A stretch of DNA of 64,000 bases from an uncultured Candidatus Rokubacteria bacterium (GTDB taxonomy: Bacteria; Methylomirabilota; Methylomirabilia; Rokubacteriales; DASRDR01): assembly GCA_963826115.1 (NCBI GenBank), contig CAWGVS010000006.1:448001-512000 (forward strand), written 5' to 3'. A model generated the notes under the pieces. The model worked only from the letters and a program-made list of their open reading frames with translations. It was not told the DNA's origin and made no database searches. Position numbers and translations under genes: made by a program. Shown here piece by piece: positions 1 through 64,000 of the stretch. Position 1 is the first letter of the stretch; each line of letters starts with the position of its first letter.

Positions 1-651
1 GGTCAGCATCGCGACGCCCTTCCCGTGGCGCCGCGCCGCCTCCACCAGCCGGCGGCGGTGCTCGTCGATGACCCCGCGCTGGGCGGACGTGCCGAGGACG
101 CCGAGGTCCTGGGCGAGGTCCGACGGCCCGAGCGTGAGCGCGTCGATGCCGGGGACCGCCGCGATCTCGTCGAGGCGGTCGAACGCCCGCTTGGTCTCCA
201 GCATGACGGTCACGTGGACGCGCGCGTTGGCCGCGGCCATGTGCTCGGCGACCGGCGGCGACTGGTAGCCCGTGTGCGGGCCGAACCCGTACATCCCGCG
301 CTCGCCGAGCGGCGCGTAGCGGGCGGCGCGCGCCACCCGGACCGCCTGCTCCGGCGTGTCCACCTGCGGCACGTGGAGGTTCGGCACGCCGGCGTCGAGG
401 AGGCGCGTGATCCACTCGCGGCTGCCCTCGGGCGGGCGGACGACCAGCGGGAAGTCGAGGGCGCGGGCGAGGGCGGCCATGTCCGCGACCGTCTCCATCG
501 AGAAGGCGCCGTGCTCCATGTCGATCCGGGCGAAGTCGAGCCCGGCGGCCTGGAGCAGCGTCAGGACGCCCGGCGTCCGGATCATCGTGATCCACGTGCC
601 GATCTGGACCTCGCCCCGCTCCGCGCGGGCCCGCATGCGGTTCTCGCTCAT
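1..651 (-). CDS. HpcH/HpaI class II aldolase family protein (3' end outside window)
   Basis: Hand translation: MSENRMRARAERGEVQIGTWITMIRTPGVLTLLQAAGLDFARIDMEHGAFS...VVRPPEG..WITRLLDAG. IDxEH motif; AGGAG SD before ATG 651. Confidence 0.85.
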   Translation of the reverse strand, partial: MSENRMRARAERGEVQIGTWITMIRTPGVLTLLQAAGLDFARIDMEHGAFSMETVADMAALARALDFPLVVRPPEGSREWITRLLDAGVPNLHVPQVDTPEQAVRVARAARYAPLGERGMYGFGPHTGYQSPPVAEHMAAANARVHVTVMLETKRAFDRLDEIAAVPGIDALTLGPSDLAQDLGVLGTSAQRGVIDEHRRRLVEAARRHGKGVAMLT

Positions 652-930
652 GCCGTCTCCTGGGGTGTGCCCGCCGGGATCGCCGAGCGCCCGGCGGGCC
701 TCGGCGATCTCGTGCTCGACGGCCTCGGGGCCCGGGAACGCGCGCTTGGCGCGCCGGTACCAGTAGCGGGCGTTGTCGAGGTCGCCCTCGAGCGTGTGGA
801 CGATGCCGTGGAGCCACGCGGCCAGCGTGGACTCGTCGTGCTGGACGATCTCGTGCGCGGCCCGCCACTCCCGCGCCGCGAGGTGGGTCACCGCGCGCCC
901 GAGGTCGGCGGACGGTCGAGCCCGGGCCAT
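652..930 (-). CDS. Small conserved hypothetical domain (AAWLHGIVHTLEGDLDNARYWYRRA), in frame with the downstream aldolase
   Basis: ATG at 930; EGDxxNAxYWY motif of a small hypothetical family; no stop before aldolase ATG 651. Confidence 0.7.
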
Positions 931-946
931 CGTGGAGGCGCTCCGC

Positions 947-1735
947 TCAGGCGCGGGCGCGCAGGTCCTGGAGCATCCGGATCAGGACGCGCCGGGCGTC
1001 GTCGGCGCTCGTGACCTCCTCCGGGAAGGGGATCCGCTCGGCGTGGAGCCGGCCGCCCGTCCGGATGCGGAGGCGGAAGCCGAGCCGATCCACCGCGACC
1101 ATCGTGGCGGCCTCCGCGTCGGGCGCCCCGCCGAGCCCGCGCGCGTAGGTCACCAGCGCGTCGGCGTGGTCGCGGTTCATGTGCTCGAGGATGCCCGCCG
1201 CCACGTCGGCCAGCGGGTCGACGCGGGCCGTGCGGTACGCGGCGGCGTCGATCCAGTCCATGGCCGCGAAGCCGCCGACGAAGTAGAGGTCCGCGACCTC
1301 GAGGCGGTGGAAGGCGAAGTCCTCGAAGTCGACCCAGTACGCGGCGTTCGCGTGGCGCGCGAGGTACGCGGCGCGCGCGGCGGCGCGGGCGTCCGCCGGG
1401 ACGGGCCGGACCGCGCCCATGAGCGTGAGGCGGCCGGCGGCGAGCGGATCCCCCGCCCAGTCGGGCTCGGCGACGAACAGGCTTGCCCGCGCGTCCCCGG
1501 CGAGGTTCTGCGTGTGCACCGCCATGGAGCTGATCAGGAAGATCGGTTGGCCCGCGTCGTCGAGCGCATAGGGCATGAGCGACGCGAACGGGTACCCGGC
1601 ATGACGCCGCGAGAGCGTCGCGAGGGTGCCCGCCCGCGCGCGGTGCACGAGCGTGCGCGCGCGCTCGGCATAGGTCGGCTCCGGTGGTGGCGGCGGCGCG
1701 TTCGGGTCGGGCGGGGGACCGGCGTGACGATTCAT
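947..1735 (-). CDS. HugZ-like pyridoxamine 5'-phosphate oxidase family protein with C-terminal DUF2470
   Basis: GTLATLS..GYPFASL..PIFLISSMAVHTQNL; C-terminal ILEHMNRDHAD and VDRLGF. Confidence 0.85.
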   Translation of the reverse strand: MNRHAGPPPDPNAPPPPPEPTYAERARTLVHRARAGTLATLSRRHAGYPFASLMPYALDDAGQPIFLISSMAVHTQNLAGDARASLFVAEPDWAGDPLAAGRLTLMGAVRPVPADARAAARAAYLARHANAAYWVDFEDFAFHRLEVADLYFVGGFAAMDWIDAAAYRTARVDPLADVAAGILEHMNRDHADALVTYARGLGGAPDAEAATMVAVDRLGFRLRIRTGGRLHAERIPFPEEVTSADDARRVLIRMLQDLRARA

Positions 1736-1760
1736 GCGTGCAGTCCGGGCGCGCGGTTGC

Positions 1761-2903
1761 TCACCGGTCTCGGAACGCTGGCATCACGTCCCGCGCGAAC
1801 CAGCGGAGCTGCTCCATGAAGGCCGCCGCGGGGATGCCCTCCGGCCAGTGGAGCATGATCTGGTCGAGCCCCGGGTACTTCGCCTCGTACTCCCGGATCA
1901 CCGCGATGCAGTCCGCGGGGGAGCCGACCATCCACGCCTTCTGGGCGACGCCCTCGCGGATCGTCGGCGCGCGCGCGGGGGCGCCGGGCGTCCCCCACGG
2001 CCGGCCCTGGTCGTCCGCGTAGCGCACGAAGCCGAAGGGCGCGAACCACTTGTAGCGCTCGTCGTGGGCGGGCTCGACGCGCCGGATGGCCTCTTCCTTC
2101 GTGTCCGCCATGTGGAACCCGAGGCCGAGACAGAGGTCCTCGCCGAGCCGCTTCTGTCGGCCGTGACGCGCGCACGCGTCCTGATACGCGTGGAAGGTCT
2201 GATCCGTGATGCGCTCGCCGTTCAGCGTGACCATGCCCTTGAGATTGTGCTTGGCCAGGAAGTCGATCGTCTTGCCGCTCGCGATCGGCTGCCAGATCTC
2301 CACCGGCCGGTGGATCGGGCGGGGGATCATGGTCACCTCGGTGAGGTCGTAGCCCCGGTACTTCACGGCGGGCGGCACCGTGTAGTACTTGCCGCGGTGC
2401 GAGAACTGCTCGTCGTGGAGCGCCTTCCACATGAGCTCGAACTGCTCCTCGAAGAGCTCGAGGTTCGCCGCGGCATCGAGGAGGGGCGCCCCGAACGATT
2501 CGACCTCGCGCGTGTGGTAGCCGCGACCGATCCCCATGATGACGCGCCCACCGGTGAGGATGTCGGCGACCGCGTAGTCCTCGGCCAGGCGGAGCGGGTG
2601 CCACATCGGGAGGATGTTGAACGCGCAGCCGAGCTTGAGCTGGCGCGTGACCGCCGCCAGGTAGGTGCCGACCAGGATCAGGTTGGGGAGAACCTCGTAG
2701 CCCTCCCGCTGGAAGTGGTGCTCGGCCGTCCAGAGGCAGTAGTACCCCTCGTCGTCCATCACCCGCGCGACGTCGACCATCGACCGGTACGCCTCGACGA
2801 TCCGCTCGTTCGGGTAGCGCCGCTGGTCGGCGGGCGTGCCGTGAAGCCCGACGTGGTCGAGGTCGATCTGGCCGACGTAGAGCACGGAGAACTTGCGGAT
2901 CAT
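1761..2903 (-). CDS. LLM class flavin-dependent oxidoreductase
   Basis: WTAEHHF, HPLRLAEDYAVADILTGGRVIMGIGRGY luciferase-like motifs. Confidence 0.9.
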   Translation of the reverse strand: MIRKFSVLYVGQIDLDHVGLHGTPADQRRYPNERIVEAYRSMVDVARVMDDEGYYCLWTAEHHFQREGYEVLPNLILVGTYLAAVTRQLKLGCAFNILPMWHPLRLAEDYAVADILTGGRVIMGIGRGYHTREVESFGAPLLDAAANLELFEEQFELMWKALHDEQFSHRGKYYTVPPAVKYRGYDLTEVTMIPRPIHRPVEIWQPIASGKTIDFLAKHNLKGMVTLNGERITDQTFHAYQDACARHGRQKRLGEDLCLGLGFHMADTKEEAIRRVEPAHDERYKWFAPFGFVRYADDQGRPWGTPGAPARAPTIREGVAQKAWMVGSPADCIAVIREYEAKYPGLDQIMLHWPEGIPAAAFMEQLRWFARDVMPAFRDR

Positions 2904-2951
2904 GCGACCTCCCGGGGATGCTGCGTGATCGGGGCCGACGCCGATACCGCG

Positions 2952-2980
2952 ATTCTAGCAGAGCCGGCGGAGGGCGTCAG
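2952..2980 (-). promoter_or_regulatory. sigma70-type promoter of the LLM gene
   Basis: Minus strand CTGACG-N17-TAGAAT with TGn extension. Confidence 0.55.
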
Positions 2981-3135
2981 GCGGGGGGCTTGGCCGGCGG
3001 GTGGCCCACCGCAAGCTCGCACATCCCGCCGCGCTGGGTCACGTCAAGGACGCGGGCCTGACGGGCACGCCCGAGCGTCGCGAGCCCAACCGGCTGAGAG
3101 CCGATCCTATCAGGACGGTTGTGCCCACCGGCTCG

Positions 3136-4716
3136 TCAGTCGGGCGCGCCGTACATCGCCCCTTCCCACGAGGTCGCGACCGTGACGAGTCCGAGCCGCT
3201 GGGCCAGCTCGCGCTCCGAGGGGAGGTACCAGCGCCAGCGGAGCCACCGGAAGTAGACGACGACGCCCGACCGGCCGCGGAGATCCTGCTCCAGCCGGCC
3301 GAAGTCCTCCGCGTAGCGCGCGTTCGCCTGGCGGGTGAAGGGGTCGGCCGTGAGCGGGACCAGGCGCGCCGGGCGGCCGGTGAGGACGTAGAGCGCGTCC
3401 GGGGCGTTCGAGAACACCCGGACGTCGTCGCGCAGGGCCTTCACCTCCGCCACGAGCGCCGACTCGCGCCAGAGGCGGCTCGCGTAGCCCATCTCGTCGA
3501 GCTGGCTCCCGACGGCCCACAGTCCCGTGCGCGTGAGCGAGACGCCGGCGAGGAGCACCATCGCCCCCAGCGCGAGCGAGCGGACCCCGGGGGCGCGGAC
3601 GGAGAGGCGCGCCACTCCCGCCAGCGCGAGTACGACCGCCGTCGCGTAGAGCGGGGCCAGGAGCCGTCCGTCCAGCGGCACGTTGGCGTCGAAGAAGGAG
3701 ATCGTCGCGTAGACGAGGGAGCCGTACAGGAGGGCGAAGAGACCGAGCAGCCGCGCGCCGACGCGCATCCCGTGCGGCGCGGGGTCGGTATCGGCCCGGC
3801 CGCGGGCGTGCCGGTAGGCCGCCAGGACGAGGAGCGCTACCAGGACCAGCCCGGAGTACCGCACGGCCCGCGGCGCGATGTCCGGGAGCACCCACGCGGA
3901 GATGGTGTCGAGACCCTGGCGCGCCCGGTCCCCCGCCAACACGTGGAAGACCAGTTGCTTCCCGGTGAGGGCCCCCTCCGTCGCCCGGTTCCGGGCCAGC
4001 CAGGCGGCAAGCGGCGCGCCGGCGGCCGCGGCGAAGAGCGTGGCGCGCGTCCACCGCTGCGCCGGCCTGAGGGGGCTCCAGAGCCCGATCGCGATCGCCC
4101 CCGTCCCGACGAGGGCGAGTCCCGCGTAGCGCGCCAGCGTCGCGAGGGCAATCGCGACGACGGCGCCCGCCATCGCGAGATGGCGCGGCCGTTCGAGGTC
4201 GAGCGCGAGCGCCCAGAGCCCGGCGAGCACGCCCGTGAGAAAGATCGGCTCCGTCAGCACCCACGCGTGCGTCTTGAACACGTCGACGGAGCCCATCACG
4301 AGGAGCGTGCCCAGAATCGCGAGCCGTCCCGACCCGGTCCACTTGAGCACCATCAGGCCGACGAGGATCCCGTTCACGCCCAGGAGCAGCGCGTTCAGCC
4401 ATCGCGCTCCCGCGAGGGCGTCGACGCCCGCCCGCTCGAATACCGCGAGAATCGCCGGGAAGAGCGGTGGGTGGTGCGTGAAGGGAGTCGGCGCGAGCGG
4501 GTTCGACTCGACGCTCAGGCCGGGCGTGAGCGTGAGCCCGTGGCCTCGCGCCAGGTTCTGCGCCGCATCCAGATAGGTGACCGAGTCGGCGTCGAGGCCC
4601 GCGCCGGCCCGGGTCACGATGGCCGCGCCCAGGACGCCCGCGAGCCCGAGGAGGCCCAGGGCCACGACGACGCCCGCCCGCGGGCCGGCGGAGGTCCCGG
4701 TCGACGCGGATGTCAT
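3136..4716 (-). CDS. Multi-pass membrane glycosyltransferase, ArnT/PMT-like (GT-C fold)
   Basis: First TM followed by DADSVTYLDAAQNLARGHG, HHPPLFP, LTEPIF, LARYAG; about 12 hydrophobic segments. Confidence 0.7.
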   Translation of the reverse strand: MTSASTGTSAGPRAGVVVALGLLGLAGVLGAAIVTRAGAGLDADSVTYLDAAQNLARGHGLTLTPGLSVESNPLAPTPFTHHPPLFPAILAVFERAGVDALAGARWLNALLLGVNGILVGLMVLKWTGSGRLAILGTLLVMGSVDVFKTHAWVLTEPIFLTGVLAGLWALALDLERPRHLAMAGAVVAIALATLARYAGLALVGTGAIAIGLWSPLRPAQRWTRATLFAAAAGAPLAAWLARNRATEGALTGKQLVFHVLAGDRARQGLDTISAWVLPDIAPRAVRYSGLVLVALLVLAAYRHARGRADTDPAPHGMRVGARLLGLFALLYGSLVYATISFFDANVPLDGRLLAPLYATAVVLALAGVARLSVRAPGVRSLALGAMVLLAGVSLTRTGLWAVGSQLDEMGYASRLWRESALVAEVKALRDDVRVFSNAPDALYVLTGRPARLVPLTADPFTRQANARYAEDFGRLEQDLRGRSGVVVYFRWLRWRWYLPSERELAQRLGLVTVATSWEGAMYGAPD

Positions 4717-4796
4717 CGCCGGGGAGGCCCACTCATGCGGCGAGAATAGCCCACAGTCCCACCGATCTTGCGCAGTCCTCGGCGCCGATCACGAAG

Positions 4797-5474
4797 TCAT
4801 GTGGCGCTTCGGGCCGGCCGAGTGACGACTAGGACGCGACGCCGGGGCAAGGCGGTGCTGGCAACGTGTCCGTGTCGATGGGCTGATCCGTGATCCGGGA
4901 CCCGCCACGGCCCGTGGGCGGCGCAGGGCCAGAGCGAGATGGGCGCGAAGGCGAGGCCGGGGAATGGTGGGAGCGACACAGGCCTCCGTACCGGAGGCCC
5001 GCGCGAGGAGCGCTGTAGCGGCCCTCGGCGAGGCCGTAGCGCCTCGACCATGCCCGCCACGGGATCGACGATCCAGTAGTAGGGGATCCCGTGATCCGCG
5101 TAGAGCTGACGCTTCCGGCTCCGGTCGATCGTCGTCGTCGACGGCGAGAGGATCTCGATCACGAGCGTCGGTGGCCCCTCGATGCCGCGGTCGCTCACGA
5201 GGTGTGCGCGGGTCGGCTCGAGGTACACCAGATCCGGCTGCACGACCGTCGTGTCGGCAAGGATGACGTCGATCGGCGCGTAGAGCACCTCCCCGAGCCG
5301 GCGGCTGGTGACGTATGCCTTGAGGATCGAGTTGAGGGCGCTGCTGACCCGCTGATGACGCGTGCCCGGCGCCGGGGTCACCGACAGTTCCCCGTCGTGC
5401 AGCTCGTACCGCCGCCCGTCGGCCGGCAGCGCCTCATAGTCACGGTACGTGAGAACCGCACGCTCGCCGTTCAC
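4797..5474 (-). CDS. Uma2 (DUF820) family endonuclease-like protein; C-terminal part disturbed by indels
   Basis: LTYRDYEALPADGRRYELHDGEL, HQ, VVQPDL, LVIEILSPST..DR..K..LYA..GIPYYWIVDP; GTG at 5474; true end probably near 4925. Confidence 0.85.
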   Translation of the reverse strand: MNGERAVLTYRDYEALPADGRRYELHDGELSVTPAPGTRHQRVSSALNSILKAYVTSRRLGEVLYAPIDVILADTTVVQPDLVYLEPTRAHLVSDRGIEGPPTLVIEILSPSTTTIDRSRKRQLYADHGIPYYWIVDPVAGMVEALRPRRGPLQRSSRGPPVRRPVSLPPFPGLAFAPISLWPCAAHGPWRVPDHGSAHRHGHVASTALPRRRVLVVTRPARSAT

Positions 5475-5480
5475 GCCCCG

Positions 5481-5510
5481 ATTGTAGGAGCCGCTCGGGC
5501 GAGCGGTCAA
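5481..5510 (-). promoter_or_regulatory. sigma70 promoter, probably leaderless transcript (Uma2)
   Basis: TTGACC-N18-TACAAT-N6-GTG. Confidence 0.65.
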
Positions 5511-5869
5511 CGCGAGCGGCGGGCCGCCGGGGCCCGCCTCGGCCGCCCACGGACACCGAGTGCCTGCCGGTGCGCGAAGAGGTGCTCTCGCGCCCGGGCC
5601 GCGTCCGCCGGGTCCTCCCAGCGCACCTGACCGAGGCGGGCGAGCGCGCTCCGGAGGTGCGGAACGTCGACCTGCCCATCGGCGTCGTGGTGCGGCAGGT
5701 GGCGCGACTTCGTGCCGTCCGGCCGGACGTGGACGACCGCGAAGGCCTCGTCGGGGAGCGCGTCGATGTCGGCGCGCTTCCAGGGCTCCGCGGACACCTC
5801 GGTCGTGGCCCAGAGGGTCCGCACGATCACGGTCACGAGCCAGGCGCTCATCCATCGGCGCGATCCCAT
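5507..5869 (-). CDS. Small probably exported protein with DUF6582-like domain
   Basis: GGAGG SD before ATG 5869; hydrophobic N-terminus ending VSA; LPDEAFA..RHLPHHD..VDVPHLRSALARLGQV. Confidence 0.65.
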   Translation of the reverse strand: MGSRRWMSAWLVTVIVRTLWATTEVSAEPWKRADIDALPDEAFAVVHVRPDGTKSRHLPHHDADGQVDVPHLRSALARLGQVRWEDPADAARAREHLFAHRQALGVRGRPRRAPAARRSR

Positions 5870-5913
5870 CGTCGCCACCTCCGATCGACGCTGCTGCGGC
5901 TGATCGCGGGTGG

Positions 5914-5929
5914 AGCAAGGACGACGCCA
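5914..5929 (-). promoter_or_regulatory. sigma54 (-24/-12) promoter candidate
   Basis: Minus strand TGGCGTCGTCCTTGCT matches TGGC-N7-TTGC(A/T), 45 nt upstream of ATG 5869. Confidence 0.6.
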
Positions 5930-6012
5930 GGTGCCGAGTGCGTCGGAACCAGGCGGCGGAACGCCAGCGTGCCGTGCGGGAAATGGAGCGGAGTGTCACG
6001 GGCGGCGCACGC

Positions 6013-6032
6013 CCGTATCGGATCGGTGACGG
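6013..6032 (-). promoter_or_regulatory. Candidate enhancer-binding-protein upstream activating sequence
   Basis: Imperfect palindrome CCGTCAC-CGATCC-GATACGG about 85-100 bp upstream of the sigma54 box; similar to 9854-9873. Confidence 0.45.
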
Positions 6033-6062
6033 TCCGCCAGTCTCCGCCAGGGAAAGCGAGAG

Positions 6063-6100
6063 CGGAACCGGCGGCCGGCGGAGGACCGGCTCCGGTTCCG
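6063..6100 (-). terminator. GC-rich stem-loop downstream of carbonic anhydrase
   Basis: CGGAACCGG...CCGGTTCCG arms with inner GCCGG/CCGGC pairing, 20 nt after the stop; weak U tail. Confidence 0.4.
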
Positions 6101-6120
6101 GTTCCCGGGGGCAGGCGGGG

Positions 6121-6612
6121 CTATTTCACCTCGCGGAGGCGGCCGGTGCGGACGTCGTAGACGAACCCGCGGACCTCGCCCCGATGCGGGACGAACGGGT
6201 TCGCCCGGACGCGCGCGAGCGACTGCCGCACGTCGTCGTCGAGGTCCGAGAACGGCTCGAAGGCGAACGGCGGCCGGATGCCCGTCTCGCCCTGGATGTC
6301 CCGCTTCAGCCCCTCGTCGGAGAAGGTGAGCATGCCGCAGTCCGTGTGGTGGATGAGGATGATCTCGCGCGTGCCGAGGAGCCGCTGGGAGATCACGAGG
6401 GAGCGGATCGCATCCTCGGTGATCGCGCCGCCGGCGTTGCGGATGACGTGGGCGTCGCCCTCGTCGAGCCCGAGGAGCTCGTGGAGGTCGAGCCGCGCGT
6501 CCATGCAGGCGACGACCGCCACGCCCTTGGCCGGCGGGAGGGGCAGATGCCCCTTCTCGAACGATCCCGCGTAGTGCTCGTTGTTCCGCAGAAGCTGATC
6601 GGTGACGCTCAT
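6121..6612 (-). CDS. beta-class carbonic anhydrase, clade D (Rv1284/COS-hydrolase-like)
   Basis: ACMDARL, HVIRNAGG, IRSLVISQRLLGTREIILIHHTDCGM; Cys/His/Cys zinc ligands; AGGAGG SD. Confidence 0.92.
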   Translation of the reverse strand: MSVTDQLLRNNEHYAGSFEKGHLPLPPAKGVAVVACMDARLDLHELLGLDEGDAHVIRNAGGAITEDAIRSLVISQRLLGTREIILIHHTDCGMLTFSDEGLKRDIQGETGIRPPFAFEPFSDLDDDVRQSLARVRANPFVPHRGEVRGFVYDVRTGRLREVK

Positions 6613-6664
6613 GATGGGTCCTCCTGTTCCGGGCCCTCTCGCGGGGCCGCGGAGCCTGAAAGCG

Positions 6665-6711
6665 CGAAAGCCGAGGGCGGGGCTCTGGGAGTCCCTGCCA
6701 CTCGGCTTTCG
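6665..6711 (-). promoter_or_regulatory. Long bulged RNA hairpin between the Zn-ribbon gene and carbonic anhydrase
   Basis: mRNA CGAAAGCCGAG-U-GGC-A-GGG-A-CUC-CCA-GAG-CCC-C-GCC-CUCGGCUUUCG: perfect 11-bp base stem plus three bulge-separated 3-bp helices. Confidence 0.6.
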
Positions 6712-6751
6712 TCTTGTGGATCGACTTGCGCCGTGGGCGGTCTGCGCCCGG

Positions 6752-6958
6752 TCACTCCCGGTAGTTGAGGGGCACCTCCACCCAGGTCTTGCACCGGGGA
6801 CACTTGGCGACGGCGCGACCGGTCTTGCCGCTGACGCGCAGGATCGCGTTCTTCACGACGAGCCCGTCGGGCTCGGGGACCACGATCTTCGTCCGGCACG
6901 TCGGGCACCGTCGCCCTTCGATGCCAGCGAGTCCTCTCACCAGGTTGCCGTCAGCCAT
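6752..6958 (-). CDS. Small Cys4 zinc-ribbon protein (68 aa)
   Basis: RCPTC...KCPRC double CxxC; canonical promoter directly upstream. Confidence 0.75.
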   Translation of the reverse strand: MADGNLVRGLAGIEGRRCPTCRTKIVVPEPDGLVVKNAILRVSGKTGRAVAKCPRCKTWVEVPLNYRE

Positions 6959-6964
6959 AGACCG

Positions 6965-6996
6965 AAACTACCTATCTTGATCGGACTTGTCAAGAT
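6965..6996 (-). promoter_or_regulatory. Leaderless sigma70 promoter overlapped by an inverted repeat
   Basis: TTGACA-N17-TAGTTT-N6-ATG; ATCTTGA-N9-TCAAGAT (6974-6996) covers the -35 box and spacer; locally AT-rich. Confidence 0.75.
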
Positions 6997-7011
6997 TGAG
7001 TCTGCCGGGGC

Positions 7012-8457
7012 CTAGGCAAGGTCCACCCAGACGCTCTTGACCTCGGTGTAGAGGTCGAGCCCCGCCTGGCCGAGCTCCCGCCCGAACCCGGACTCCTTGA
7101 AGCCGCCGAAGGGAAGGGCCGCGTCGAACAGGTTGTAAGCGTTGACCCAGACGGTGCCGGCGCGAAGCGCGCGAGCCACGCGGAGCGCCTTGCCCACGTC
7201 GCGAGTCCAGACGGCCGCCGCTAGCCCGTAGAACGTCTCGTTCCCCTGCGCGATGGCGTCGTCGACGTCCTTGAACGGGATGACGGACAGGACGGGCCCG
7301 AAGATCTCCTCGCGCGCGATGCGCATGGTGTTGGTGACGCCCGTGAAGACGGTGGGCTGGACGAAGAAGCCGCGGCCGTCGCCCACGCGGACGCGCTCGC
7401 CGCCGGCGGCGAGCGTCGCGCCCTCGCGCCGGCCGGCCTCGACGTAGCCGAGCACCGTGTCGAGCTGCTGGGCCGACACGACCGGCCCCATCCGCGTCGC
7501 CTTGTCGAGGGGGTCGCCGACCTTCAGGCCCTTGACACGATCGACGAGCTTCCCGACGAACTCGTCGTGGACGCGCTGCTCCACGAGAAGCCGTGACCCG
7601 GCCGCGCAGACCTCGCCCTTGTTGTAGTAGATCCCCGTCATCGCGCCGCGGAGGGCCGCCTCCATGTCCGCGTCCGCGAGGACGATGTTCGGCGACTTGC
7701 CGCCGAGCTCGAGCGACACGCGCTTCAGCGACCCCGCCGCCTCGCGCATGATGCCCTTGCCGACCTCGGTCGACCCCGTGAACGCCACCTTGTCGACGCC
7801 GGGGTGCCGGACCAGCGCCATGCCCGCCTTGCCCCCGGGTCCCGGCACCACGTTGAACACGCCCTCGGGAAGGCCCGCCTCCTGCGTGAGCTCCGCGAAG
7901 CGGAGCGCGGTCAGGGGCGTGAGGGACGCGGGCTTGAGGACGATCGTGTTCCCGGCCGCCAGCGCCGGCGCGATCTTCCAGGAGGCGAGGAGAAACGGGA
8001 AGTTCCAGGGCACGATGGCGCCGACGACGCCGAGCGGCTGGCGGAGCGTGAAGGTGAACGCGCCGTCGCGGAGGTTGAGCGTCTCGCCGTGGATCTTCGT
8101 CGTCCAGCCCGCGTAGTAACGGAAGACCTCGGCGGCGAACGGGAGCTCCACCTTGCCGGAGTCGAACAGGGTCTTTCCGGTGTTGACGCTCTCGAGCCGC
8201 GCCATCTCGTCGAGATTGGCGGTGATCAGGTCGGCGAGCTTCCACAGGGCGCGCGCGCGCTCGGACGCGGCCATCCGCGGCCAGGGGCCCTGGTCGAACG
8301 CGCGGCGGGCCGCCTGGACGGCGAGGTCCACGTCCCGCTCGTCGCCTCTCGCGACCTGGGCGCTCACCTCTTCCGTTGCCGGGTTGATGGTCGCGTACGT
8401 CTCGCCGGACGCGGGGGCCTGCCACCGGCCGCCGATGAAGACCTCGCTCGTGTGCAT
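7012..8457 (-). CDS. Aldehyde dehydrogenase (NAD(P)-dependent)
   Basis: IVPWNFP, FTGSTEVG, LELGGKSP, catalytic Cys in GEVCAAG, EEIFGP, PFGGFKESG; AGGAGG SD before ATG 8457. Confidence 0.93.
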   Translation of the reverse strand: MHTSEVFIGGRWQAPASGETYATINPATEEVSAQVARGDERDVDLAVQAARRAFDQGPWPRMAASERARALWKLADLITANLDEMARLESVNTGKTLFDSGKVELPFAAEVFRYYAGWTTKIHGETLNLRDGAFTFTLRQPLGVVGAIVPWNFPFLLASWKIAPALAAGNTIVLKPASLTPLTALRFAELTQEAGLPEGVFNVVPGPGGKAGMALVRHPGVDKVAFTGSTEVGKGIMREAAGSLKRVSLELGGKSPNIVLADADMEAALRGAMTGIYYNKGEVCAAGSRLLVEQRVHDEFVGKLVDRVKGLKVGDPLDKATRMGPVVSAQQLDTVLGYVEAGRREGATLAAGGERVRVGDGRGFFVQPTVFTGVTNTMRIAREEIFGPVLSVIPFKDVDDAIAQGNETFYGLAAAVWTRDVGKALRVARALRAGTVWVNAYNLFDAALPFGGFKESGFGRELGQAGLDLYTEVKSVWVDLA

Positions 8458-8623
8458 GACCTGCCTCCTGGTCGGATCGGGGGTCGGGGCCACGTCCGCG
8501 GCCGCCGGTCGGCGTCCTCGACGGGTCCCATCCAGTGTAGCCGGCGCCCTGCGCCCCGGGAAGCGCGGCGCGAGCGGACCGTTCGGCTTGACACCAGCGG
8601 CCGGAAGGCGCGACACATGATGC

Positions 8624-9808
8624 ATGACACGCCCCATGACCGGCCCGGGTCCTGCCCTCTCCCGACGGTGCCTGCTGTCCGGGCTGGGCGCGGCGGCGCT
8701 CGGCGGCCTCGCCGGTTGCGCGACCAACCCGGTCACGGGGCAATCCGAGCTCATGCTCATGTCCGAGGAGGAGGAGCTCCAGCTCGGCAAGCAGGCGTTC
8801 AGCGAGCTGGCCTGGCAGCAGGGTGGGCCCCTCCGGATCGATTCCCAGACCCAGGCCTACCTCGGCGGGATCGTCGCCAAGCTCCATCAGGTGTCGCACC
8901 GCTCGAGCCTGCCCGTCGACTTCACGCTCGAGAGCGCCTCGGAGCCGAACGCGTGGGCGATCCCCGGGCACACGGCGATGAACCGCGGCCTCCTCCAGTA
9001 CCTCGAGAACGAGGCCCAGTTCGCGTTCGTGATGGGGCACGAGATGGGACACGTCGCGGCGCGGCACACGGCGGCGCGGCAGAGCCGGGCGACGCTCGGC
9101 AGCGTGGGCGTCGGCGTGCTCGGGGTGGCGGGCGACGTCGTGGGGCTCGGCGGGCTGGTGTCCGGGGTGGCCGGGGCCAGCACCCAGCTCCTCCTCCTGA
9201 GCTACGACCGGGGCCAGGAGCTCCAGGCCGACCAGCTGGGCACCCTCTACATGGCGCGCGCGGGCTACGATCCGAACGAGGCAGCGCGGGCCCACGAGAC
9301 GCTGAACCGGGCCATCGACGCGCACCTGGCCAACCTCGGCCAGAAGCGGAGCGATCCCTCGACGATGTCGCAGATCCTGTCCACGCACCCGCGGCACGAG
9401 CAGCGCGTGTCCGAGATCCAGGCCTACATCAAGACGCTTCCCGCGTCCGAGGTCCGCCTCGACGGCGACGGACGCCACGCCGAGCGCTGGCTGCGCCAGA
9501 CCGAATCGGTCCGGCGCCTGGCGCCCGCCTACGCGCGATACGACAAGGCGCTGCGGGCGTTCACCCAGGCCGCTCAGGCTTCCGAGCAGAAGCAGGACGC
9601 CGTGGTCCGGCAGAAGATCTTCGAGGCCCAGCGCGAGATCGACGCCGCGATCCAGCTCGCGGACCAGGCCCAGTTCGAGACGCTGCAGGGCTACCTGCTC
9701 GCGGTCCAGGGGCGCAAGGCCGACGCGCGGAGCGCGTTCAATCGCGCCGTGTACCTCTACCCGGGATACCAGCCGGCCATCAAGGCGCTCGCGCGCATCG
9801 GCAGCTAG
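8624..9808 (+). CDS. M48 family metalloprotease (BepA/YfgC-like), Tat-type lipoprotein with C-terminal TPR-like helices
   Basis: SRRCLL twin-Arg, LAGC lipobox, CATNPVTG, PNAWAIPG, HEMGH, QELQAD, STHP; start could be 8636. Confidence 0.85.
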   Translation: MTRPMTGPGPALSRRCLLSGLGAAALGGLAGCATNPVTGQSELMLMSEEEELQLGKQAFSELAWQQGGPLRIDSQTQAYLGGIVAKLHQVSHRSSLPVDFTLESASEPNAWAIPGHTAMNRGLLQYLENEAQFAFVMGHEMGHVAARHTAARQSRATLGSVGVGVLGVAGDVVGLGGLVSGVAGASTQLLLLSYDRGQELQADQLGTLYMARAGYDPNEAARAHETLNRAIDAHLANLGQKRSDPSTMSQILSTHPRHEQRVSEIQAYIKTLPASEVRLDGDGRHAERWLRQTESVRRLAPAYARYDKALRAFTQAAQASEQKQDAVVRQKIFEAQREIDAAIQLADQAQFETLQGYLLAVQGRKADARSAFNRAVYLYPGYQPAIKALARIGS

Positions 9809-9853
9809 CCGACCGCGCTCGCCGGGCCGGCCTCGCCTCGTCCGCGCCGCGCC

Positions 9854-9892
9854 CCGTGTCTCGCCCGATACGGCGAGTCTCTGCGAAGAGAC
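9854..9892 (+). promoter_or_regulatory. Tandem palindromes, candidate bEBP binding sites
   Basis: CCGTGTC-TCGCCC-GATACGG followed by GTCTC-N6-GAGAC, about 130-170 bp upstream of a sigma54-like box. Confidence 0.45.
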
Positions 9893-10020
9893 GGGCTCGG
9901 CGGCGGCGCGCGCGGTCGTGCCGGCCCCAGGTCGGGCCCGGTGCCGCGAAGCCCGCGTGAATTCAGCGCCGCACCGAGCCGCCCGGCGCCCAGGGCCGCG
10001 GCGCCTGACTGCCGAGCGGC

Positions 10021-10036
10021 TGGCATCGGGCTCGCA
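10021..10036 (+). promoter_or_regulatory. sigma54 (-24/-12) promoter candidate
   Basis: TGGCATCGGGCTCGCA with GG-N10-GC spacing. Confidence 0.5.
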
Positions 10037-10091
10037 CTGCGAGAGGGCAGCGGTGAACCCTCACAGATGCCCCCATAGCTGGAGGTGCCCG

Positions 10092-10502
10092 ATGCGCTTC
10101 GTACAGGGTCGTCTCGTTCCGGTCTTCGTCGGCGTGGCGCTGGCCGCGCCGGTCGCGTTCGCCCAGGCGCCCGCGCCGCCCGCGCCCAAGGGCGCGCCCA
10201 CGGCGCAGGCGCCCGCGCGGCTGCCGCTCAGCATCGCGCGCGGGACCGTGAAGTCCGTCGCCGACACCCGCCTCGTCCTCGACCTCGGCCAGACCGCCAC
10301 CGCGCCGGGCGCCGGCCCGACCGCGTTCGTGCTGGACGGGGAGACGCAGATCCAGCGGCTCGGACGCGCGCTCGCGCCGAAGGACCTGCGGGTCGGGGAC
10401 GCGGTCACGGTCGGGTATCAGATGCGCGGGGACAAGGCGGTCGCGAGCCGCGTGTGGCTCCGCTTCGGCGGCGCCACCGCCGGCGCGTCGCCGACGCGGT
10501 AG
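10092..10502 (+). CDS. Secreted OB-fold-like protein (DUF5666-like)
   Basis: GGAGGT SD; signal peptide ending AFA; GTVKSV..FVLDGETQI..DLRVGDAVTVGY..AVASRV pattern. Confidence 0.7.
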   Translation: MRFVQGRLVPVFVGVALAAPVAFAQAPAPPAPKGAPTAQAPARLPLSIARGTVKSVADTRLVLDLGQTATAPGAGPTAFVLDGETQIQRLGRALAPKDLRVGDAVTVGYQMRGDKAVASRVWLRFGGATAGASPTR

Positions 10503-10545
10503 GCGTGGGTCCGGCCGGGGTCGCGGGCGCGGCGCCGGCTCCGCC

Positions 10546-10572
10546 CGCGGCTCCGGCCGCGTTGGAGCCGCG
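10546..10572. terminator. Hairpin between convergent genes
   Basis: CGCGGCTCCGGC-CGC-GTTGGAGCCGCG 12-bp stem with two G-U pairs. Confidence 0.45.
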
Positions 10573-10588
10573 TCAGCGCGGGGGGCGC

Positions 10589-11488
10589 TCAGTCGCGGAC
10601 GGGCGCGGGCGGCGTCTCCCGGTAGTCGTAGAAGCCCTTGCCGGTCTTCCGGCCGAGGTCGCCGCGCTTCACCCGCTTCTCGAGCTCGGCCGGGGGCCGG
10701 TCCTTGGGATCCTTCGTCGTCGCGAAGGTCTCGAGGCGGGCGTTGTAGCCGATGTCGAGCCCGGAGAGATCGCCGAGCCGGAAGGGCCCCATGGGGAAGT
10801 TCAGGCCCAGCTCGACGGCCTTGTCGATCTCCCAGAACGGCGCCACGCCCTGCTCGAGAAGGTAGTACGCCTCGTTGCCGAGCGCGCGGAGGATCCGGTT
10901 GACGAGGAACCCCGGCAGCTCCTTCCGGAGCACGACGGGCTCGCGGCCGATGCGGCGCACGAGCTCCGCGGTGGTGTCGAGCGTGGCCTCCGACGTCCAC
11001 TGGCCCTTCACCACCTCGACCAGCCGCATGACCAGCGGCGGGAAGAAGAAGTGCATGTTCACGCACTGCGCGGGTCGCGTCGTGGACGGCGCCAGGAGGG
11101 AGTTCCCGAGGGTGGAGGAGTTCGTCGCCAGGATCGCGTGACGCGGCGCCGCGCGGTCGAGGCGCGCGAAGCACTCCTTCTTCGGCTCGAGCCGCTCCAC
11201 GATCGCCTCGACGACGACGTCCGCGTCGGCGGCCGCTCGGTCGAGGTCCGGCTCGAGGCGCACGCGCCCGACGGCCCGGTCCATCTCGGCCTGGCTCATC
11301 TGTCCCTTGGCCACGCGCCGGTCCAGATGGCCGCGGTTCCCCGCCATGGCCTTGTCGAGGATCGCGGCGGATAGGTCGTTCAGGGTGACCGCGTAGCCGT
11401 GGAGGGCCGCCTGCATCGCGATCTGGGCCCCCATCTGGCCGGCGCCGACCACCAGGATGCGCTTCACGTCGTCGATTGCCACCGTCAT
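10589..11488 (-). CDS. 3-hydroxyacyl-CoA dehydrogenase family protein
   Basis: GAGQMG, EAIVE, ATNSST, MHFF.P, PGFLVNRI, PMGPF, LGRKTGKGFY. Confidence 0.92.
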   Translation of the reverse strand: MTVAIDDVKRILVVGAGQMGAQIAMQAALHGYAVTLNDLSAAILDKAMAGNRGHLDRRVAKGQMSQAEMDRAVGRVRLEPDLDRAAADADVVVEAIVERLEPKKECFARLDRAAPRHAILATNSSTLGNSLLAPSTTRPAQCVNMHFFFPPLVMRLVEVVKGQWTSEATLDTTAELVRRIGREPVVLRKELPGFLVNRILRALGNEAYYLLEQGVAPFWEIDKAVELGLNFPMGPFRLGDLSGLDIGYNARLETFATTKDPKDRPPAELEKRVKRGDLGRKTGKGFYDYRETPPAPVRD

Positions 11489-11521
11489 GCCTCTCTCCTC
11501 ACGCCGGGCGTGCCCGACGGC

Positions 11522-13165
11522 TCAGATCGCGAGCGCGTAGCCGTCGCGCCGCGGGTCGGCCCCGCCCTGGAGCGCACCCGACTCCGGGTCGCGCCGGATG
11601 CCCTGGCCGCCGCCGACGATCCACGACCAGTCGTCGATCACGTTGACCTGGTGGCCCCGGGCGGCGAGACCCTCCCGGACGCTCGCCGGGACGCGGCCCT
11701 CGACGTCGACCAGGCGGTCGCGGTACGCGCGCACGCGGGGGGCCTCGATCGCCTCCTGCACCGTCATGCCGAACTCGACGACGTTCAGCAGCATCTGCGG
11801 CGTGGTCTGGAGGATGCCGTACGAGCCCGGGGTGCCGATCGACAGGACGAACGTCCCGTCCCGGAACACCTGGGTCGGCGCCATGCGCGTCTGCATCGCC
11901 GCGCCGGCGCGGAGCGCGGCCGGGCTGCCGGGGTCGAGGTCCGCCCACATCAGGAGGTTGTTGAGCAGCATCCCGGTGCCGGGGACCATCACGCCGGAGC
12001 CGAACGGACTCCCGAGCGTCTGGGTGACGGTCACGACCGTGCCCTCGCCGTCGGCGACCGCGAAGTGCGTCGTGTGCTCCCGGGCGAAATCCGCCGGATG
12101 CCCGGGCAGGAGCTCGCCGGCGAGGCGCTCCGCGCTCCACCGCTCGCCGCCGGACACGCCCGCGTGCCGCGGGTCCATGAGGGCTCGCCGGTGCGCCGCG
12201 TAGCCGTCGGAGACGAGCCCGGCGATCGGCGCGTCGGGGCGCATCACGTCGAGGCCCACGCGGTCCGCGGAGGCGACCTTCGCCGCCTCGAGGAAGTGGT
12301 GGAGGTACTCGACCGAGTTGTGGCCCATGCTCCGGAGATTGAATCCCTCCAGGAGCTTCAGCGTCTGCACCGACTGGAGGGCGTTGGTGGGCGGGGGCGG
12401 CACGCACACGTCGTGGCCGCGGAAGGGAACGGCGAGCGGCGTGCCCCACGTCGGCTGGTAGCCGGCGAGGTCCGCCTCGGTGATCCAGCCCTTCTGCGCC
12501 TCCATCGCCCGGGCGATGGCCTTCGCGATCGGCCCGCGGTAGAACGCGTCCACGCCGCCCTCGGCGATCTGCCGGAGCGTGGCGCCGAGGTCCTTCTGGA
12601 CGAGCAGCGAGCCCGCGCGGGGCACCTCGCCGCCGACCAGGAACGTCCGCTCCGCCTCCGGCGAGTGCGCGAGCTGGGGCCGCGCCTTCCCGATGAACTC
12701 CACGTTCTTCACGCTGAGCGGGAAGCCCTCCTCCGCGAGCCGGATCGCGGGGGCCATGGCGGCCGCGCGGGGCACGCGACCGTGGCGCTCGTGGAGCCCG
12801 AGGGTGGCCGCGACCGTGCCGGGCACGCCGATCGAGCGGGGCCCCGCCTTCAGGTCCTCCGTGGTCACGCGTGACGGGTCCGCGGCGGCCGGCATCCGGC
12901 CCGCCGAGACGACCGCCTCGCGCCGTCCTCGGTGGAACACGAGGAGCGTCGCCACGCCGCCCGGCCCCGACATGTACGGCTCGACCACGTGGAGGGCGAA
13001 CGACGTGGCCAGCGCGGCGTCGATCGCCGAGCCGCCCTGGAGCAGGACCTCGATCCCCGCCATGGCGGCAAGGGGATGGGCGGCCGCCACCACGCCGCGG
13101 CGCCCCATGACGGTGGGCCGGAACGCCCGCCCGTGCGGTCCCGTCGATCCCTCAGCGTTCGCCAT
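11522..13165 (-). CDS. ggt: gamma-glutamyltransferase family Ntn hydrolase
   Basis: AAAHPLAA..GGSAIDAA, HTTHFAVAD (nucleophile Thr), FGSG..GMLLNN, GADPRRDG. Confidence 0.9.
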   Translation of the reverse strand: MANAEGSTGPHGRAFRPTVMGRRGVVAAAHPLAAMAGIEVLLQGGSAIDAALATSFALHVVEPYMSGPGGVATLLVFHRGRREAVVSAGRMPAAADPSRVTTEDLKAGPRSIGVPGTVAATLGLHERHGRVPRAAAMAPAIRLAEEGFPLSVKNVEFIGKARPQLAHSPEAERTFLVGGEVPRAGSLLVQKDLGATLRQIAEGGVDAFYRGPIAKAIARAMEAQKGWITEADLAGYQPTWGTPLAVPFRGHDVCVPPPPTNALQSVQTLKLLEGFNLRSMGHNSVEYLHHFLEAAKVASADRVGLDVMRPDAPIAGLVSDGYAAHRRALMDPRHAGVSGGERWSAERLAGELLPGHPADFAREHTTHFAVADGEGTVVTVTQTLGSPFGSGVMVPGTGMLLNNLLMWADLDPGSPAALRAGAAMQTRMAPTQVFRDGTFVLSIGTPGSYGILQTTPQMLLNVVEFGMTVQEAIEAPRVRAYRDRLVDVEGRVPASVREGLAARGHQVNVIDDWSWIVGGGQGIRRDPESGALQGGADPRRDGYALAI

Positions 13166-13180
13166 CTTCCGCTCCTTGCA

Positions 13181-13223
13181 GGGTCAGGTCCTGATCGTGA
13201 TTTCCAAAGTCAGGGCCTGACCC
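13181..13223. repeat. REP-like inverted repeat GGGTCAGG(T/C)CCTGA
   Basis: 14-bp arms with one mismatch around a 15-nt AT-rich spacer, intergenic. Confidence 0.6.
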
Positions 13224-13241
13224 CGGATTCTGACGTTCCCA

Positions 13242-14969
13242 TCAGTGGCTGGTGGGCTCGTAGGGGGTCCAGTCCTGGCCGGGGCCGCCGCGCAGGAAGT
13301 CGAAGTCGGCGCCCTCGGGAGCCTGGAGCACGTGGTCGAGGTAGAGCTTCCCGTAGCCGCGCGTGAAGGCGGGCGGCGGCGGCGTCCACGCGGCGCGCCG
13401 GCGCGCGAGCTCCTCGTCCGGGACGTGGAGCACGAGGCGCCGGGCCGGCACGTCGAGCTCGATCTCGTCGCCGTCCCGCACCAGCGCGAGCGGGCCGCCG
13501 ACCGCGGACTCGGGCGCGACGTGGAGGACGCAGGTGCCGTAGGACGTCCCGCTCATCCGGGCGTCGGACACCCGCACCATGTCCTTCACGCCCTGCCGGA
13601 GGAGCTTCTCGGGGATGGGGAGCTGCCCCCACTCCGGCATCCCGGGGCCGCCGCGCGGGCCGCCGAGCTTCTGCACGAGGACGCGCGTCTCGTCGACGTC
13701 GAGCGCCGGGTCGTTCACCCGCGCCATGAGGTCGTGCTTGGACTCGAAGACGACCGCGCGACCCCGGTGGCGGAGGAGGTGGGGCGACGCCGCGGTCTGC
13801 TTCAGCACCGCCCCGTCCGGGCAGAGGTTCCCCCGGAGGATCACGGTGCCGCCCTCCTTCCCGAGCGGCCGGTCGAGCGGCACGATCACGTCCGGGTTCC
13901 GCACGCGGGCACCCTGCACGTTCTCCCCGATGGGGCGGCCGGTCACGGTCGGCGCGGCGCGGTGAAGGAGCGGCAGGAGCTCGTGGAGCACCGCCGGCAG
14001 GCCGCCCGCGTAGAAGAAGTCCTCCATCAGGTACTTTCCCGAGGGGCGGACGTTCGCGATGAACGGGGTCTCCCGCGAGAGCCGGTCGAACAGCGACAGC
14101 GGCAGCGGCACCCTCACGCGACCCGCGATGGCCGGCAGGTGGACGATCGCGTTCGTGCTGCCCCCGATGGCCATGTCCACGCGGATCGCGTTCTCGAACG
14201 CCTCGCGCGTGAGGATCCGGCTCGGGCGGAGGTCCTCGCCCACCATCTCGACGATCCGCTTCCCGCTCGCCTCCGCGAGGGCCAGGCGCCGCGAGTCGGG
14301 CGCGGGGATCGCCGCGTTGCCGGGCAAGGTCATGCCGAGCGACTCGGCCATCGACGCCATCGTCGAGGCCGTCCCCATCACCATGCAGTGGCCGGAGGAG
14401 CGCGAGAAGCAGCTCTCGAGCTCGCACCAGGACTCCTCGTCGAGGCGGCCGGCGCGGAACTCGTCCCAGTAGCGCCAGAGGTCGGTGCCCGAGCCCACCT
14501 CCTCGGTCCCGAACATCCCCCGGAGCATCGGGCCGCCGGTGACCATGATCGCCGGGAGGTCGGCGCTCGCCGCGCCCATCAGCATCGCGGGCGTCGTCTT
14601 GTCGCATCCGGAGAGGAGGACGACGCCGTCGAAGGGGAGGCTCCGGATGCACTCCTCCACGTCCATCGACATCAGGTTCCGGAAGAGCATCGTCGTCGGC
14701 TTCATCAGGGGCTCGGAGAGCGAGATCACCGGGAACTCGAGCGGGAACCCCCCGGCCCGCCAGACCCCGCGCTTGACGTGCTCGGCGACGGTCCGGAGGT
14801 GGGCGTTGCAGTTCGTCGCCTCGCTCCAGGAGTTCGCGATCCCGATGACGGGGCGTCCCTGGAACGCGTCGTCGGCGAAGCCCTCGGCCTTCATCCACGC
14901 GCGGTGGAGGAAGCCGTTCAGATCCCTTCCGCCGAACCAGCGCTGGCTGCGGAGGCCGGGCGCCGTCAC
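13242..14969 (-). CDS. IlvD/Edd family dehydratase (sugar-acid dehydratase type)
   Basis: PVIGIANSWSE..CN.HL, GCDKTTP, GHCMVMGTASTM, GGSTNA, GPRGGPGMPE, SDARMSGT, HVAPE; GTG 14969 overlaps the upstream TGA. Confidence 0.92.
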   Translation of the reverse strand: MTAPGLRSQRWFGGRDLNGFLHRAWMKAEGFADDAFQGRPVIGIANSWSEATNCNAHLRTVAEHVKRGVWRAGGFPLEFPVISLSEPLMKPTTMLFRNLMSMDVEECIRSLPFDGVVLLSGCDKTTPAMLMGAASADLPAIMVTGGPMLRGMFGTEEVGSGTDLWRYWDEFRAGRLDEESWCELESCFSRSSGHCMVMGTASTMASMAESLGMTLPGNAAIPAPDSRRLALAEASGKRIVEMVGEDLRPSRILTREAFENAIRVDMAIGGSTNAIVHLPAIAGRVRVPLPLSLFDRLSRETPFIANVRPSGKYLMEDFFYAGGLPAVLHELLPLLHRAAPTVTGRPIGENVQGARVRNPDVIVPLDRPLGKEGGTVILRGNLCPDGAVLKQTAASPHLLRHRGRAVVFESKHDLMARVNDPALDVDETRVLVQKLGGPRGGPGMPEWGQLPIPEKLLRQGVKDMVRVSDARMSGTSYGTCVLHVAPESAVGGPLALVRDGDEIELDVPARRLVLHVPDEELARRRAAWTPPPPAFTRGYGKLYLDHVLQAPEGADFDFLRGGPGQDWTPYEPTSH

Positions 14970-16306
14970 GCCAGGACCTCGCGGCAGAGCGCCTCCCACA
15001 TCGCCGCCGAGAGCCGGAGACTCTCCACGTCGACCCGCTCGTCGTTGCCGTGGAACATGAGCGGATACTCCGCGTGCGGGATGCGGGGGGAGTGGAGGCC
15101 GAACCCGTAGGCGGGGATGCCGACCCGGCGGAAGAACCGGGCATCGGTCGCGCCCACCGTCAGCCGGGGCACGATGTGGCTCCCCGGCACGAGCGCCTGG
15201 GTCACGCGCCGCATCGCGTCGACCAGCGGGGTGTCGGGTGAGGTGAGCGAGCCCTCCTCGCGCCCGAGCGATTCGATGGTCACGCGGCCGCGGAGGTCGC
15301 CGAGCGCCGCGTCGAGCATCGCGTCCACCTCGTCCGGAGTCACGCCGGGCAGCGCCCGGATGTCGACGTCGATCTCCACCCGGTCGGGCACCGTGTTCAC
15401 CTTGCTGCCGCCGCGGACCAGGTTCGGCGAGAACGTGGTGTGCGTCGACGCGTGGGCCATCTGGGCGAGGCCGAGGCTCTCCATGCGCCGGGCGGCATCG
15501 AGCACGCGCTCGGGGTCGGTCAGGGCGGCGGCCAGCTCGCGGTCGGGCTGGACGGCCTCGACGTACTGCCGCCAGACGTCGAGGATGCGGGCCTTGGGCT
15601 GGTAGGCGGCGATCCGACGCACGACCTCCGCCGCGGTCACGAGCGCGTTGTCGGAGCGGAAGGGCCGCGAGCCGTGCCCCGGCGTGCCGCGCACCGCGAT
15701 CCGGCGCCAGTTCACGCCCTTCTCGCCCACGGTGAGCGGGAGGCCGGTCCCGGTCGGCGTCGGCACCGGCACGCCGCCGCTCTCGGTGATCACGTAGTCG
15801 GCCCGGACCGCGTCGAGCGCCTGCGCCGTGAGGTACTGGGCGCCGTAGTCCCCGCCCGCCTCCTCGTCGGCCACGGCCAGGTAGATCAGCGTCCCGCGCG
15901 GCCGGAACCCGGCGACCGCCAGGCGCCGCGTGGCCACGGCCATGGTGGCCGTGAGGTTCAGCATGTCGGTCGCGCCCCGGCCCCACACGATGCCGTCCAC
16001 GAGGTCGCCGCCGAACGGGTCCCGACGCCAGCCGGCCGGGTTGGCCGGGACGACGTCGGTGTGGCCCATCAGGAGCAGCGTCGGGGCCCGCCGGTCGGTG
16101 CCCTCGATCCGGGCGACGAGGCTGGCCCGCCCGGGCGCCGCCTCGTAGCGCTGGCAGGTGAGCCCCGAGCCCGCGAAGTAGTCCTCGAGCGCGGCGACGT
16201 TGCGGATCTCCTGCCCGGAGCCCACCGTGTCGTCGTTGACGCAGGCGTTCCGGATCATCGTCCGGAGGAGCTCGGTGGGTTCGGCGGTCAGCTGGTCGAG
16301 CGACAT
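14966..16306 (-). CDS. M20/M25/M40 metallohydrolase
   Basis: GHTDVVP, WGRGATDM, ADEEAG, GHGS, GATDAR, FHGNDER; GAGGAG SD before ATG 16306. Confidence 0.9.
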   Translation of the reverse strand: MSLDQLTAEPTELLRTMIRNACVNDDTVGSGQEIRNVAALEDYFAGSGLTCQRYEAAPGRASLVARIEGTDRRAPTLLLMGHTDVVPANPAGWRRDPFGGDLVDGIVWGRGATDMLNLTATMAVATRRLAVAGFRPRGTLIYLAVADEEAGGDYGAQYLTAQALDAVRADYVITESGGVPVPTPTGTGLPLTVGEKGVNWRRIAVRGTPGHGSRPFRSDNALVTAAEVVRRIAAYQPKARILDVWRQYVEAVQPDRELAAALTDPERVLDAARRMESLGLAQMAHASTHTTFSPNLVRGGSKVNTVPDRVEIDVDIRALPGVTPDEVDAMLDAALGDLRGRVTIESLGREEGSLTSPDTPLVDAMRRVTQALVPGSHIVPRLTVGATDARFFRRVGIPAYGFGLHSPRIPHAEYPLMFHGNDERVDVESLRLSAAMWEALCREVLA

Positions 16307-16418
16307 GGCGTCTCCTCGAGGACGTCCGGTGAGGTGGCTCTCGCTGGTCGTCATGGTAGGGGGCGCGTCCGGCGCGGTCAACGCCCGGCGCGGCGGACGC
16401 GGAGCGGGGGCCCGCGAG

Positions 16419-16448
16419 TTGCCGCGACGCGTCGCGGGGCGGTAGACT
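16419..16448 (+). promoter_or_regulatory. sigma70 promoter, probably leaderless
   Basis: TTGCCG-N18-TAGACT-N6-GTG(16455). Confidence 0.6.
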
Positions 16449-16454
16449 GGCCGG

Positions 16455-16889
16455 GTGGCGGCGGAGCTCCGGATCGTGGCCGGCTCGGTCTCGGCGCGGG
16501 CGACCCTGAACGGCTCGCGGACCGCGCGGGCGGTCCTGGACGCGCTGCCGATCGAGGCGGCGGCCCAGACCTGGGGGGACGAGATCTACTTCGCGATCCC
16601 CGTGTCGCTGCCGGAAGACGACGCGCAGGACGTCGTCGAGCGCGGAGATCTGGGATACTGGCCGCCCGGCCGAGCCTTCTGTATCTTCTTCGGGCCGACG
16701 CCCGCGAGCCGGGGCGACGAGTGCCGCCCCGCGAGCCCGGTGAACGTGCTCGGACGCGTGGAGGGTGACGCGACGGCGTTCCGCGCCGTGCGGGCCGGGA
16801 CCCGGGTGCGCCTCGAGCGGATGGACGCGGCGACCCCCGTCGCCGGCAGCACGACACAGAGCGGATCGGCCCGACCGTCGAGCCGCTGA
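16455..16889 (+). CDS. Cyclophilin-like fold protein (DUF369 type)
   Basis: LPI..AQTWGDEIYF..GDLGYWPPG.AFCIFFGPTP..RPASPVN. Confidence 0.85.
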   Translation: MAAELRIVAGSVSARATLNGSRTARAVLDALPIEAAAQTWGDEIYFAIPVSLPEDDAQDVVERGDLGYWPPGRAFCIFFGPTPASRGDECRPASPVNVLGRVEGDATAFRAVRAGTRVRLERMDAATPVAGSTTQSGSARPSSR

Positions 16890-16909
16890 GGACAGAGAGG
16901 GGAGAGGCC

Positions 16910-17563
16910 ATGAAGATCTTCCTGGACACCGGCAGCGTGAACGAGCTCAAGGAGGTCGCCGCCATGGGCCTCCTCGACGGCGCCACGACCAATCCCTCGC
17001 TCGTCGCCAAGGAGAAGCGGCCGTTCCGCGACCTGGTCGACGAGATCTGCCGGATCGTCGACGGGCCGGTGAGCCTCGAGGTCGTCGCGACCGACACCGA
17101 CGGCATGGTCCAGCAGGGGCGCGAGCTCGCCAAGATCGCCCCGAACGTCGTCGTGAAGCTCCCGACGACGGTCGAGGGCATCAAGGCGCTCCGCGTCCTC
17201 AACGGCGAGGGTCTCCGGACCAACCTGACGCTCTGCTTCTCGCCGAACCAGGCCCTTCTCGTCGCGAAGGCCGGGGCCACGTACGTGAGCCCGTTCCTCG
17301 GGCGCCTCGACGACATCTCGCACGTCGGCATGGACCTGATCCGGACGATCCGGAAGATCTACGACAACTACGGCTTCGAGACGCAGATCCTCGCGGCGTC
17401 CCTCCGGAACCCGATCCACGTGGTGGACGCGGCGCTCGCCGGCGCGGACGTGGCGACGCTTCCGTTCGCCGTCTTCCAGCAGCTGATCAAGCACCCGCTC
17501 ACCGACATCGGGCTCAAGCGCTTCCTCGAGGACTGGCAGAAGGCCGGCGTGTCCCTGACGTGA
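16910..17563 (+). CDS. fsa: Transaldolase / fructose-6-phosphate aldolase (short type)
   Basis: MKIFLDT, DGATTNPSL, VVVKLP, TNLTLCFS, YVSPFLGRLDD, HPLTD.GL. Confidence 0.92.
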   Translation: MKIFLDTGSVNELKEVAAMGLLDGATTNPSLVAKEKRPFRDLVDEICRIVDGPVSLEVVATDTDGMVQQGRELAKIAPNVVVKLPTTVEGIKALRVLNGEGLRTNLTLCFSPNQALLVAKAGATYVSPFLGRLDDISHVGMDLIRTIRKIYDNYGFETQILAASLRNPIHVVDAALAGADVATLPFAVFQQLIKHPLTDIGLKRFLEDWQKAGVSLT

Positions 17564-17581
17564 CACCCTAGGCGTCGCGCC

Positions 17582-17974
17582 GTGTCGGCCGCGGGCCTGG
17601 CGGTCGTCCGGGAGATGTACGACGCGTTCGCGCGGCGGGACGGCGCCGCCGTCTTCGCGCGGCTCCACCCCGACGTCGAGTTCCAGCAGACTCCGCTCCT
17701 GCCCTGGGGCGGGCACTACCGGGGGCACGAGGGCGCCCGGGAGTTCTTCACCCGCCTGCGGGAGACGATCGACTCCGCCGTCGCCGTGGACCGCTTCATC
17801 GATGCCGGGGACCACGTGGCGGCGGTCGGGCGGACGCGCGGGCACGTTCTCGCGAGCGGGGCCGCATTCGACGTGGCTATCGCGCACGTGTGGACCCTGC
17901 GCGACGACCGGGTCGCCCGGTTCGAGGCGTACATCGACACCCCGGCCATGCGGGAGGCCCTGGGGCTCCGCTGA
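17582..17974 (+). CDS. SnoaL/NTF2-like protein
   Basis: YDAFARRD..LHPDVEF..GGHYRG..HVWTLRD..FEAYIDT. Confidence 0.85.
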   Translation: MSAAGLAVVREMYDAFARRDGAAVFARLHPDVEFQQTPLLPWGGHYRGHEGAREFFTRLRETIDSAVAVDRFIDAGDHVAAVGRTRGHVLASGAAFDVAIAHVWTLRDDRVARFEAYIDTPAMREALGLR

Positions 17975-18083
17975 CCGCCGAGGATCTCCCGGCCGCCGGC
18001 CGGCTCGGGGTAGAGTGCAGGGGCGATGACACGGCGAGCCGGGGACCGTCCGTCGACGCCAACGCCAGACGCGAGGTGATCGG

Positions 18084-19457
18084 GTGAGCGAGGCCTACGA
18101 CTTCGACCTGGTGGCGATCGGCAGCGGGCCGGCGGGCCAGCGCGCGGCCGTCCAGGCCGCGAAGCTCGGCAAGCGGGTGGCCATCATCGAGAAGAACCGC
18201 GTCGTCGGCGGCGTCTGCGTCGAGACCGGGACGATCCCCAGCAAGACCTTCCGCGAGGCCGTCTCGGTGGTGACGGCGGCGCCGGGGGCCGGCGCCCGCC
18301 CGACGGCGGAACAGCTCCTGGCCCGCGTCAGCGACGTCGTGCGCCGGGAGGTCGACGTGCTCGACAACCAGCTCCGGCGCAACGACATCGCCGTCATCCG
18401 GGGCGAGGCCGAGTTCCAGGACCCCCACACCCTGCACGTCCGCGCGGAGACCGGCTCCCGCACGGTGCGCGCCGCGACGATCGTGGTGGCCGTCGGCACC
18501 CGGGCCGTGACCCCGCCCGGCGCGGTGGTCGACGGCGAGGTGGCGATCACCAGTGACGACATCGTCCGCCTGAAGCGCCTGCCGCGGGCGATGACCGTCG
18601 TGGGCGGCGGCGTCATCGGCATCGAGTACGCGTCGATCTTCGCCGCGCTCGGCATCGAGGTCACCGTGGTCGAGCGCCGGGACCGGATCCTCGACTTCGT
18701 GGACCGGGAGATCGTCGACGAGCTCGTCCACCAGATGCGGAAGCGGAACGTCACCTTCCGCTTCGGCGAGGCCGTGCAGCGGTTCGAGGTGTCGGAGGGG
18801 CCGCCCCGCCGGGGCGTGCTGTTCCTCGAGTCGGGAAAGCGGATCGTCTCCGACCTCGTGCTCTTCTCGGCCGGTCGCATGGGCGCGACGGACCGGCTGA
18901 AGCTCGACGCGGCGGGGCTCGCCGCCGACGAGCGGGGGCGGCTCGCCGTCGACGCGGACTTCCGGACCGCCGTCCCGCACGTCTACGCCGCCGGCGACGT
19001 GATCGGCTACCCGAACCTGGCCGCGACGTCGAGCGAGCAGGGGCGCCTGGCGGCGTGCCACGCCTTCGGGGTGGCGGCGGGCCCGATGGCGAGCCATTTC
19101 CCGCTGGGGATCTACGCCATCCCGGAGATCTCCATGGTCGGCGCTACCGAGCAGGAGCTGACCCAGGCCAAGGTGCCCTACGAGATCGGCGTGGCTCGCT
19201 ACCGTGAGATCGCCCGGGGTCAGATCCTGGGCGACGACAGCGGCCTCTTCAAGATGCTCTTCCACCGGGAGACCCGGCGGCTCCTGGGCGCCCACGCGAT
19301 CGGCACCCAGGCGACCGAGCTGATCCACATCGGGCAGGCGGTGCTGGGATTGGGCGGCGGGCTCGACTACTTCCTGTGCACGGTCTTCAACTACCCGACG
19401 CTCGCCGAGTGTTACAAGGTGGCCGCCCTCGACGCGGCCAACAAGCTCGCCGTCTGA
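18084..19457 (+). CDS. sthA: Soluble pyridine nucleotide transhydrogenase
   Basis: IGSGPAG, GGVCVETGTIPSK (CxxxxT), GGGVIGIEYA, GIYAIPEIS, FNYPTLAECYKVAALD. Confidence 0.9.
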   Translation: MSEAYDFDLVAIGSGPAGQRAAVQAAKLGKRVAIIEKNRVVGGVCVETGTIPSKTFREAVSVVTAAPGAGARPTAEQLLARVSDVVRREVDVLDNQLRRNDIAVIRGEAEFQDPHTLHVRAETGSRTVRAATIVVAVGTRAVTPPGAVVDGEVAITSDDIVRLKRLPRAMTVVGGGVIGIEYASIFAALGIEVTVVERRDRILDFVDREIVDELVHQMRKRNVTFRFGEAVQRFEVSEGPPRRGVLFLESGKRIVSDLVLFSAGRMGATDRLKLDAAGLAADERGRLAVDADFRTAVPHVYAAGDVIGYPNLAATSSEQGRLAACHAFGVAAGPMASHFPLGIYAIPEISMVGATEQELTQAKVPYEIGVARYREIARGQILGDDSGLFKMLFHRETRRLLGAHAIGTQATELIHIGQAVLGLGGGLDYFLCTVFNYPTLAECYKVAALDAANKLAV

Positions 19458-19483
19458 CGCGGCCTTCCGCCCGGCGCGCGGGC

Positions 19484-19699
19484 CTACGAGGAGCGGCGCG
19501 CGAACAGCAGGAGCGCGACTCCGCCCGCCAGCGCCACCACGCCGAGGACCGGCGACAGCGGGATCGTCTTCTCGTGCTTGACCTCCGCCTTGAACGGCCC
19601 GACGTCGAGAATCTTGTCCTTGGTGGTGTAGGTGATGCCCTGGTAGACGAGGGCGATCACTCCGAGCACGATGAGCGCCACTCCGATCAGCTTGACCAT
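19484..19699 (-). CDS. Small two-TM protein (DUF3185-like)
   Basis: LIGVALIVLGVIALVYQGITYT..ILDVGP..KTIPLSPVLG; GGAGG SD. Confidence 0.8.
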   Translation of the reverse strand: MVKLIGVALIVLGVIALVYQGITYTTKDKILDVGPFKAEVKHEKTIPLSPVLGVVALAGGVALLLFARRSS

Positions 19700-20150
19700 C
19701 GCATGTCCTCCCGTGGCGGCGGGCTTTCCGGCTCACCGGACGCAGCCACGTCGCCCAGCCGCTGCTGCAAATAGCGCCGGTGATTCGCCACGAAGTCACG
19801 GGTGACCAGGTAGTGTTCCGTATCTTCGTAGCGGACGACACAGGCCCCGTCGTTCGACAACTGGTAGATCGTAGCCCGAGGATAGGCCATCAGGATAGGG
19901 GAGTGGGTGGCGATGACGAACTGACACTGCGCCTCGACGAGGTCGTGCATCAGGCGCAGCATGGCGAATTGGCGCCGCGGGGATAATGCGGCCTCGGGCT
20001 CGTCGAGGATGTAGAGGCCCTGCCGAATGAGGGCACCCGGTCGCGCATGAGGGTCAGCGACAGGAGGAAGCCCTGTGGCTCCGGCGGTGCCGTCGAGCTC
20101 TCGTTCGACGGGGTCAGGCGCGGACGTCGCCCCACGGTCCGTCGGCGCAT
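19687..20150 (-). pseudogene. Internally deleted ABC/AAA-type predicted ATPase (COG3910-like)
   Basis: N-terminal GFLLSLTLMRDRVPSF joined out of frame to QGLYILDEPEAALSPRRQ..FVIATHSPILMAYP; Walker A absent. Confidence 0.7.
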
Positions 20151-20154
20151 CGCG

Positions 20155-21171
20155 TCAGCCGCGCAGCGCTTCGGCGAAGGCGCGCAGCTCCTCGCGGGTG
20201 GTCCGGCGCTCGAGCGCCACGTAGGGCGCGAGGCGGTCGAGCAGCCCGCCGTAGCGCTCGTCGAGCGCGGCCCGGAGGCCGTCGAAGGGCGCCTCGACCG
20301 CGAACACGCCCAGCATCTCGTCCGTGATCAACGCCGCCATTCCCGCCCAATCCCCCTCCACCGACTTCCGGTGGAGCTTGGGCGTCAGGTCCTGCCAGCC
20401 GTGCGCGGCCAGCACCGGCTCGTAGGTCCGCGTCGACGCGTAGAAGGAGACCTGGGTCCGGGCGTGCTCGCGCGCCCGCGCGATCTCGTCGGCGGTGCGG
20501 CCGGTGATCATGAACACGGAGCACGCCAGCTCGACCGCCTGGCGGGGGCGGCCGGTCTTCGCGAGCCCCGCCTCGATGTTGGGGAGCGCGAACTCCCGGA
20601 GGTACTTCACCGAGTGGAACGGGTGGAGGTGCACGCCGTCGCAGAGCTCGCCGGCGAGCCGCATGTTGTACGCGTTGACCGCCGCGACGTAGATCGGGAT
20701 CCGCGGATGCTCGATCGGCGGCGGCGCGAAGAACGGCGTGGTGAGGGTGATCGTGTAGTGCTCGCCACGGAAGCTCACGGGCCCGCGCGCCTGCCACGCG
20801 TCCCAGATGGCGCGGAGCGCGAGGACGTACTCGCGGAGCCGGGGCCCCGGGGCGGTCCACGGCACCGAGAACCGCCGCTCCATGTGTCCCTTCACCTGCG
20901 TGCCGAGCCCGAGGATCATCCGCCCGCCGGAGGCCGCCTGGAGGTCCCACGCCGCGTGGGCGACCACGGTGGGACTCCGGGGGAAGGCGACCGCGATCGC
21001 GGTGCCAAGGCTCACGTGGCGCGTGTGCTCCGCGGCCAGGGCGAGGGGCAGGAACGGGTCGTGCCGCGTCTCCGCGGTCCAGAGACCGTCGAAGCCCAGG
21101 GCCTCGGCCTCCCGGGCCATCGCCGGGACGTCCCCGAGCTCCTCGATGCCGAGCGTGGCGTCGATCTTCAC
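20155..21171 (-). CDS. LLM class oxidoreductase, TIGR03617-type (probably F420-dependent)
   Basis: AETRHDPF, GTAIAVAFPRSP..AWDLQ..SGGR.ILGLGTQVKGH.ERRFS, TLTTPFF, FYAST. Confidence 0.85.
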   Translation of the reverse strand: MKIDATLGIEELGDVPAMAREAEALGFDGLWTAETRHDPFLPLALAAEHTRHVSLGTAIAVAFPRSPTVVAHAAWDLQAASGGRMILGLGTQVKGHMERRFSVPWTAPGPRLREYVLALRAIWDAWQARGPVSFRGEHYTITLTTPFFAPPPIEHPRIPIYVAAVNAYNMRLAGELCDGVHLHPFHSVKYLREFALPNIEAGLAKTGRPRQAVELACSVFMITGRTADEIARAREHARTQVSFYASTRTYEPVLAAHGWQDLTPKLHRKSVEGDWAGMAALITDEMLGVFAVEAPFDGLRAALDERYGGLLDRLAPYVALERRTTREELRAFAEALRG

Positions 21172-21258
21172 GGATCCGTCCCGGCGTCCGAGTGGCTCAT
21201 GGCGGTTAGCCTACTCCAGACCGGCTCGGTCTTGCGGCCCGGTCGATCGGCGGCGAGG

Positions 21259-22884
21259 TCACGTCCGCGGCGCCGCCGCGTGCAGGTGCTGGATCTTGCC
21301 CGACGGCGCGGTCAGGGGCGGCTGACGCTCCACGCGGAGGAACTTCGACTCCCGCCAGAGGAGCGCCATGACCCGGTCGCTCTCCGCCCGGGCGCCGATG
21401 GCGGACAGGAAGGCCTCGGCCAGTGCCTCGGCGTCGACCGCGCCCAGCCGCGGATGTACGAGGAGCCGCAGGCGCGGCCGGCCGCCCGCGCCCTCTTCCT
21501 CGACCAGCTGATAGTCGGTCGGCGCACCGCCGAACCGCGCGGGCAGCACCTCCTCGAGGACGCGGATCAGGTCGGTGTCGAGGAAGGTCATCCCGCCGGC
21601 GGTGAGCTTCTCGTGGCTCCGGATCTCCTGCAGGTGGGTCGTCCAGCCCAGCGACTCGAGCGGGCAGCCGCACCGGCGCTCGCTCATCACCGCCTGATCC
21701 CCGAGTGACGCGTTGATCAGGATGAGCGGCGCCGAGGCCCGGAGCGTGGACAGGAGCAGGGTCGGGGGAAGCAGTGGCGCCCGGGGCCTGGCTGCGTGGT
21801 CACCGGCGGCGCGGGCCGCGCCCGGCTGGACGAGCGCCACGAGATCGCGCAGCACGTGAACGTCGTCCGGCGCACCTCGCGCCGCGCAGCCGTAGCCGAT
21901 GGGGCCCGACTCGACGCTCGAGTACCGGAGGATGATCCGGGCCCCGGTGCGCTCGATGACGGCGAGGCGGGCCGACGTCAGGGGCTCCCCCGCGCTCGTG
22001 AACACCACGCGGCCGAGGTCCATGCCGGTCTCCGCGGCGGCCCGGCAGATCCGCACCACCGCGCTCGGATAGCTCATCACGTGGGGCATCTCGCCGCGCG
22101 CCAGCACCTCCGCCATCCAGCGGAGGATCGGCAGGGGATCGTCCGGCTTCACGTAGGTCGGGGCCGGCAGCGGGGTCAGGCCGGCGAGGGCCTGGGCCAG
22201 CCGAAGCGCGTGGACGCTCCACCGATAGCGCGCATGCAGCCCGGCTCCCCGGAGGTCGATGAGCGAGAACCATCGACGGGCCTCGACGCCGGCGGCGCCG
22301 TACTCGAGCACGTGGGCGAGCGCGCTCCCGCCGGGCACCGCCCAGCAGCCCAGGCGCCAGTCGCGTGCCCGGTAGGCGTCCAGGACCAGCGCGAGGTCGA
22401 CTGCCCGGTCGGTGACGACCGGGAGATTGACGGGGACGAGGCTGCGAGGCCCGCGGGTGCCGCTGGTCTGGGAGAGCAGGTGGGGCGCGAGCCGCGGGCT
22501 GAGCAGGCCCGCGGGATCGACGTGGATCCGCGTCGAGCCGCGCACGACGGCGTGGCGGCCCTTGAGCTCGTCGACGGTCAGGTACACGCCGCGGGCGTGG
22601 AGCTGCCCGAGGGCTCCCTCGAGCCCGTCACGCGTGACCAGCCGCTCGAGGTCGCCGTGCTCGCAGCCGGCCCACCGGAGCAAGTGGTGGTACGGACTCC
22701 CGGGATTCGCGTACACGCCCCACCGGACGAGGTCGAGGAAGTCGGCCTCCCGCCGCTCGAGACGCCGCCGGAGAGTGGCGCGGGCCGTGTCGATCGGAAT
22801 CGGGCGGCGGAGGACGCGGGGCAGCTCCGCGACCAGGCGGGCGCCCATCGTCAGGTCCGCGAGCGAGAGCGGCGAGTCGACCAC
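21259..22884 (-). CDS. Divergent phenylacetate-CoA-ligase-like (PaaK/CapK type) adenylate-forming protein
   Basis: QTSGTRG, SAGEPL, RYSSVESG, NASLGD, RRCGC, C-terminal SGKIQH. Confidence 0.65.
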   Translation of the reverse strand: MVDSPLSLADLTMGARLVAELPRVLRRPIPIDTARATLRRRLERREADFLDLVRWGVYANPGSPYHHLLRWAGCEHGDLERLVTRDGLEGALGQLHARGVYLTVDELKGRHAVVRGSTRIHVDPAGLLSPRLAPHLLSQTSGTRGPRSLVPVNLPVVTDRAVDLALVLDAYRARDWRLGCWAVPGGSALAHVLEYGAAGVEARRWFSLIDLRGAGLHARYRWSVHALRLAQALAGLTPLPAPTYVKPDDPLPILRWMAEVLARGEMPHVMSYPSAVVRICRAAAETGMDLGRVVFTSAGEPLTSARLAVIERTGARIILRYSSVESGPIGYGCAARGAPDDVHVLRDLVALVQPGAARAAGDHAARPRAPLLPPTLLLSTLRASAPLILINASLGDQAVMSERRCGCPLESLGWTTHLQEIRSHEKLTAGGMTFLDTDLIRVLEEVLPARFGGAPTDYQLVEEEGAGGRPRLRLLVHPRLGAVDAEALAEAFLSAIGARAESDRVMALLWRESKFLRVERQPPLTAPSGKIQHLHAAAPRT

Positions 22885-22961
22885 GGTCCGCCGGGTCGCG
22901 AGGCGGCCGGCTACCGGCCGGCGCCGCGCGCGGTGTAGGATCGGTCGGTCCCGGCGGCCTG

Positions 22962-24377
22962 ATGCATCGGTGGCTCGTCCCCCATGTCGTCCTGCCGCTC
23001 TCCGAGCGGCTGACGGGGCGTCGACCGTGGACCGAGGCGCTGCGCCTTCGGCGGCTGCAGTGGCAGTCCCCCGCGGAGCTCGACGGGCGCGCCCTGCGCC
23101 GCGCGCGCACCGTGCTCGCGCATGCGGCCGCGCGCGTGCCCTACTACCGGGAGCTGTTCACGCGCGCCCGTGTGGCCCCCGAAGACGTTACCACGCTGGC
23201 AGCCCTCTCCCGGCTGCCGGTCGTCACGAGGGCCGATCTGCGGGCGAGCTTCCCGGATCGCACCACCGCGGAGGACCTTCCGGCCGCTCGCCGATGGCTG
23301 ACCCGCACGTCCGGATCCACCGCGCGGCCCTTCGAGTTCTACGCGGACCGGGCCGGCATGGACAGCTGGCTGGGCTCGCACCTCTTCTTCCTGGACTGGC
23401 TCGGCGCTGCGCTCTGGACGCCGCGGATCGACATCTTCGGCCCGCCCGGCGGGGAAGCGGCGGCGAACACGCCCGGATCGTCCGCGCTGCCACGAGCCGT
23501 CCGCGTGCTGGTCCTGGGTGAGCGGGTCGTCTCCGTCGCGGGTGTGGACCTGACGGTGGACGCGCTCCGCATGCACGTGGACCGCTTCCCCCGGCGGCGC
23601 CCGTACTTCATCCGGGCGAGTCCCTCCTATGCGGCGCGACTGGCCGCCCAGATCCTCGCCGACGGCCGGGCGCTCGACCGCGGTCCGATGGCGGTCATGA
23701 CCGGGGCCGAGACCTTGACGCCGGTCCAGGAGGCGACGATTCGCCGCGCGTTCGGCTGCCGGGTCGTCAACCACTACTCGAGTTGGGAAGTGCCGCACAT
23801 GGCGCAGAGCTGTCCGGACCACGCGGGGCTGCTGCACGTCAACAGCGAGCGGGTCGTACTGCGCGTGGTGGACGCCGACGGGCGCGACGTCCGGCCCGGC
23901 GACCGGGGCCGCGTGCTCATCACGGCGCTCGCGAACGACGTGATGCCGTTCATCAACTACGATCTCGGCGACTGGGCCGTCCGCGGCGACCGCTGCCCGT
24001 GCGGCCGCGGATTCCCGACCCTCGCCGCGGTCGACGGCCGGACCGGGGAGGTGATCGAGACCTCGGACGGCCGCGCGATCACGCCGGCGATGCTCGGGAC
24101 CCAGCTGCCGCTGCAGAGCGACGTGGCCGGCTTCATTGCCGACTACCAGGCGGACCACACCGCGCCGGACGCGGTCACGCTCCGCGTCGTGCCGCTCCTC
24201 GGCTTCATGGCCGAGATGATCGCGCCGCTCCGGGCGACGATGGAGCGCCTGATGGGGCCCACGGTGCGGGTGTCGGTCGAGGTCGTCGAGCGCATCCCCG
24301 AGGAGCCGTCGGGCAAGCGCTTCATCGTCCGGTCCCACCGACCGCCGGCGGGGCCGACGCGCGGGGAGCGGGCCTGA
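22962..24377 (+). CDS. Phenylacetate--CoA ligase family protein (CapK-like)
   Basis: HAAARVPYYRELF, TSGST, GAETL, NHYSSWE, MPFINYDLGD, CPCGRGFP, DGR, SGKR. Confidence 0.85.
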   Translation: MHRWLVPHVVLPLSERLTGRRPWTEALRLRRLQWQSPAELDGRALRRARTVLAHAAARVPYYRELFTRARVAPEDVTTLAALSRLPVVTRADLRASFPDRTTAEDLPAARRWLTRTSGSTARPFEFYADRAGMDSWLGSHLFFLDWLGAALWTPRIDIFGPPGGEAAANTPGSSALPRAVRVLVLGERVVSVAGVDLTVDALRMHVDRFPRRRPYFIRASPSYAARLAAQILADGRALDRGPMAVMTGAETLTPVQEATIRRAFGCRVVNHYSSWEVPHMAQSCPDHAGLLHVNSERVVLRVVDADGRDVRPGDRGRVLITALANDVMPFINYDLGDWAVRGDRCPCGRGFPTLAAVDGRTGEVIETSDGRAITPAMLGTQLPLQSDVAGFIADYQADHTAPDAVTLRVVPLLGFMAEMIAPLRATMERLMGPTVRVSVEVVERIPEEPSGKRFIVRSHRPPAGPTRGERA

Positions 24378-24384
24378 CGTCGGC

Positions 24385-25449
24385 CTAGGCGCGAGGCTGG
24401 TACGCCATCGCCTCGAGGCGCGCCACGCGGTCCGCGATCGGCGGGTGGGTCGCGAAGAGGTCGGCGAGCCAGCCCTCGCGGTTGTTGGCCGCCCGGCCGA
24501 GCGGATCGGCGATGCAGAGGTGCGCGGTACCCCGGTGGATGCGCGCCGTCGGCGCCGCCGCCGCGTCGAGCTTGCGGAGCGCGCTCGCGAGGCCGAGCGG
24601 GTTGCGGGTCAGCTCGGCTCCCGACGCGTCGGCCAGGTACTCGCGGCGCCGCGAGACCCCGGTCGCGAGGAGGCGCCCGATGAGGGGCGTCAGGACGATC
24701 GTGAGGAGCCAGACGACGAGGAGGACCAGGACCAGGGGGCCGCCCCCCGACTCGCCGTCCCGCCGGCGCGAGTCCCGGGACTCGGGCACGCCGAGACGGA
24801 GCCGCATCGCCCAGTCGCTCAGGAGCAGGACGGCGCCCAAGAGCGCCGCGACGAGCGTCATCTTCCGGATGTCGAAGTTCCGGACGTGCGACATCTCGTG
24901 GGCGATCACGCCCTGGAGCTCCTCCCGGTTCATGGTCTGGAGGAGCCCCGTCGTCACCGCGATCGAGGCGTGGTCCGGGTCCCGTCCGGTGGCGAAGGCG
25001 TTCGGGTCGGGCTCGTCGATGACGTAGACCCGCGGCATCGGCTGGCCGGCCGCGATGGCCATCTCGGTGACCACGTTCATGAGCTGCTTGACCTCGGCGG
25101 AGGGGTTCCCGGGCGACACCGGTCGCGCGAAGCTCGAGGCGAGGACGGCGCGGTCGCCGAACCGGTAGCTGAGCCACGCCGATCCCATCCCGAAGAGCGC
25201 GGCGGCGCTGGCCGCGATGGGGAAGGGCAGCGGCACGGCGCCGGCGTGCGCCACGCGGGCGGCGCCGAGGACGAAGAGGTCGAAGCCGTAGCCGACGAAC
25301 GCGAGCAGCGCGACGAACGCCGCGATCAGGAGCCAGGTATCGCGCCGGTTGCGGCGCTGCTCGTCGAAGAGGTTGCCGGCCGCCGGCGCCGCCGGCCGGG
25401 GCCGCCCGCCGCCCGGGCCGGGAGCCGTCGGCGGCGTCTCCGCGGCCAT
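24385..25449 (-). CDS. htpX: HtpX-like M48 membrane zinc protease
   Basis: PNAFATGRDP, ELQGVIAHEMSH, SRRREYLAD, LASALRKL, FATHPP. Confidence 0.88.
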   Translation of the reverse strand: MAAETPPTAPGPGGGRPRPAAPAAGNLFDEQRRNRRDTWLLIAAFVALLAFVGYGFDLFVLGAARVAHAGAVPLPFPIAASAAALFGMGSAWLSYRFGDRAVLASSFARPVSPGNPSAEVKQLMNVVTEMAIAAGQPMPRVYVIDEPDPNAFATGRDPDHASIAVTTGLLQTMNREELQGVIAHEMSHVRNFDIRKMTLVAALLGAVLLLSDWAMRLRLGVPESRDSRRRDGESGGGPLVLVLLVVWLLTIVLTPLIGRLLATGVSRRREYLADASGAELTRNPLGLASALRKLDAAAAPTARIHRGTAHLCIADPLGRAANNREGWLADLFATHPPIADRVARLEAMAYQPRA

Positions 25450-25453
25450 GCCG

Positions 25454-26011
25454 CTACCGCGCGCCGAGGTCGACCCGGGGCAGCGCGCGGTCGGCCGCGT
25501 CGACCTGGAAGAACTCGGCCGGCCGGAAGCCGAGCGCGCCCGCGACGAGGTTGGCCGGGAAGACCTGCTGGCGCGTGTTGTACTGCGCCACCAGGTCGTT
25601 GTAGAGCTGGCGCGCGAACCCCACCCGGTTCTCGGTCGTGACCAGCTCCTCCTGGAGCGCGAGGACGTTCTGGTTGGCCTTGAGGTCCGGGTAGCGCTCC
25701 ATCACGGCGAGGAGCCCGCCCACGGCCTGGGAGAGCGCGCCCTCGGCGGCACCGACCGCGCCCGCGCCGGTGGCGGACAGCGCGCGCGTGCGGGCCGTCG
25801 CGATGCGGTCGAAGAGCTCCCGCTCGTGCTGCATGTACCCCTGGACGGCCGCGACCAGGTTCGGGATCAGGTCGTGGCGGCGCTTCAGCTGGACGTCGAT
25901 CTGGGCCCAGGCGCTCGCGACCTGATTCCGGAGCGCGATCAGCCCGTTGTAGAGCCAGATCGCGATCCCGACCACGGCGACCGCGAGAACGAGCCCGACC
26001 AGCCCGGTCAC
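25454..26011 (-). CDS. lemA: LemA family protein
   Basis: YNGLIALRN..AWAQIDVQLKRRHDLIPNLV, YPDLKAN, ENR..ARQLYND; GTG overlaps the upstream TGA. Confidence 0.92.
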   Translation of the reverse strand: MTGLVGLVLAVAVVGIAIWLYNGLIALRNQVASAWAQIDVQLKRRHDLIPNLVAAVQGYMQHERELFDRIATARTRALSATGAGAVGAAEGALSQAVGGLLAVMERYPDLKANQNVLALQEELVTTENRVGFARQLYNDLVAQYNTRQQVFPANLVAGALGFRPAEFFQVDAADRALPRVDLGAR

Positions 26012-27678
26012 GACCGGTCGGCCGCCGGATCCGGCTCTTGCCCGGCCGCGCCGGTGTGGTGCAGGATCCGGTCGGCCAGGCGCCCCTCCGCGACCATGGC
26101 GCCCAGCGCGGCGCGCTGGATCTTGCCGCTCGAGGTCTTGGGAATGGTCTGGGGCCGGACCAGGAGGACCCGCGCGGGCCGGAGCCCGTTGCGCCGGTGG
26201 ACCGCCTGCGTCACGTCGTGGGCGATGCGGGCGAGCTCCTCGGGCCGGAGCCCGTCTCCGCGGACCTCGGCGACCACGTGGAGACGCTGGGTGCCGGTGC
26301 GCTCGCTCTCGATCCCGATGGCCGCCGAGTACCGGACGCCGGGGACGTGGTCCGCCGCCTCCTCCACGTCGGCGGGGACGACGTTCTGCCCGCGCACGAC
26401 GATGACGTCCTTGAGGCGCCCCGTGATGAAGAGGTAGCCCTCGGCGTCCAGGAAGCCGAGGTCGCCGGTGTGGAGCCACCCGTCGCGGAGGGCGCGGGCG
26501 GTGGCGTCGGGCTCGCGGTAGTAGCCCTGCATCACCCCGGGGCTCTGGACCAGGATCTCGCCCACCTCACCGGGCTGCGCCCGCTGGCTGTCGACAGGTC
26601 CGGCGATCTCGACCCGGACGCCCCGGCACGGCCGCCCGACCGACAGGAAGCTCCCGCTCGCGTCCGCGCGCACCGGCTGCCCCTGCGGCCACACCGCGAC
26701 GGCGAGGGTCGCCTCCGCGAGGCCGTACGCGGGCGCGAAGATGTCACCCACGCCGAACCGCTCCTGGAACGCGCGGATCGTCGACAGGCGCACCGGCTCC
26801 GCGCCCGAGAGCGCCATCCGGAGGCTCGACAGGTCGAGGCCCCGCGTGTCGTGGATGTGGCGGACGCAGTTGCGATACCCGAAGTCGGGCGACACGGTGA
26901 GGTGAGCGCGGTGCTCGGTGATCGCCTCGAGCCACGCGCGGGGGTCCCGGAGGTCCGGCGGGAGGAGCACGAGCCGCGCTCCCGTGTAGAGCGCGCCGAA
27001 CGCCAGGCCGATCAGGCCCATGTCGTGGTACAGCGGGAGCCAGCTCACCAGCGTGTCGGTTGGCGACACCGCCACGGCGTCGACCATCATCCGGACGGTG
27101 GCCATGACGTTCCGGTGGCTCAGCACGACGCCGCGCGGCACGGACGTGCTGCCGGACGTGTACTGGAGGAAGCAGGTCTCGTCCTCGCCGGCCGAGCACG
27201 GCGCGCCCACGGCGCGCCCGGTCTCGAGGAGGTCCGGCGTCAGGAGGTGACGGAGATCGGGCGCGTCGGCCCTCGCGGCCTCCACGTCGGCCCGGAACCA
27301 GTCGATCGTGACGACCGCCCGGGCCTCGCAGCTCCGGAGGACCTTGGCCTTGAGCTCGGGGTCGAGCGTCGGGTAGAGGGGCACGGGCACGGCGCCGATG
27401 GCGAGGGCCCCGAAGAAGGCGAAGAAGAACTCCTCGCACGTGGGGAGGATGATCGCCACCTTGTCGCCCGGGCCGATCCCCAGTGCCCGCAGCGCGCCGC
27501 CGTAGCGGAGCGTCGTCGCGTGGAGACGCCCCGCCGTCAGGGGCGTGCCGAAGAGAGTGAAGTAGACGCCGTCCGGCTCGGCCTCCGCGCGGCGCTGGAT
27601 CAACGCCGAGAGGGTCGGCACCTCGGCCGGGCGCCACTGCGGAGAGACCGTCGCGCCGGGCACGCTCGCGCGCGTCAT
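26008..27678 (-). CDS. Fatty acyl-AMP ligase-like adenylation enzyme
   Basis: FLQYTSGST, VSWLPLYHDMGLIG, YGLAEATL, LHTGDLG, GRLKD, PKTSSGKIQR; TGn-TAAACT 10 nt before the ATG. Confidence 0.85.
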   Translation of the reverse strand: MTRASVPGATVSPQWRPAEVPTLSALIQRRAEAEPDGVYFTLFGTPLTAGRLHATTLRYGGALRALGIGPGDKVAIILPTCEEFFFAFFGALAIGAVPVPLYPTLDPELKAKVLRSCEARAVVTIDWFRADVEAARADAPDLRHLLTPDLLETGRAVGAPCSAGEDETCFLQYTSGSTSVPRGVVLSHRNVMATVRMMVDAVAVSPTDTLVSWLPLYHDMGLIGLAFGALYTGARLVLLPPDLRDPRAWLEAITEHRAHLTVSPDFGYRNCVRHIHDTRGLDLSSLRMALSGAEPVRLSTIRAFQERFGVGDIFAPAYGLAEATLAVAVWPQGQPVRADASGSFLSVGRPCRGVRVEIAGPVDSQRAQPGEVGEILVQSPGVMQGYYREPDATARALRDGWLHTGDLGFLDAEGYLFITGRLKDVIVVRGQNVVPADVEEAADHVPGVRYSAAIGIESERTGTQRLHVVAEVRGDGLRPEELARIAHDVTQAVHRRNGLRPARVLLVRPQTIPKTSSGKIQRAALGAMVAEGRLADRILHHTGAAGQEPDPAADRS

Positions 27679-27734
27679 GGGTGAACGAAGTTTATCACCA
27701 GCGCTCCGGAGGGCTCGCCGACTCCGGGACGCGG

Positions 27735-28814
27735 CTAGTCCGCCCAGTCGGCGACGAAGACGTTGAACTCGCGGGGCTGGGCGGCTCCGCGGCTCGAGCA
27801 GAAGACCAGGCGGCAGCCGTCCGGGGAGAACATCGGGAACGAGGCAAACGACTCCGCGAAGGTGAGCCGCTCGAGGCCGCGCCCGTCGCGGCGCACCAGG
27901 TAGAGCGCGAAGTCGAACCGCCCGGGGTCGTGGAGGTTCGACGAGAACACGATCCGCTCGCCGTCGGGATGGAGGCAGGGCGCCCAGTTCGCCGCGCCGT
28001 TCGCCGTGACCTGGCGCACGCCGGCGCCGTCCGCCGCCATCACGAACAGCTCGGCGCGCGTCGGGCGGACCAGACCCTGCCGGAGGAGGGCGCGGTACTC
28101 CGCGAGCTCGGCCGGATCCGTCGGGTGCCAGCCCCGCCACACGATGTCCCGGCCGTCCCACGAGAAGAACGGCCCGCCGTCGTAGCCCGGCCGGTCCGTC
28201 AGCCGACGGACCCCGCCGCCATCGCCGTCCATGACGTAGAGGTCGAGGTCGCCGTCCCGCGTCGAGGCGAAGACGATCCGGCCGTCGGGCGCGATCGTCC
28301 CCTCCGCGTCGTACCCGGGGCTGCCGGCGAGCCGCCGGAGGTTGCCCCCGTCGGCGGCGCACGTGTAGAGGTCGTAGTCGTGGAGCGCCCACACGTATCC
28401 CCGCGAGCGGTCGGGCGCAGGGGGACAATCCGCGCCCGCGTGGTGCGTGGACGCATAGAGGATCCGCCGGCCGTCGGGCAGGAAGAACGCGCAGGTCGTG
28501 CGGCCGCGGCCGGTGGAGACGAGCCGCACGTCGCTCCCGTCCGCCGCCATGGTGAAGATCTGGTCGCAGGCGAACGGCGGGCGTGTCGACTGGAACACGA
28601 GCCGGGATCCCGCGCGGTCCCAGTACGCCTCGGCGTTCTGGCCGCCGAAGGTCAGCTGGCGGAGGCCGGCGAGATGGCGCTCCCGCGGGTCGGGCGCCGC
28701 GGTCGCCTGGGCCCGCGCGCCCCGGGCCGCGAGGTGCTCGCGGAGGACCGCCGCCGCGCCGCCGAGGCCGAGGCGAAGGATCGTCCGCCGGTCGAGACGG
28801 AGCCTCCCGGTCAC
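27735..28814 (-). CDS. TolB-like PD40 beta-propeller protein with Tat-type signal
   Basis: DRRTIL, RQLTFGGQNAEAY, GRTTCAFF, GYDAE, GYDGGPFFS, FPMFSPDG. Confidence 0.85.
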   Translation of the reverse strand: MTGRLRLDRRTILRLGLGGAAAVLREHLAARGARAQATAAPDPRERHLAGLRQLTFGGQNAEAYWDRAGSRLVFQSTRPPFACDQIFTMAADGSDVRLVSTGRGRTTCAFFLPDGRRILYASTHHAGADCPPAPDRSRGYVWALHDYDLYTCAADGGNLRRLAGSPGYDAEGTIAPDGRIVFASTRDGDLDLYVMDGDGGGVRRLTDRPGYDGGPFFSWDGRDIVWRGWHPTDPAELAEYRALLRQGLVRPTRAELFVMAADGAGVRQVTANGAANWAPCLHPDGERIVFSSNLHDPGRFDFALYLVRRDGRGLERLTFAESFASFPMFSPDGCRLVFCSSRGAAQPREFNVFVADWAD

Positions 28815-30628
28815 CGCCGCTCCTCGAGGGTGGCCTGGGCGGCGCGCTCGGCGCCGTCCCGCACGTAGCCCACCTCGACGGCGTCGCCCGCGCGGCGGCC
28901 GCGGAGCGCGAAGACGAAGTCGTCGAGGGTCCGGATCGTCACGCCGGCGAACCGCACGATGACGTCTCCGGCCCGGAGGCCCGCCTTGTCCGCCGGGCTG
29001 CCCGGCCGGACCCCGCCCAGGCGGACTCCGGGCTGCGGGGAATCGCCGAAGTCGGGGACCGCGCCGAAGTACGGGCCGTAGCCCGTGGGGCCGGCGCCCG
29101 CGCGCGGCGCCCCGCCGGGGACGCGGACGAACGCGGGGCGATCGTCCCGGTCGGCGAGCGCGCGGACGACCCGGTAGGCGACCGTCGCCACGGTCCGGAG
29201 CCCGTCGGCGTCGATCCGGTCCCAGGTGTCGCTCGGGCGGTGGTAGTCGCCGTGGGGCCCGGTGAAGAGGAACACGGCCGGCCGTTCGCGGTTGAGGAAG
29301 GCGGTGTGGTCGGACGGGCCGACGCCGTCGCCGCGCAGGGCGAGCGGGACGGGCAGCCCCTGGCCGGCCTGCTCCACCAGCGCGCGGAGCCCCTGGCCGG
29401 TATCGACGCCCATGACGTGGAGGCGGCCGTCGCGGAGGCGGCCCACGCTGTCGAGGTTGACCATCGCCACGGTCCGGTCGAGGGGAATCGCCGGCTGGCC
29501 CACGTAGTACGTGGACCCCAGGAGCCCGAGCTCCTCGCCGGAGAACGCGATCAGGACCAGGCTGCGCCGCGCCCCGCCCGACCGCGTGAAGGCCTCCGCG
29601 ATTCCGAGGAGCGCGGCGGTGCCGGAGGCGTTGTCGTCCGCGCCCGGATGGATCGCGTCGCCCTGCTCGGGCGCCAGGGAGAAGGGGCTGCCCCGCCCGA
29701 GGTGATCGTAATGGGCGCCGACCACGACCGCCTCGGCGCCGAGCGCGGAATCGGTGCCGGGCAGGAGGCCCACGACGTTCGCGGTCGCCCCGCGATCGCG
29801 CAGGAGCGCCGCCCGGATCCGCGCCCGCACGCCGGGGAGGGCGCGCGAGGCCGGCGCGCCGGTCCGGTCGATCTCCGCGTGGAGGCGCGCGAGGTCGAGC
29901 CCCGCCGGGATGAGCAGCGCGTCCGCGAGGGCGCGGTGCGCCGAGACCGCGACGATGCCCCAGGACGGCGTCGTGCCGCGGAGCGCCGCCAGCCGGTCGC
30001 CGCGCCCGGGATTCTCGACGACGATCACGGCGGCGGCGCCGTGCTCCCGCGCGTTCAGGACCTTGTGGCGGAGCTCCGTGTAGTGGAAGTGCTCGGCCGG
30101 CCGGAACGGCCCCCGGGGATCCGTCTCGCGCGGCTCGCCGGTCATGACGAGCACGGCCTTGCCGCGGACGTCGAGCCCCGCGTAGTCGTCGTAGCCGAGG
30201 GGCGGCGCGGTGATCCCGTAGCCGGCGAATGTCGCGTCGCCGGTGACGTCGGCGTCCGCCGAGAACGTGAACGGCAGGAAGTCCGCGCCCGCCGCGAACG
30301 CGCGTGGCGCCGCGCCGGGCGCCGTGACGTCGATCGCGCCCCCCGGCGCGACGCGCACGCCGGTCAGCACCTCGAAGCGCTGGAGGAAGGTCCCGCCATC
30401 ACCCGCGGGGCGGAGGCCGAGGCGGCGGAACTCGGCGACCAGGTAGGCGGCGGCCCGATCCGCGCCGGGCGTGCCCGCCGCGCGGCCCTCCATGGCGGGG
30501 TCGGTCAGGTCACGGACCCATCCGAGGAGCCGCGCCGCGTCGGGGATCGGCTCGGCCGCGCGGGCGAGCGCCGCCGCGGCGGCGACCGCGGCGAGGGCGA
30601 GGGCGAGGAGGAGCCGGGCGCGCGCCCT
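28811..30628 (-). CDS. M28 family peptidase with PA and PDZ domains (true start uncertain)
   Basis: MEGR, GYGITAP..YDDY, GAHYDHLG, GADDNASG, FSGEELGLLGS, SDH, DYHRPSD, C-terminal PDZ; an in-frame signal peptide extends upstream of ATG 30493 to about 30628. Confidence 0.85.
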   Translation of the reverse strand, partial: RARARLLLALALAAVAAAAALARAAEPIPDAARLLGWVRDLTDPAMEGRAAGTPGADRAAAYLVAEFRRLGLRPAGDGGTFLQRFEVLTGVRVAPGGAIDVTAPGAAPRAFAAGADFLPFTFSADADVTGDATFAGYGITAPPLGYDDYAGLDVRGKAVLVMTGEPRETDPRGPFRPAEHFHYTELRHKVLNAREHGAAAVIVVENPGRGDRLAALRGTTPSWGIVAVSAHRALADALLIPAGLDLARLHAEIDRTGAPASRALPGVRARIRAALLRDRGATANVVGLLPGTDSALGAEAVVVGAHYDHLGRGSPFSLAPEQGDAIHPGADDNASGTAALLGIAEAFTRSGGARRSLVLIAFSGEELGLLGSTYYVGQPAIPLDRTVAMVNLDSVGRLRDGRLHVMGVDTGQGLRALVEQAGQGLPVPLALRGDGVGPSDHTAFLNRERPAVFLFTGPHGDYHRPSDTWDRIDADGLRTVATVAYRVVRALADRDDRPAFVRVPGGAPRAGAGPTGYGPYFGAVPDFGDSPQPGVRLGGVRPGSPADKAGLRAGDVIVRFAGVTIRTLDDFVFALRGRRAGDAVEVGYVRDGAERAAQATLEERR

Positions 30629-31325
30629 ACCGGGGCAGGTCGATGCTGCGGAACGCCTCGGCGTACGTGTACCCGTGCGGCTTCCCGAGGTCGGCCGCGC
30701 GCTCGCGGACCCGGCCCTCGGCGCCGGCGAAATCCCGGAGCTGGCTCGCGTGGCACCGGAGCGCGTCGAGCTTCCGGTCGATGGTGGCCGTGATGTCGAG
30801 GACGACGTCCGGCTCGTCGTGGCCCATGAGGTAGACCTGGCGCGCCTTGTGCGGCTGCCATCCTTCGGCGAGCACCTCGGGGAAGTGCATCCGGTCCCGC
30901 GCGTAGGGATAGACGGCGTCGAGCGCCAGGCGGCCGGCGTGCCGGTGGTCGCGATGGCCCGAGTACGGGTTCAGGCTGGGGAACGGGTTCGTGGTGACGA
31001 CCCGATCGGGCCGGACCCGCCGGATCTCGCGCACGACGTCTCGCCGGGCCTCCCGCGTGTCCTCGAGCTCCCCATCGGGGTAGTTGAGGAACGTGACGCT
31101 CGTCACGCCGAGGACGTTCGCGGCCGCGCGCTGCTCGGCCTCGCGCACCGTCGCGAGGCGCTCCGCCGTCATCGCCGGATCGTCCGAGCCGCGGTTACCG
31201 CTCGTGAACAGGCAGTAGTGGACCTCGCAGCCGTCCGCGACCCAGCGCGCGACGCTGCCCCCGCAGCCGAACTCCGCGTCGTCGGGATGGGCTACCACCA
31301 CCAGGATTCGCCGGATGTCGGCCAT
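30627..31325 (-). CDS. PIG-L/LmbE family deacetylase
   Basis: AHPDDAE, RxAEQ, YPDGEL, HRDH, KLDALRCHASQ. Confidence 0.9.
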   Translation of the reverse strand: MADIRRILVVVAHPDDAEFGCGGSVARWVADGCEVHYCLFTSGNRGSDDPAMTAERLATVREAEQRAAANVLGVTSVTFLNYPDGELEDTREARRDVVREIRRVRPDRVVTTNPFPSLNPYSGHRDHRHAGRLALDAVYPYARDRMHFPEVLAEGWQPHKARQVYLMGHDEPDVVLDITATIDRKLDALRCHASQLRDFAGAEGRVRERAADLGKPHGYTYAEAFRSIDLPR

Positions 31326-31447
31326 GAACGCTCCCCGCGGGTGAGATATGCTGTCGTTCCGCATCACTCTACCATGCGGCTTGCGGGTGACCCCTCGCCG
31401 GCGGCGCCGGCGTCCGCGGTACACTGGGCGCGGAGGTGAGGGGCCCG

Positions 31448-32545
31448 ATGGAATCCGTTCTCGTCGCGGGCGGCGCCGGTTTCATCGGCTCGAACTTCGT
31501 CCGGCTGCTGCTCGCCCGCACGGACGCGCGCGTCGTCGTCCTGGACCGCCTCACCTACGCGGGCAACCTGGCGAGCCTCGCCGACGTGCGGTCGAACCCA
31601 CGCTTCGCGTTCGTCCAGGGCGACATCGCCGACCGCGAGCGGGTGGCGGCCCTGTTCCAGCAGCATCGCCCCGACGCCGTCGTGAACCTGGCCGCCGAGA
31701 CCCACGTGGACCGGTCGATCGACGGACCGCGCGCGTTCATCGAGACGAACCTGGTCGGCACGTTCGAGCTCCTGGACGCGGCGCGCCAGCACGTCGAGGG
31801 CCTCGAGCCTGCGCGCCGGGCCCGTTTCCGGCTCCTTCACGTGTCCACCGACGAGGTGTACGGGTCCCTCGGCCCCACGGGCCAGTTCGCCGAGACGAGC
31901 CCGTACGCCCCGAACTCGCCGTACGCGGCGTCCAAGGCGGGCGCCGACCACCTGGTGCGCGCGTACCACGAGACGTACCGGCTGCCGGCGCTCGTCACGA
32001 ACTGCTCGAACAACTACGGACCGTTCCAGTACCCGGAGAAGCTCATCCCGCTGATGACCCTGAATGCCGCCGAGGGCCGCCCGCTGCCGCTCTACGGCGA
32101 CGGCGGCAACGTGCGTGACTGGCTGCACGTCGAGGACCACTGCGCGGCACTCCTCCTGGTCCTGCGGAATGGCGTGCCGGGCGGTCGGTACAACGTGGGC
32201 GCGAGCGACGAGCGGACGAACCTCGAGATCGTCGACGGGATCTGCGCGGCGCTGGAGTCCATCCGCCCGGCGGCCGGCAACCCCGCGCTGGCCGGTCGCG
32301 GTGTCCCGCGCTACGCGGACCTCCGCACGTTCGTGCCCGACCGGCCCGGTCACGACCGCCGGTACGCGGTCGACGCGACGCGCCTCACGTCGGACCTGGG
32401 CTGGCGTCCCGCCCACCGCTTCCAGGAGGGCCTCCACGCCACGGTCCGGTGGTACCTCGAGCACCGCGAGTGGTGCGACACGGTGCTGGCGGGCAAGTAC
32501 ACGCGGGAGCGCCTGGGTCTGGGCGAGCAGGCCACGCCCCGCTGA
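31448..32545 (+). CDS. rfbB: dTDP-glucose 4,6-dehydratase
   Basis: GGAGFIGSNF, LTYAGN, AAETHVDRSI, VSTDEVYG, YAASK, NCSNNYGP, DRPGHDRRY. Confidence 0.95.
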   Translation: MESVLVAGGAGFIGSNFVRLLLARTDARVVVLDRLTYAGNLASLADVRSNPRFAFVQGDIADRERVAALFQQHRPDAVVNLAAETHVDRSIDGPRAFIETNLVGTFELLDAARQHVEGLEPARRARFRLLHVSTDEVYGSLGPTGQFAETSPYAPNSPYAASKAGADHLVRAYHETYRLPALVTNCSNNYGPFQYPEKLIPLMTLNAAEGRPLPLYGDGGNVRDWLHVEDHCAALLLVLRNGVPGGRYNVGASDERTNLEIVDGICAALESIRPAAGNPALAGRGVPRYADLRTFVPDRPGHDRRYAVDATRLTSDLGWRPAHRFQEGLHATVRWYLEHREWCDTVLAGKYTRERLGLGEQATPR

Positions 32546-32640
32546 GGGTCCTCGCCCGGGGACGGGCCGAGGCTCGTCTCTTTCTAACCGCGTTTCGAGC
32601 CGCGAATCCCGCCCTCGGGGCCCGGTCCAGGCACGTTTTC

Positions 32641-32670
32641 TTGACGGGAGGTATAACCGTGGTTTAACCT
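32641..32670 (+). promoter_or_regulatory. sigma70 promoter of the IclR gene
   Basis: TTGACG-N18-TAACCT in an AT-rich intergenic patch. Confidence 0.55.
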
Positions 32671-32693
32671 AATTGCTCGACTCCTGTTTGGCT

Positions 32694-33491
32694 ATGAAGA
32701 AAGCCAAGTCCGACTACCTGATCCAGTCAGTCAGCCGCGCGCTCGACATCCTCGAGGCGTTCACGCCCAACGAGGGGGAGCTCGGCGTCACGGAGCTCTC
32801 GCGGCGCCTCAAGCTTCACAAGAACAACGTCTTCCGGCTGCTGGCCACGCTCGAGACCCGGGGCTACGTGGAGCAGGACCGGGAGAGCGGCAACTACCGT
32901 CTCGGCATGAAGACCTTCGAGGTGGCGAACATCTTCACGCACCACCTCGGGCTCGTCCGCCAGGCCCGGCCCGTCCTCGAACAGCTGGCCCAGATGAGCG
33001 GCGAGGCGGCCTATCTCGGCGTGCTCGACGGCGCGTCGGTCGTCTGCGTCGACATGGTGGACACCGCCCAGCCCGTCCGCGTCGTGGCGCACCTCGGGCG
33101 CCGCCTGCCCGCGCACGCCTCGGCGCTCGGCAAGGCCCAGCTCGCGTACCGATCCCGCGAGGAGCGCGAGGAGATGTGGAAGCGCACGGCGCCCGCGAGC
33201 GCGACGGGGCGGACGATCGTCGACCCGTCACGGCTCGTCGAGGAGCTGGTGCGCGTGGCCGAGCGGGAGTGGGCGCTGGAGGACGAGGAGCTCGAGCCCG
33301 GCGTTCGCGGGCTGGCCGCCCCGATTCGCGACTACGCCCGCCGCGTCGTCGGCGCCATCGGCGTGCGCGGTCCCGCGTTCCGCCTGTCGCTCGAGCGCCT
33401 CGAGACCGAGCTCGCGCCGCGCGTTCGTGCCGCCGCCCGGGACGTGTCCAAGCGTCTCGGTTTCGCCGTCGTCACCACGAACGTCGATTGA
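32694..33491 (+). CDS. IclR family transcriptional regulator
   Basis: IQSVSRALDIL..GVTELSRRLKLHKNNVFRLLATL HTH; PAHASALGKA, EDEE..G..AAPI. Confidence 0.92.
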   Translation: MKKAKSDYLIQSVSRALDILEAFTPNEGELGVTELSRRLKLHKNNVFRLLATLETRGYVEQDRESGNYRLGMKTFEVANIFTHHLGLVRQARPVLEQLAQMSGEAAYLGVLDGASVVCVDMVDTAQPVRVVAHLGRRLPAHASALGKAQLAYRSREEREEMWKRTAPASATGRTIVDPSRLVEELVRVAEREWALEDEELEPGVRGLAAPIRDYARRVVGAIGVRGPAFRLSLERLETELAPRVRAAARDVSKRLGFAVVTTNVD

Positions 33492-33522
33492 CCGTCGCGA
33501 CGTCGGGCGTGAGCGGGCGGCG

Positions 33523-35412
33523 GTGACGGGCCCCGCCCCCAGCGCCGCCCGCGACGATCGCCGCGCCTTCCTCCAGTCCCGCCGCCGCGCACTTCGTGCG
33601 AGCGGGAGCGCCGTGGCGGCGCTCGGCGTGCTGGCGGCGCTCTTCGTCGCCCCGAACCGTCTGGCGAGTGTCCAGGTGGGCGGCGTCGCGCTCGCGTGGT
33701 GGGTGGCCGGTGTCGCCGCGCTGGCGGGGCTGGTCGCGCTCGGTCGCGGCTTTCGCGAGACCGGGTTCCCGGCCGTGACGCCTCGGACGTCCCCGCTCGG
33801 GCCGCTGGCCCTGGCCGCGGTCTGGAGCTCGCCGGCCCTCTGGCTCGGGCTGCCGCCGCTCGTGCTGGCCGACGGCACCCGCGGACTCTGGGCGCCGGCG
33901 GTGGTCGTCGGCGGCGCCGTCGTCGCGCTCCTCCTCCTGGGCACGTCGTGGAGCCGCACGGGCGGACTCGGGGCGCCCGCGTCGGCGCTCGCGCGCGCTC
34001 GTTGGCCGTCCGCGCGGGGCTGCCACGCGCTCCTCGTCACGATCGAGCTCCTCGTGGCGGGCCTGTTCGTCTGGGCCCAGCTTGCGGCGGCGCGCGAGGT
34101 CGGAACGATGGCCGGCTGGCCCCGCCTGGCCACGGTCGGCGTGACCGGCCTGATCGTCGTGGCGCTCTGCCTGCCGGAGCTCTCGCGCCTGCGGCTGACC
34201 GGGCTGGGGGCCGGGCTGGCGCTCGCGGGGCTCGCCGCGCCGCTCGTGGTCATCGCGCTCGGCACCACGACAGCCTGGCCCTTCGTGTGGAACGCGGTCG
34301 CCTCGCGGGCCCGGATCGGGTTCGGCGAGGGTAGCCGCTGGACGGCCGAGGGCGGGGCGGTGCGGGGGCCGGCGCCGACGCTCGCGCTCCGGTTCGCCGA
34401 CGAGCAGCGGGTGACGTTCGGCGCGCGGGGCTCGGTCGTGATCGAGCCGCGCGAGGGCGGCCGCCTTCAGCGCGAGGTCGACCGGGGCGACGAGATCGCG
34501 TTCCACCCCGGGGACCGTCTCGTCCTGCCCGGCGGATTCCCCCTCCGATTCGAGGCCGGCCGGCGGGTCCCCGACGCGCCCGATTCCGGGCCCGACTGGG
34601 TGGAGCCGCCGTCCCGGCCTGCCGGCTGGCTCTGGCTGACCGTGTTCGGCGTGACAGGCGTCCTCGGCGCGCTCGGGCTGCCGACGGGCGCCGGGCTCGC
34701 GGGGACGGGCCGCCTGTCGCCGGCGTGGTGCGCGCGGCTCGCCGCGATCCTCGTGGCGGCGGGCGTGGCCCTCGCGGTGGGCTGGAGTCTCTACGCGGCG
34801 TGGCTGACGCCCGAGGTGTACGTCGGCGGCGTCGCCGGGGCCGAGGTCTACGCGCTTCCGGCCAGCTTGCCGCGCCCGACCGCCTCGGTCCTGACCTGGC
34901 TCGTCTTCGGCGGCCTCGCCCTGGGCAGCGTGGCCGCGGCACTGGGAAGCCTGCGGGGGCTGGTCGACGGGCCGCGCCCCGCGCCGGGCGGCTCGACGTG
35001 GGTGCTCGCCCCGGTGCTCGTGGCGATCGCCGGCGCCTTGGCGTGCCTCACGTCGGTGGGGCCCTGGCCGCTGCTCCTCGCGGCGCTTGGCCTTGCCGCG
35101 TCCGGGCTCGCGCCCGCCGCGGTGCTGGCCTGCTGGAGCGAGCGCGCCACCGCGCGCGGCACCGCGAGCGGGGCCGGCGCGGGCCTGGCGGCGTTCCTCC
35201 TCCTGGTCGCCGCCGGCGCCCTGAGCCCTGTGGAGCCGCCGGACGCCTGGGCGACCGTCGCCCTGGCGGCGCCGGCCGTCGTCGCCGTGCCGCTACACCT
35301 CCTGATCGTGTGGATCGCGAGGGCGCGCGCGGTGCCGTCGGCCCGGAGCCCGCTGCCCCCCGGCCTCGAGGGCTTCGGGGACGCGCTCCCGGCGCCGCCG
35401 CGGTCCGGCTGA
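33523..35412 (+). CDS. Degenerate sodium:solute symporter (ActP-like) with fused small membrane subunit
   Basis: [29 protein letters not shown] and FVWAQL echo ActP TM motifs; C-terminal [23 protein letters not shown]; start uncertain. Confidence 0.55.
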
Positions 35413-35490
35413 GGACCCGCCCGGCCGGCCGTCGGAGCCCCGCGCGGTTGCGTTCGCCGGGAGCGTCGGCAAGAATGGATCGTCACCGCC

Positions 35491-38268
35491 ATGGCCAGTG
35501 ACCGCATCGTCATCCGCGGCGCGCGCGAGCACAACCTCAAGAACGTCGACCTCGAGATCCCCCGGGACCGGCTGGTCGTCGTCACGGGGCTGTCGGGCTC
35601 CGGCAAGTCCACGCTCGCGTTCGACACGATCTACGCCGAGGGGCAGCGCCGCTACGTCGAGAGCCTGTCCGCCTACGCCCGTCAGTTCCTGGAGCAGATG
35701 GAGAAGCCCGACGTCGACTCGATCGAGGGGCTCTCCCCGGCCATCTCGATCGAGCAGAAGACGACGTCGCGGAACCCGCGCTCGACGGTCGGCACCGTCA
35801 CCGAGATCTACGACTACCTGCGGGTCCTCTACGCCCGCGTCGGCACCCCGCACTGCCCGCAGTGCGGCCAGGTCATCGCCGCCCAGACCGTCCAGCAGAT
35901 GGTCGACCGCGTGCGCACCCTCCCCGTCGGCACCCGCATCGTCGTGCTCGCCCCCGTGGTGCGGGGGCGCAAGGGCGAGTACCGGAAGCTCCTCTTCGAC
36001 CTGCGCCGCCAGGGTTTCGGGCGCGTCCGGGTCAACGGGACGGTGCGGGACCTCGCGGAGGAGATCGAGCTCGACAAGAACAAGAAGCACACGATCGAGG
36101 TGGTCGTGGACCGGCTGGTCGTCCGTGACACCGGCGCGGCGCGGCTCGCCGACTCGCTCGAGACGTCGCTCCGGCTCGCGGAGGGCGTGGTGGTCGTCGA
36201 GGTGCCGGACGGCGCCCAGGCCTGGGTGTTCTCGGAGCGCCTCGCCTGCGTCCGTTGCGGCGTCTCCTTCCCCGAGGTCTCGCCGCGGATGTTCTCCTTC
36301 AACAACCCGTTCGGCGCGTGTCCCGCTTGCGGGGGCCTGGGGACCCGTCTCGAGCTCGATCCGGACCTCGTCGTGCCCGACCCGCGGAAGTCGCTGGCCA
36401 AGGGGGCGCTCGCGCCCTGGGCCGGCCGGGAGTCGGTGTACTTCCGGCAGACCTTGTCCGTCCTCGCGCGGAAGCGCCGCTTCAGCCTCGACACGCCCTG
36501 GAAGGACCTGTCGAAGGCGACGCGCGAGCTGATCCTCCGCGGCACCGGCGAGGACGGCGGCTTCGACGGCGTGCTCGGCGGCCTCGAGCGGCGTTACAAG
36601 GAGACCACCTCCGAGGACACGCGGCTCGAGATCGAGCGCTTCATGTCCGAGCGGCCGTGCCCCGCGTGCGGCGGCGGCCGGCTCCGGCCGGAGAGCCTCG
36701 CGGTCCGCGTGGGAGGGCGCGCGATCCACCAGGTGTGCGCGCTCACGATCAAGGAGGCGGGCGCCTTCTTCGATGCGCTCGCCCTCGGGGAGCGCGAGCA
36801 GGCCATCGCCCGGCGCGTCCTGAAGGAGATCCGCGAGCGGCTCGGCTTCCTCCAGAACGTGGGGCTCGAGTACCTCACACTCGACCGGTCGGCGGGCACG
36901 CTCTCGGGCGGCGAAGGCCAGCGGATCCGCCTGGCGACGCAGATCGGCTCGAGCCTGGTCGGCGTGCTCTACATCCTGGACGAGCCGTCGATCGGCCTCC
37001 ACCAGCGGGACAACCGGCGCCTCCTCGACACCCTCCTCCGGCTCCGGGACCTCGGCAACACCGTGCTGGTCGTCGAGCACGACGAGGAGACGATCCGGGC
37101 CGCCGACCACGTGATCGACCTCGGCCCCGGCGCCGGCGAGCTGGGCGGCTACGTCGTCGCCACCGGCACGCCCGAGGAGATCATGGCGGACCAGAAGTCC
37201 CTGACGGGGCGCTACCTGTCGGGCGAGCTGTCGATTCCCGTGCCCGCCGCGCGGCGCCCCGGGACCGGCAAGGGGCTCACCATCCACGGCGCCCGCGAGC
37301 ACAACCTGAAGGCGATGCCCGTGCGCATCCCGCTGGGAACCTTCACCTGCATCACGGGGGTGTCGGGCTCCGGGAAGTCGACGCTGGTCAACGACATCCT
37401 GTACCGGGCGCTGGCCCAGGTCTTCCACCGGGCCCAGGAGCGGCCGGGCGCGCACGATCGCATCGAGGGGCTCCAGCACCTCGACAAGGTCATCAACATC
37501 GACCAGTCGCCGATCGGCCGCACCCCTCGCTCGAACCCCGCGACCTACACGGGTGTGTTCGCCTTCATCCGGGCCCTGTTCGCCCGGACGGTCGACGCCC
37601 GCGCGCGGGGGTACGCGCCCGGGCGCTTCTCCTTCAACGTGAAGGGTGGCCGGTGCGAGGCGTGCCAGGGCGATGGGCTGGTGAAGATCGAGATGCACTT
37701 CCTGCCCGACGTGTACGTGACGTGCGAGGTCTGCAAGGCCAAGCGGTACAACCGCGAGACCCTCGAGATCCGCTACAAGGGCCGGAACATCGCCGAGGTC
37801 CTGGAGATGACGGTGCGGGAGGCGCTGACCTTCTTCGAGCCCGTGCCCCCCGTGCGCCAGAAGCTCCAGACCCTCCACGACGTCGGGCTCGACTACATCC
37901 GGCTCGGCCAGGCCGCGACCACGCTCTCCGGCGGCGAGGCGCAGCGCGTGAAGCTGTCGACCGAGCTCTCCCGACGCGCCACGGGCCGCACGCTCTACAT
38001 CCTGGACGAGCCCACCACCGGGCTCCACTTCGCCGACATCCAGCGCCTCCTCGACGTGCTGAACCAGCTGGTGGCGCAGGGGAACACCGTCGTGGTCATC
38101 GAGCACAACCTGGACGTCGTGAAGACCGCCGACCACATCGTCGATCTGGGGCCCGCGGGGGGCGAGGAGGGAGGCCGTGTCGTCGCCGCCGGCACCCCGG
38201 AGGAGCTGGCCGCCCAGGCGGGGGTGTCGTACACGGGCCGGTTCCTGGCGCACGTCCTGGGCGCGTGA
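35491..38268 (+). CDS. uvrA: Excinuclease ABC subunit A
   Basis: [28 protein letters not shown], zinc fingers, two [13 protein letters not shown]. Confidence 0.97.
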
Positions 38269-38282
38269 GACGCGCGTGAGAC
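38261..38282 (+). repeat. Perfect 11-bp tandem duplication GCGCGTGAGAC x2 at the uvrA stop
   Basis: Read directly from the sequence. Confidence 0.85.
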
Positions 38283-39196
38283 GACGGCTCCGTCTCGCGG
38301 CCGGGTGGGCCGCGGCCGCGCTGACCGCGCTCCTCCTGGCCGGCGCGGTGCCCGCGCGCGCGGCGTCGGATGTCGTGGAGGACGACGACGACGACGAGGT
38401 CCAGCTCCGCGAGGTCTACATCCCGCACCCGGAGTTCCAGACCTACTACGACCGCGACCAGCTCGCGGTGGAGGAGGTCACGCTCGTGCGGGTGCGACGC
38501 CAGGACCAGTCGGAGGCCCTGGTCGCGAAGGAGGACTCCGGCTGGGAGCACGTCGTCCTCGAGGGCTGGCGCCTCAGCTTCTACAACCAGGCGAAGCAGC
38601 CGCTCCGCCGGGGCCCGGGCCGGCACGTCGTCGTGCAGGACTGGTCGGGCGGCGCGCACTGCTGCTTCGACTACCACGTGCTCCACGTGCAGGGGACGCA
38701 GGTCCGCCGGGAGGGGACGATCCGGGCGGGGGACTGCAGCCTCCGTGCGGCGGACCTCGACCAGGACGGCGCGCTCGAGCTGATCGCCTGCGACGCGCGG
38801 TTCGCGTACGCGTTCGATCTCCCGTTCGCCGAGTCTCCGCTCGTGCCCGTCGTGTACACGTTTCGCGACCGCGCCTACGCGGCCGACAATCGCCGCTTCC
38901 CGCAGGTCTACCAGTTTCGCATCGCCCAGGAGCGGCGGCGGCTCCTGGAGGCGGAGCGCGCGAGCGACGCGCGCGGCGCCCGCCGCGCGGTCCTGAGCCT
39001 GCTCCTCCACGCGCTCTACGCGGGGCGCGTGACCGAGGCGTGGTGCGCGTTCGATCGCGCCTACCGCTGGGCCGACCGGGCGGACGTGCGCCAGGAGGTG
39101 ATTCGCCGCCTCCGCCTGGCGCCCGATCCGGAGGACGGCCGGCTCCCCCCGATCGACCTCGCCTACACGCTCGCGCCGCCCGGCCGCTGTCGCTGA
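38276..39196 (+). CDS. Secreted hypothetical protein
   Basis: Signal peptide ending ARA; acidic EDDDDDE; WSGGAHCC; DLDQDGALEL calcium-loop-like motif. Confidence 0.7.
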   Translation: MRRRLRLAAGWAAAALTALLLAGAVPARAASDVVEDDDDDEVQLREVYIPHPEFQTYYDRDQLAVEEVTLVRVRRQDQSEALVAKEDSGWEHVVLEGWRLSFYNQAKQPLRRGPGRHVVVQDWSGGAHCCFDYHVLHVQGTQVRREGTIRAGDCSLRAADLDQDGALELIACDARFAYAFDLPFAESPLVPVVYTFRDRAYAADNRRFPQVYQFRIAQERRRLLEAERASDARGARRAVLSLLLHALYAGRVTEAWCAFDRAYRWADRADVRQEVIRRLRLAPDPEDGRLPPIDLAYTLAPPGRCR

Positions 39197-39310
39197 GCCG
39201 CCGGACCGCCCCCCTGGGCGGCCTTGCGACGGCCGTGCTACGATTCGACCTCGACGCCTCGGATGGACCGGTTCGGCTGGCTCTAGCCCTGACGACTCCC
39301 GGGAGGCACG

Positions 39311-41407
39311 ATGACCATCGATATCGCGCGTATCCGTAACGTCGGCTTCGTCGGCCACGGCGGCGTCGGCAAGACGTCCCTGGTCGAGGCAATCCTGTTC
39401 CGGAACGGCATGACCGCCCGCCTGGGCCGTGTGGAAGACGGCACGGCCACCACCGACTTCGACCCCGAGGAGATCAAGCGCAAGATCTCCATCAACATCG
39501 GCGTCGCGCACTGCGACTACCGCGACCACCGGTTCAACTTCGTGGACATGCCGGGGTACGGCGACTTCATCGCGGAAGCGCGCGCCGGCCTTCGCGTCGT
39601 CGAGGGCGCGGTCCTGGTGGTGGACGCCGTCGCCGGCGTCGAGGTCCAGACGGAGAAGGTCTCGAAGTTCGCCCAGGAGTACGGGCTGCCGCGGCTGGTC
39701 TACATCAACAAGATGGACCGCGAGCGCGCCGACTTCACGCGCACGCTGGAGTCGATACAGCGACGGCTCAAGGGCCGATTCGTCCCGCTCCACGTGCCGA
39801 TCGGCCAGGAGGCCGCGTTCAAGGGGCTGGTGGACGTGCTCCGGATGAAGGGCTACGTCGTGGGCGACACACCGGGAAAGATCGAGGAGACCGCGATCCC
39901 GGCCGACCTCGCCGACACGGTGCAGGCGACGCGCGAGAAGCTCGTCGAGGCCGTGGCCGAGACCGACGACGACCTCCTGGCCCGCTACCTCGAGGAGGGG
40001 ACGCTCGACGAGGCCGTCGTGATCAAGGCGCTCCGCGCCGCGATCGGCGACGGGAAGCTCGTGCCCGTGATCCTCGGGTCCGCGACCAAGGCGATCGGCG
40101 TCCGCTCGTTGCTCGACATCGTCATCGACTCCTTCCCGTCGCCGGCCGACCGGCCGCCGATCGAGGGGACCGACCCCCGGACGAAGGAGACGGTGACCCG
40201 GGCCCCCAGTCCGAAGGAGCCCTTCTCCGCGCTGGTGTTCAAGACCCTGACCGATCCCCACGTCGGCAAGCTGACGCTGTTCCGGGTCTTCTCGGGCACC
40301 GTCACCGGCAACTCCCAGGTCTACAATCCGGCCCGCGAGGCCCGCGAGCGGGTGGGGCAGGTGGCGCTGCTCCAGGGCCGGGAGCACAAGGCGGTCGACG
40401 TCCTCGGCCCCGGCGAGATCGGTGTGGTGCTGAAGCTCCGGGAGACGCTCACCGGCGACACGCTGTGCGCCGAGAACGCCCCGGTGATCCTGTCCCGGAT
40501 CCAGTTCCCGGAGCCCGCGATCTCGTTCGCGCTCCAGCCCAAGGCGAAGGGGGACGAGGACAAGATCTCGAACGCGCTCGCGCGGCTCGCGGAGGAGGAC
40601 CCCACCCTCCGCTACCACTACGACGCCGAGACCAAGCAGCTCCTGATCTCGGGCGTCGGCCAGCAGCACATCGAGGTGACGCTGGAGCGGATGAAGCGGA
40701 AGTTCAACGCCGAGGTCGTCCTCCTGCCGCCGCGGATCCCCTACAAGGAGACCGTGAAGGGGCGGGCGCAGGTCCAGGGCCGGCACAAGAAGCAGACCGG
40801 CGGCCGGGGCCAGTTCGGCGACTGCTGGATCGAGATCGAGCCGCTCGGGCGCGGCGCGGGGCTCGAGTTCGTCGACAAGATCTTCGGCGGGTCGATCCCC
40901 CGGAACTTCATCCCCTCGGTCGAGAAGGGCGTGCGCGCGCGCCTCGAGCGCGGCGTGATCGCCGGCTACCAGGTCGTGGACGTGCGCGTGACCTTGTACG
41001 ACGGCTCGTACCACTCGGTCGACTCCTCGGACATCGCCTTCCAGCTCGCCGGGCAGGTCGCGGCCGAGAAGGCCGTGCTCGAGGCGCGGCCGAGCCTCCT
41101 CGAGCCGGTCATGGACGTCGAGGTGACCGCGCCCTCCGCCATCGCGGGCGACGTGATCGGGGACCTCAACAGCCGCCGGGGGAAGATCGCGGGGATGGAG
41201 CCGGGGGACGAGAACAGCGTGGTTCGCGCCCAGGTCCCGATGGCGGAGATGCTCAACTACGAGCCGCACCTCCGCTCGATGTCGGGCGGCCGGGGCAGCT
41301 ACTCGATGGAGTTCTCCCACTACGAGGAGCTGCCCGGGATGCTGGCCGAGAAGGTGATCGCCGAGGCGAAGAAGGAGCGGGAGGCGCGCGCGGCCGAGAA
41401 GCACTGA
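39311..41407 (+). CDS. fusA: Elongation factor G paralogue (EF-G2-like)
   Basis: GHGGVGKTSL, DMPGYGDF, NKMDR, KKQTGGRGQFG, DGSYHSVDSS; G2 region RKISI rather than RGITI. Confidence 0.9.
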   Translation: MTIDIARIRNVGFVGHGGVGKTSLVEAILFRNGMTARLGRVEDGTATTDFDPEEIKRKISINIGVAHCDYRDHRFNFVDMPGYGDFIAEARAGLRVVEGAVLVVDAVAGVEVQTEKVSKFAQEYGLPRLVYINKMDRERADFTRTLESIQRRLKGRFVPLHVPIGQEAAFKGLVDVLRMKGYVVGDTPGKIEETAIPADLADTVQATREKLVEAVAETDDDLLARYLEEGTLDEAVVIKALRAAIGDGKLVPVILGSATKAIGVRSLLDIVIDSFPSPADRPPIEGTDPRTKETVTRAPSPKEPFSALVFKTLTDPHVGKLTLFRVFSGTVTGNSQVYNPAREARERVGQVALLQGREHKAVDVLGPGEIGVVLKLRETLTGDTLCAENAPVILSRIQFPEPAISFALQPKAKGDEDKISNALARLAEEDPTLRYHYDAETKQLLISGVGQQHIEVTLERMKRKFNAEVVLLPPRIPYKETVKGRAQVQGRHKKQTGGRGQFGDCWIEIEPLGRGAGLEFVDKIFGGSIPRNFIPSVEKGVRARLERGVIAGYQVVDVRVTLYDGSYHSVDSSDIAFQLAGQVAAEKAVLEARPSLLEPVMDVEVTAPSAIAGDVIGDLNSRRGKIAGMEPGDENSVVRAQVPMAEMLNYEPHLRSMSGGRGSYSMEFSHYEELPGMLAEKVIAEAKKEREARAAEKH

Positions 41408-41495
41408 GCCGGCGGCCCCCGCCCCCGCACGCCCCCGGGGGCGCGCCCCGCGAACCGTGCGCGCGCCGGCGCCGTCCCCTGCGGGGCGGCCCGGC

Positions 41496-41918
41496 TCAGA
41501 CGTGGGCCTGCGCCGGTCCGATGATCGCCTCGACCTTGGCGAGGAGGTCGCCGACGGAGACGGGCTTCGCGAGCTGTCCCACGATGTTGAGGCCCGAGTC
41601 GCCCGCGAGGTCCGGCCCCTCCTCGAGGTGCGCCGAGACGATGACCACCGGGATCGTGTGCCAGCGCGGGTTGGCGCGGACGTTCTCCAGGAAGTCCCAC
41701 CCCGACGCGCGCGGCATCCGGAGGTCGAGCAGGATCAGGTCCGGGAAGAGATCGCGGATGAGGTCTCCCGCCGCCAGCCCGTCCTCCGATCCGATCGCGC
41801 GGTAGCCCGCCTCCTCCAGCACCTCGATCCAGAGCGCGCGCAGGCGCGCGTTGTCGTCGACGACGAGCACCCACTTGCGCGGCTTCACCTTGGACGAGGC
41901 ACTCCCCGGAGCGGTCAT
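41496..41918 (-). CDS. Single-domain response regulator (receiver)
   Basis: VLVVDD, LILLDLRMP, IPVVIVSA, AKP. Confidence 0.88.
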   Translation of the reverse strand: MTAPGSASSKVKPRKWVLVVDDNARLRALWIEVLEEAGYRAIGSEDGLAAGDLIRDLFPDLILLDLRMPRASGWDFLENVRANPRWHTIPVVIVSAHLEEGPDLAGDSGLNIVGQLAKPVSVGDLLAKVEAIIGPAQAHV

Positions 41919-41925
41919 CGAACAC

Positions 41926-41955
41926 ACGGTACGCAGGCCCCTGGCGCGTTGTCAA
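41926..41955 (-). promoter_or_regulatory. sigma70 promoter, probably leaderless
   Basis: TTGACA-N18-TACCGT-N7-ATG(41918). Confidence 0.6.
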
Positions 41956-42072
41956 AAAGTTCGACTGCGCCGTCGCCGGGCGTCCCGGGCGGCCGCCAGC
42001 GCAGCAATTCGTAGGAGGCCGCCGTGGCCGCGGGGCTATACTGCGCTCACGGGCAGCCGACCCGGGGGAGCC

Positions 42073-43713
42073 ATGTACCTCTCACATTTCGGTCTGCGCG
42101 AGCCCCCGTTCTCGATCACGCCGGACCCGCGCTTCCTCTACATGAGCGCGCGGCACCGCGAGGCGCTGGCGCATCTGGTCTACGGCGTGGGCGAGCGCGG
42201 CGGCTTCGTCCAGCTGACCGGCGAGGTGGGAACCGGCAAGACCAGCGTTTGCCGGTGCCTGCTGGAGCAGCTCCCCGCCCACGTCGACCTGGCGCTCGTC
42301 CTGAACCCGCGCGTGACTCCGGTCGAGCTCCTGGCCAGCGTGTGCGACGAGCTCCGCATCGCGTATCCCGCCGGCCCGACCGGCTCGAAGGACCTCGTGG
42401 ATCGGCTCCACCGGCATCTCCTCGAGGCGCATACCGCCGGCCGCCGGACGGTCCTCATCATCGACGAGGCCCAGAATCTCTCGCCCGAGGTACTGGAGGA
42501 GGTCCGCCTCCTCACGAACCTCGAGACCACCCGGGACAAGCTTCTCCAGGTGATCCTGATCGGCCAGCCGGAGCTGGCCGCCATCCTGGACCAGCCGAAG
42601 CTCCGACAGCTTGCCCAGCGCATCACCGCGCGCTACCACCTCGAGCCGCTCTCCCGGTCGGAGACCCGCGCGTATGTCCGCCACCGGCTGGCCGTGGCGG
42701 GCCGCGGCCGGGCAGTCTTCACCGAGCCCGGCCTCCGGACCCTGCACCGGCGCTCGCGCGGCATCCCCCGTCTCATCAACGCCATCGCCGACCGGGCGCT
42801 CCTCGGCGCGTACACGCGAGAGCAGTCCCGCGTGAACGCGGCGACCGTGCGACGGGCCGCGGCCGAGGTGCTGGGTGAGCCGCACCGCTCGTGGCGGCGC
42901 TGGACGTGGCGGGCCGCCGCCGTCGCGCTCGTCGCCGCGACCGGCGGCTTCGGGCTCGTGCTGCTGGCGCCGGGCGAGGTCGCGCGGGAGGAGGCCGGGC
43001 GAGCGGGCGCGTCGCCGGGCCCGTCGCTGACCGCAGGCCCTGCGGGGCCGGGCGGAGCATCCGCGGTGGCGCCCGCCGAGCGCTCGGCATCCCCTCGGCT
43101 CGCGGACGTCCTGCGTGACCCGGCGCTCCCGGCCACGAAGGGCGACGCGCTGACCGTGCTGCTGGCGCTCTGGGGCGTCCCCGCCGCGGGCGGCCTGCCG
43201 GACTGCGACACGCCACCGGCCGCGACGCTCGAGTGCCTGGCGTCCGTCGGGACGTGGCCGAAGCTCCGCCGGCTCGACCTGCCCGCGGCGCTCGAGCTCG
43301 TGGGGCCCGAGGGCGAGCGCCGCTACGGCGTGCTCACGGCGCTCACGCCGTCCGCGGCGACGCTCCGCTTCGGCGACCGCATCGTCACGGCGGAGCTGAC
43401 CGAGGTGGAGCCGTTCTGGGACGGGAGCTTCGTCGTCCTCTGGCGCCCGCCGCCGGGCACGCTCCCGCTCCGGCGGGGCGCCACCGGTCCGGCGGCCGAC
43501 TGGCTCCGCCGGCGGATGGTGCGGGGCGACGGCGCCGTCCCAGTGACCGAGCGCGGCCGGCCCTACGACCAGGGCCTGGTCGAGCGAGTGGTCGCGTTCC
43601 AGCGGGCCCGCTCGCTCGAGCCGGACGGCGTGGTGGGAGGTGAGACCGCGATCCTCCTCCGCCGCGTGGAGTGGGGCGCCGGCGTGCCGCGGCTTTCCGC
43701 GGGGATCCGGTAG
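42073..43713 (+). CDS. exeA: ExeA/GspA AAA ATPase with C-terminal peptidoglycan-binding domain
   Basis: MYLSHFGLREPPFSITPDPRFLY, GEVGTGKT, IIDEAQNL, GQPEL, GIPRLIN, TM segment, FQRARSLEPDGVVG. Confidence 0.9.
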   Translation: MYLSHFGLREPPFSITPDPRFLYMSARHREALAHLVYGVGERGGFVQLTGEVGTGKTSVCRCLLEQLPAHVDLALVLNPRVTPVELLASVCDELRIAYPAGPTGSKDLVDRLHRHLLEAHTAGRRTVLIIDEAQNLSPEVLEEVRLLTNLETTRDKLLQVILIGQPELAAILDQPKLRQLAQRITARYHLEPLSRSETRAYVRHRLAVAGRGRAVFTEPGLRTLHRRSRGIPRLINAIADRALLGAYTREQSRVNAATVRRAAAEVLGEPHRSWRRWTWRAAAVALVAATGGFGLVLLAPGEVAREEAGRAGASPGPSLTAGPAGPGGASAVAPAERSASPRLADVLRDPALPATKGDALTVLLALWGVPAAGGLPDCDTPPAATLECLASVGTWPKLRRLDLPAALELVGPEGERRYGVLTALTPSAATLRFGDRIVTAELTEVEPFWDGSFVVLWRPPPGTLPLRRGATGPAADWLRRRMVRGDGAVPVTERGRPYDQGLVERVVAFQRARSLEPDGVVGGETAILLRRVEWGAGVPRLSAGIR

Positions 43714-43725
43714 GGGCGGCCGCGC

Positions 43726-44622
43726 ATGTCGTACATCCTCGACGCCCTCCGGAAGGCGGAGCGCGATCGTCAGGTACGGCGCGTGCCGACGCTGGCCACG
43801 GCGCACGGGAACGCGGAGCTCGGGCGATGGCCGCAGTGGGTCTGGGCGGCGGCGCTGGGCGGCGCGCTCGCCGTCGGCGCGGTCCTCCTCGTGAGCATGC
43901 TCGGGTCCGGCCGGTCGGTCCCGGTGGCCGTGGCGCCGGCCCCGCCTCCGCCGATCGCGACCGCCCCGGCCGCTCCGAGCCCGAGCGCCGAGCCTGCGAC
44001 CCCGGCCCCGCCCGCGGTCGAGCGCGCGCCGGCGCCTGCGCCGGTCCCGGCGGTCGAGCGCCCACCCGGTCGCGCATCCACCGTGCCGCGCGTCGCGACC
44101 AGCCCGCCACGCGTGGCGCCCGTCGAGCCCCGCGCCGCGCCCGTCGAGCCGTCCGCGCCTGCGTCGTCGCCCGCGCGCACCGCCGACGCTCGCCGCGCGC
44201 CACCGCGGCCCGACGCCCCCGCCGTGTCGGCGCCCGGGCCCGGAACGGCCCCGGCTCCGGCGACTGCGCCGCGCGCCACCGGCCCCGACGCCATTCCGTC
44301 GGCCCGGGCGACCGAAGTTCCGGCCGCGCCGCCGCCGGCCGCGTTGGCGAGCGCGCCGCCGGTCGAGGCCACGTCCGGCGGCGGAGGGCTCGCGCCCGCG
44401 TCGGCCACGGCGCGCCTGACGCTCGACGTGCTCGTGTACTCGGACGTGCCCGCGGAGCGGCTCGTCTTCATCAACGGGCGCAAGTACGTCGAGGGACAGG
44501 CGGTCACCGAGGACGCCGTCGTCGAGCAGATCACGGCCGACGGCGCCATTCTGCGCCAGGGAGACCGGCGGCTCATCCTGCGCCCGAAGCTCAACCCGTA
44601 CGCCCGTCCGGGCTCGCCTTGA
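43726..44622 (+). CDS. exeB: ExeB/GspB general secretion pathway protein B
   Basis: MSYILDALRKAERDR, TM, Pro/Ala linker, VYSDVPAERLVFING..EG. Confidence 0.88.
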   Translation: MSYILDALRKAERDRQVRRVPTLATAHGNAELGRWPQWVWAAALGGALAVGAVLLVSMLGSGRSVPVAVAPAPPPPIATAPAAPSPSAEPATPAPPAVERAPAPAPVPAVERPPGRASTVPRVATSPPRVAPVEPRAAPVEPSAPASSPARTADARRAPPRPDAPAVSAPGPGTAPAPATAPRATGPDAIPSARATEVPAAPPPAALASAPPVEATSGGGGLAPASATARLTLDVLVYSDVPAERLVFINGRKYVEGQAVTEDAVVEQITADGAILRQGDRRLILRPKLNPYARPGSP

Positions 44623-44743
44623 CACGATCGGCGTCCCTCTGGGACAGTGGCTAGGCCGCGCCGGCGGCAGGCGGGCACGGGCCGAGCGCCCCCCGGGGTC
44701 GGCCCGCGACCGAGGCCAACGAGGGCCGGGATCGGAATCGACC

Positions 44744-45742
44744 ATGAACTTCCATCGCCGCGCGATCCGCATCGTCCACGCCTCCCTCGGCCTCGTATCG
44801 AACACGCGCGAGCTCCTGACCCGCTCGGAGTACTTCACGGACCGCGTCCCCCAGTCGCTCCTGACCGACTACCACCGCGTCGACGACGTGCCGTGGGACG
44901 GGACGCCGTCGGGCGTCGATGCGGAGATCCGCATCGTCGACACGCCGGGCCTCGCGCCGGCGATCGCGCTCGAGCCGGACCGCGTCCTCGCGGTCGGTGA
45001 CTGGACGGCGCTGGAGGCCGCCAACTCCGACCGGCGGTACTCCCTCTTCGGGAACCTGGGGTTCGTCTTCCGCTACGTCATCCACGTCCTGGAGCGACAT
45101 CACGACACGTGGTCGTTCCACGCGAGCGCCATGGTGGACGACAAGGGCGACCTCTGGCTCATCCCCGGGAGCGCGGGGGCGGGCAAGACGGTGTTCCTGC
45201 TGGAGGGCCTCGCGCGCGGGTGGACCATCTTCTCGACCGAGATGACTCACGTGCGCCTGACCCCCGGGGGGTACGAGTTCTACAAGGGCTCGCTCTTCGA
45301 CAACATCCGGCTCGGCACGCTGCTCTACGACTTCCCCGGCGTGGTGGAGCGGCTCGGCGTCGTCGTGCCGCCGTCGCCGGATCCCTGGGGGGCGAAGATC
45401 GCGCTCGACCTCGGGCACGTGCAGACGCCGACGGACGTCCTGGTGAGCCCGTCCGTCCGGATCGTGAGCCCGAAGGTGGAGTCGGGCCGGGACCGGGCGG
45501 TCGTCACGCGGATCGAGCGCCGCGAGAAGCTGGTCAAGCTCCTCTTCGACAACGCCACCGAGAAGCACGGCGGCACCGTGCTGCTGTACGATCGGCTCCC
45601 GGTGCCGTCGCTCGACACGCCCGCGCTCATGGCGCGGCGCCTCGACGCCATGCGCGGGCTGGTGGAGCGCGCCACGATCAAGAGCGCCCGGAGCACCCTC
45701 TGCGGGGCTCGGAACTGCATGGAGGGTCTTCTGGATGATTGA
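44744..45742 (+). CDS. Hypothetical protein with HPr kinase/PEPCK-like P-loop domain
   Basis: FHASAM..LIPGSAGAGKT..GWTIFSTE resembles the HPrK-related HAs..GxSGxGKT..(S)DD signature. Confidence 0.55.
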   Translation: MNFHRRAIRIVHASLGLVSNTRELLTRSEYFTDRVPQSLLTDYHRVDDVPWDGTPSGVDAEIRIVDTPGLAPAIALEPDRVLAVGDWTALEAANSDRRYSLFGNLGFVFRYVIHVLERHHDTWSFHASAMVDDKGDLWLIPGSAGAGKTVFLLEGLARGWTIFSTEMTHVRLTPGGYEFYKGSLFDNIRLGTLLYDFPGVVERLGVVVPPSPDPWGAKIALDLGHVQTPTDVLVSPSVRIVSPKVESGRDRAVVTRIERREKLVKLLFDNATEKHGGTVLLYDRLPVPSLDTPALMARRLDAMRGLVERATIKSARSTLCGARNCMEGLLDD

Positions 45743-46589
45743 TCGCGACCGGGCCGCGCGGCCCGCCTGGGACGGCGTCATCGAGATGCCGGTCCGGGAC
45801 CGGCTCCGGAAGCCGCGCGAGAGCGGCTGGACGATGGTCATCGACAAGGGACTCGGTCTGAACGCGATCGACGACCTGATGCAGGTGGCGGCTCCCGTCA
45901 TCGACGTGCTGAAGCTCACCTTCGGGACGTCGGCGTTCTTCGGCCACGACGTCCTCAAGGAGAAGGTGCGGACCGTCACCGCCCACGGCGTCTACTGCAT
46001 GCCGGGCGGGACCTTCCAGGAGGTCGCCGTCTGGCAGGGCGCGCTGGATCGCTACCTCGACCGCGCCCGCGAGCTCGGCTTCAACGCGATCGAGGTCTCC
46101 GACGGCACGATCGAGATGGACGCCCGGACGCGGGCCGAGGCGATCGAGAAGGCCGTGAAGGCCGGGTTCCGCGTCCTGTCGGAGGTCGGCAAGAAGGACC
46201 CCGCCGACGCCCAGCCGATGGCGGCGCTCGCCGAGACCGTCCACGCCGACCTCGACGCGGGCGCGTTCATGGTGATCATGGAGGCGCGCGAGGCCGGCAA
46301 GGGTGTGGGCATCTACGACGCCTCCGGTCTTCCGAAGGAGGCCGAGATCGACGCGTTCCTGAAGGGCGTGCGCGATCCCGGCAAGATCCTGTGGGAGGCG
46401 CCGCTCGGCCCGCAGCAGCGGTACCTCGTCCTCCGGTTCGGGCCCAACGTGAGCCTGGGCAACGTGGCTCCCGAGGACATCCTCGCGCTCGAGGCGCTCC
46501 GCTGCGGTCTGCGGGGGGACACGCTCAAGCGCGCGTGGCTGGCCGACCGCACCTTCAGCGCGCGCCCCGCGCCCGAGACCCGGGCGTGA
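45735..46589 (+). CDS. comA: (2R)-phospho-3-sulfolactate synthase
   Basis: KPR..G.TMVIDKGLG, LK..FGTS, IEVSDGTI, SEVGKK, EARE.G, WEAP..QQ..FGPNV.LGN..LEALR.GLRGDT. Confidence 0.9.
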   Translation: MIDRDRAARPAWDGVIEMPVRDRLRKPRESGWTMVIDKGLGLNAIDDLMQVAAPVIDVLKLTFGTSAFFGHDVLKEKVRTVTAHGVYCMPGGTFQEVAVWQGALDRYLDRARELGFNAIEVSDGTIEMDARTRAEAIEKAVKAGFRVLSEVGKKDPADAQPMAALAETVHADLDAGAFMVIMEAREAGKGVGIYDASGLPKEAEIDAFLKGVRDPGKILWEAPLGPQQRYLVLRFGPNVSLGNVAPEDILALEALRCGLRGDTLKRAWLADRTFSARPAPETRA

Positions 46590-47401
46590 CGGAGATCACG
46601 GTTCTCGACGCGGTCACCCGGGTGGCGCTCGGGCTCGCGGTCGGGACGTTCGGGACGCTGATCGGCGCCGGCGGCGGATTCATCCTGGTGCCGCTGCTGC
46701 TGCTCGGCTACAACTTCCCGCCGGCGGACGCGGTCGGGACGTCACTGAGCCTGGTGTTCCTGAACGCGCTGTCGGGGAGCGCCGCCTATCTTCGCCAGCG
46801 CCGGGTCGACCTCGCCCTCGGATGGCGCTTCGCGGTGGCGACGCTGCCGGGCGCGGTGGGTGGCGCCTACGTCACACGATCCCTGTCCTCGCACACGTTC
46901 GGTCAGGCCTTCGGGGTCCTACTCATCGGCGTGGCGGTGCTGCTCTTCTTCGGGCGCACCGCGGGGCCGTCGCGGCGAGCGGGCGCACGCCAGATCGTGG
47001 ACGCCAGCGGAGAAACCCACCACTACCGCGTCGACGTCTGGAAGGGCGTCGTGGTGAGCCTCCTGGTGGGCGTGATCTCGAGCATCTTCGGGATCGGCGG
47101 CGGCATCATCCACGTCCCGTTCCTGATCGTGGTCCTTGGCCTGCCGGTCCACGTGGCGACGGCGACCTCCCATTTCGTGCTCAGCATCTCGGCCTTCGCC
47201 GGCGCGCTCACGTTTCTGACGCTGGGCCACGTGCATCTGCCCACCGTGGGCCTGATGGGGGCGGGGATCCTCCTGGGGGCGCAACTGGGCGCGCGGATGT
47301 CGATCGGCACAAGCGCCGGGATGATCCGCCGCATCCTGGCCGGCTCGCTGGCCTTGGTGGGCGCCCGGATGGTCGTGATGGGCGGAGGGTTCCTGCCATG
47401 A
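46586..47401 (+). CDS. TauE/SafE family sulfite/organosulfonate exporter
   Basis: GTLIGAGGGFILVP, AVGTSL, FGIGGGIIHVP, ATATSH; GTG overlaps the comA TGA. Confidence 0.9.
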   Translation: MTEITVLDAVTRVALGLAVGTFGTLIGAGGGFILVPLLLLGYNFPPADAVGTSLSLVFLNALSGSAAYLRQRRVDLALGWRFAVATLPGAVGGAYVTRSLSSHTFGQAFGVLLIGVAVLLFFGRTAGPSRRAGARQIVDASGETHHYRVDVWKGVVVSLLVGVISSIFGIGGGIIHVPFLIVVLGLPVHVATATSHFVLSISAFAGALTFLTLGHVHLPTVGLMGAGILLGAQLGARMSIGTSAGMIRRILAGSLALVGARMVVMGGGFLP

Positions 47402-47451
47402 CGCGCGGGCGGCCCCGGCCGGACCTCGCGGCTCCCTGGAGGGATTGACGC

Positions 47452-48969
47452 GTGCGCTACGGCTTCGTGATCGACCAGACGCGGTGCATCGGCTGCCACG
47501 CGTGCACCGTGGCGTGCAAGGAGGAGAACGGCGTTCCGCTCGGGACGTTCCGGACGTGGGTGAAGTACGTCGAGAAGGGCGAGTTCCCGAACACCCGCCG
47601 GCACTTCGCCGTCCTCCGCTGCAACCACTGCGACAACGCGCCGTGCGTGACGATCTGTCCCACGGTGGCGCTCTACCGGCGGCCGGACGGGATCGTCGAT
47701 TTCGACCGCGACCGCTGCATCGGCTGCAAGTCGTGCATGCAGGCCTGCCCGTACGACGCCCTCTACATCGACCCCGACACCCACACCGCCGCCAAGTGCC
47801 ACTTCTGCGCCCATCGGGTGGAGCGCGGGCTCGAGCCCGCGTGCGTGATCGTCTGCCCCGAGCGGGCGATCCTCGCCGGGGACCTCGACGACGCGGACAG
47901 CGAGGTGTCGCGGGTGATCGCCCGCGAGCACGTGAGCGTGCGGAAGCCGGAGCAGGGGACGCGTCCGAAGCTCTTCTACGTCGGGGCCGACCAGGCCACC
48001 CTGGTGCCCACGCTCCAGGACGCGCCCCGGGCGACCATGTGGGGCCAGCGCGCGAGCGAGCCCGTCTCGCTGGTCGCGCTCGCCGGCGGATGGCAGCCGG
48101 ACGGGCCGGCGGGGCGGACCGCCAAGCCCGTCGAGACCCTGGGCCGCACGGTGTACGACGTGTCGCACGAGACCAGACCCTGGGGGTGGCGCGTCGGGGC
48201 GTACCTCTGGACGAAGGCGGTCGCCGCCGGCGCCGCGCTCGCCGCCGCGGCCGGCGTGCTCGGCGGGGGGAGCGCCGCCGAGCTGGGCCTTTCGCTCGTC
48301 GCGCTCCTGTTCCTCCTGCTCACCGGAGGCCTGCTGATCGTCGACCTGAAGCGCCCCGACCGGTTCCACTACCTGCTCCTCCGGTCGAACCCGCGCTCCT
48401 GGCTCGTTCTCGGCGCCTGGATCCTGCTCGCGTTCGGCGCGGCGCTCGGCCTCTGGATCCCGGCGGCCATCGCCGGCAGCGACGCGATACTCGGTGTCCT
48501 CGCGGTGCCCCTCCTGCTCCTGGCGCTCGCCGCCGCGGGGTACAGCGCGTTCCTCTTCGCCCAGGCGGAGGGGCGGGACTTCTGGCAGAGCCCGCTGGTG
48601 CTGCCGCATCTCCTGGCGGGCGCCGCGACCGCGGGCGCGGCCGTGAGCCTCATGGTGACGCCGCCGTCGGCGACCGCGCGGAGCGTCCTCCTGGTGGGTC
48701 TCGGGGTGAACGTGTTCCTCGTCCTCGCCGAGTGCTACACGCCGCACGGGAACGCGGACTCGCGGGCCGCCGCAAGGTTCATCACCCGGGGCCCCCTGAG
48801 CCGGGTCTTCTGGGTCGGGGTGATCGCCGCCGGCTCGGTGCTGCCCGCGCTGCTCGTGATCCCGGCCTCCGGCGCCACCAGCGTCCTGGCCGGCGCCCTG
48901 GCTCTCGTCGGCCTCTACCTCTGGGAACACTGCTGGGTGCGGGCGGGACAGGCCGTCCCGCTCAGCTGA
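47452..48969 (+). CDS. Fused 4Fe-4S (PsrB/NrfC-like) and NrfD/PsrC membrane anchor subunit
   Basis: CIGCHACTVAC, CNHCDNAPCVTICP, CIGCKSCMQACPY, KCHFC..PACVIVCP; then WGW..YLW, DLKRPDRF, SWLVLG, VRAGQ. Confidence 0.9.
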   Translation: MRYGFVIDQTRCIGCHACTVACKEENGVPLGTFRTWVKYVEKGEFPNTRRHFAVLRCNHCDNAPCVTICPTVALYRRPDGIVDFDRDRCIGCKSCMQACPYDALYIDPDTHTAAKCHFCAHRVERGLEPACVIVCPERAILAGDLDDADSEVSRVIAREHVSVRKPEQGTRPKLFYVGADQATLVPTLQDAPRATMWGQRASEPVSLVALAGGWQPDGPAGRTAKPVETLGRTVYDVSHETRPWGWRVGAYLWTKAVAAGAALAAAAGVLGGGSAAELGLSLVALLFLLLTGGLLIVDLKRPDRFHYLLLRSNPRSWLVLGAWILLAFGAALGLWIPAAIAGSDAILGVLAVPLLLLALAAAGYSAFLFAQAEGRDFWQSPLVLPHLLAGAATAGAAVSLMVTPPSATARSVLLVGLGVNVFLVLAECYTPHGNADSRAAARFITRGPLSRVFWVGVIAAGSVLPALLVIPASGATSVLAGALALVGLYLWEHCWVRAGQAVPLS

Positions 48970-48979
48970 AGGGCGAACG

Positions 48980-51811
48980 ATGCCGAAATCACCCTCGATC
49001 GAGCCGCTCCATCCGGCGGCGCAGAACCTGACGGCGCCGCCGGGCGGCCTCGCGAGCTACCCGCCGGTCGAGCGCTGGGACGACTGGACGGAGTACGACC
49101 CGAAGGCTTGGCCGAAGCGGGTCGAGCGCCGCTACCAGCTCGTCCCCACCATCTGCTTCAACTGCGAGGCCGGTTGCGGGCTTCTTGCGTACGTGGACAA
49201 GGACCATCTCGGGATCCAGAAGTTCGAGGGGAACCCCGAGCACCCGGGGAGCCGCGGTCGCAACTGCGCGAAGGGTCCGGCGACCCTGAACCAGATCGAG
49301 GACCCGGAGCGCATCCGCTACCCGATGAGGCGCGTGGGACCTCGGGGCGGGGGGCAGTGGGAGCGCGTCAGCTGGGATCAGGCGCTCGACGACCTCGCCG
49401 CGCGCATCCGGAAAGCGCTCGTCGAGGGCCGGCGCAACGAGGTCATGTACCACGTCGGGCGGCCCGGCCACGAGCTCGTGTACCACCAGCGGATCATGCA
49501 CGCGTGGGGGATCGACGGGCACAACTCGCACACCAACGTGTGCTCCGCGTCCGCGCGCGCCGGCTACGCGTTCTGGAGCGGCCTCGACCGGCCGTCCCCG
49601 GACCACGCCAACGCCCGGTTCATCCTGCTCCTGTCCTCGCACCTCGAGACCGGCCACTACTTCAACCCGCACGCGCAGCGGATCATCGAGGGCAAGAAGC
49701 GGGGCGCCAAGATCTGCGCGATCGACACCCGGCTCAGCAACACGGCGTCGATGGCCGACTGGTGGCTCTCTCCGTGGCCGGGGACCGAGGCCGCGCTGCT
49801 CCTCGCGATGTGCCAGCTCATCATCCAGGAGCGCCTCTACGACCGCGAGTTCCTGCGCCGCTGGGTGAACTGGGCGGAGTACCTCCGCGAGGAGCATCCC
49901 GACAAGCCCCAGACCTTCGAGACCTTCGAGGCGATCCTCCCGACGCTCTACGCCGAGTTCACCCCCGCGTTCGCGGAGAAGGAGTCGGGCGTCCCGGCCG
50001 CCACCATCGAGGAGGTGGCGCGGGAGGCCGCGCGGGCCGGCTCGGCCCTCGCGACCCACGTGTGGCGGAACGCGGCGGCGGGGAACCTCGGCGGCTGGCA
50101 GGTGGCGCGGGCGCTCCAGCTCCTGGTCGTCCTCGCCGGTGCCGTGGCCACCCCCGGCGGGACGGCGCCCTCGTTCTACAACAAGGCGATCCCGGCGCCG
50201 CCGCTCATGCCGCCGCCGGCCAAGGTCTGGAGCGAGCTCCTCTACCCGCCGGAGTACCCGCTGGCGTTCTTCGAGATGAGCTTCCTGCTCCCGCATCTGC
50301 TGAAGGAGGGGCGCGGCCGCCTCGACACGTACTTCACGCGCGTCTACAACCCGGTCTGGACGAACCCGGACGGCTTCTCGTGGATCGAGATGCTGACCGA
50401 CGAGGCCAAGATCGGCCTCCACGCCTGCCTCACCCCGATCTGGAGCGAGACCGCGTGGTTCTCCGACTACGTCCTCCCGATGGGTCACGCCTCCGAGCGG
50501 CACGACCTGATGAGCCAGGAGACGCACGCCGCGCGGTGGATCGGCTTCCGCCAGCCCGTGCTCAGGGTCGCCCTCGAGAGCCGGGGCCAGCGCTTCGCGA
50601 CCACCTGGGAGGCGCACGCCGCCGCGGGCCTGGGCGAGGTGTGGGAGGAGGACGAGTTCTGGATCGAGCTCTCGTGGCGGATCGACCCGGACGGGTCGCT
50701 CGGGATCCGGAAGTGGTTCGAGTCGCCGTACCGGCCGGGCGAGAAGCTCACGGTCGACGACTTCTACGGCTGGATGTTCGAGCGCTCGGTACCCGGGCTG
50801 CCGGCGGCCGCCGCGAAGGAGGGCCTGACGCCGCTCGCCTACATGCGGAAGCGCGGCGCGTTCCTGATCGAGGACGGCGTGTACCGCACCCACGAGACCA
50901 CGCTCGCGCCGGCCGCGCTCGAGGGCGGCGCGGTGGATCCGGCCACCGGGATCATCACCAAGGGCGGGGCCGCCGTCGGCGTCGAGGTCGACGGGCGCCC
51001 GTACGTCGGGTTCCCGACGCCCTCGCGGAAGCTCGAGTTCTTCTCGAAGACGCTGAGGGACTGGAAGTGGCCCGAGTACGCGCTGCCGGCCTACATCCGG
51101 AGCCACGTGCACTGGTCGACGATGGACCGCCAGAAGGACGAGTTCCTGCTCCTGCCGACGTTCCGCCTGCCGACCCTGATCCACACGCGCTCCGGCAACG
51201 CGAAGTGGCTCTACGAGATCTCCCACTCGAATCCGCTCTGGCTCCACCCGAAGGACGCCGCGCGACTCGGCGTCGCGACGAACGACCTCCTGAAGGTCCA
51301 CACCGAGATCGGGTGGTTCGTGGACAAGGTCTGGGTGACCGAGTCGATCCGGCCCGGGATCGTCGCGTGCTCCCACCACCTCGGACGCTGGCGCCTCGGC
51401 GAGGATCAGGGCGGGGAGCGCTGGTCGACGGCGCTCGTGCGCCTCGAGCGGCCCGGGCCCGGCCAGTGGCGGATGCGGCAGGTCCACGGGATCCGCCCGT
51501 TCAAGAGCGAGGATCCCGATTCCGAGCGCGTGTTCTGGGAGGACGCCGGCGTCCACCAGAACCTCACGTTCAGCGTCCAGCCGGATCCCGTGAGCGGGCA
51601 ACAGTGCTGGCACCAGAAGGTCCGGCTGGAGCGGCCCGGCTCGGACGACCGCTACGGCGACGTCTTCGTGGACACGGGGAAGGCGCACGAGGTGTACCGC
51701 CGCTGGCTCGCGATGGCGCGGCCGGCCCCCGGCCCCGGGAACCTCCGCCGGCCGCTGTGGCTCCCGCGCGCCTACAAGCCCGATCCCTCCACCTACCGCA
51801 TGGAGGCGTGA
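48980..51811 (+). CDS. Molybdopterin oxidoreductase catalytic subunit (DMSO reductase family), no Tat signal
   Basis: CFNCEAGC..NCAKG FS0 cluster, RIRYPMRR, SHTNVCS, PWPGTE, WSETA..DYVLP, PSRKLEF, LWLHPKDA. Confidence 0.9.
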   Translation: MPKSPSIEPLHPAAQNLTAPPGGLASYPPVERWDDWTEYDPKAWPKRVERRYQLVPTICFNCEAGCGLLAYVDKDHLGIQKFEGNPEHPGSRGRNCAKGPATLNQIEDPERIRYPMRRVGPRGGGQWERVSWDQALDDLAARIRKALVEGRRNEVMYHVGRPGHELVYHQRIMHAWGIDGHNSHTNVCSASARAGYAFWSGLDRPSPDHANARFILLLSSHLETGHYFNPHAQRIIEGKKRGAKICAIDTRLSNTASMADWWLSPWPGTEAALLLAMCQLIIQERLYDREFLRRWVNWAEYLREEHPDKPQTFETFEAILPTLYAEFTPAFAEKESGVPAATIEEVAREAARAGSALATHVWRNAAAGNLGGWQVARALQLLVVLAGAVATPGGTAPSFYNKAIPAPPLMPPPAKVWSELLYPPEYPLAFFEMSFLLPHLLKEGRGRLDTYFTRVYNPVWTNPDGFSWIEMLTDEAKIGLHACLTPIWSETAWFSDYVLPMGHASERHDLMSQETHAARWIGFRQPVLRVALESRGQRFATTWEAHAAAGLGEVWEEDEFWIELSWRIDPDGSLGIRKWFESPYRPGEKLTVDDFYGWMFERSVPGLPAAAAKEGLTPLAYMRKRGAFLIEDGVYRTHETTLAPAALEGGAVDPATGIITKGGAAVGVEVDGRPYVGFPTPSRKLEFFSKTLRDWKWPEYALPAYIRSHVHWSTMDRQKDEFLLLPTFRLPTLIHTRSGNAKWLYEISHSNPLWLHPKDAARLGVATNDLLKVHTEIGWFVDKVWVTESIRPGIVACSHHLGRWRLGEDQGGERWSTALVRLERPGPGQWRMRQVHGIRPFKSEDPDSERVFWEDAGVHQNLTFSVQPDPVSGQQCWHQKVRLERPGSDDRYGDVFVDTGKAHEVYRRWLAMARPAPGPGNLRRPLWLPRAYKPDPSTYRMEA

Positions 51812-53074
51812 CGCTCGGCTCGAGCCTGACGGCCGTCACGCTCGCGCGGACGCCGCTCGTGCGCGGCGCGGCCTGGCTCGTGCTCGCCGCGCAGGGAACC
51901 GGGTTCTTCCTCCAGATGTACGCCCGCATGCAGCGGGTGACGGGGAACGATCTCGGCGCCCGCCTCGCGTCCGCGCGCATCCTGGTGGAGGGCGGGAATC
52001 CCTACGCCCTCACGCTGCCCCAGGGGCACGGCCCCTATCCGCTCACGATCGACGTCCTCGTCATTCCCCTGACCTGGATTCCTCTCGGGCTCGCCCAGAG
52101 CCTCTGGTTCGCGCTGAGCGTCGCCGCGCTCGTGGGGACGCTGCTCGTCCTCGACGGCCTCTGGCGAGAGGCGCGGCGAGGGGAGGCCGACCCGGTCCTC
52201 GCCGTGCCCTTCGAGGTCCGCCTGGCGCTCCTCACGCTCGCCCTGTTCATCCCGCTCCAGAACCACCTCCGCTACGGCCAGGTGAACCTCCTCCTGCTGT
52301 GCCTCTCGACCGTCTTCCTGGCATTCCACCTCCGCGGGCGGCGGTGTGCCGCGGCGGCCTCGCTCGGCGGGGCCATCGCCCTCAAGCTCACGCCGGCGGT
52401 CTTTCTCGTCTACCTCGGCCGCGGACGGTGGTACCGGACGGCCGTGGGCGCGATCGGCTGGACCCTGCTCCTGGCCGTCGCGGTACCGGCGCTCGTCTCG
52501 CCGCGGGTGCTCGAGTGGTACCGCGACGGGTGGCTGCCCGAGGTGGCCGGCCTCACCGCGGGGCCCGTCGAGTACGAGTGGCGCACCCGGTTCACCCTCG
52601 CGGCCCTCCTGGCGGAGAGGTGGCCGCCGATCGCGGCGCTGCCCGGTCTCCGCCACCTGGCCGCGGCGGCCGTGCTTCTCCCGATCCTGTGGATCCAGCC
52701 CCGCCTGGCGCGCGACACCGCGCGGGACGCTGCTCCTCTTCGCGCTCTACGTGACGGCGATGCCGCTCGTCTCGCCCGTGAGCGAGACGCATCACCTGGC
52801 GGTGCTGGCGGCGCCCCTGTGGATCTGGCTCCTGGCGGCGGGCGCGCCGCCCCGCATGCCGCTCCTCGACGGCGCCGGGGCGGTCGCGGTCCTGGGCGCG
52901 CTCTGGCTCGGCATCGCGCTGGCCGGCCCAGCCGCAGGCCGGCGCGGGTCGCCCTTCGAAGGGGCGGCCCTGCTGGTTCTATACGGCGTTCTGCTGGTCC
53001 GGAGCCTTCGCGTGTCGGCCGTCCGGCTTGACACCCCCGGCGCCCTCGGCGACGCTCGATTCGAGAGGACCTGA
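51808..53074 (+). CDS. GT87/DUF2029 family membrane glycosyltransferase, split by a +1 frameshift near 52717
   Basis: GND..GGNPY..PYP, YGQVNLLL, ALKLTPA; continues in the next frame as PRGTLLLF..SPVSETHH. Confidence 0.75.
53028..53056 (+). promoter_or_regulatory. Possible internal promoter for the TPP enzyme
   Basis: TTGACA-N17-GACGCT, followed by GAGG SD. Confidence 0.35.
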
Positions 53075-54819
53075 TGGCCACGAAGACGCTGCGCGTGGAG
53101 ACGGTCGCCCAGGCCTACCTCGAGCTCCTGCGGGAGCGCGGGATCGACTGCTTCTTCGCCAATGCCGGGACCGACTTCGCCTCCATCGTGGACGCGTTCG
53201 CGCGCTTCCAGACCGAGGGGAAGACCGCGCCGCGCCCGATCGCGGTGCCCCACGAGTTCGTCGCGGTGTCGATGGCCCACGGCTACTACCTGGTGACCGG
53301 GCGACTGCAGGCGGTGATGGTGCACGTCACCGTCGGGACGGCGAACGGCGTGGGGGCGATCATCAATGCTTCGCGGACACAGGTGCCCGTCCTCTTCACG
53401 GCAGGGCGGACGCCCATCACGGAAGAGGCGGGGCTCACCGGCGCGCGGGACACGCACATCCACTGGGCCCAGGAGTCCTTCGACCAGGCGGGGATGCTCC
53501 GGGAGTACGTCAAGTGGGACTACGAGCTGCGCCAGCCCGCCCAGCTCGAGGCGGTGGTCGACCGCGCGCTCGAGCTCGCGATGGCGGAGCCGCGCGGCCC
53601 CGTCTATCTCACGCTGCCCCGCGAGGTGCTGGCCCAGCCGCTCGGCGAGCTGACCATCTCGTCGCCGGCGCGCCGCCACGTGGAGAGCCGGCGGTACCCC
53701 GACCCCGCGCGCATCGAGGAGGCGGCGGAACGGCTCGCCCGCGCCCGCCACCCCTTGATCGTCACGGCCGAGGCCGGCCGCGCGCGGGCGGCCGTGGACG
53801 GCCTGGTCGCGCTCGCCGACGCGGGCGCCATCCCGGTGCTCGAGTCGAGCCCTGTCTACGTGAACTTCCCGGCGGACCACCCGTGCCACGCCGGCTGGGT
53901 CTTCGGGAGCCAGGACTACTCGGGGATCGCCGAGGCCGACGTCGTGCTGGTCGTCGACTGCGACGTGCCGTGGTTCCCGTCGCGGACGCGGCCCGCCGAC
54001 GACGCCACCGTGATCCAGCTCGCGGCCGACCCGTTCTACTCGCGGTATCCCATGCGCTCCTACCCGTGCGACGTTCCCGTGGCGGCGGAGCCCGCCGCGG
54101 CGCTGCCGCTCCTGGCGGAGGCGGTCCGCCGGCGCGTCGACCCGGCCGGCGTGGCGGCCCGGCGCGCGAGGCTCGCGGCGGCGCACCGGGAGCAGCGCGA
54201 GGCCTGGGCCCGCGCTGCGGCGGCGGAGGCGAGCCTCACGCCCATCGGCTTCCAGTGGGCGTCCCGGTGCGTCGGCGAGGTGCTCGGCGCCGACTCCATC
54301 GTCGTCAACGAGTACCCGCTCGACGTCCGGCACGCGCCGCCGTCGGGGCCCGGGACCTGCTTCGGGTCGCCCCACTCCGGCGGACTCGGCTGGGCGCTGG
54401 GCGCGGCGCTCGGGGCGAAGCTCGGCGCGCCGGAGAAGACCGTGATCGCCACGGTGGGCGACGGGGCCTACATCTTCGGCGCGCCGACCGCGGCGCACCT
54501 CGCGTCCCAGCTCCACAAGCTCCCGTTCCTGACCGTGATCTTCAACAACGCGTCGTGGGAAGCCGTCGAGCGCGCCACCCGCTCGGTGCACCCCGACGGC
54601 TGGGCGGCGACGACCGCGGCGTTCCCCCTGACCGGGCTCTCGGCCAGCGCCCGCTACGAGGAGATCGCGCGGAGCTTCGGTGGCCACGGCGAGCGGGTGG
54701 AAGATCCCGCCGAGCTGCCCGGGGCCCTGCGCCGCGCGCTCCGCGTCGTCCGCGAGGAAGGCCGCCAGGCCGTCCTGAACGTGATCTGCCGGCGCCAGCC
54801 CGGCTCGCCCAAGGGCTAG
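53074..54819 (+). CDS. Thiamine pyrophosphate-requiring protein (acetolactate synthase/decarboxylase-like)
   Basis: FANAGTDF, PHEFVAVSMAHG, MVHVTVGTAN, IHWAQE, VKWDYE, GDG-x-NN TPP motif. Confidence 0.9.
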   Translation: MATKTLRVETVAQAYLELLRERGIDCFFANAGTDFASIVDAFARFQTEGKTAPRPIAVPHEFVAVSMAHGYYLVTGRLQAVMVHVTVGTANGVGAIINASRTQVPVLFTAGRTPITEEAGLTGARDTHIHWAQESFDQAGMLREYVKWDYELRQPAQLEAVVDRALELAMAEPRGPVYLTLPREVLAQPLGELTISSPARRHVESRRYPDPARIEEAAERLARARHPLIVTAEAGRARAAVDGLVALADAGAIPVLESSPVYVNFPADHPCHAGWVFGSQDYSGIAEADVVLVVDCDVPWFPSRTRPADDATVIQLAADPFYSRYPMRSYPCDVPVAAEPAAALPLLAEAVRRRVDPAGVAARRARLAAAHREQREAWARAAAAEASLTPIGFQWASRCVGEVLGADSIVVNEYPLDVRHAPPSGPGTCFGSPHSGGLGWALGAALGAKLGAPEKTVIATVGDGAYIFGAPTAAHLASQLHKLPFLTVIFNNASWEAVERATRSVHPDGWAATTAAFPLTGLSASARYEEIARSFGGHGERVEDPAELPGALRRALRVVREEGRQAVLNVICRRQPGSPKG

Positions 54820-54860
54820 GCGGCTCCGGCCGGCGGGCGCCGACCCGGCGGCGCGGGGAA

Positions 54861-54889
54861 TTGGCGGGGCGCCCGTCGGGCCCGATAAT
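54861..54889 (+). promoter_or_regulatory. sigma70 promoter, probably leaderless
   Basis: TTGGCG-N17-GATAAT-N7-ATG(54897); no SD. Confidence 0.5.
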
Positions 54890-54896
54890 GCGGGCC

Positions 54897-57800
54897 ATGG
54901 ACACGGAGCTCGCCGCCGCCCCCACGCTCACCCTCGACGACCGCTACCTCCGTGAGGAGGGGCACGTCTACCTCTCCGGCATGCACGCCCTCGTCCGTCT
55001 GCCAATCGACCAGAGCCGGCGGGACCGCCGGGCCGGGCTCCGCATCGGCACGTTCATCAGCGGCTTCCCGGGCTCGCCGCTCGGCGGCTACGACCTCGCG
55101 CTCCGCCAGGCCCGCGCGATCCTCGAGCCGCACGACGTCCGCCACGTGCCGGGCGCGAACGAGGAGCTTGCCGCCACCGCGCTCTCCGGCACCCAGATGC
55201 TCGACCGCTACCCGCACTCCCGCTACGACGGGGTCGTGGGCCTCTGGTACGGGAAGGGGCCCGGGGTCGACCGGAGCGGGGACGCGCTCAAGCACGGCAA
55301 CTTCGCGGGGACGAGCCGGCACGGCGCGGTCGTGGTCCTGTCCGGCGACGACCACGAGGCCAAGAGCTCCACGATGCCGTATCAGGACGACTACGCCTTC
55401 GTGGGGCACGGGATGCCGATCCTCTATCCGGCCACGACGGGGGAGTTCCTCACGCTCGGGCTCCACGCGATCGCGCTCTCGCGCTTCTCGGGCTGCTGGG
55501 TGGCGATGAAGCTCGTGGGCCAGCTCGCCGACGGCGGCGAGACCGTGCGCGTGTCGCCCGACGAGCCGGGCATCGTGACGCCGGAGCTCCTCCTCGACGG
55601 GAAGCCCTTCCGGAAGTCGACGGACTTCACGTTCTTCCCCGGCCTCAACATCGAGACCGAGCGCCAGCTCTACTACGAGCGCCACCGGGCCGTGCTCGCC
55701 TACGCGCGCGCGAACAGCCTCACCCGGTCGGAGGTCGGCGCCCGCGGCGACCGGGTCGGCCTGGTGACGGCGGGGAAGTCGTACGGCGACCTCCGTCAGG
55801 CGCTGGTCGACCTCGGCCTCGACGACGGCGCGCTCCGCCGCCTCGGCGTGCGCCTCCTCCGGGTGGGGCTGATCTACCCGCTGGATCCCGAGGCGATCCG
55901 CGGGTTCGCCCGTGGCCTCGAGGAGATCGTGGTGGTGGAGGAGAAGCGGGGGTTCCTCGAGGCGCAGGTGAAGGAAGCGCTCGCGGGGCTCGGACAGAGC
56001 GTCCGGGTGCTGGGCAAGAGCGACGAGGCCGGCGCGCCGCTGTTTCCGATCCAGGGCGGGATGGACTCCGACGCAGTGGCCGAGCGGCTCGGTCCCCGTC
56101 TCCTCGTCCTCGCCGCGCGCCAACCCGATCTCGGGGCCGGGATCCGCCGGCGGCTCGAGGCGATCCGGGCGCTCCGCGCGCGTCCCCACGAGGCGCACCC
56201 GGGGCGGACGCCGAACTACTGCTCCGGGTGTCCCCACAACGTCGGCACGCGGCTCCTGCCCGGCGAGCTGGCGTGGGGGAGTCCCGGCTGCCACTCGTTC
56301 GCGTCGATCATCGAGCAGCCCGAGCGGCACATCGTGTCCATGACCCAGCTGGGGGGCGAGGGCCTCCCGTGGATCGGGCTCGAGCCGTACACCGACCGGC
56401 CGCACATCGTCCAGAACGTCGGGGACGGGTCGCTCTTCCACTCGTCGTTCCTGAACATCCGGTTCTGCGTGGCGGCCGGCGCCAACATGACCTTCAAGAT
56501 CCTCTACAACGGGTTCGTCGCGAACACCGGCGCCCAGGAGATGGTCGGCGGGAAGCCCGTGCCCGAGCTCACGCGGATGCTGGAGCTGGAGGGTGTGCGG
56601 ACGACGGTGGTCCTGACCAAGGACCCCGACGTGTACCGGGGCACCGGCCTCGCCGGCAACGCACGGGTCGAGCCCGTCGAACGTCAGGACGAGGTGCTGC
56701 GCGAGCTCGCCGCGACCCGGGGCGTGACCGTGCTCATCCACGACGGGATCTGCGCCAACGAGCGCCGGCGCCGGCAGAAGCGGGGGCTGCTGCCGGTGGC
56801 GAGCCGCTTCGTCGTGATCAACGAGGAGGTCTGCGAGGGCTGCGGGCACTGCGGCGCCCTGACGAACTGCATGTCGCTCCACCGCGTCGAGACGGAGCTC
56901 GGCCCCAAGACGCGGGTCCACGCCTCGTCCTGCAACCAGGACCTCTCGTGCCTCGGCGGCGACTGCCCGTCGTTCGTGACCGTCGACACCGAACCGGGGA
57001 CGGGCTACCGGCGGCCATCTCCACCCGAGCTCTCCGCCGACACGGTGCCGGAGCCGGCCGCGCGCGTCGGGCTCGATCGGCCGTACCACGTCTATCTCCC
57101 GGGGGTCGGGGGGACGGGCGTGATCACCATGAACGCGCTCCTCAGCTGGGCCGCGCTGATCGACGGCGTGCACGCCTCGAGCTATGACCAGACGGGCGCG
57201 GCTCAGAAGTGGGGGCCGGTGCTGTCGAGCCTGATCCTTGCCGCGCCGGACCAGACGGTGGCCGCGAACAAGGTGGGGCTCGGACAGGCCGACCTCTACC
57301 TGGCGCTCGACCTCCTGGCGGCGGGGACCCGCGCCAACCTCGACCGCTGCGACCCCGCGCGGACGGTGGCGGTCCTGAACGCGTCGGTGCTGCCGAGCGG
57401 CGAGATGGTGCGCGACGTGACGTTCACGCCGCCGGTCGACGCGATCCGCGCCCAGATCGAGCGCGTCACGCGGCCTGGCGCCGCCGTCTCCGTGGATGCG
57501 CGCCGGCTGTCGGAGACGCTATTCGGCGACTACATGGCGACCAACATGCTGGTCCTCGGGGTCGCCTACCAGGCCGGGCTCCTACCGCTCACGCGGGCCG
57601 CCATCGAGGAGGCCGTGCGCCTGAACGGCGTCGCGGTGGCGCAGAATCTCCAGGCCTTCCGCTACGGCCGGCTCTGGGTGGCCGATCCGGACCGAGTCCG
57701 GGCGCTCGTCGACCCGCCGGCGCGGACGTTCGAGACGGAGCGGGCCGCGACCCTCGAGCGGCTCGGCGGCCGCGACGCGAGCGCCTACGTGTCGCTCCTG

Positions 57801-58442
57801 GACCGCTGCGCGCACCTCGACCCCGAGGCGCGGCGGATGCTCGCCTACCGCGTCGGCGAGCTGGTCGACTACCAGGACGCCGGCTACGCCGCGCCCTACG
57901 TGGAGTTCGTCCTCGAGGTGGCGGCGCGCGAGGCGGCGCTCTCGCCCGGCCGGACCGAGGTGACGCACGCTGTCGTCCGCCACCTCTACAAGCTCATGGC
58001 GTACAAGGACGAGTACGAGGTGGCGCGCCTCCACCTGAAAGCGGCGTTCGCCGCGGGGACGCGCGGGCTCTTCGCCGCGCCGCGCCGGCTCTCCTGGCAC
58101 CTCCACCCGCCGCTGCTCCGCGCGCTCGGGCTCAAGCGGAAGCTGCGCCTCGGGCCGTGGTTCCGGCACGCGCTCCGGGCGCTCCGCGCGCTGCGGCGCC
58201 TCCGGGGAACCCGATACGACCCCTTCGGCTACGCGCGCGTCCGAAGGGAGGAGCGGCGGCTCGTGCCCTGGTACCGCGGCCTGGTGATGGACGCGCTCCA
58301 GGCGGGCGACGCGGACGCCCACGCGACCGCTCTCGAGCTGGCGCGCCTGCCGGAAGCGATCCGCGGCTACGAGGACATCAAGCTCCGCGCCATCGCCGAG
58401 GCGGAGGCCCGGGCCGCCGCGCTCACCGGCGCCCCGCGCTGA
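54897..58442 (+). CDS. Indolepyruvate:ferredoxin oxidoreductase family protein (single-chain fused type)
   Basis: LDDRY, SG.PGSPLGG, NEELAATA, WYGKGPGVDR, YCSGCPHN, GDG, CEGCGHC..NC, SCNQD.SC..GDCPSF, GVGGTG, MAYKDEYEVARL, IRGY. Confidence 0.92.
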   Translation: MDTELAAAPTLTLDDRYLREEGHVYLSGMHALVRLPIDQSRRDRRAGLRIGTFISGFPGSPLGGYDLALRQARAILEPHDVRHVPGANEELAATALSGTQMLDRYPHSRYDGVVGLWYGKGPGVDRSGDALKHGNFAGTSRHGAVVVLSGDDHEAKSSTMPYQDDYAFVGHGMPILYPATTGEFLTLGLHAIALSRFSGCWVAMKLVGQLADGGETVRVSPDEPGIVTPELLLDGKPFRKSTDFTFFPGLNIETERQLYYERHRAVLAYARANSLTRSEVGARGDRVGLVTAGKSYGDLRQALVDLGLDDGALRRLGVRLLRVGLIYPLDPEAIRGFARGLEEIVVVEEKRGFLEAQVKEALAGLGQSVRVLGKSDEAGAPLFPIQGGMDSDAVAERLGPRLLVLAARQPDLGAGIRRRLEAIRALRARPHEAHPGRTPNYCSGCPHNVGTRLLPGELAWGSPGCHSFASIIEQPERHIVSMTQLGGEGLPWIGLEPYTDRPHIVQNVGDGSLFHSSFLNIRFCVAAGANMTFKILYNGFVANTGAQEMVGGKPVPELTRMLELEGVRTTVVLTKDPDVYRGTGLAGNARVEPVERQDEVLRELAATRGVTVLIHDGICANERRRRQKRGLLPVASRFVVINEEVCEGCGHCGALTNCMSLHRVETELGPKTRVHASSCNQDLSCLGGDCPSFVTVDTEPGTGYRRPSPPELSADTVPEPAARVGLDRPYHVYLPGVGGTGVITMNALLSWAALIDGVHASSYDQTGAAQKWGPVLSSLILAAPDQTVAANKVGLGQADLYLALDLLAAGTRANLDRCDPARTVAVLNASVLPSGEMVRDVTFTPPVDAIRAQIERVTRPGAAVSVDARRLSETLFGDYMATNMLVLGVAYQAGLLPLTRAAIEEAVRLNGVAVAQNLQAFRYGRLWVADPDRVRALVDPPARTFETERAATLERLGGRDASAYVSLLDRCAHLDPEARRMLAYRVGELVDYQDAGYAAPYVEFVLEVAAREAALSPGRTEVTHAVVRHLYKLMAYKDEYEVARLHLKAAFAAGTRGLFAAPRRLSWHLHPPLLRALGLKRKLRLGPWFRHALRALRALRRLRGTRYDPFGYARVRREERRLVPWYRGLVMDALQAGDADAHATALELARLPEAIRGYEDIKLRAIAEAEARAAALTGAPR

Positions 58443-60627
58443 CCGTCGCGCCGGCGCGCGCGGTGGGCGCTCCGCGGGCCGATGGCCCCTCGCAGGGGGC
58501 GCCGGGGGACTCCAGCGCCCCGGAGGGGGCCGCGCGGACCAGCGCCAGCCCATCCACCCAGAGCGTCCCGGCGCCCGTCGAGCGGATCCGCGCCTCGATC
58601 TCGCGGCCGTCCTCCGGCGTGACCGTGAGCACGAAGTCCCGGTACTCGGCGGGATCGAGCGCGCCCGGCTCGAGCGGGCGCTCGGCCAGCACACGCGTGC
58701 CCTGGTCGGCGACGATCTCGATCGAGCCTGGCGAGCGACCGCGGCTGGGGGCGTCGCCCCGCAGGCGGGCGACCAGCTCGTGCGGGCGAGGGCAGCCGGC
58801 GACGTACCATCCGTAGACCACGAAGCCGGCCTGCCCGCTCGGTGCCCGCACGGCGCGGCCCTGGCGGCTCCTCACGTCGCCGCGGACGGTTCCCACCTGG
58901 CGCAGCAGGCTGACGGCGTCCCGCACGTCGCCCAGAATCCAGCGGGCCAGCGAGCGGTTCGCGGCCCGGTCGCCGCCCCGTCGGAAGAGCGCGATGTCCT
59001 CCGTGTAGGAGACCACGGCGTACGGGCTGTCCGTGAGGAGGTGCGCGAGCTCGGGGGACGGGCGGGGGCGGTCGATCAGAAGGAAGGGGTCGCTCAGAGG
59101 AACGTTCCAGTTGGTGCACCAGAGGTCCGGCGAGCCGCCCACCGACCGCAGCGACACGTATTCCCACGTGCATCCCGGGCGCCGCCCGACGTAACGGTGG
59201 GTCGAGAGGTGGTGGCTGCCGGCGAGTGATGCCGTTCGCGGCACCGCGCCGAGCGTGGCCCAGAGCGCGCGACTGTGCGGGGTGGGCCAGTAGTCCGACC
59301 ACGTGAAGGAGCGGGTGAGCGGGGAGTACCCGAGCATCGCGTGCAGCGCGAGCGCCGTCGCGGGCACCGCCAGCACGGCGGCCAGCCGGAACCGCGGGCC
59401 GGCCGCCAGGCGTCCGTCGAGGGCGCGCGCGCCGTCGATCGCCATCACCCCCGCGACGGCGATCGCCGGGTACGCGTGATGGTACGCGAGCATCGCGGGA
59501 TAGAGCGCGGTCATGAGCTGGGGGGCGAAGCCGAGGAGGAGCACCCAGGACGCGCCGGCCGCCAGGGGCAGGACGCCGAACGACGCGAGGAGTCCGAGGA
59601 TGGCGGGGATGGAGGACTCGAGGACGTGCGTCAGGACCCGACCGGGCGTGGCAGGATCCGCGAGCGCCGCGGAGAGAGACGGGCCGAGCCAGGTGTACAT
59701 GCGCCACGGCGGACGCGTCGCGTACACGACGGTGAACCCGGGCATCACGACCTTCAGGAGCACGACCATCCACACTCCCGAGAGAACCAGCGCCGTCCCC
59801 GCGAGTCTGCGCCAACCAACCGTCCACCATGCGTAGACGGCCAGTACCCCGGTGATGAATCCGGCGTCCTCCCGACTCATCGCGATCAGGATCAGGGCCA
59901 TGGCGAAGCCGACCGGCCGCTCCCGGTGCACGCAGATGGCGGCGGCCACGATGAGGAATGCCAGGAACGGCGCGTTGCCCAATTCTGCGGATAGGGCCCA
60001 ATCCTTACTCGGCACCAACAGGACCGCGGTGGTGATGGCCAGCGGCCACGGCCCGGGCCCGAGGCGCAGCGATGCCAGTCGATGAACGGCGGTGGCCATG
60101 ATTCCATATCCGGCGATCTGGATCAGTAGGAGCACGCGTGGATCCGGCCAGACCCTCCACGCCGGGAGCCACAGAAGCGTCTGGAGCGCCCAGTGGTGAG
60201 CCAGGTACGACTCGGTGAGCTTCGGATTCCCCTGAACCCAGTGGATGAACTGGCCGCGAAATGAGCCCTGGACGAGGTCGACGAAGAGCTTGAGGTCCGA
60301 GGAGTAGTGGCGGAACGTCAGGTAGCCGAGACAGGCCATCGCGACCTGAACCGCGAAGAAGACCGCCAGCAGCCCCGCGACCGCGCCGCGCCGCTCCCGG
60401 GCCGCGAGCCACCGCTCGACCCAGGCGCGTGGCGCCAGCCCGGCGAGCGCGCTCGCGGCGAGGAGGCCGATCAGCCACGGGAGCAGCGGGCCAGGGCGCT
60501 TCGGATCGAGAGGCACGAGGATCCACCCCACGGCGACCACGGAAGCCGCGGTGAGCGCGAGGCCGATCGTGCCGCCCGGGGCCGCGGACCACGTGGCCCG
60601 AGCGCGTGCTCCGAGAGACTGGGCCAT
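58423..60627 (-). CDS. DUF2079-like multi-pass membrane protein (predicted GT-C) with soluble C-terminal domain
   Basis: DL.LF..Q..G, SYLAHH, DPRVLLLIQ, SRED motifs; many TM segments; beta-rich tail (FVVYGWY..LWVDGL). Confidence 0.65.
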   Translation of the reverse strand: MAQSLGARARATWSAAPGGTIGLALTAASVVAVGWILVPLDPKRPGPLLPWLIGLLAASALAGLAPRAWVERWLAARERRGAVAGLLAVFFAVQVAMACLGYLTFRHYSSDLKLFVDLVQGSFRGQFIHWVQGNPKLTESYLAHHWALQTLLWLPAWRVWPDPRVLLLIQIAGYGIMATAVHRLASLRLGPGPWPLAITTAVLLVPSKDWALSAELGNAPFLAFLIVAAAICVHRERPVGFAMALILIAMSREDAGFITGVLAVYAWWTVGWRRLAGTALVLSGVWMVVLLKVVMPGFTVVYATRPPWRMYTWLGPSLSAALADPATPGRVLTHVLESSIPAILGLLASFGVLPLAAGASWVLLLGFAPQLMTALYPAMLAYHHAYPAIAVAGVMAIDGARALDGRLAAGPRFRLAAVLAVPATALALHAMLGYSPLTRSFTWSDYWPTPHSRALWATLGAVPRTASLAGSHHLSTHRYVGRRPGCTWEYVSLRSVGGSPDLWCTNWNVPLSDPFLLIDRPRPSPELAHLLTDSPYAVVSYTEDIALFRRGGDRAANRSLARWILGDVRDAVSLLRQVGTVRGDVRSRQGRAVRAPSGQAGFVVYGWYVAGCPRPHELVARLRGDAPSRGRSPGSIEIVADQGTRVLAERPLEPGALDPAEYRDFVLTVTPEDGREIEARIRSTGAGTLWVDGLALVRAAPSGALESPGAPCEGPSARGAPTARAGATVSAGRR

Positions 60628-60720
60628 GGGTTGCCGCCGAGTCTAGCAGACGGCCGACGCGCGCTGAAGCGATCGCCGGCCTCCGCGAGTGTTCACGCGG
60701 GTTTACGCGGTCTCTCGGTC

Positions 60721-60749
60721 TTGACACTCTGCGTCGAGGGCAGTAGCAT
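60721..60749 (+). promoter_or_regulatory. sigma70 promoter of the acn-icd genes
   Basis: TTGACA-N17-TAGCAT. Confidence 0.7.
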
Positions 60750-60815
60750 GAGGGCGCGGTCGAGAGCGCCTCCAGTCCACCAGGGCGGGAGGCGATTACT
60801 TTGGGGAGCCCTGCC

Positions 60816-63059
60816 ATGATCGACGCGATCCGCGCCCTCTACGCCTCGATGCCGGAGCGCCTCACCCGGGCCCGCCGCGAGTGGAACCGGCCGCTCACCC
60901 TCAGCGAGAAGATCCTGGTGGGCCACGTCCACGACTGGAGCGCCCAGACCTGGGAGCGGGGCAAGGCCACGCTCCGGCTCCGGGTCGATCGGGTTGCGAT
61001 GCAGGACGCGACGGGGCAGATGGCCCTCCTCCAGTTCATGCAGGCGGGCAAGGCTCGGGTCGCGGTGCCCTCCACGATGCACTGCGACCATCTGATCCGC
61101 GCCCAGACGGGCGCCTCCGACGACATGCGCCGCGCCGTCACGGAGAACAACGAGGTCTACGAGTTCCTCCACTCGGCCTCGAAGAAGTACGGCATCGGGT
61201 TCTGGAAGCCGGGGGCGGGGATCATCCACCAGGTGGTCCTCGAGAACTACGCGTTCCCGGGCGGTCTCATGATCGGCGCCGACTCGCACACGCCGAACGG
61301 CGGGGGTCTCGGCATGCTGGCCATCGGGGTCGGCGGCGTGGACTGCGGCGAGGTCATGGCGGGCCTCCCGTGGGAGGTGCTCCACCCGAAGGTCATCGGC
61401 GTGCACCTCACCGGCAAGCTGTCGGGATGGACCTCGCCGAAGGACGTCATCACCTCCCTCTGCGGCATCCTCACCGTGAAGGGCGGGACGAACAAGATCG
61501 TCGAGTACTTCGGCCCGGGCGCCGAGTCCATCAGCGCGACGGGCAAGGGCACGATCTGCAACATGGGGGCGGAGCTCGGCGCCACCACGTCGGTCTTCCC
61601 CTTCGACGAGCGGATGGCCGTGTACCTCGAGGCGACGGACCGGAGCGACATCGCCCGCCTCGCCGCCGACCACCGCGCGCTCCTGGTGCCCGATCCGGAG
61701 GTTCTCCGCAACCCGAAGGACTACTACGACGAGATCGTCGAGATCGACCTCTCGACGCTCCAGCCCCACATCGTGGGCCCCCACTCGCCGGACCGCGACC
61801 GGCCGGTGTCGAATCTCGCCGCCGAGGTCAAGGCCAACAACTGGCCGGCCGGCATCAAGGCCGCCCTGATCGGCTCGTGCACCAACTCCTCGTACGAGGA
61901 CATGCGGCGCGCCGCGCACGTCGCGATGCAGGGGATCAAGGCCGGCCTCAAGGCGCGGACGCCGTTCCTCATCACGCCGGGGTCCGAGCGCATCCACCAG
62001 ACGATCAAGCGCGACGGGATCATGGCCACCTTCGAGCGGATGGGCGGGACCGTCCTGGCGAACGCGTGCGGCCCCTGCATCGGCCAGTGGAAGCGGTCCG
62101 ACGTCGGCAAGGACGAGGCGAACACCATCGTCTCCTCCTTCAACCGCAACTTCCCCGGGCGGAACGACGGCAGCCAGGCGACGCTCTCGTTCCTCGCGAG
62201 CCCGGAGATCGTGACCGCGCTGGCGTTCGCCGGCACCCTCGAGTTCGACCCGGTCCACGGGACCCTCACGACGCCCGACGGGAAGGCCTTCCGCTTCACC
62301 CCGCCGGAAGGCGAGGAGCTCCCGCGGGAGGGCTTCGCCCGGGGCGAGGAGGGCTACGAGGCGCCCGCGGCGGACGGTGGGGCCGTGCAGGTGATCGTGC
62401 GGCCGGACAGCGAGCGGCTCCAGCTCCTCCAGCCCTTCCCGCGGTGGGACGGCCAGGACTTCGACCGCCTGCCGATCCTCGTCAAGACGAAGGGCAAGAC
62501 CACGACCGACCACATCTCCCCGGCGGGCGCGTGGCTCCGCTTCCGGGGCCACCTCGACAGGATCAGCGACAACATGTTCCTGGGCGCGCTGAATGCCTTC
62601 ACCGGGGAGACCGGGAAGGGCACGAACGTGCTGACCGGCGAGACCGGCGTGACGCTCACGAAGATCGCGCGGGACTGGAAGGCCAAGGGCGCCCCGTGGG
62701 TCGTGGTCGGCGACGAGAACTACGGCGAGGGATCGAGCCGGGAGCACGCGGCCATGTCGCCTCGCTACCTCGGGGCGCGGATGGTGCTGGTCAAGAGCTT
62801 CGCCCGCATCCACGAGACGAACCTGAAGAAGCAGGGGATCCTGCCCCTGACGTTCGCGAACCCCAAGGACTACGACCTGTTCGAGCAGGCGGACCGCGTG
62901 AGCGTGGTGGGCCTCCAGGCCCTCGCGCCAGGCCGGCCCGTCGAGGTCCGGATCCACAAGCCGGACAGCCGGACCGTCACGATCCAGACCCGCCACAGCC
63001 TGACCGAGGAGCACATCGGCTGGTTCCGCGCCGGATCGGCGCTGAACGCGCTCTCGTAG
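60816..63059 (+). CDS. acnA: Aconitate hydratase (mitochondrial-like type)
   Basis: RPLTLSEKIL, DRVAMQDATGQMA, HCDHLI, GIIHQ, DSHT, IGSCTNSS, ANACGPCIG, NRNF, TTDHISPAG, GEGSSREHAA. Confidence 0.93.
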   Translation: MIDAIRALYASMPERLTRARREWNRPLTLSEKILVGHVHDWSAQTWERGKATLRLRVDRVAMQDATGQMALLQFMQAGKARVAVPSTMHCDHLIRAQTGASDDMRRAVTENNEVYEFLHSASKKYGIGFWKPGAGIIHQVVLENYAFPGGLMIGADSHTPNGGGLGMLAIGVGGVDCGEVMAGLPWEVLHPKVIGVHLTGKLSGWTSPKDVITSLCGILTVKGGTNKIVEYFGPGAESISATGKGTICNMGAELGATTSVFPFDERMAVYLEATDRSDIARLAADHRALLVPDPEVLRNPKDYYDEIVEIDLSTLQPHIVGPHSPDRDRPVSNLAAEVKANNWPAGIKAALIGSCTNSSYEDMRRAAHVAMQGIKAGLKARTPFLITPGSERIHQTIKRDGIMATFERMGGTVLANACGPCIGQWKRSDVGKDEANTIVSSFNRNFPGRNDGSQATLSFLASPEIVTALAFAGTLEFDPVHGTLTTPDGKAFRFTPPEGEELPREGFARGEEGYEAPAADGGAVQVIVRPDSERLQLLQPFPRWDGQDFDRLPILVKTKGKTTTDHISPAGAWLRFRGHLDRISDNMFLGALNAFTGETGKGTNVLTGETGVTLTKIARDWKAKGAPWVVVGDENYGEGSSREHAAMSPRYLGARMVLVKSFARIHETNLKKQGILPLTFANPKDYDLFEQADRVSVVGLQALAPGRPVEVRIHKPDSRTVTIQTRHSLTEEHIGWFRAGSALNALS

Positions 63060-63119
63060 GCTCGTCGGGGCGGCCCCTACCCGGACGGTGCGGGCAGCCC
63101 CGTGCCCTGAGGAGGCAGC

Positions 63120-64000
63120 ATGCGTCGCGTGAAGATCCCCGCCGGCGAGAAGATCTCCCTCTCCCACGGGAAGCTGCAGGTCCCCGACCACCCGATCGTG
63201 CCCTTCATCGAGGGCGACGGCACCGGCCCCGACATCTGGCACGCCTCGGTGCGGGTGCTGGACGCCGCGGTGGAGCAGACCTACGGCGGCAAGCGGAAGA
63301 TCGCGTGGACGGAGGTGTACGCCGGCGAGAAGGCCCACACCGTCTACGGGGCGGACTGCCCGCCGAACCTCCTGCCGTCCGAGACGCTCGACGTGATCCG
63401 GGAGTACCTGGTCGCGATCAAGGGGCCGCTCACCACCCCGGTGGGCGAGGGCTTCCGGAGCCTGAACGTCACGCTCCGCCAGGAGCTCGATCTCTACGTC
63501 TGCCTCCGCCCGGTCAAGTACTTCCGCGGCGTGCCCTCGCCGGTCAAGCGGCCGGAGCTGGTCGACATGGTGATCTTCCGCGAGAACACGGAGGACATCT
63601 ACGCCGGCGTCGAGTGGCTCACCGGAACGCCGGAGTGCCAGAAGGTGGTCGACTTCCTGACCCGCGACATGGGCGTGAAGAAGATCCGGTTCCCGAAGAC
63701 GTCGTCGATCGGCATCAAGCCGATTTCGGTCGAGGGATCGGAGCGGCTCATCCGGGCGGCGATCCGCTACGCGATCGAGCAGAACCGGCGCAACGTGACC
63801 CTCGCGCACAAGGGCAACATCCAGAAGTTCACCGAGGGCATGTTCATGAAGTGGGGCTACGCGCTGGCCAAGCGCGAGTTCCCGGACCGCACGGTCTCGT
63901 GGGAGGAGTGCGGGGGGAAGCCCCCGGCCGGCAAGATCCTGATCAAGGACGCGATCACCGACGCCCTGCTCCAGCAGGTGCTCACCCGGCCCGACGAGTT
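63120..64000 (+). CDS. icd: NADP-dependent isocitrate dehydrogenase (partial, continues past window)
   Basis: Hand translation: [72 protein letters not shown]; GAGGAGG SD. Confidence 0.95.

Follow-up and report, generated by a model that had tools for sequence, protein, structure and literature searches.

The minus-strand locus described here, which lies in a window of 64,000 nucleotides (the whole stretch of DNA analyzed), is in our estimation, held with slightly better than even confidence, a transcription attenuator of the leader-ORF type that responds to the supply of cysteine and in which a small zinc-ribbon protein (hereinafter ZR) fills the slot of the leader. Judged by sequence comparison, the element looks like the head of sulfite-reduction genes throughout the phylum Methylomirabilota; in the window's genus (hereinafter g1) sulfite reductase looks to have been lost and the element precedes a carbonic anhydrase-like enzyme (hereinafter CA). 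The case is built on the conservation of the RNA, the covariation of its terminator stem, the gene contexts, the exchange of ZR for polycysteine leaders in one genus, the codon bias of the distal ZR cysteines and the purifying selection acting on ZR. A preliminary description of this DNA had proposed a post-transcriptional switch; the architecture fits such a switch and ties it to cysteine.

Organization of the locus

The order on the minus strand is promoter, ATG, ZR ORF, a spacer with two hairpins and the gene for a clade-D beta-CA:

6965..6998, minus strand: promoter block, with the -35 TTGACA at 6993..6988, a 17-nt spacer and the -10 TAGTTT at 6970..6965
6752..6958, minus strand: ZR ORF of 68 aa in the leader-ORF slot, with C18xxC21 and C53xxC56 and the stop codon at 6754..6752
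6802..6800 and 6793..6791, minus strand: distal Cys codons of ZR, C53 (TGT) and C56 (TGC), respectively
6751..6613, minus strand: ZR-to-CA spacer of 139 nt
6722..6733, minus strand: box R1 (CGGCGCAAGUCG), 19 nt past the ZR stop codon, the proposed 5′ strand of an antiterminator
6703..6713, minus strand: box R2 (GACGAAAGCCG), 5′ arm of hairpin 1 and also the proposed partner of R1
6665..6711, minus strand: hairpin 1, terminator-like, with an 11-bp base followed by bulged GC helices and a variable GC-rich upper stem
6664..6658, minus strand: U-rich tail CGCUUUC after hairpin 1
6629..6652, minus strand: hairpin 2, CCG-C-GGCCC / GGGCC-CGG, directly 5′ of the Shine-Dalgarno sequence and specific to the CA clade
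6620..6625, minus strand: Shine-Dalgarno sequence AGGAGG of the CA gene, a purine-rich block kept in CA-clade loci
6121..6612, minus strand: clade-D beta-carbonic anhydrase of 163 aa, Rv1284-like, with Pfam Pro_CA and PDB matches

The 68-aa CxxC/CxxC protein, the 139-nt spacer, the second hairpin, the AGGAGG Shine-Dalgarno sequence and the carbonic anhydrase of the preliminary description are all present in the sequence, and the bulged hairpin that it placed at 6665-6711 is reproduced at exactly those coordinates, trailed in the window by CGCUUUCA. The 161-nt spacer fold has an energy of -75.4 kcal/mol (z = -3.2), a value equalled by 2 of 200 shuffles.

A canonical promoter had also been claimed at the ATG. 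Its -35 is indeed canonical and the block as a whole is conserved, but the -10, TAGTTT, shares only 3 of its 6 positions with TATAAT, conforming to TANNNT, and a sigma-70 scanner called no site in 5500..9000, the conserved block included. The arrangement TCAATCTTGACA...TAGTTT-N6-ATG is preserved in all 11 of the closest loci, with the DNA farther upstream being unrelated between them. Across the phylum, a strict -35/-10/in-frame-start pattern recurs in 60 of 119 loci, and relaxed versions are found in most others. As the -10 ends 6 nt before the A of the ATG (6958) in the window, the mRNA is predicted to be leaderless; the ZR start in the window has no Shine-Dalgarno sequence.

A conserved RNA element with two predicted alternative pairings

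R1, R2, hairpin 1 and the U-rich tail occur behind ZR homologs across Methylomirabilota in 93 distinct sequences, with compensatory changes in the stem. Thus, the hairpin, on whose conservation behind homologs of the 68-aa protein the preliminary description had staked its proposal, is so conserved. In the stem, 96.5% of the cells are paired and 36 cells show double changes as compared to 6.0 in shuffles, none of 500 shuffles reaching 36; an RNAalifold consensus likewise recovers hairpin 1. A covariance model of hairpin 1 and its flanks has one strong hit (E 7.7e-16) in the whole genome of 6.24 Mb, the next and unrelated matches having E-values of 0.1 and 0.49. Since hairpin 1 is a single-copy feature of each genome, we rejected its reading as a dispersed (REP-like) repeat. 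The weak covariance-model matches at L153 and L157-L159, which are unrelated in sequence, were also discarded, and an Rfam search of 5000..8000 returned no family close to threshold.

Within R1, GGC and GUCG are near-invariant in 90 sequences. When the transcript is cut before the 3′ arm, RNAfold pairs R1 with R2, and the minimum-free-energy fold of the R1..R2 segment contains both antiterminator helices in 77 of the 90. These pairs are themselves invariant, with covariation at the level of shuffles, and covariation hence neither supports nor tests the R1:R2 pairing. R1 is unpaired in the terminator form and is near-invariant all the same, which indicates that something constrains it; its invariance might equally follow from its having to pair with R2, a segment itself bound to pair with the 3′ arm. 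A stem predicted by RNAfold in the window between the 3′ end of the ZR ORF and R1 (UGGGUGG/CCGCCCA) was dropped as relatives do not conserve it.

The GC-rich stem and U-rich tail would also suit a simpler account, namely that hairpin 1 is a mere intrinsic terminator or 3′ stabilizer of a monocistronic ZR message, with the downstream genes being transcribed separately. Consistent with this, the hairpin of one relative is called terminator-like by a scanner, 0.8 such sites being expected by chance; the scanner made no call at hairpin 1 of the window, whose tail is interrupted and has 4 U per 9 nt, as against a median of 5-6 U per 9 nt in relatives. We nevertheless hold this account to be very improbable. 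The next start codon comes only 22-36 nt after the 3′ arm where sulfite reductase is downstream and 24-32 nt after it where siroheme synthase is, distances that leave no room for a promoter and that we therefore count in favor of the attenuator. In the window, where hairpin 1 ends 40 nt ahead of the Shine-Dalgarno sequence, the spacer has no promoter-like site; hence, for a separate CA promoter, a possibility raised in the preliminary description, there is neither room nor signal, as judged by the hairpin-to-start distances and the scanner. Moreover, this RNA is also found behind ORFs of 11-26 aa, from which no plausible protein would be made, and R1, which lies outside the stem, is conserved phylum-wide.

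Hairpin 2 is present in most CA-clade spacers, with both-sided changes in 2 of its 12 predicted pairs, and is absent from L042, L120 and the sulfite-reductase and siroheme-synthase loci. Only in the CA clade is the U-rich tail predicted to pair, weakly, with the Shine-Dalgarno sequence.

Genes downstream of the element

The gene after ZR codes for sulfite reductase in 54 of the 119 loci, for siroheme synthase in 30 and for the CA in 25; the remaining 10 have none or lie on contigs that are too short. With cysH/ATP sulfurylase downstream in one case, the sulfur functions predicted by the preliminary description are found. ZR stands directly ahead of sulfite reductase or siroheme synthase with the hairpin missing in between at L022, L104, L130, L128 and L129, and at L038 it reads in frame with ATP sulfurylase. 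At L019 and G136 the CA follows a sulfite-reductase operon that is in decay, which suggests deletion as the way in which the CA came to its present position. The NIR_SIR domain is found in none of the 15 genomes of g1, and this genus still retains ZR under purifying selection along with the RNA, at the highest covariance-model scores.

These contexts bring up the alternative that ZR is an accessory protein of assimilatory sulfite reduction comparable to CysX, with the hairpin serving merely to reduce sulfite reductase relative to ZR or to end the ZR transcript, and the adjacency of the CA being a relic of deletion that has no meaning for regulation. Several observations agree with it: ZR has the gene for sulfite reductase or siroheme synthase immediately behind it in 84 of the 119 loci, keeps this adjacency at the five hairpin-less loci, is continuous with ATP sulfurylase at L038, and is followed by the CA where the operon decays. 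However, ZR and the top-scoring RNA persist in g1 without NIR_SIR, genomes with polycysteine leaders (see below) have sulfite reductase and no ZR, and ZR is strongly basic, which we take to be unlike typical electron carriers. The near-invariant R1 and R2 boxes and the polycysteine leaders would also be left unexplained, and we accordingly give this alternative little credence. CysX of Corynebacterium glutamicum, the precedent on record for a small CxxC protein beside cysI, is described as ferredoxin-like and encoded in fpr2-cysIXHDNYZ (10.1101/072470; PMC2807442); compared by description only, CysX and ZR are alike as small CxxC proteins genetically tied to sulfite reductase, but cysX is downstream of cysI, whereas ZR is upstream and persists without sulfite reductase.

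Exchange of ZR for polycysteine leaders

A further context comes from genus g10, in which the RNA is found in 14 of 21 genomes, eight with ZR and six without it. In its stead, five of the latter carry leaderless ORFs that are 19-26 aa long and contain 3-5 Cys codons, of which nearly all are TGT (for example, ...HRCCCPGAA*), and the sixth is missing both leader and promoter. All six carry the RNA and sulfite reductase of their ZR-bearing congeners, behind a promoter that is similar except in its own spacer (and save for the one genome lacking it); in the two of them that were searched throughout, no ZR is found anywhere in the genome. Such an exchange of ZR for a short polycysteine ORF, with RNA and target unchanged, points to the sensing of cysteinyl-tRNA by the ribosome. 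In G002 and G090, tiny Cys-containing ORFs and the RNA precede cysH. The polycysteine loci, which represent one lineage of six related genomes, further differ in having GCCGAAC in R1 instead of GGCGAAA and in the absence of the promoter-spacer motif CCGATnGAnAAT. A search of the window's own genome for a wider polycysteine regulon gave 268 leaderless short-ORF candidates of up to 45 aa, none of them with the promoter pattern, those with three Cys codons appearing to be off-frame.

The codons of ZR itself show a related signature. In the long ORFs of the ZR loci, which we used as background, 9.4% of Cys codons are TGT; in ZR this codon specifies C53 in 73 of 98 sequences and C56 in 53, as compared to 13 for C18 and 4 for C21, counts that overstate independence because the sequences are related. 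The bias is mixed in ZR loci without the hairpin. Truncated remnants of ZR, 23 and 28 aa long, in two genomes retain the frame, the position of the stop and the TGT codon of Cys56. The ZR ORF of the window has 68 codons of which four specify Cys; two of these (TGT and TGC) are located 12-15 codons ahead of the stop and none are consecutive.

ZR as a protein

ZR is more than a leader. Its 123 homologs (E <= 0.01) share an invariant core, and a dN/dS of 0.14 in the CA clade indicates purifying selection, from which, as far as sequence can tell, ZR has a function as a protein in addition to its proposed role as leader; that protein could itself be the regulator. The AF2 model has five strands (pLDDT 74) and the 52-residue core has a net charge between +5 and +8. 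Zinc-ribbon matches in Pfam and NCBIfam are all below their cut-offs, the best sequence match in the PDB has an E-value of 0.36, and a fold search of the PDB gave no match at E <= 0.001; the nearest, non-significant folds are the nucleic-acid-binding zinc ribbons of RPB9/C11, RNase P Rpp21 and NrdR. Searching the ESM Atlas with ZR recovered only its own cluster together with unnamed or generic zinc-ribbon clusters.

The chief competing proposal is that ZR is a trans-acting nucleic-acid-binding regulator, in which case the protein and not the ribosome would set the readthrough into sulfite reductase or the CA. As a basic zinc ribbon it might bind R1/R2, stabilizing or blocking the antiterminator in the manner of HutP or LicT, or bind the conserved spacer of its own promoter, with the four cysteines reporting zinc, thiol or sulfide. 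The conserved, folded and basic core, the kinds of folds nearest to it, the near-invariance of R1 despite its being unpaired in the terminator form, and the retention of ZR in a genus without sulfite reductase all speak for such a role. So does the dispensability of ZR where a polycysteine leader stands in, as would be expected if both were alternative sensors, along with the altered R1 and the missing CCGATnGAnAAT of those loci. Precedents for the gene order regulator-terminator-target exist in hutP-hutH and licT-bglPH. In the hut operon of Bacillus subtilis and in LicT-type systems the first gene is the regulator, with a terminator ahead of the structural genes, and this order matches the locus if ZR acts in trans; no similarity of ZR to HutP or LicT was found in sequence or fold, nor did we recognize any repeated site of the UAG or RAT type. 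Yet ZR belongs to no family by Pfam, NCBIfam or PDB sequence, its match to Com has a probability of 35%, and binding by it is hypothetical; the polycysteine exchange and the rare-codon bias at C53 and C56 are more simply explained by ribosome sensing; the differences in R1 and promoter come from a single lineage; and R1 invariance can also be attributed to the R1:R2 and R2:3′-arm pairings. Weighing these, we consider it unlikely that ZR in trans, rather than the ribosome, is what decides.

Com of phage Mu, the translational activator of mom, had been offered as a model in the preliminary description. The Com target structure is said to hide the start of mom. ZR resembles Com (AF083977) in being a small Cys4 zinc protein with an RCPxC knuckle, encoded just upstream of its presumptive target, but in the Mu record com overlaps mom, whereas here the hairpin is terminator-like and set apart from the Shine-Dalgarno sequence. 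Kinship is not borne out: the Pfam family of Com, presumably Zn_ribbon_Com, is not matched at E <= 0.1, and a profile comparison (hhalign) gives a probability of 35% over 18 columns, covering one CxxC knuckle. Nor does the Com-type geometry hold, as hairpin 1 contains neither the downstream Shine-Dalgarno sequence nor the start codon. Some JGI annotations label ZR homologs as 'phage FluMu protein Com'.

Proposed mechanism of cysteine attenuation

Returning to the attenuator with ZR as leader, we envisage that transcription from the conserved promoter begins at the ZR start codon or beside it, so that translation of ZR would run alongside transcription of R1, R2 and the terminator-like hairpin. 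R2 would then have two possible partners, R1, giving a weak antiterminator (about -9 kcal/mol), or the 3′ arm, giving the terminator (about -30 kcal/mol). With cysteinyl-tRNA plentiful, a ribosome at the ZR stop would hinder R1, the terminator would form and little transcript would reach the downstream gene; with cysteine short, the ribosome would lag at the C53 TGT and C56 TGC codons, allowing R1 to pair with R2 and transcription to read through. Across the phylum the genes so controlled would be those for sulfite reductase and siroheme synthase, and in g1, where these are lost, the clade-D beta-CA that now lies behind the attenuator. Termination, formation of R1:R2, the position of the ribosome as decider and cysteine as the signal are what we infer here.

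Several features sit uneasily with this mechanism. ZR has two separated distal Cys codons, 12 codons before the stop, and its geometry differs from that of the polycysteine leaders: the last Cys codon is 26-29 nt from R1 in the five polycysteine leaders as compared to about 58 nt in the ZR of the window. The stop codon of ZR is 9 to 37 nt from R1 overall (median 16 nt in relatives), and the 13-29 nt of the CA clade mean that at many loci a ribosome standing on the stop codon would not extend as far as R1. The U tract of the window is weak and interrupted, there are ZR loci without the hairpin, and ZR starts behind a leader, or is coupled in translation to an upstream gene, in some lineages.

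A bolder version would have ZR work in both ways, with its rare Cys codons acting in cis and the finished zinc-ribbon protein binding R1/R2 or its own promoter to reinforce the shut-off in trans, and with the switch in g1 driving the clade-D beta-CA as a carbonyl sulfide (COS) hydrolase. ZR would then be made only when cysteine (and zinc) allow, a leader ORF turned regulatory protein. We regard this full combination as a long shot; if true, it would give soil bacteria unable to reduce sulfite an on-demand supply of sulfide from atmospheric COS.

The carbonic anhydrase and its possible part in sulfur acquisition

The CA matches Pfam Pro_CA with an E-value of 1.8e-12 (48.2 bits; cut-off 25.7) and beta-CA 1 of Mycobacterium tuberculosis, Rv1284 (PDB 1ylk), end to end over residues 2-162 (3.2e-64); it further matches the COS hydrolase 3vqj over residues 2-111 (3.3e-41) and the CS2 hydrolase 3ten (1.5e-24). 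By its CxDxR and HxxC motifs (VACMDAR and HHTDCG), it has the Cys/His/Cys zinc site and Asp-Arg dyad of Pro_CA, in a chain of about 160 aa like that of Rv1284. Its clade-D label is our presumption, drawn from the nearest structures and from general knowledge of the family. The enzyme is possibly a COS hydrolase, a class marked by high activity on COS and low activity on CO2, and its link to cysteine would follow from its position behind the element. We know of no cysteine-attenuator control in the family of Rv1284 and the clade-D COS and CS2 hydrolases. That the CA follows the proposed cysteine attenuator in g1, which has no sulfite reductase, offers a regulatory argument for a part of Rv1284-type beta-CAs in sulfur acquisition. 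Assimilation of COS through such an enzyme has been reported in a fungus (PMC10880591), and COS assimilation by soil bacteria via clade-D CAs becomes a testable idea.

Relationship to known attenuators

The preliminary description called the switch a candidate new one, which is too strong because polycysteine leaderless sORFs that attenuate cysteine operons have been published from mycobacteria (Canestrari et al., 10.1101/834739). Among the literature found, these are the only known cysteine attenuators. The present loci resemble them in a first cistron that is predicted to be leaderless and has Cys codons toward its 3′ end, and in the genes of cysteine or sulfur assimilation downstream, the sensor in mycobacteria being ribosome pausing. 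The five polycysteine variants of g10 fit the mycobacterial description closely, their short ORFs having two or more Cys codons in succession, a trait that the ZR ORF of the window lacks. Unlike the mycobacterial sORFs, the present loci belong to another phylum and most of them, the window included, would have as their sensor a conserved zinc-ribbon ORF of 60-68 aa, in which the cysteines form CxxC pairs and not a run. The one mycobacterial case dissected in that work, Ms5788A, acts translationally by unmasking of the Shine-Dalgarno sequence, and its authors leave the mechanism of the others undecided (10.1101/834739); here, in contrast, a terminator-like hairpin with an alternative pairing suggests the classical transcriptional type.

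The classical attenuators of the trp, his, leu and thr operons consist of a promoter and a translated leader ORF with codons, near its 3′ end, for the amino acid under control, followed by an antiterminator and a terminator that exclude each other and then by the biosynthetic genes. The locus resembles them in its promoter, in an ORF with Cys codons in the leader position, in a terminator-like hairpin with the predicted alternative pairing R1:R2, and in having a gene directly behind. It differs in that the leader is long and encodes a protein under selection, two separated rare codons would serve as the regulatory codons, no 'region 1' segment pairing with R1 is identified, and the gene controlled in the window is not a recognized cysteine-biosynthesis gene, whereas those of its relatives are. 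Such leader-peptide attenuators are summarized in the introduction of 10.1101/834739.

If the proposed reading is correct, cysteine attenuation would extend to an uncultured soil phylum and to the classical terminator/antiterminator form, with a leader that is a conserved zinc-ribbon protein interchangeable with a polycysteine peptide inside one genus. This interchange amounts to a natural experiment on the origin and replacement of sensor ORFs. A classical Trp attenuator, which serves as a precedent within the phylum, is present in the window's own family, with a leader reading ...QWWWRW..., a terminator and trpEG. In four metatranscriptome runs we found only short contigs of relatives of 88-95% likeness, mostly on the conserved core of the CA.

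Organization of the zinc-ribbon locus

The 68-aa Cys4 zinc-ribbon ORF (hereinafter ZR), the spacer behind it, the clade-D β-carbonic anhydrase (CA) and the flanking features all lie on the minus strand of the window:

Aldehyde dehydrogenase (ALDH) gene, ending at 7012, minus strand (Pfam Aldedh, 5.4e-186)
-35 element TTGACA, 6993..6988, minus strand, from the sequence
-10 element TAGTTT, 6970..6965, minus strand, 17 nt after TTGACA and 6 nt before the ZR ATG
ZR, 68-aa ORF, ATG at 6958, stop at 6754..6752, minus strand, with C18xxC21 and C53xxC56
Hairpin 1, long and bulged, 6711..6665, minus strand, then CGCUUUCA
Hairpin 2, 6652..6629, minus strand, directly ahead of AGGAGG
AGGAGG, 6625..6620, minus strand, just past hairpin 2
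CA, 163-aa β-carbonic anhydrase, 6612..6121, minus strand (Pro_CA, 1.8e-12)

The ZR ATG falls 53 nt past the aldehyde dehydrogenase gene, with no Shine–Dalgarno sequence ahead of it. A sigma-70 scanner does not call the window promoter because its -10 element fits TATAAT at only three of six positions; the promoter block and its N6-ATG spacing are kept in the 11 closest loci, and ahead of the block these loci are unrelated in sequence. The 139-nt spacer between ZR and CA folds with z = -3.2 (2 of 200 shuffles fold equally well) and resembles nothing in Rfam. Gene order, promoter and spacer hairpins are as a preliminary description of this locus had them, with both hairpins in the places it gave.

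A promoter spacer motif, CCGATnGAnAAT, is conserved across the phylum. In the window, a 7-bp dyad overlapping the -35 element (ATCTTGA, 6996..6990; TCAAGAT, 6980..6974; minus strand) could, from its sequence, make 6974..6996 an operator. A 123-aa ORF lacking Pfam or NCBIfam matches (5507..5878, minus strand) lies 240 nt downstream of CA and is kept at 64–72% in three close loci (L002, L004, L007).

A conserved RNA element downstream of ZR

We compared 39 loci from species genomes and 80 from metagenomes. Both flanks stay conserved in remote loci where ZR identity drops to 46%, and 93 distinct downstream sequences align with the consensus CAAGGCGAAAGUCG - N - AAGACGGAAAGCCGAG - [variable GC stem-loop] - CUCGGCUUUU..UUYC. 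The hairpin 1 stem is 96.5% paired across the alignment and holds 36 cells changed on both sides versus 6.0 in shuffles (0 of 500 reach 36); RNAalifold finds compensatory changes in 6 of 14 pairs. Conservation of the hairpin behind ZR homologues, which the preliminary description had proposed as a test of its switch, is borne out by these 93 distinct sequences and the stem covariation. A covariance model trained on the aligned sequences gives a single strong match in the window's genome (E 7.7e-16) and matches in 41 of 121 phylum genomes sampled, usually one per genome, with ZR present in 35 of the 121; both tallies take in G058 and G047, genomes flagged unpublished, which by themselves carry no conclusion here. 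In roughly 27 genomes, match positions compared by eye place the RNA directly behind the ZR stop. Given its conservation, covariation and one-per-genome matches, the RNA element is real, single-copy and specific to the ZR locus.

One genome carries a second promoter and RNA copy (L127, G055:C227:6400-9600), with no ORF between them and a further gene downstream. Within the window's genus, one variant (L009, L046, L131 (G065)) has lost both hairpins and the initial 111 CA codons by deletion; the last 52 CA codons stand ~20 nt past the ZR stop.

Attenuator-like geometry and a predicted alternative pairing

By Pfam, a NIR_SIR sulfite/nitrite reductase lies downstream in 54 of the 119 loci and a siroheme synthase (NAD_binding_7 + TP_methylase) in 30; CA does so in 25, and in 10 there is nothing downstream or the contig is too short. 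The genes upstream of ZR differ: trpEG, MscS, an ABC permease, or a rhodanese plus cysteine synthase. The RNA tail has a median of 5–6 U in 9 nt, and the next start codon follows the 3′ arm by 22–36 nt in sulfite-reductase loci and 24–32 nt in siroheme-synthase loci. So short a gap leaves no room for a promoter and the downstream gene must therefore be read through the hairpin, which speaks against hairpin 1 being a plain terminator, a reading we regard as very improbable. As read from sequence, the gene-hairpin-gene layout is spaced as in an attenuator.

Almost no variation is seen in two boxes that lie outside the stem or at its foot: R1 (GGCGAAAGUCG), a proposed antiterminator 5′ strand, and R2 (GACG(G)AAAGCCG), the 5′ arm of hairpin 1. 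For transcripts truncated ahead of the 3′ arm, the MFE structure from RNAfold pairs R1 with R2 in 77 of 90 sequences; GGC joins GCC and GUC joins GAC, with a purine internal loop between the two helices. The predicted pairing (median -8.6 kcal/mol versus -32.4 kcal/mol for the hairpin) would be mutually exclusive with the hairpin; as its pairs never vary, covariation is no test of it.

A probable leader-ORF slot for ZR

In some genomes strong RNA matches occur without ZR. In another genus, g10, the RNA is found in 14 of 21 genomes: eight of the 14 have a 67-aa ZR, five have a leaderless 19–26 aa ORF behind a promoter that is similar but differs in its spacer, and in one both leader and promoter are gone. 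The five polycysteine leaders (MKKAVVSRRAHRCCCPGCCPGAPQAF, MQKAGGRAHRCSCPGCCPGAA, MTKAAGGTRAHRCCCPGAAQAF, MKKATGRALEHRCCCPGAA, MKQVMISVAQHFCCCPAGDRGAF) are followed by the same RNA and then the same sulfite reductase; their Cys codons are TGT almost throughout, with the last one 26–29 nt before R1 irrespective of stop position. The two ZR-less g10 genomes checked lack ZR anywhere in the genome. In G002 and G090, an 11-aa ORF with Cys codons and the RNA stand ahead of cysH and ATP sulfurylase, and ZR is found further on, immediately ahead of sulfite reductase, without a hairpin. In two genomes ZR survives as remnants, 23 and 28 aa long, in which reading frame, stop position and the TGT codon for Cys56 are all retained; in one genome the slot is reduced to ATG-GAC-TGA. 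A weak RNA-model match in the window's family, f1 (L155, G107:C27:32100-34500, minus strand), is a classical Trp attenuator with the order leader MRRILGDPLTRADRQWWWRWRVRRGPGTPPV* (...QWWWRW...), GC hairpin with UUUUUU terminator, trpE-trpG. Together, the ZR swaps, the remnants and the Trp attenuator indicate that leader-ORF attenuation exists in Methylomirabilota and that the ZR slot is, by its sequence context, a leader-ORF slot.

The g10 polycysteine-leader promoters lack the promoter spacer motif. In these loci (L140, L142-L145) the leaderless mRNA 5′ end, AUGAAGAAGGCC, has a complement, GGCCUUCU, at the leader stop codon or immediately after it; RNAfold pairs the two, and the modeled pairing could mask the start codon once the leader has been translated a first time.

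Mycobacterial cysteine operons are described as attenuated by polycysteine leaderless sORFs; the case that was dissected acts on translation, and for the rest the authors leave the mechanism undecided (10.1101/834739). For Actinobacteria, an older comparative paper predicted leaders that are rich in Cys but lack terminators (PMC1262725). The g10 variants belong to this kind, here with a terminator-like hairpin. The polycysteine-leader form of the attenuator is already known, and the ZR form would be a new variation on it.

On balance, we lean toward a cysteine attenuator with ZR as its leader ORF. TGT accounts for 51 of 545 Cys codons (9.4%) across the long ORFs of ZR loci; among 98 distinct but related, and hence not independent, ZR genes it encodes C18 in 13, C21 in 4, C53 in 73 and C56 in 53. 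From the ZR stop to the R1 GGC there are 9–37 nt (median 16), or 13–29 nt (median 19) in the CA clade. The TGT bias, the TGT of the polycysteine leaders and the stop-R1 distance are consistent with ribosome sensing at the distal CxxC. Against it, the distal Cys codons are only two, separated, and 12 codons before the stop, and there are ZR genes with a leader or with coupling to the gene upstream. Hairpin-less ZR loci are mixed, with all TGC in two and TGT retained in three.

The ZR protein family

Searches with ZR give 123 homologues (E <= 0.01) from a 5.8-billion-protein collection and, from a 1.84-billion library, 71 cluster representatives (E <= 0.001); the named sources are Rokubacteria/Methylomirabilota. 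Residues 1 to ~16 are variable and the core, RCPxCRTKIVVP..GLVVKNAILRV..AKCPRCKxWVEVPLxYR, is near-invariant with a net charge of +5 to +8. No curated family matches at its threshold. The AlphaFold model (pLDDT 74, five strands) has no neighbor among PDB folds at E <= 0.001, the nearest being the generic zinc ribbons of RPB9/C11, Rpp21 and NrdR (E > 0.001). In the CA clade, dN/dS is 0.14 (19 genes, 170 pairs; core pN 0.048, pS 0.364) and ZR is thus more than a leader. It may instead be a trans-acting regulator, for which HutP offers a possible analogous logic, though we consider this rather unlikely. The preliminary description had envisaged ZR binding the bulged hairpin to license CA expression in the manner of phage Mu Com. 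This is right in part: a switch-like architecture, its cysteine/sulfur link and the conserved hairpin stand, but the Com analogy falls, no kinship with Com having emerged from the tests run.

In one lineage (L056, L057, L058, L064, L065, L083, L076) ZR lacks its own promoter and its ATG overlaps the upstream stop (TGATGG), an arrangement that reads as translational coupling; the RNA element is still behind it. In a single MAG labelled Deltaproteobacteria (L038:2926-4338), the ZR frame runs without a stop into ATP sulfurylase, possibly a fusion, a lost stop or an assembly error.

Carbonic anhydrase in the window's genus

CA matches M. tuberculosis Rv1284 (3.2e-64), the COS hydrolase 3vqj (3.3e-41) and the CS2 hydrolase 3ten (1.5e-24), and from these similarities might act as a COS hydrolase. 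The window's genome (99.09% complete, 5.34% contamination) yields no match to NIR_SIR, the family of assimilatory and dissimilatory sulfite/nitrite reductases, in a search whose control was positive in 11 of 14 known genomes, and nothing with a relative's sulfite reductase as query; the family is likewise missing from the 14 other genomes of the window's genus, g1 (0/15 with the window's), and present in all six other genera of f1. ATP-sulfurylase family matches are also absent from the window's genome, which has a PAPS_reduct gene at C12:296058-296753.

Sister genera show the order trpEG-ZR-RNA-sulfite reductase-sirC-cysG...luciferase-like monooxygenase; in L019 the sulfite reductase is frameshifted, the methylase is truncated and CA follows immediately (Nanopore assembly errors being possible); and g1 has ALDH-ZR-RNA-hairpin 2-CA. 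From these gene orders, CA probably came to the attenuator through deletions. That ZR is a sulfite reductase accessory protein and CA a relic appears improbable to us; the attenuator is not decayed in g1, since ZR is under selection and the g1 RNA scores are the highest of all under the covariance model. Hairpin 2 is limited to the CA clade, where 2 of its 12 pairs show compensatory changes, and is absent in L042 and L120; RNAalifold further predicts pairing of the U-rich tail with the Shine–Dalgarno sequence, by way of weak G-U pairs.
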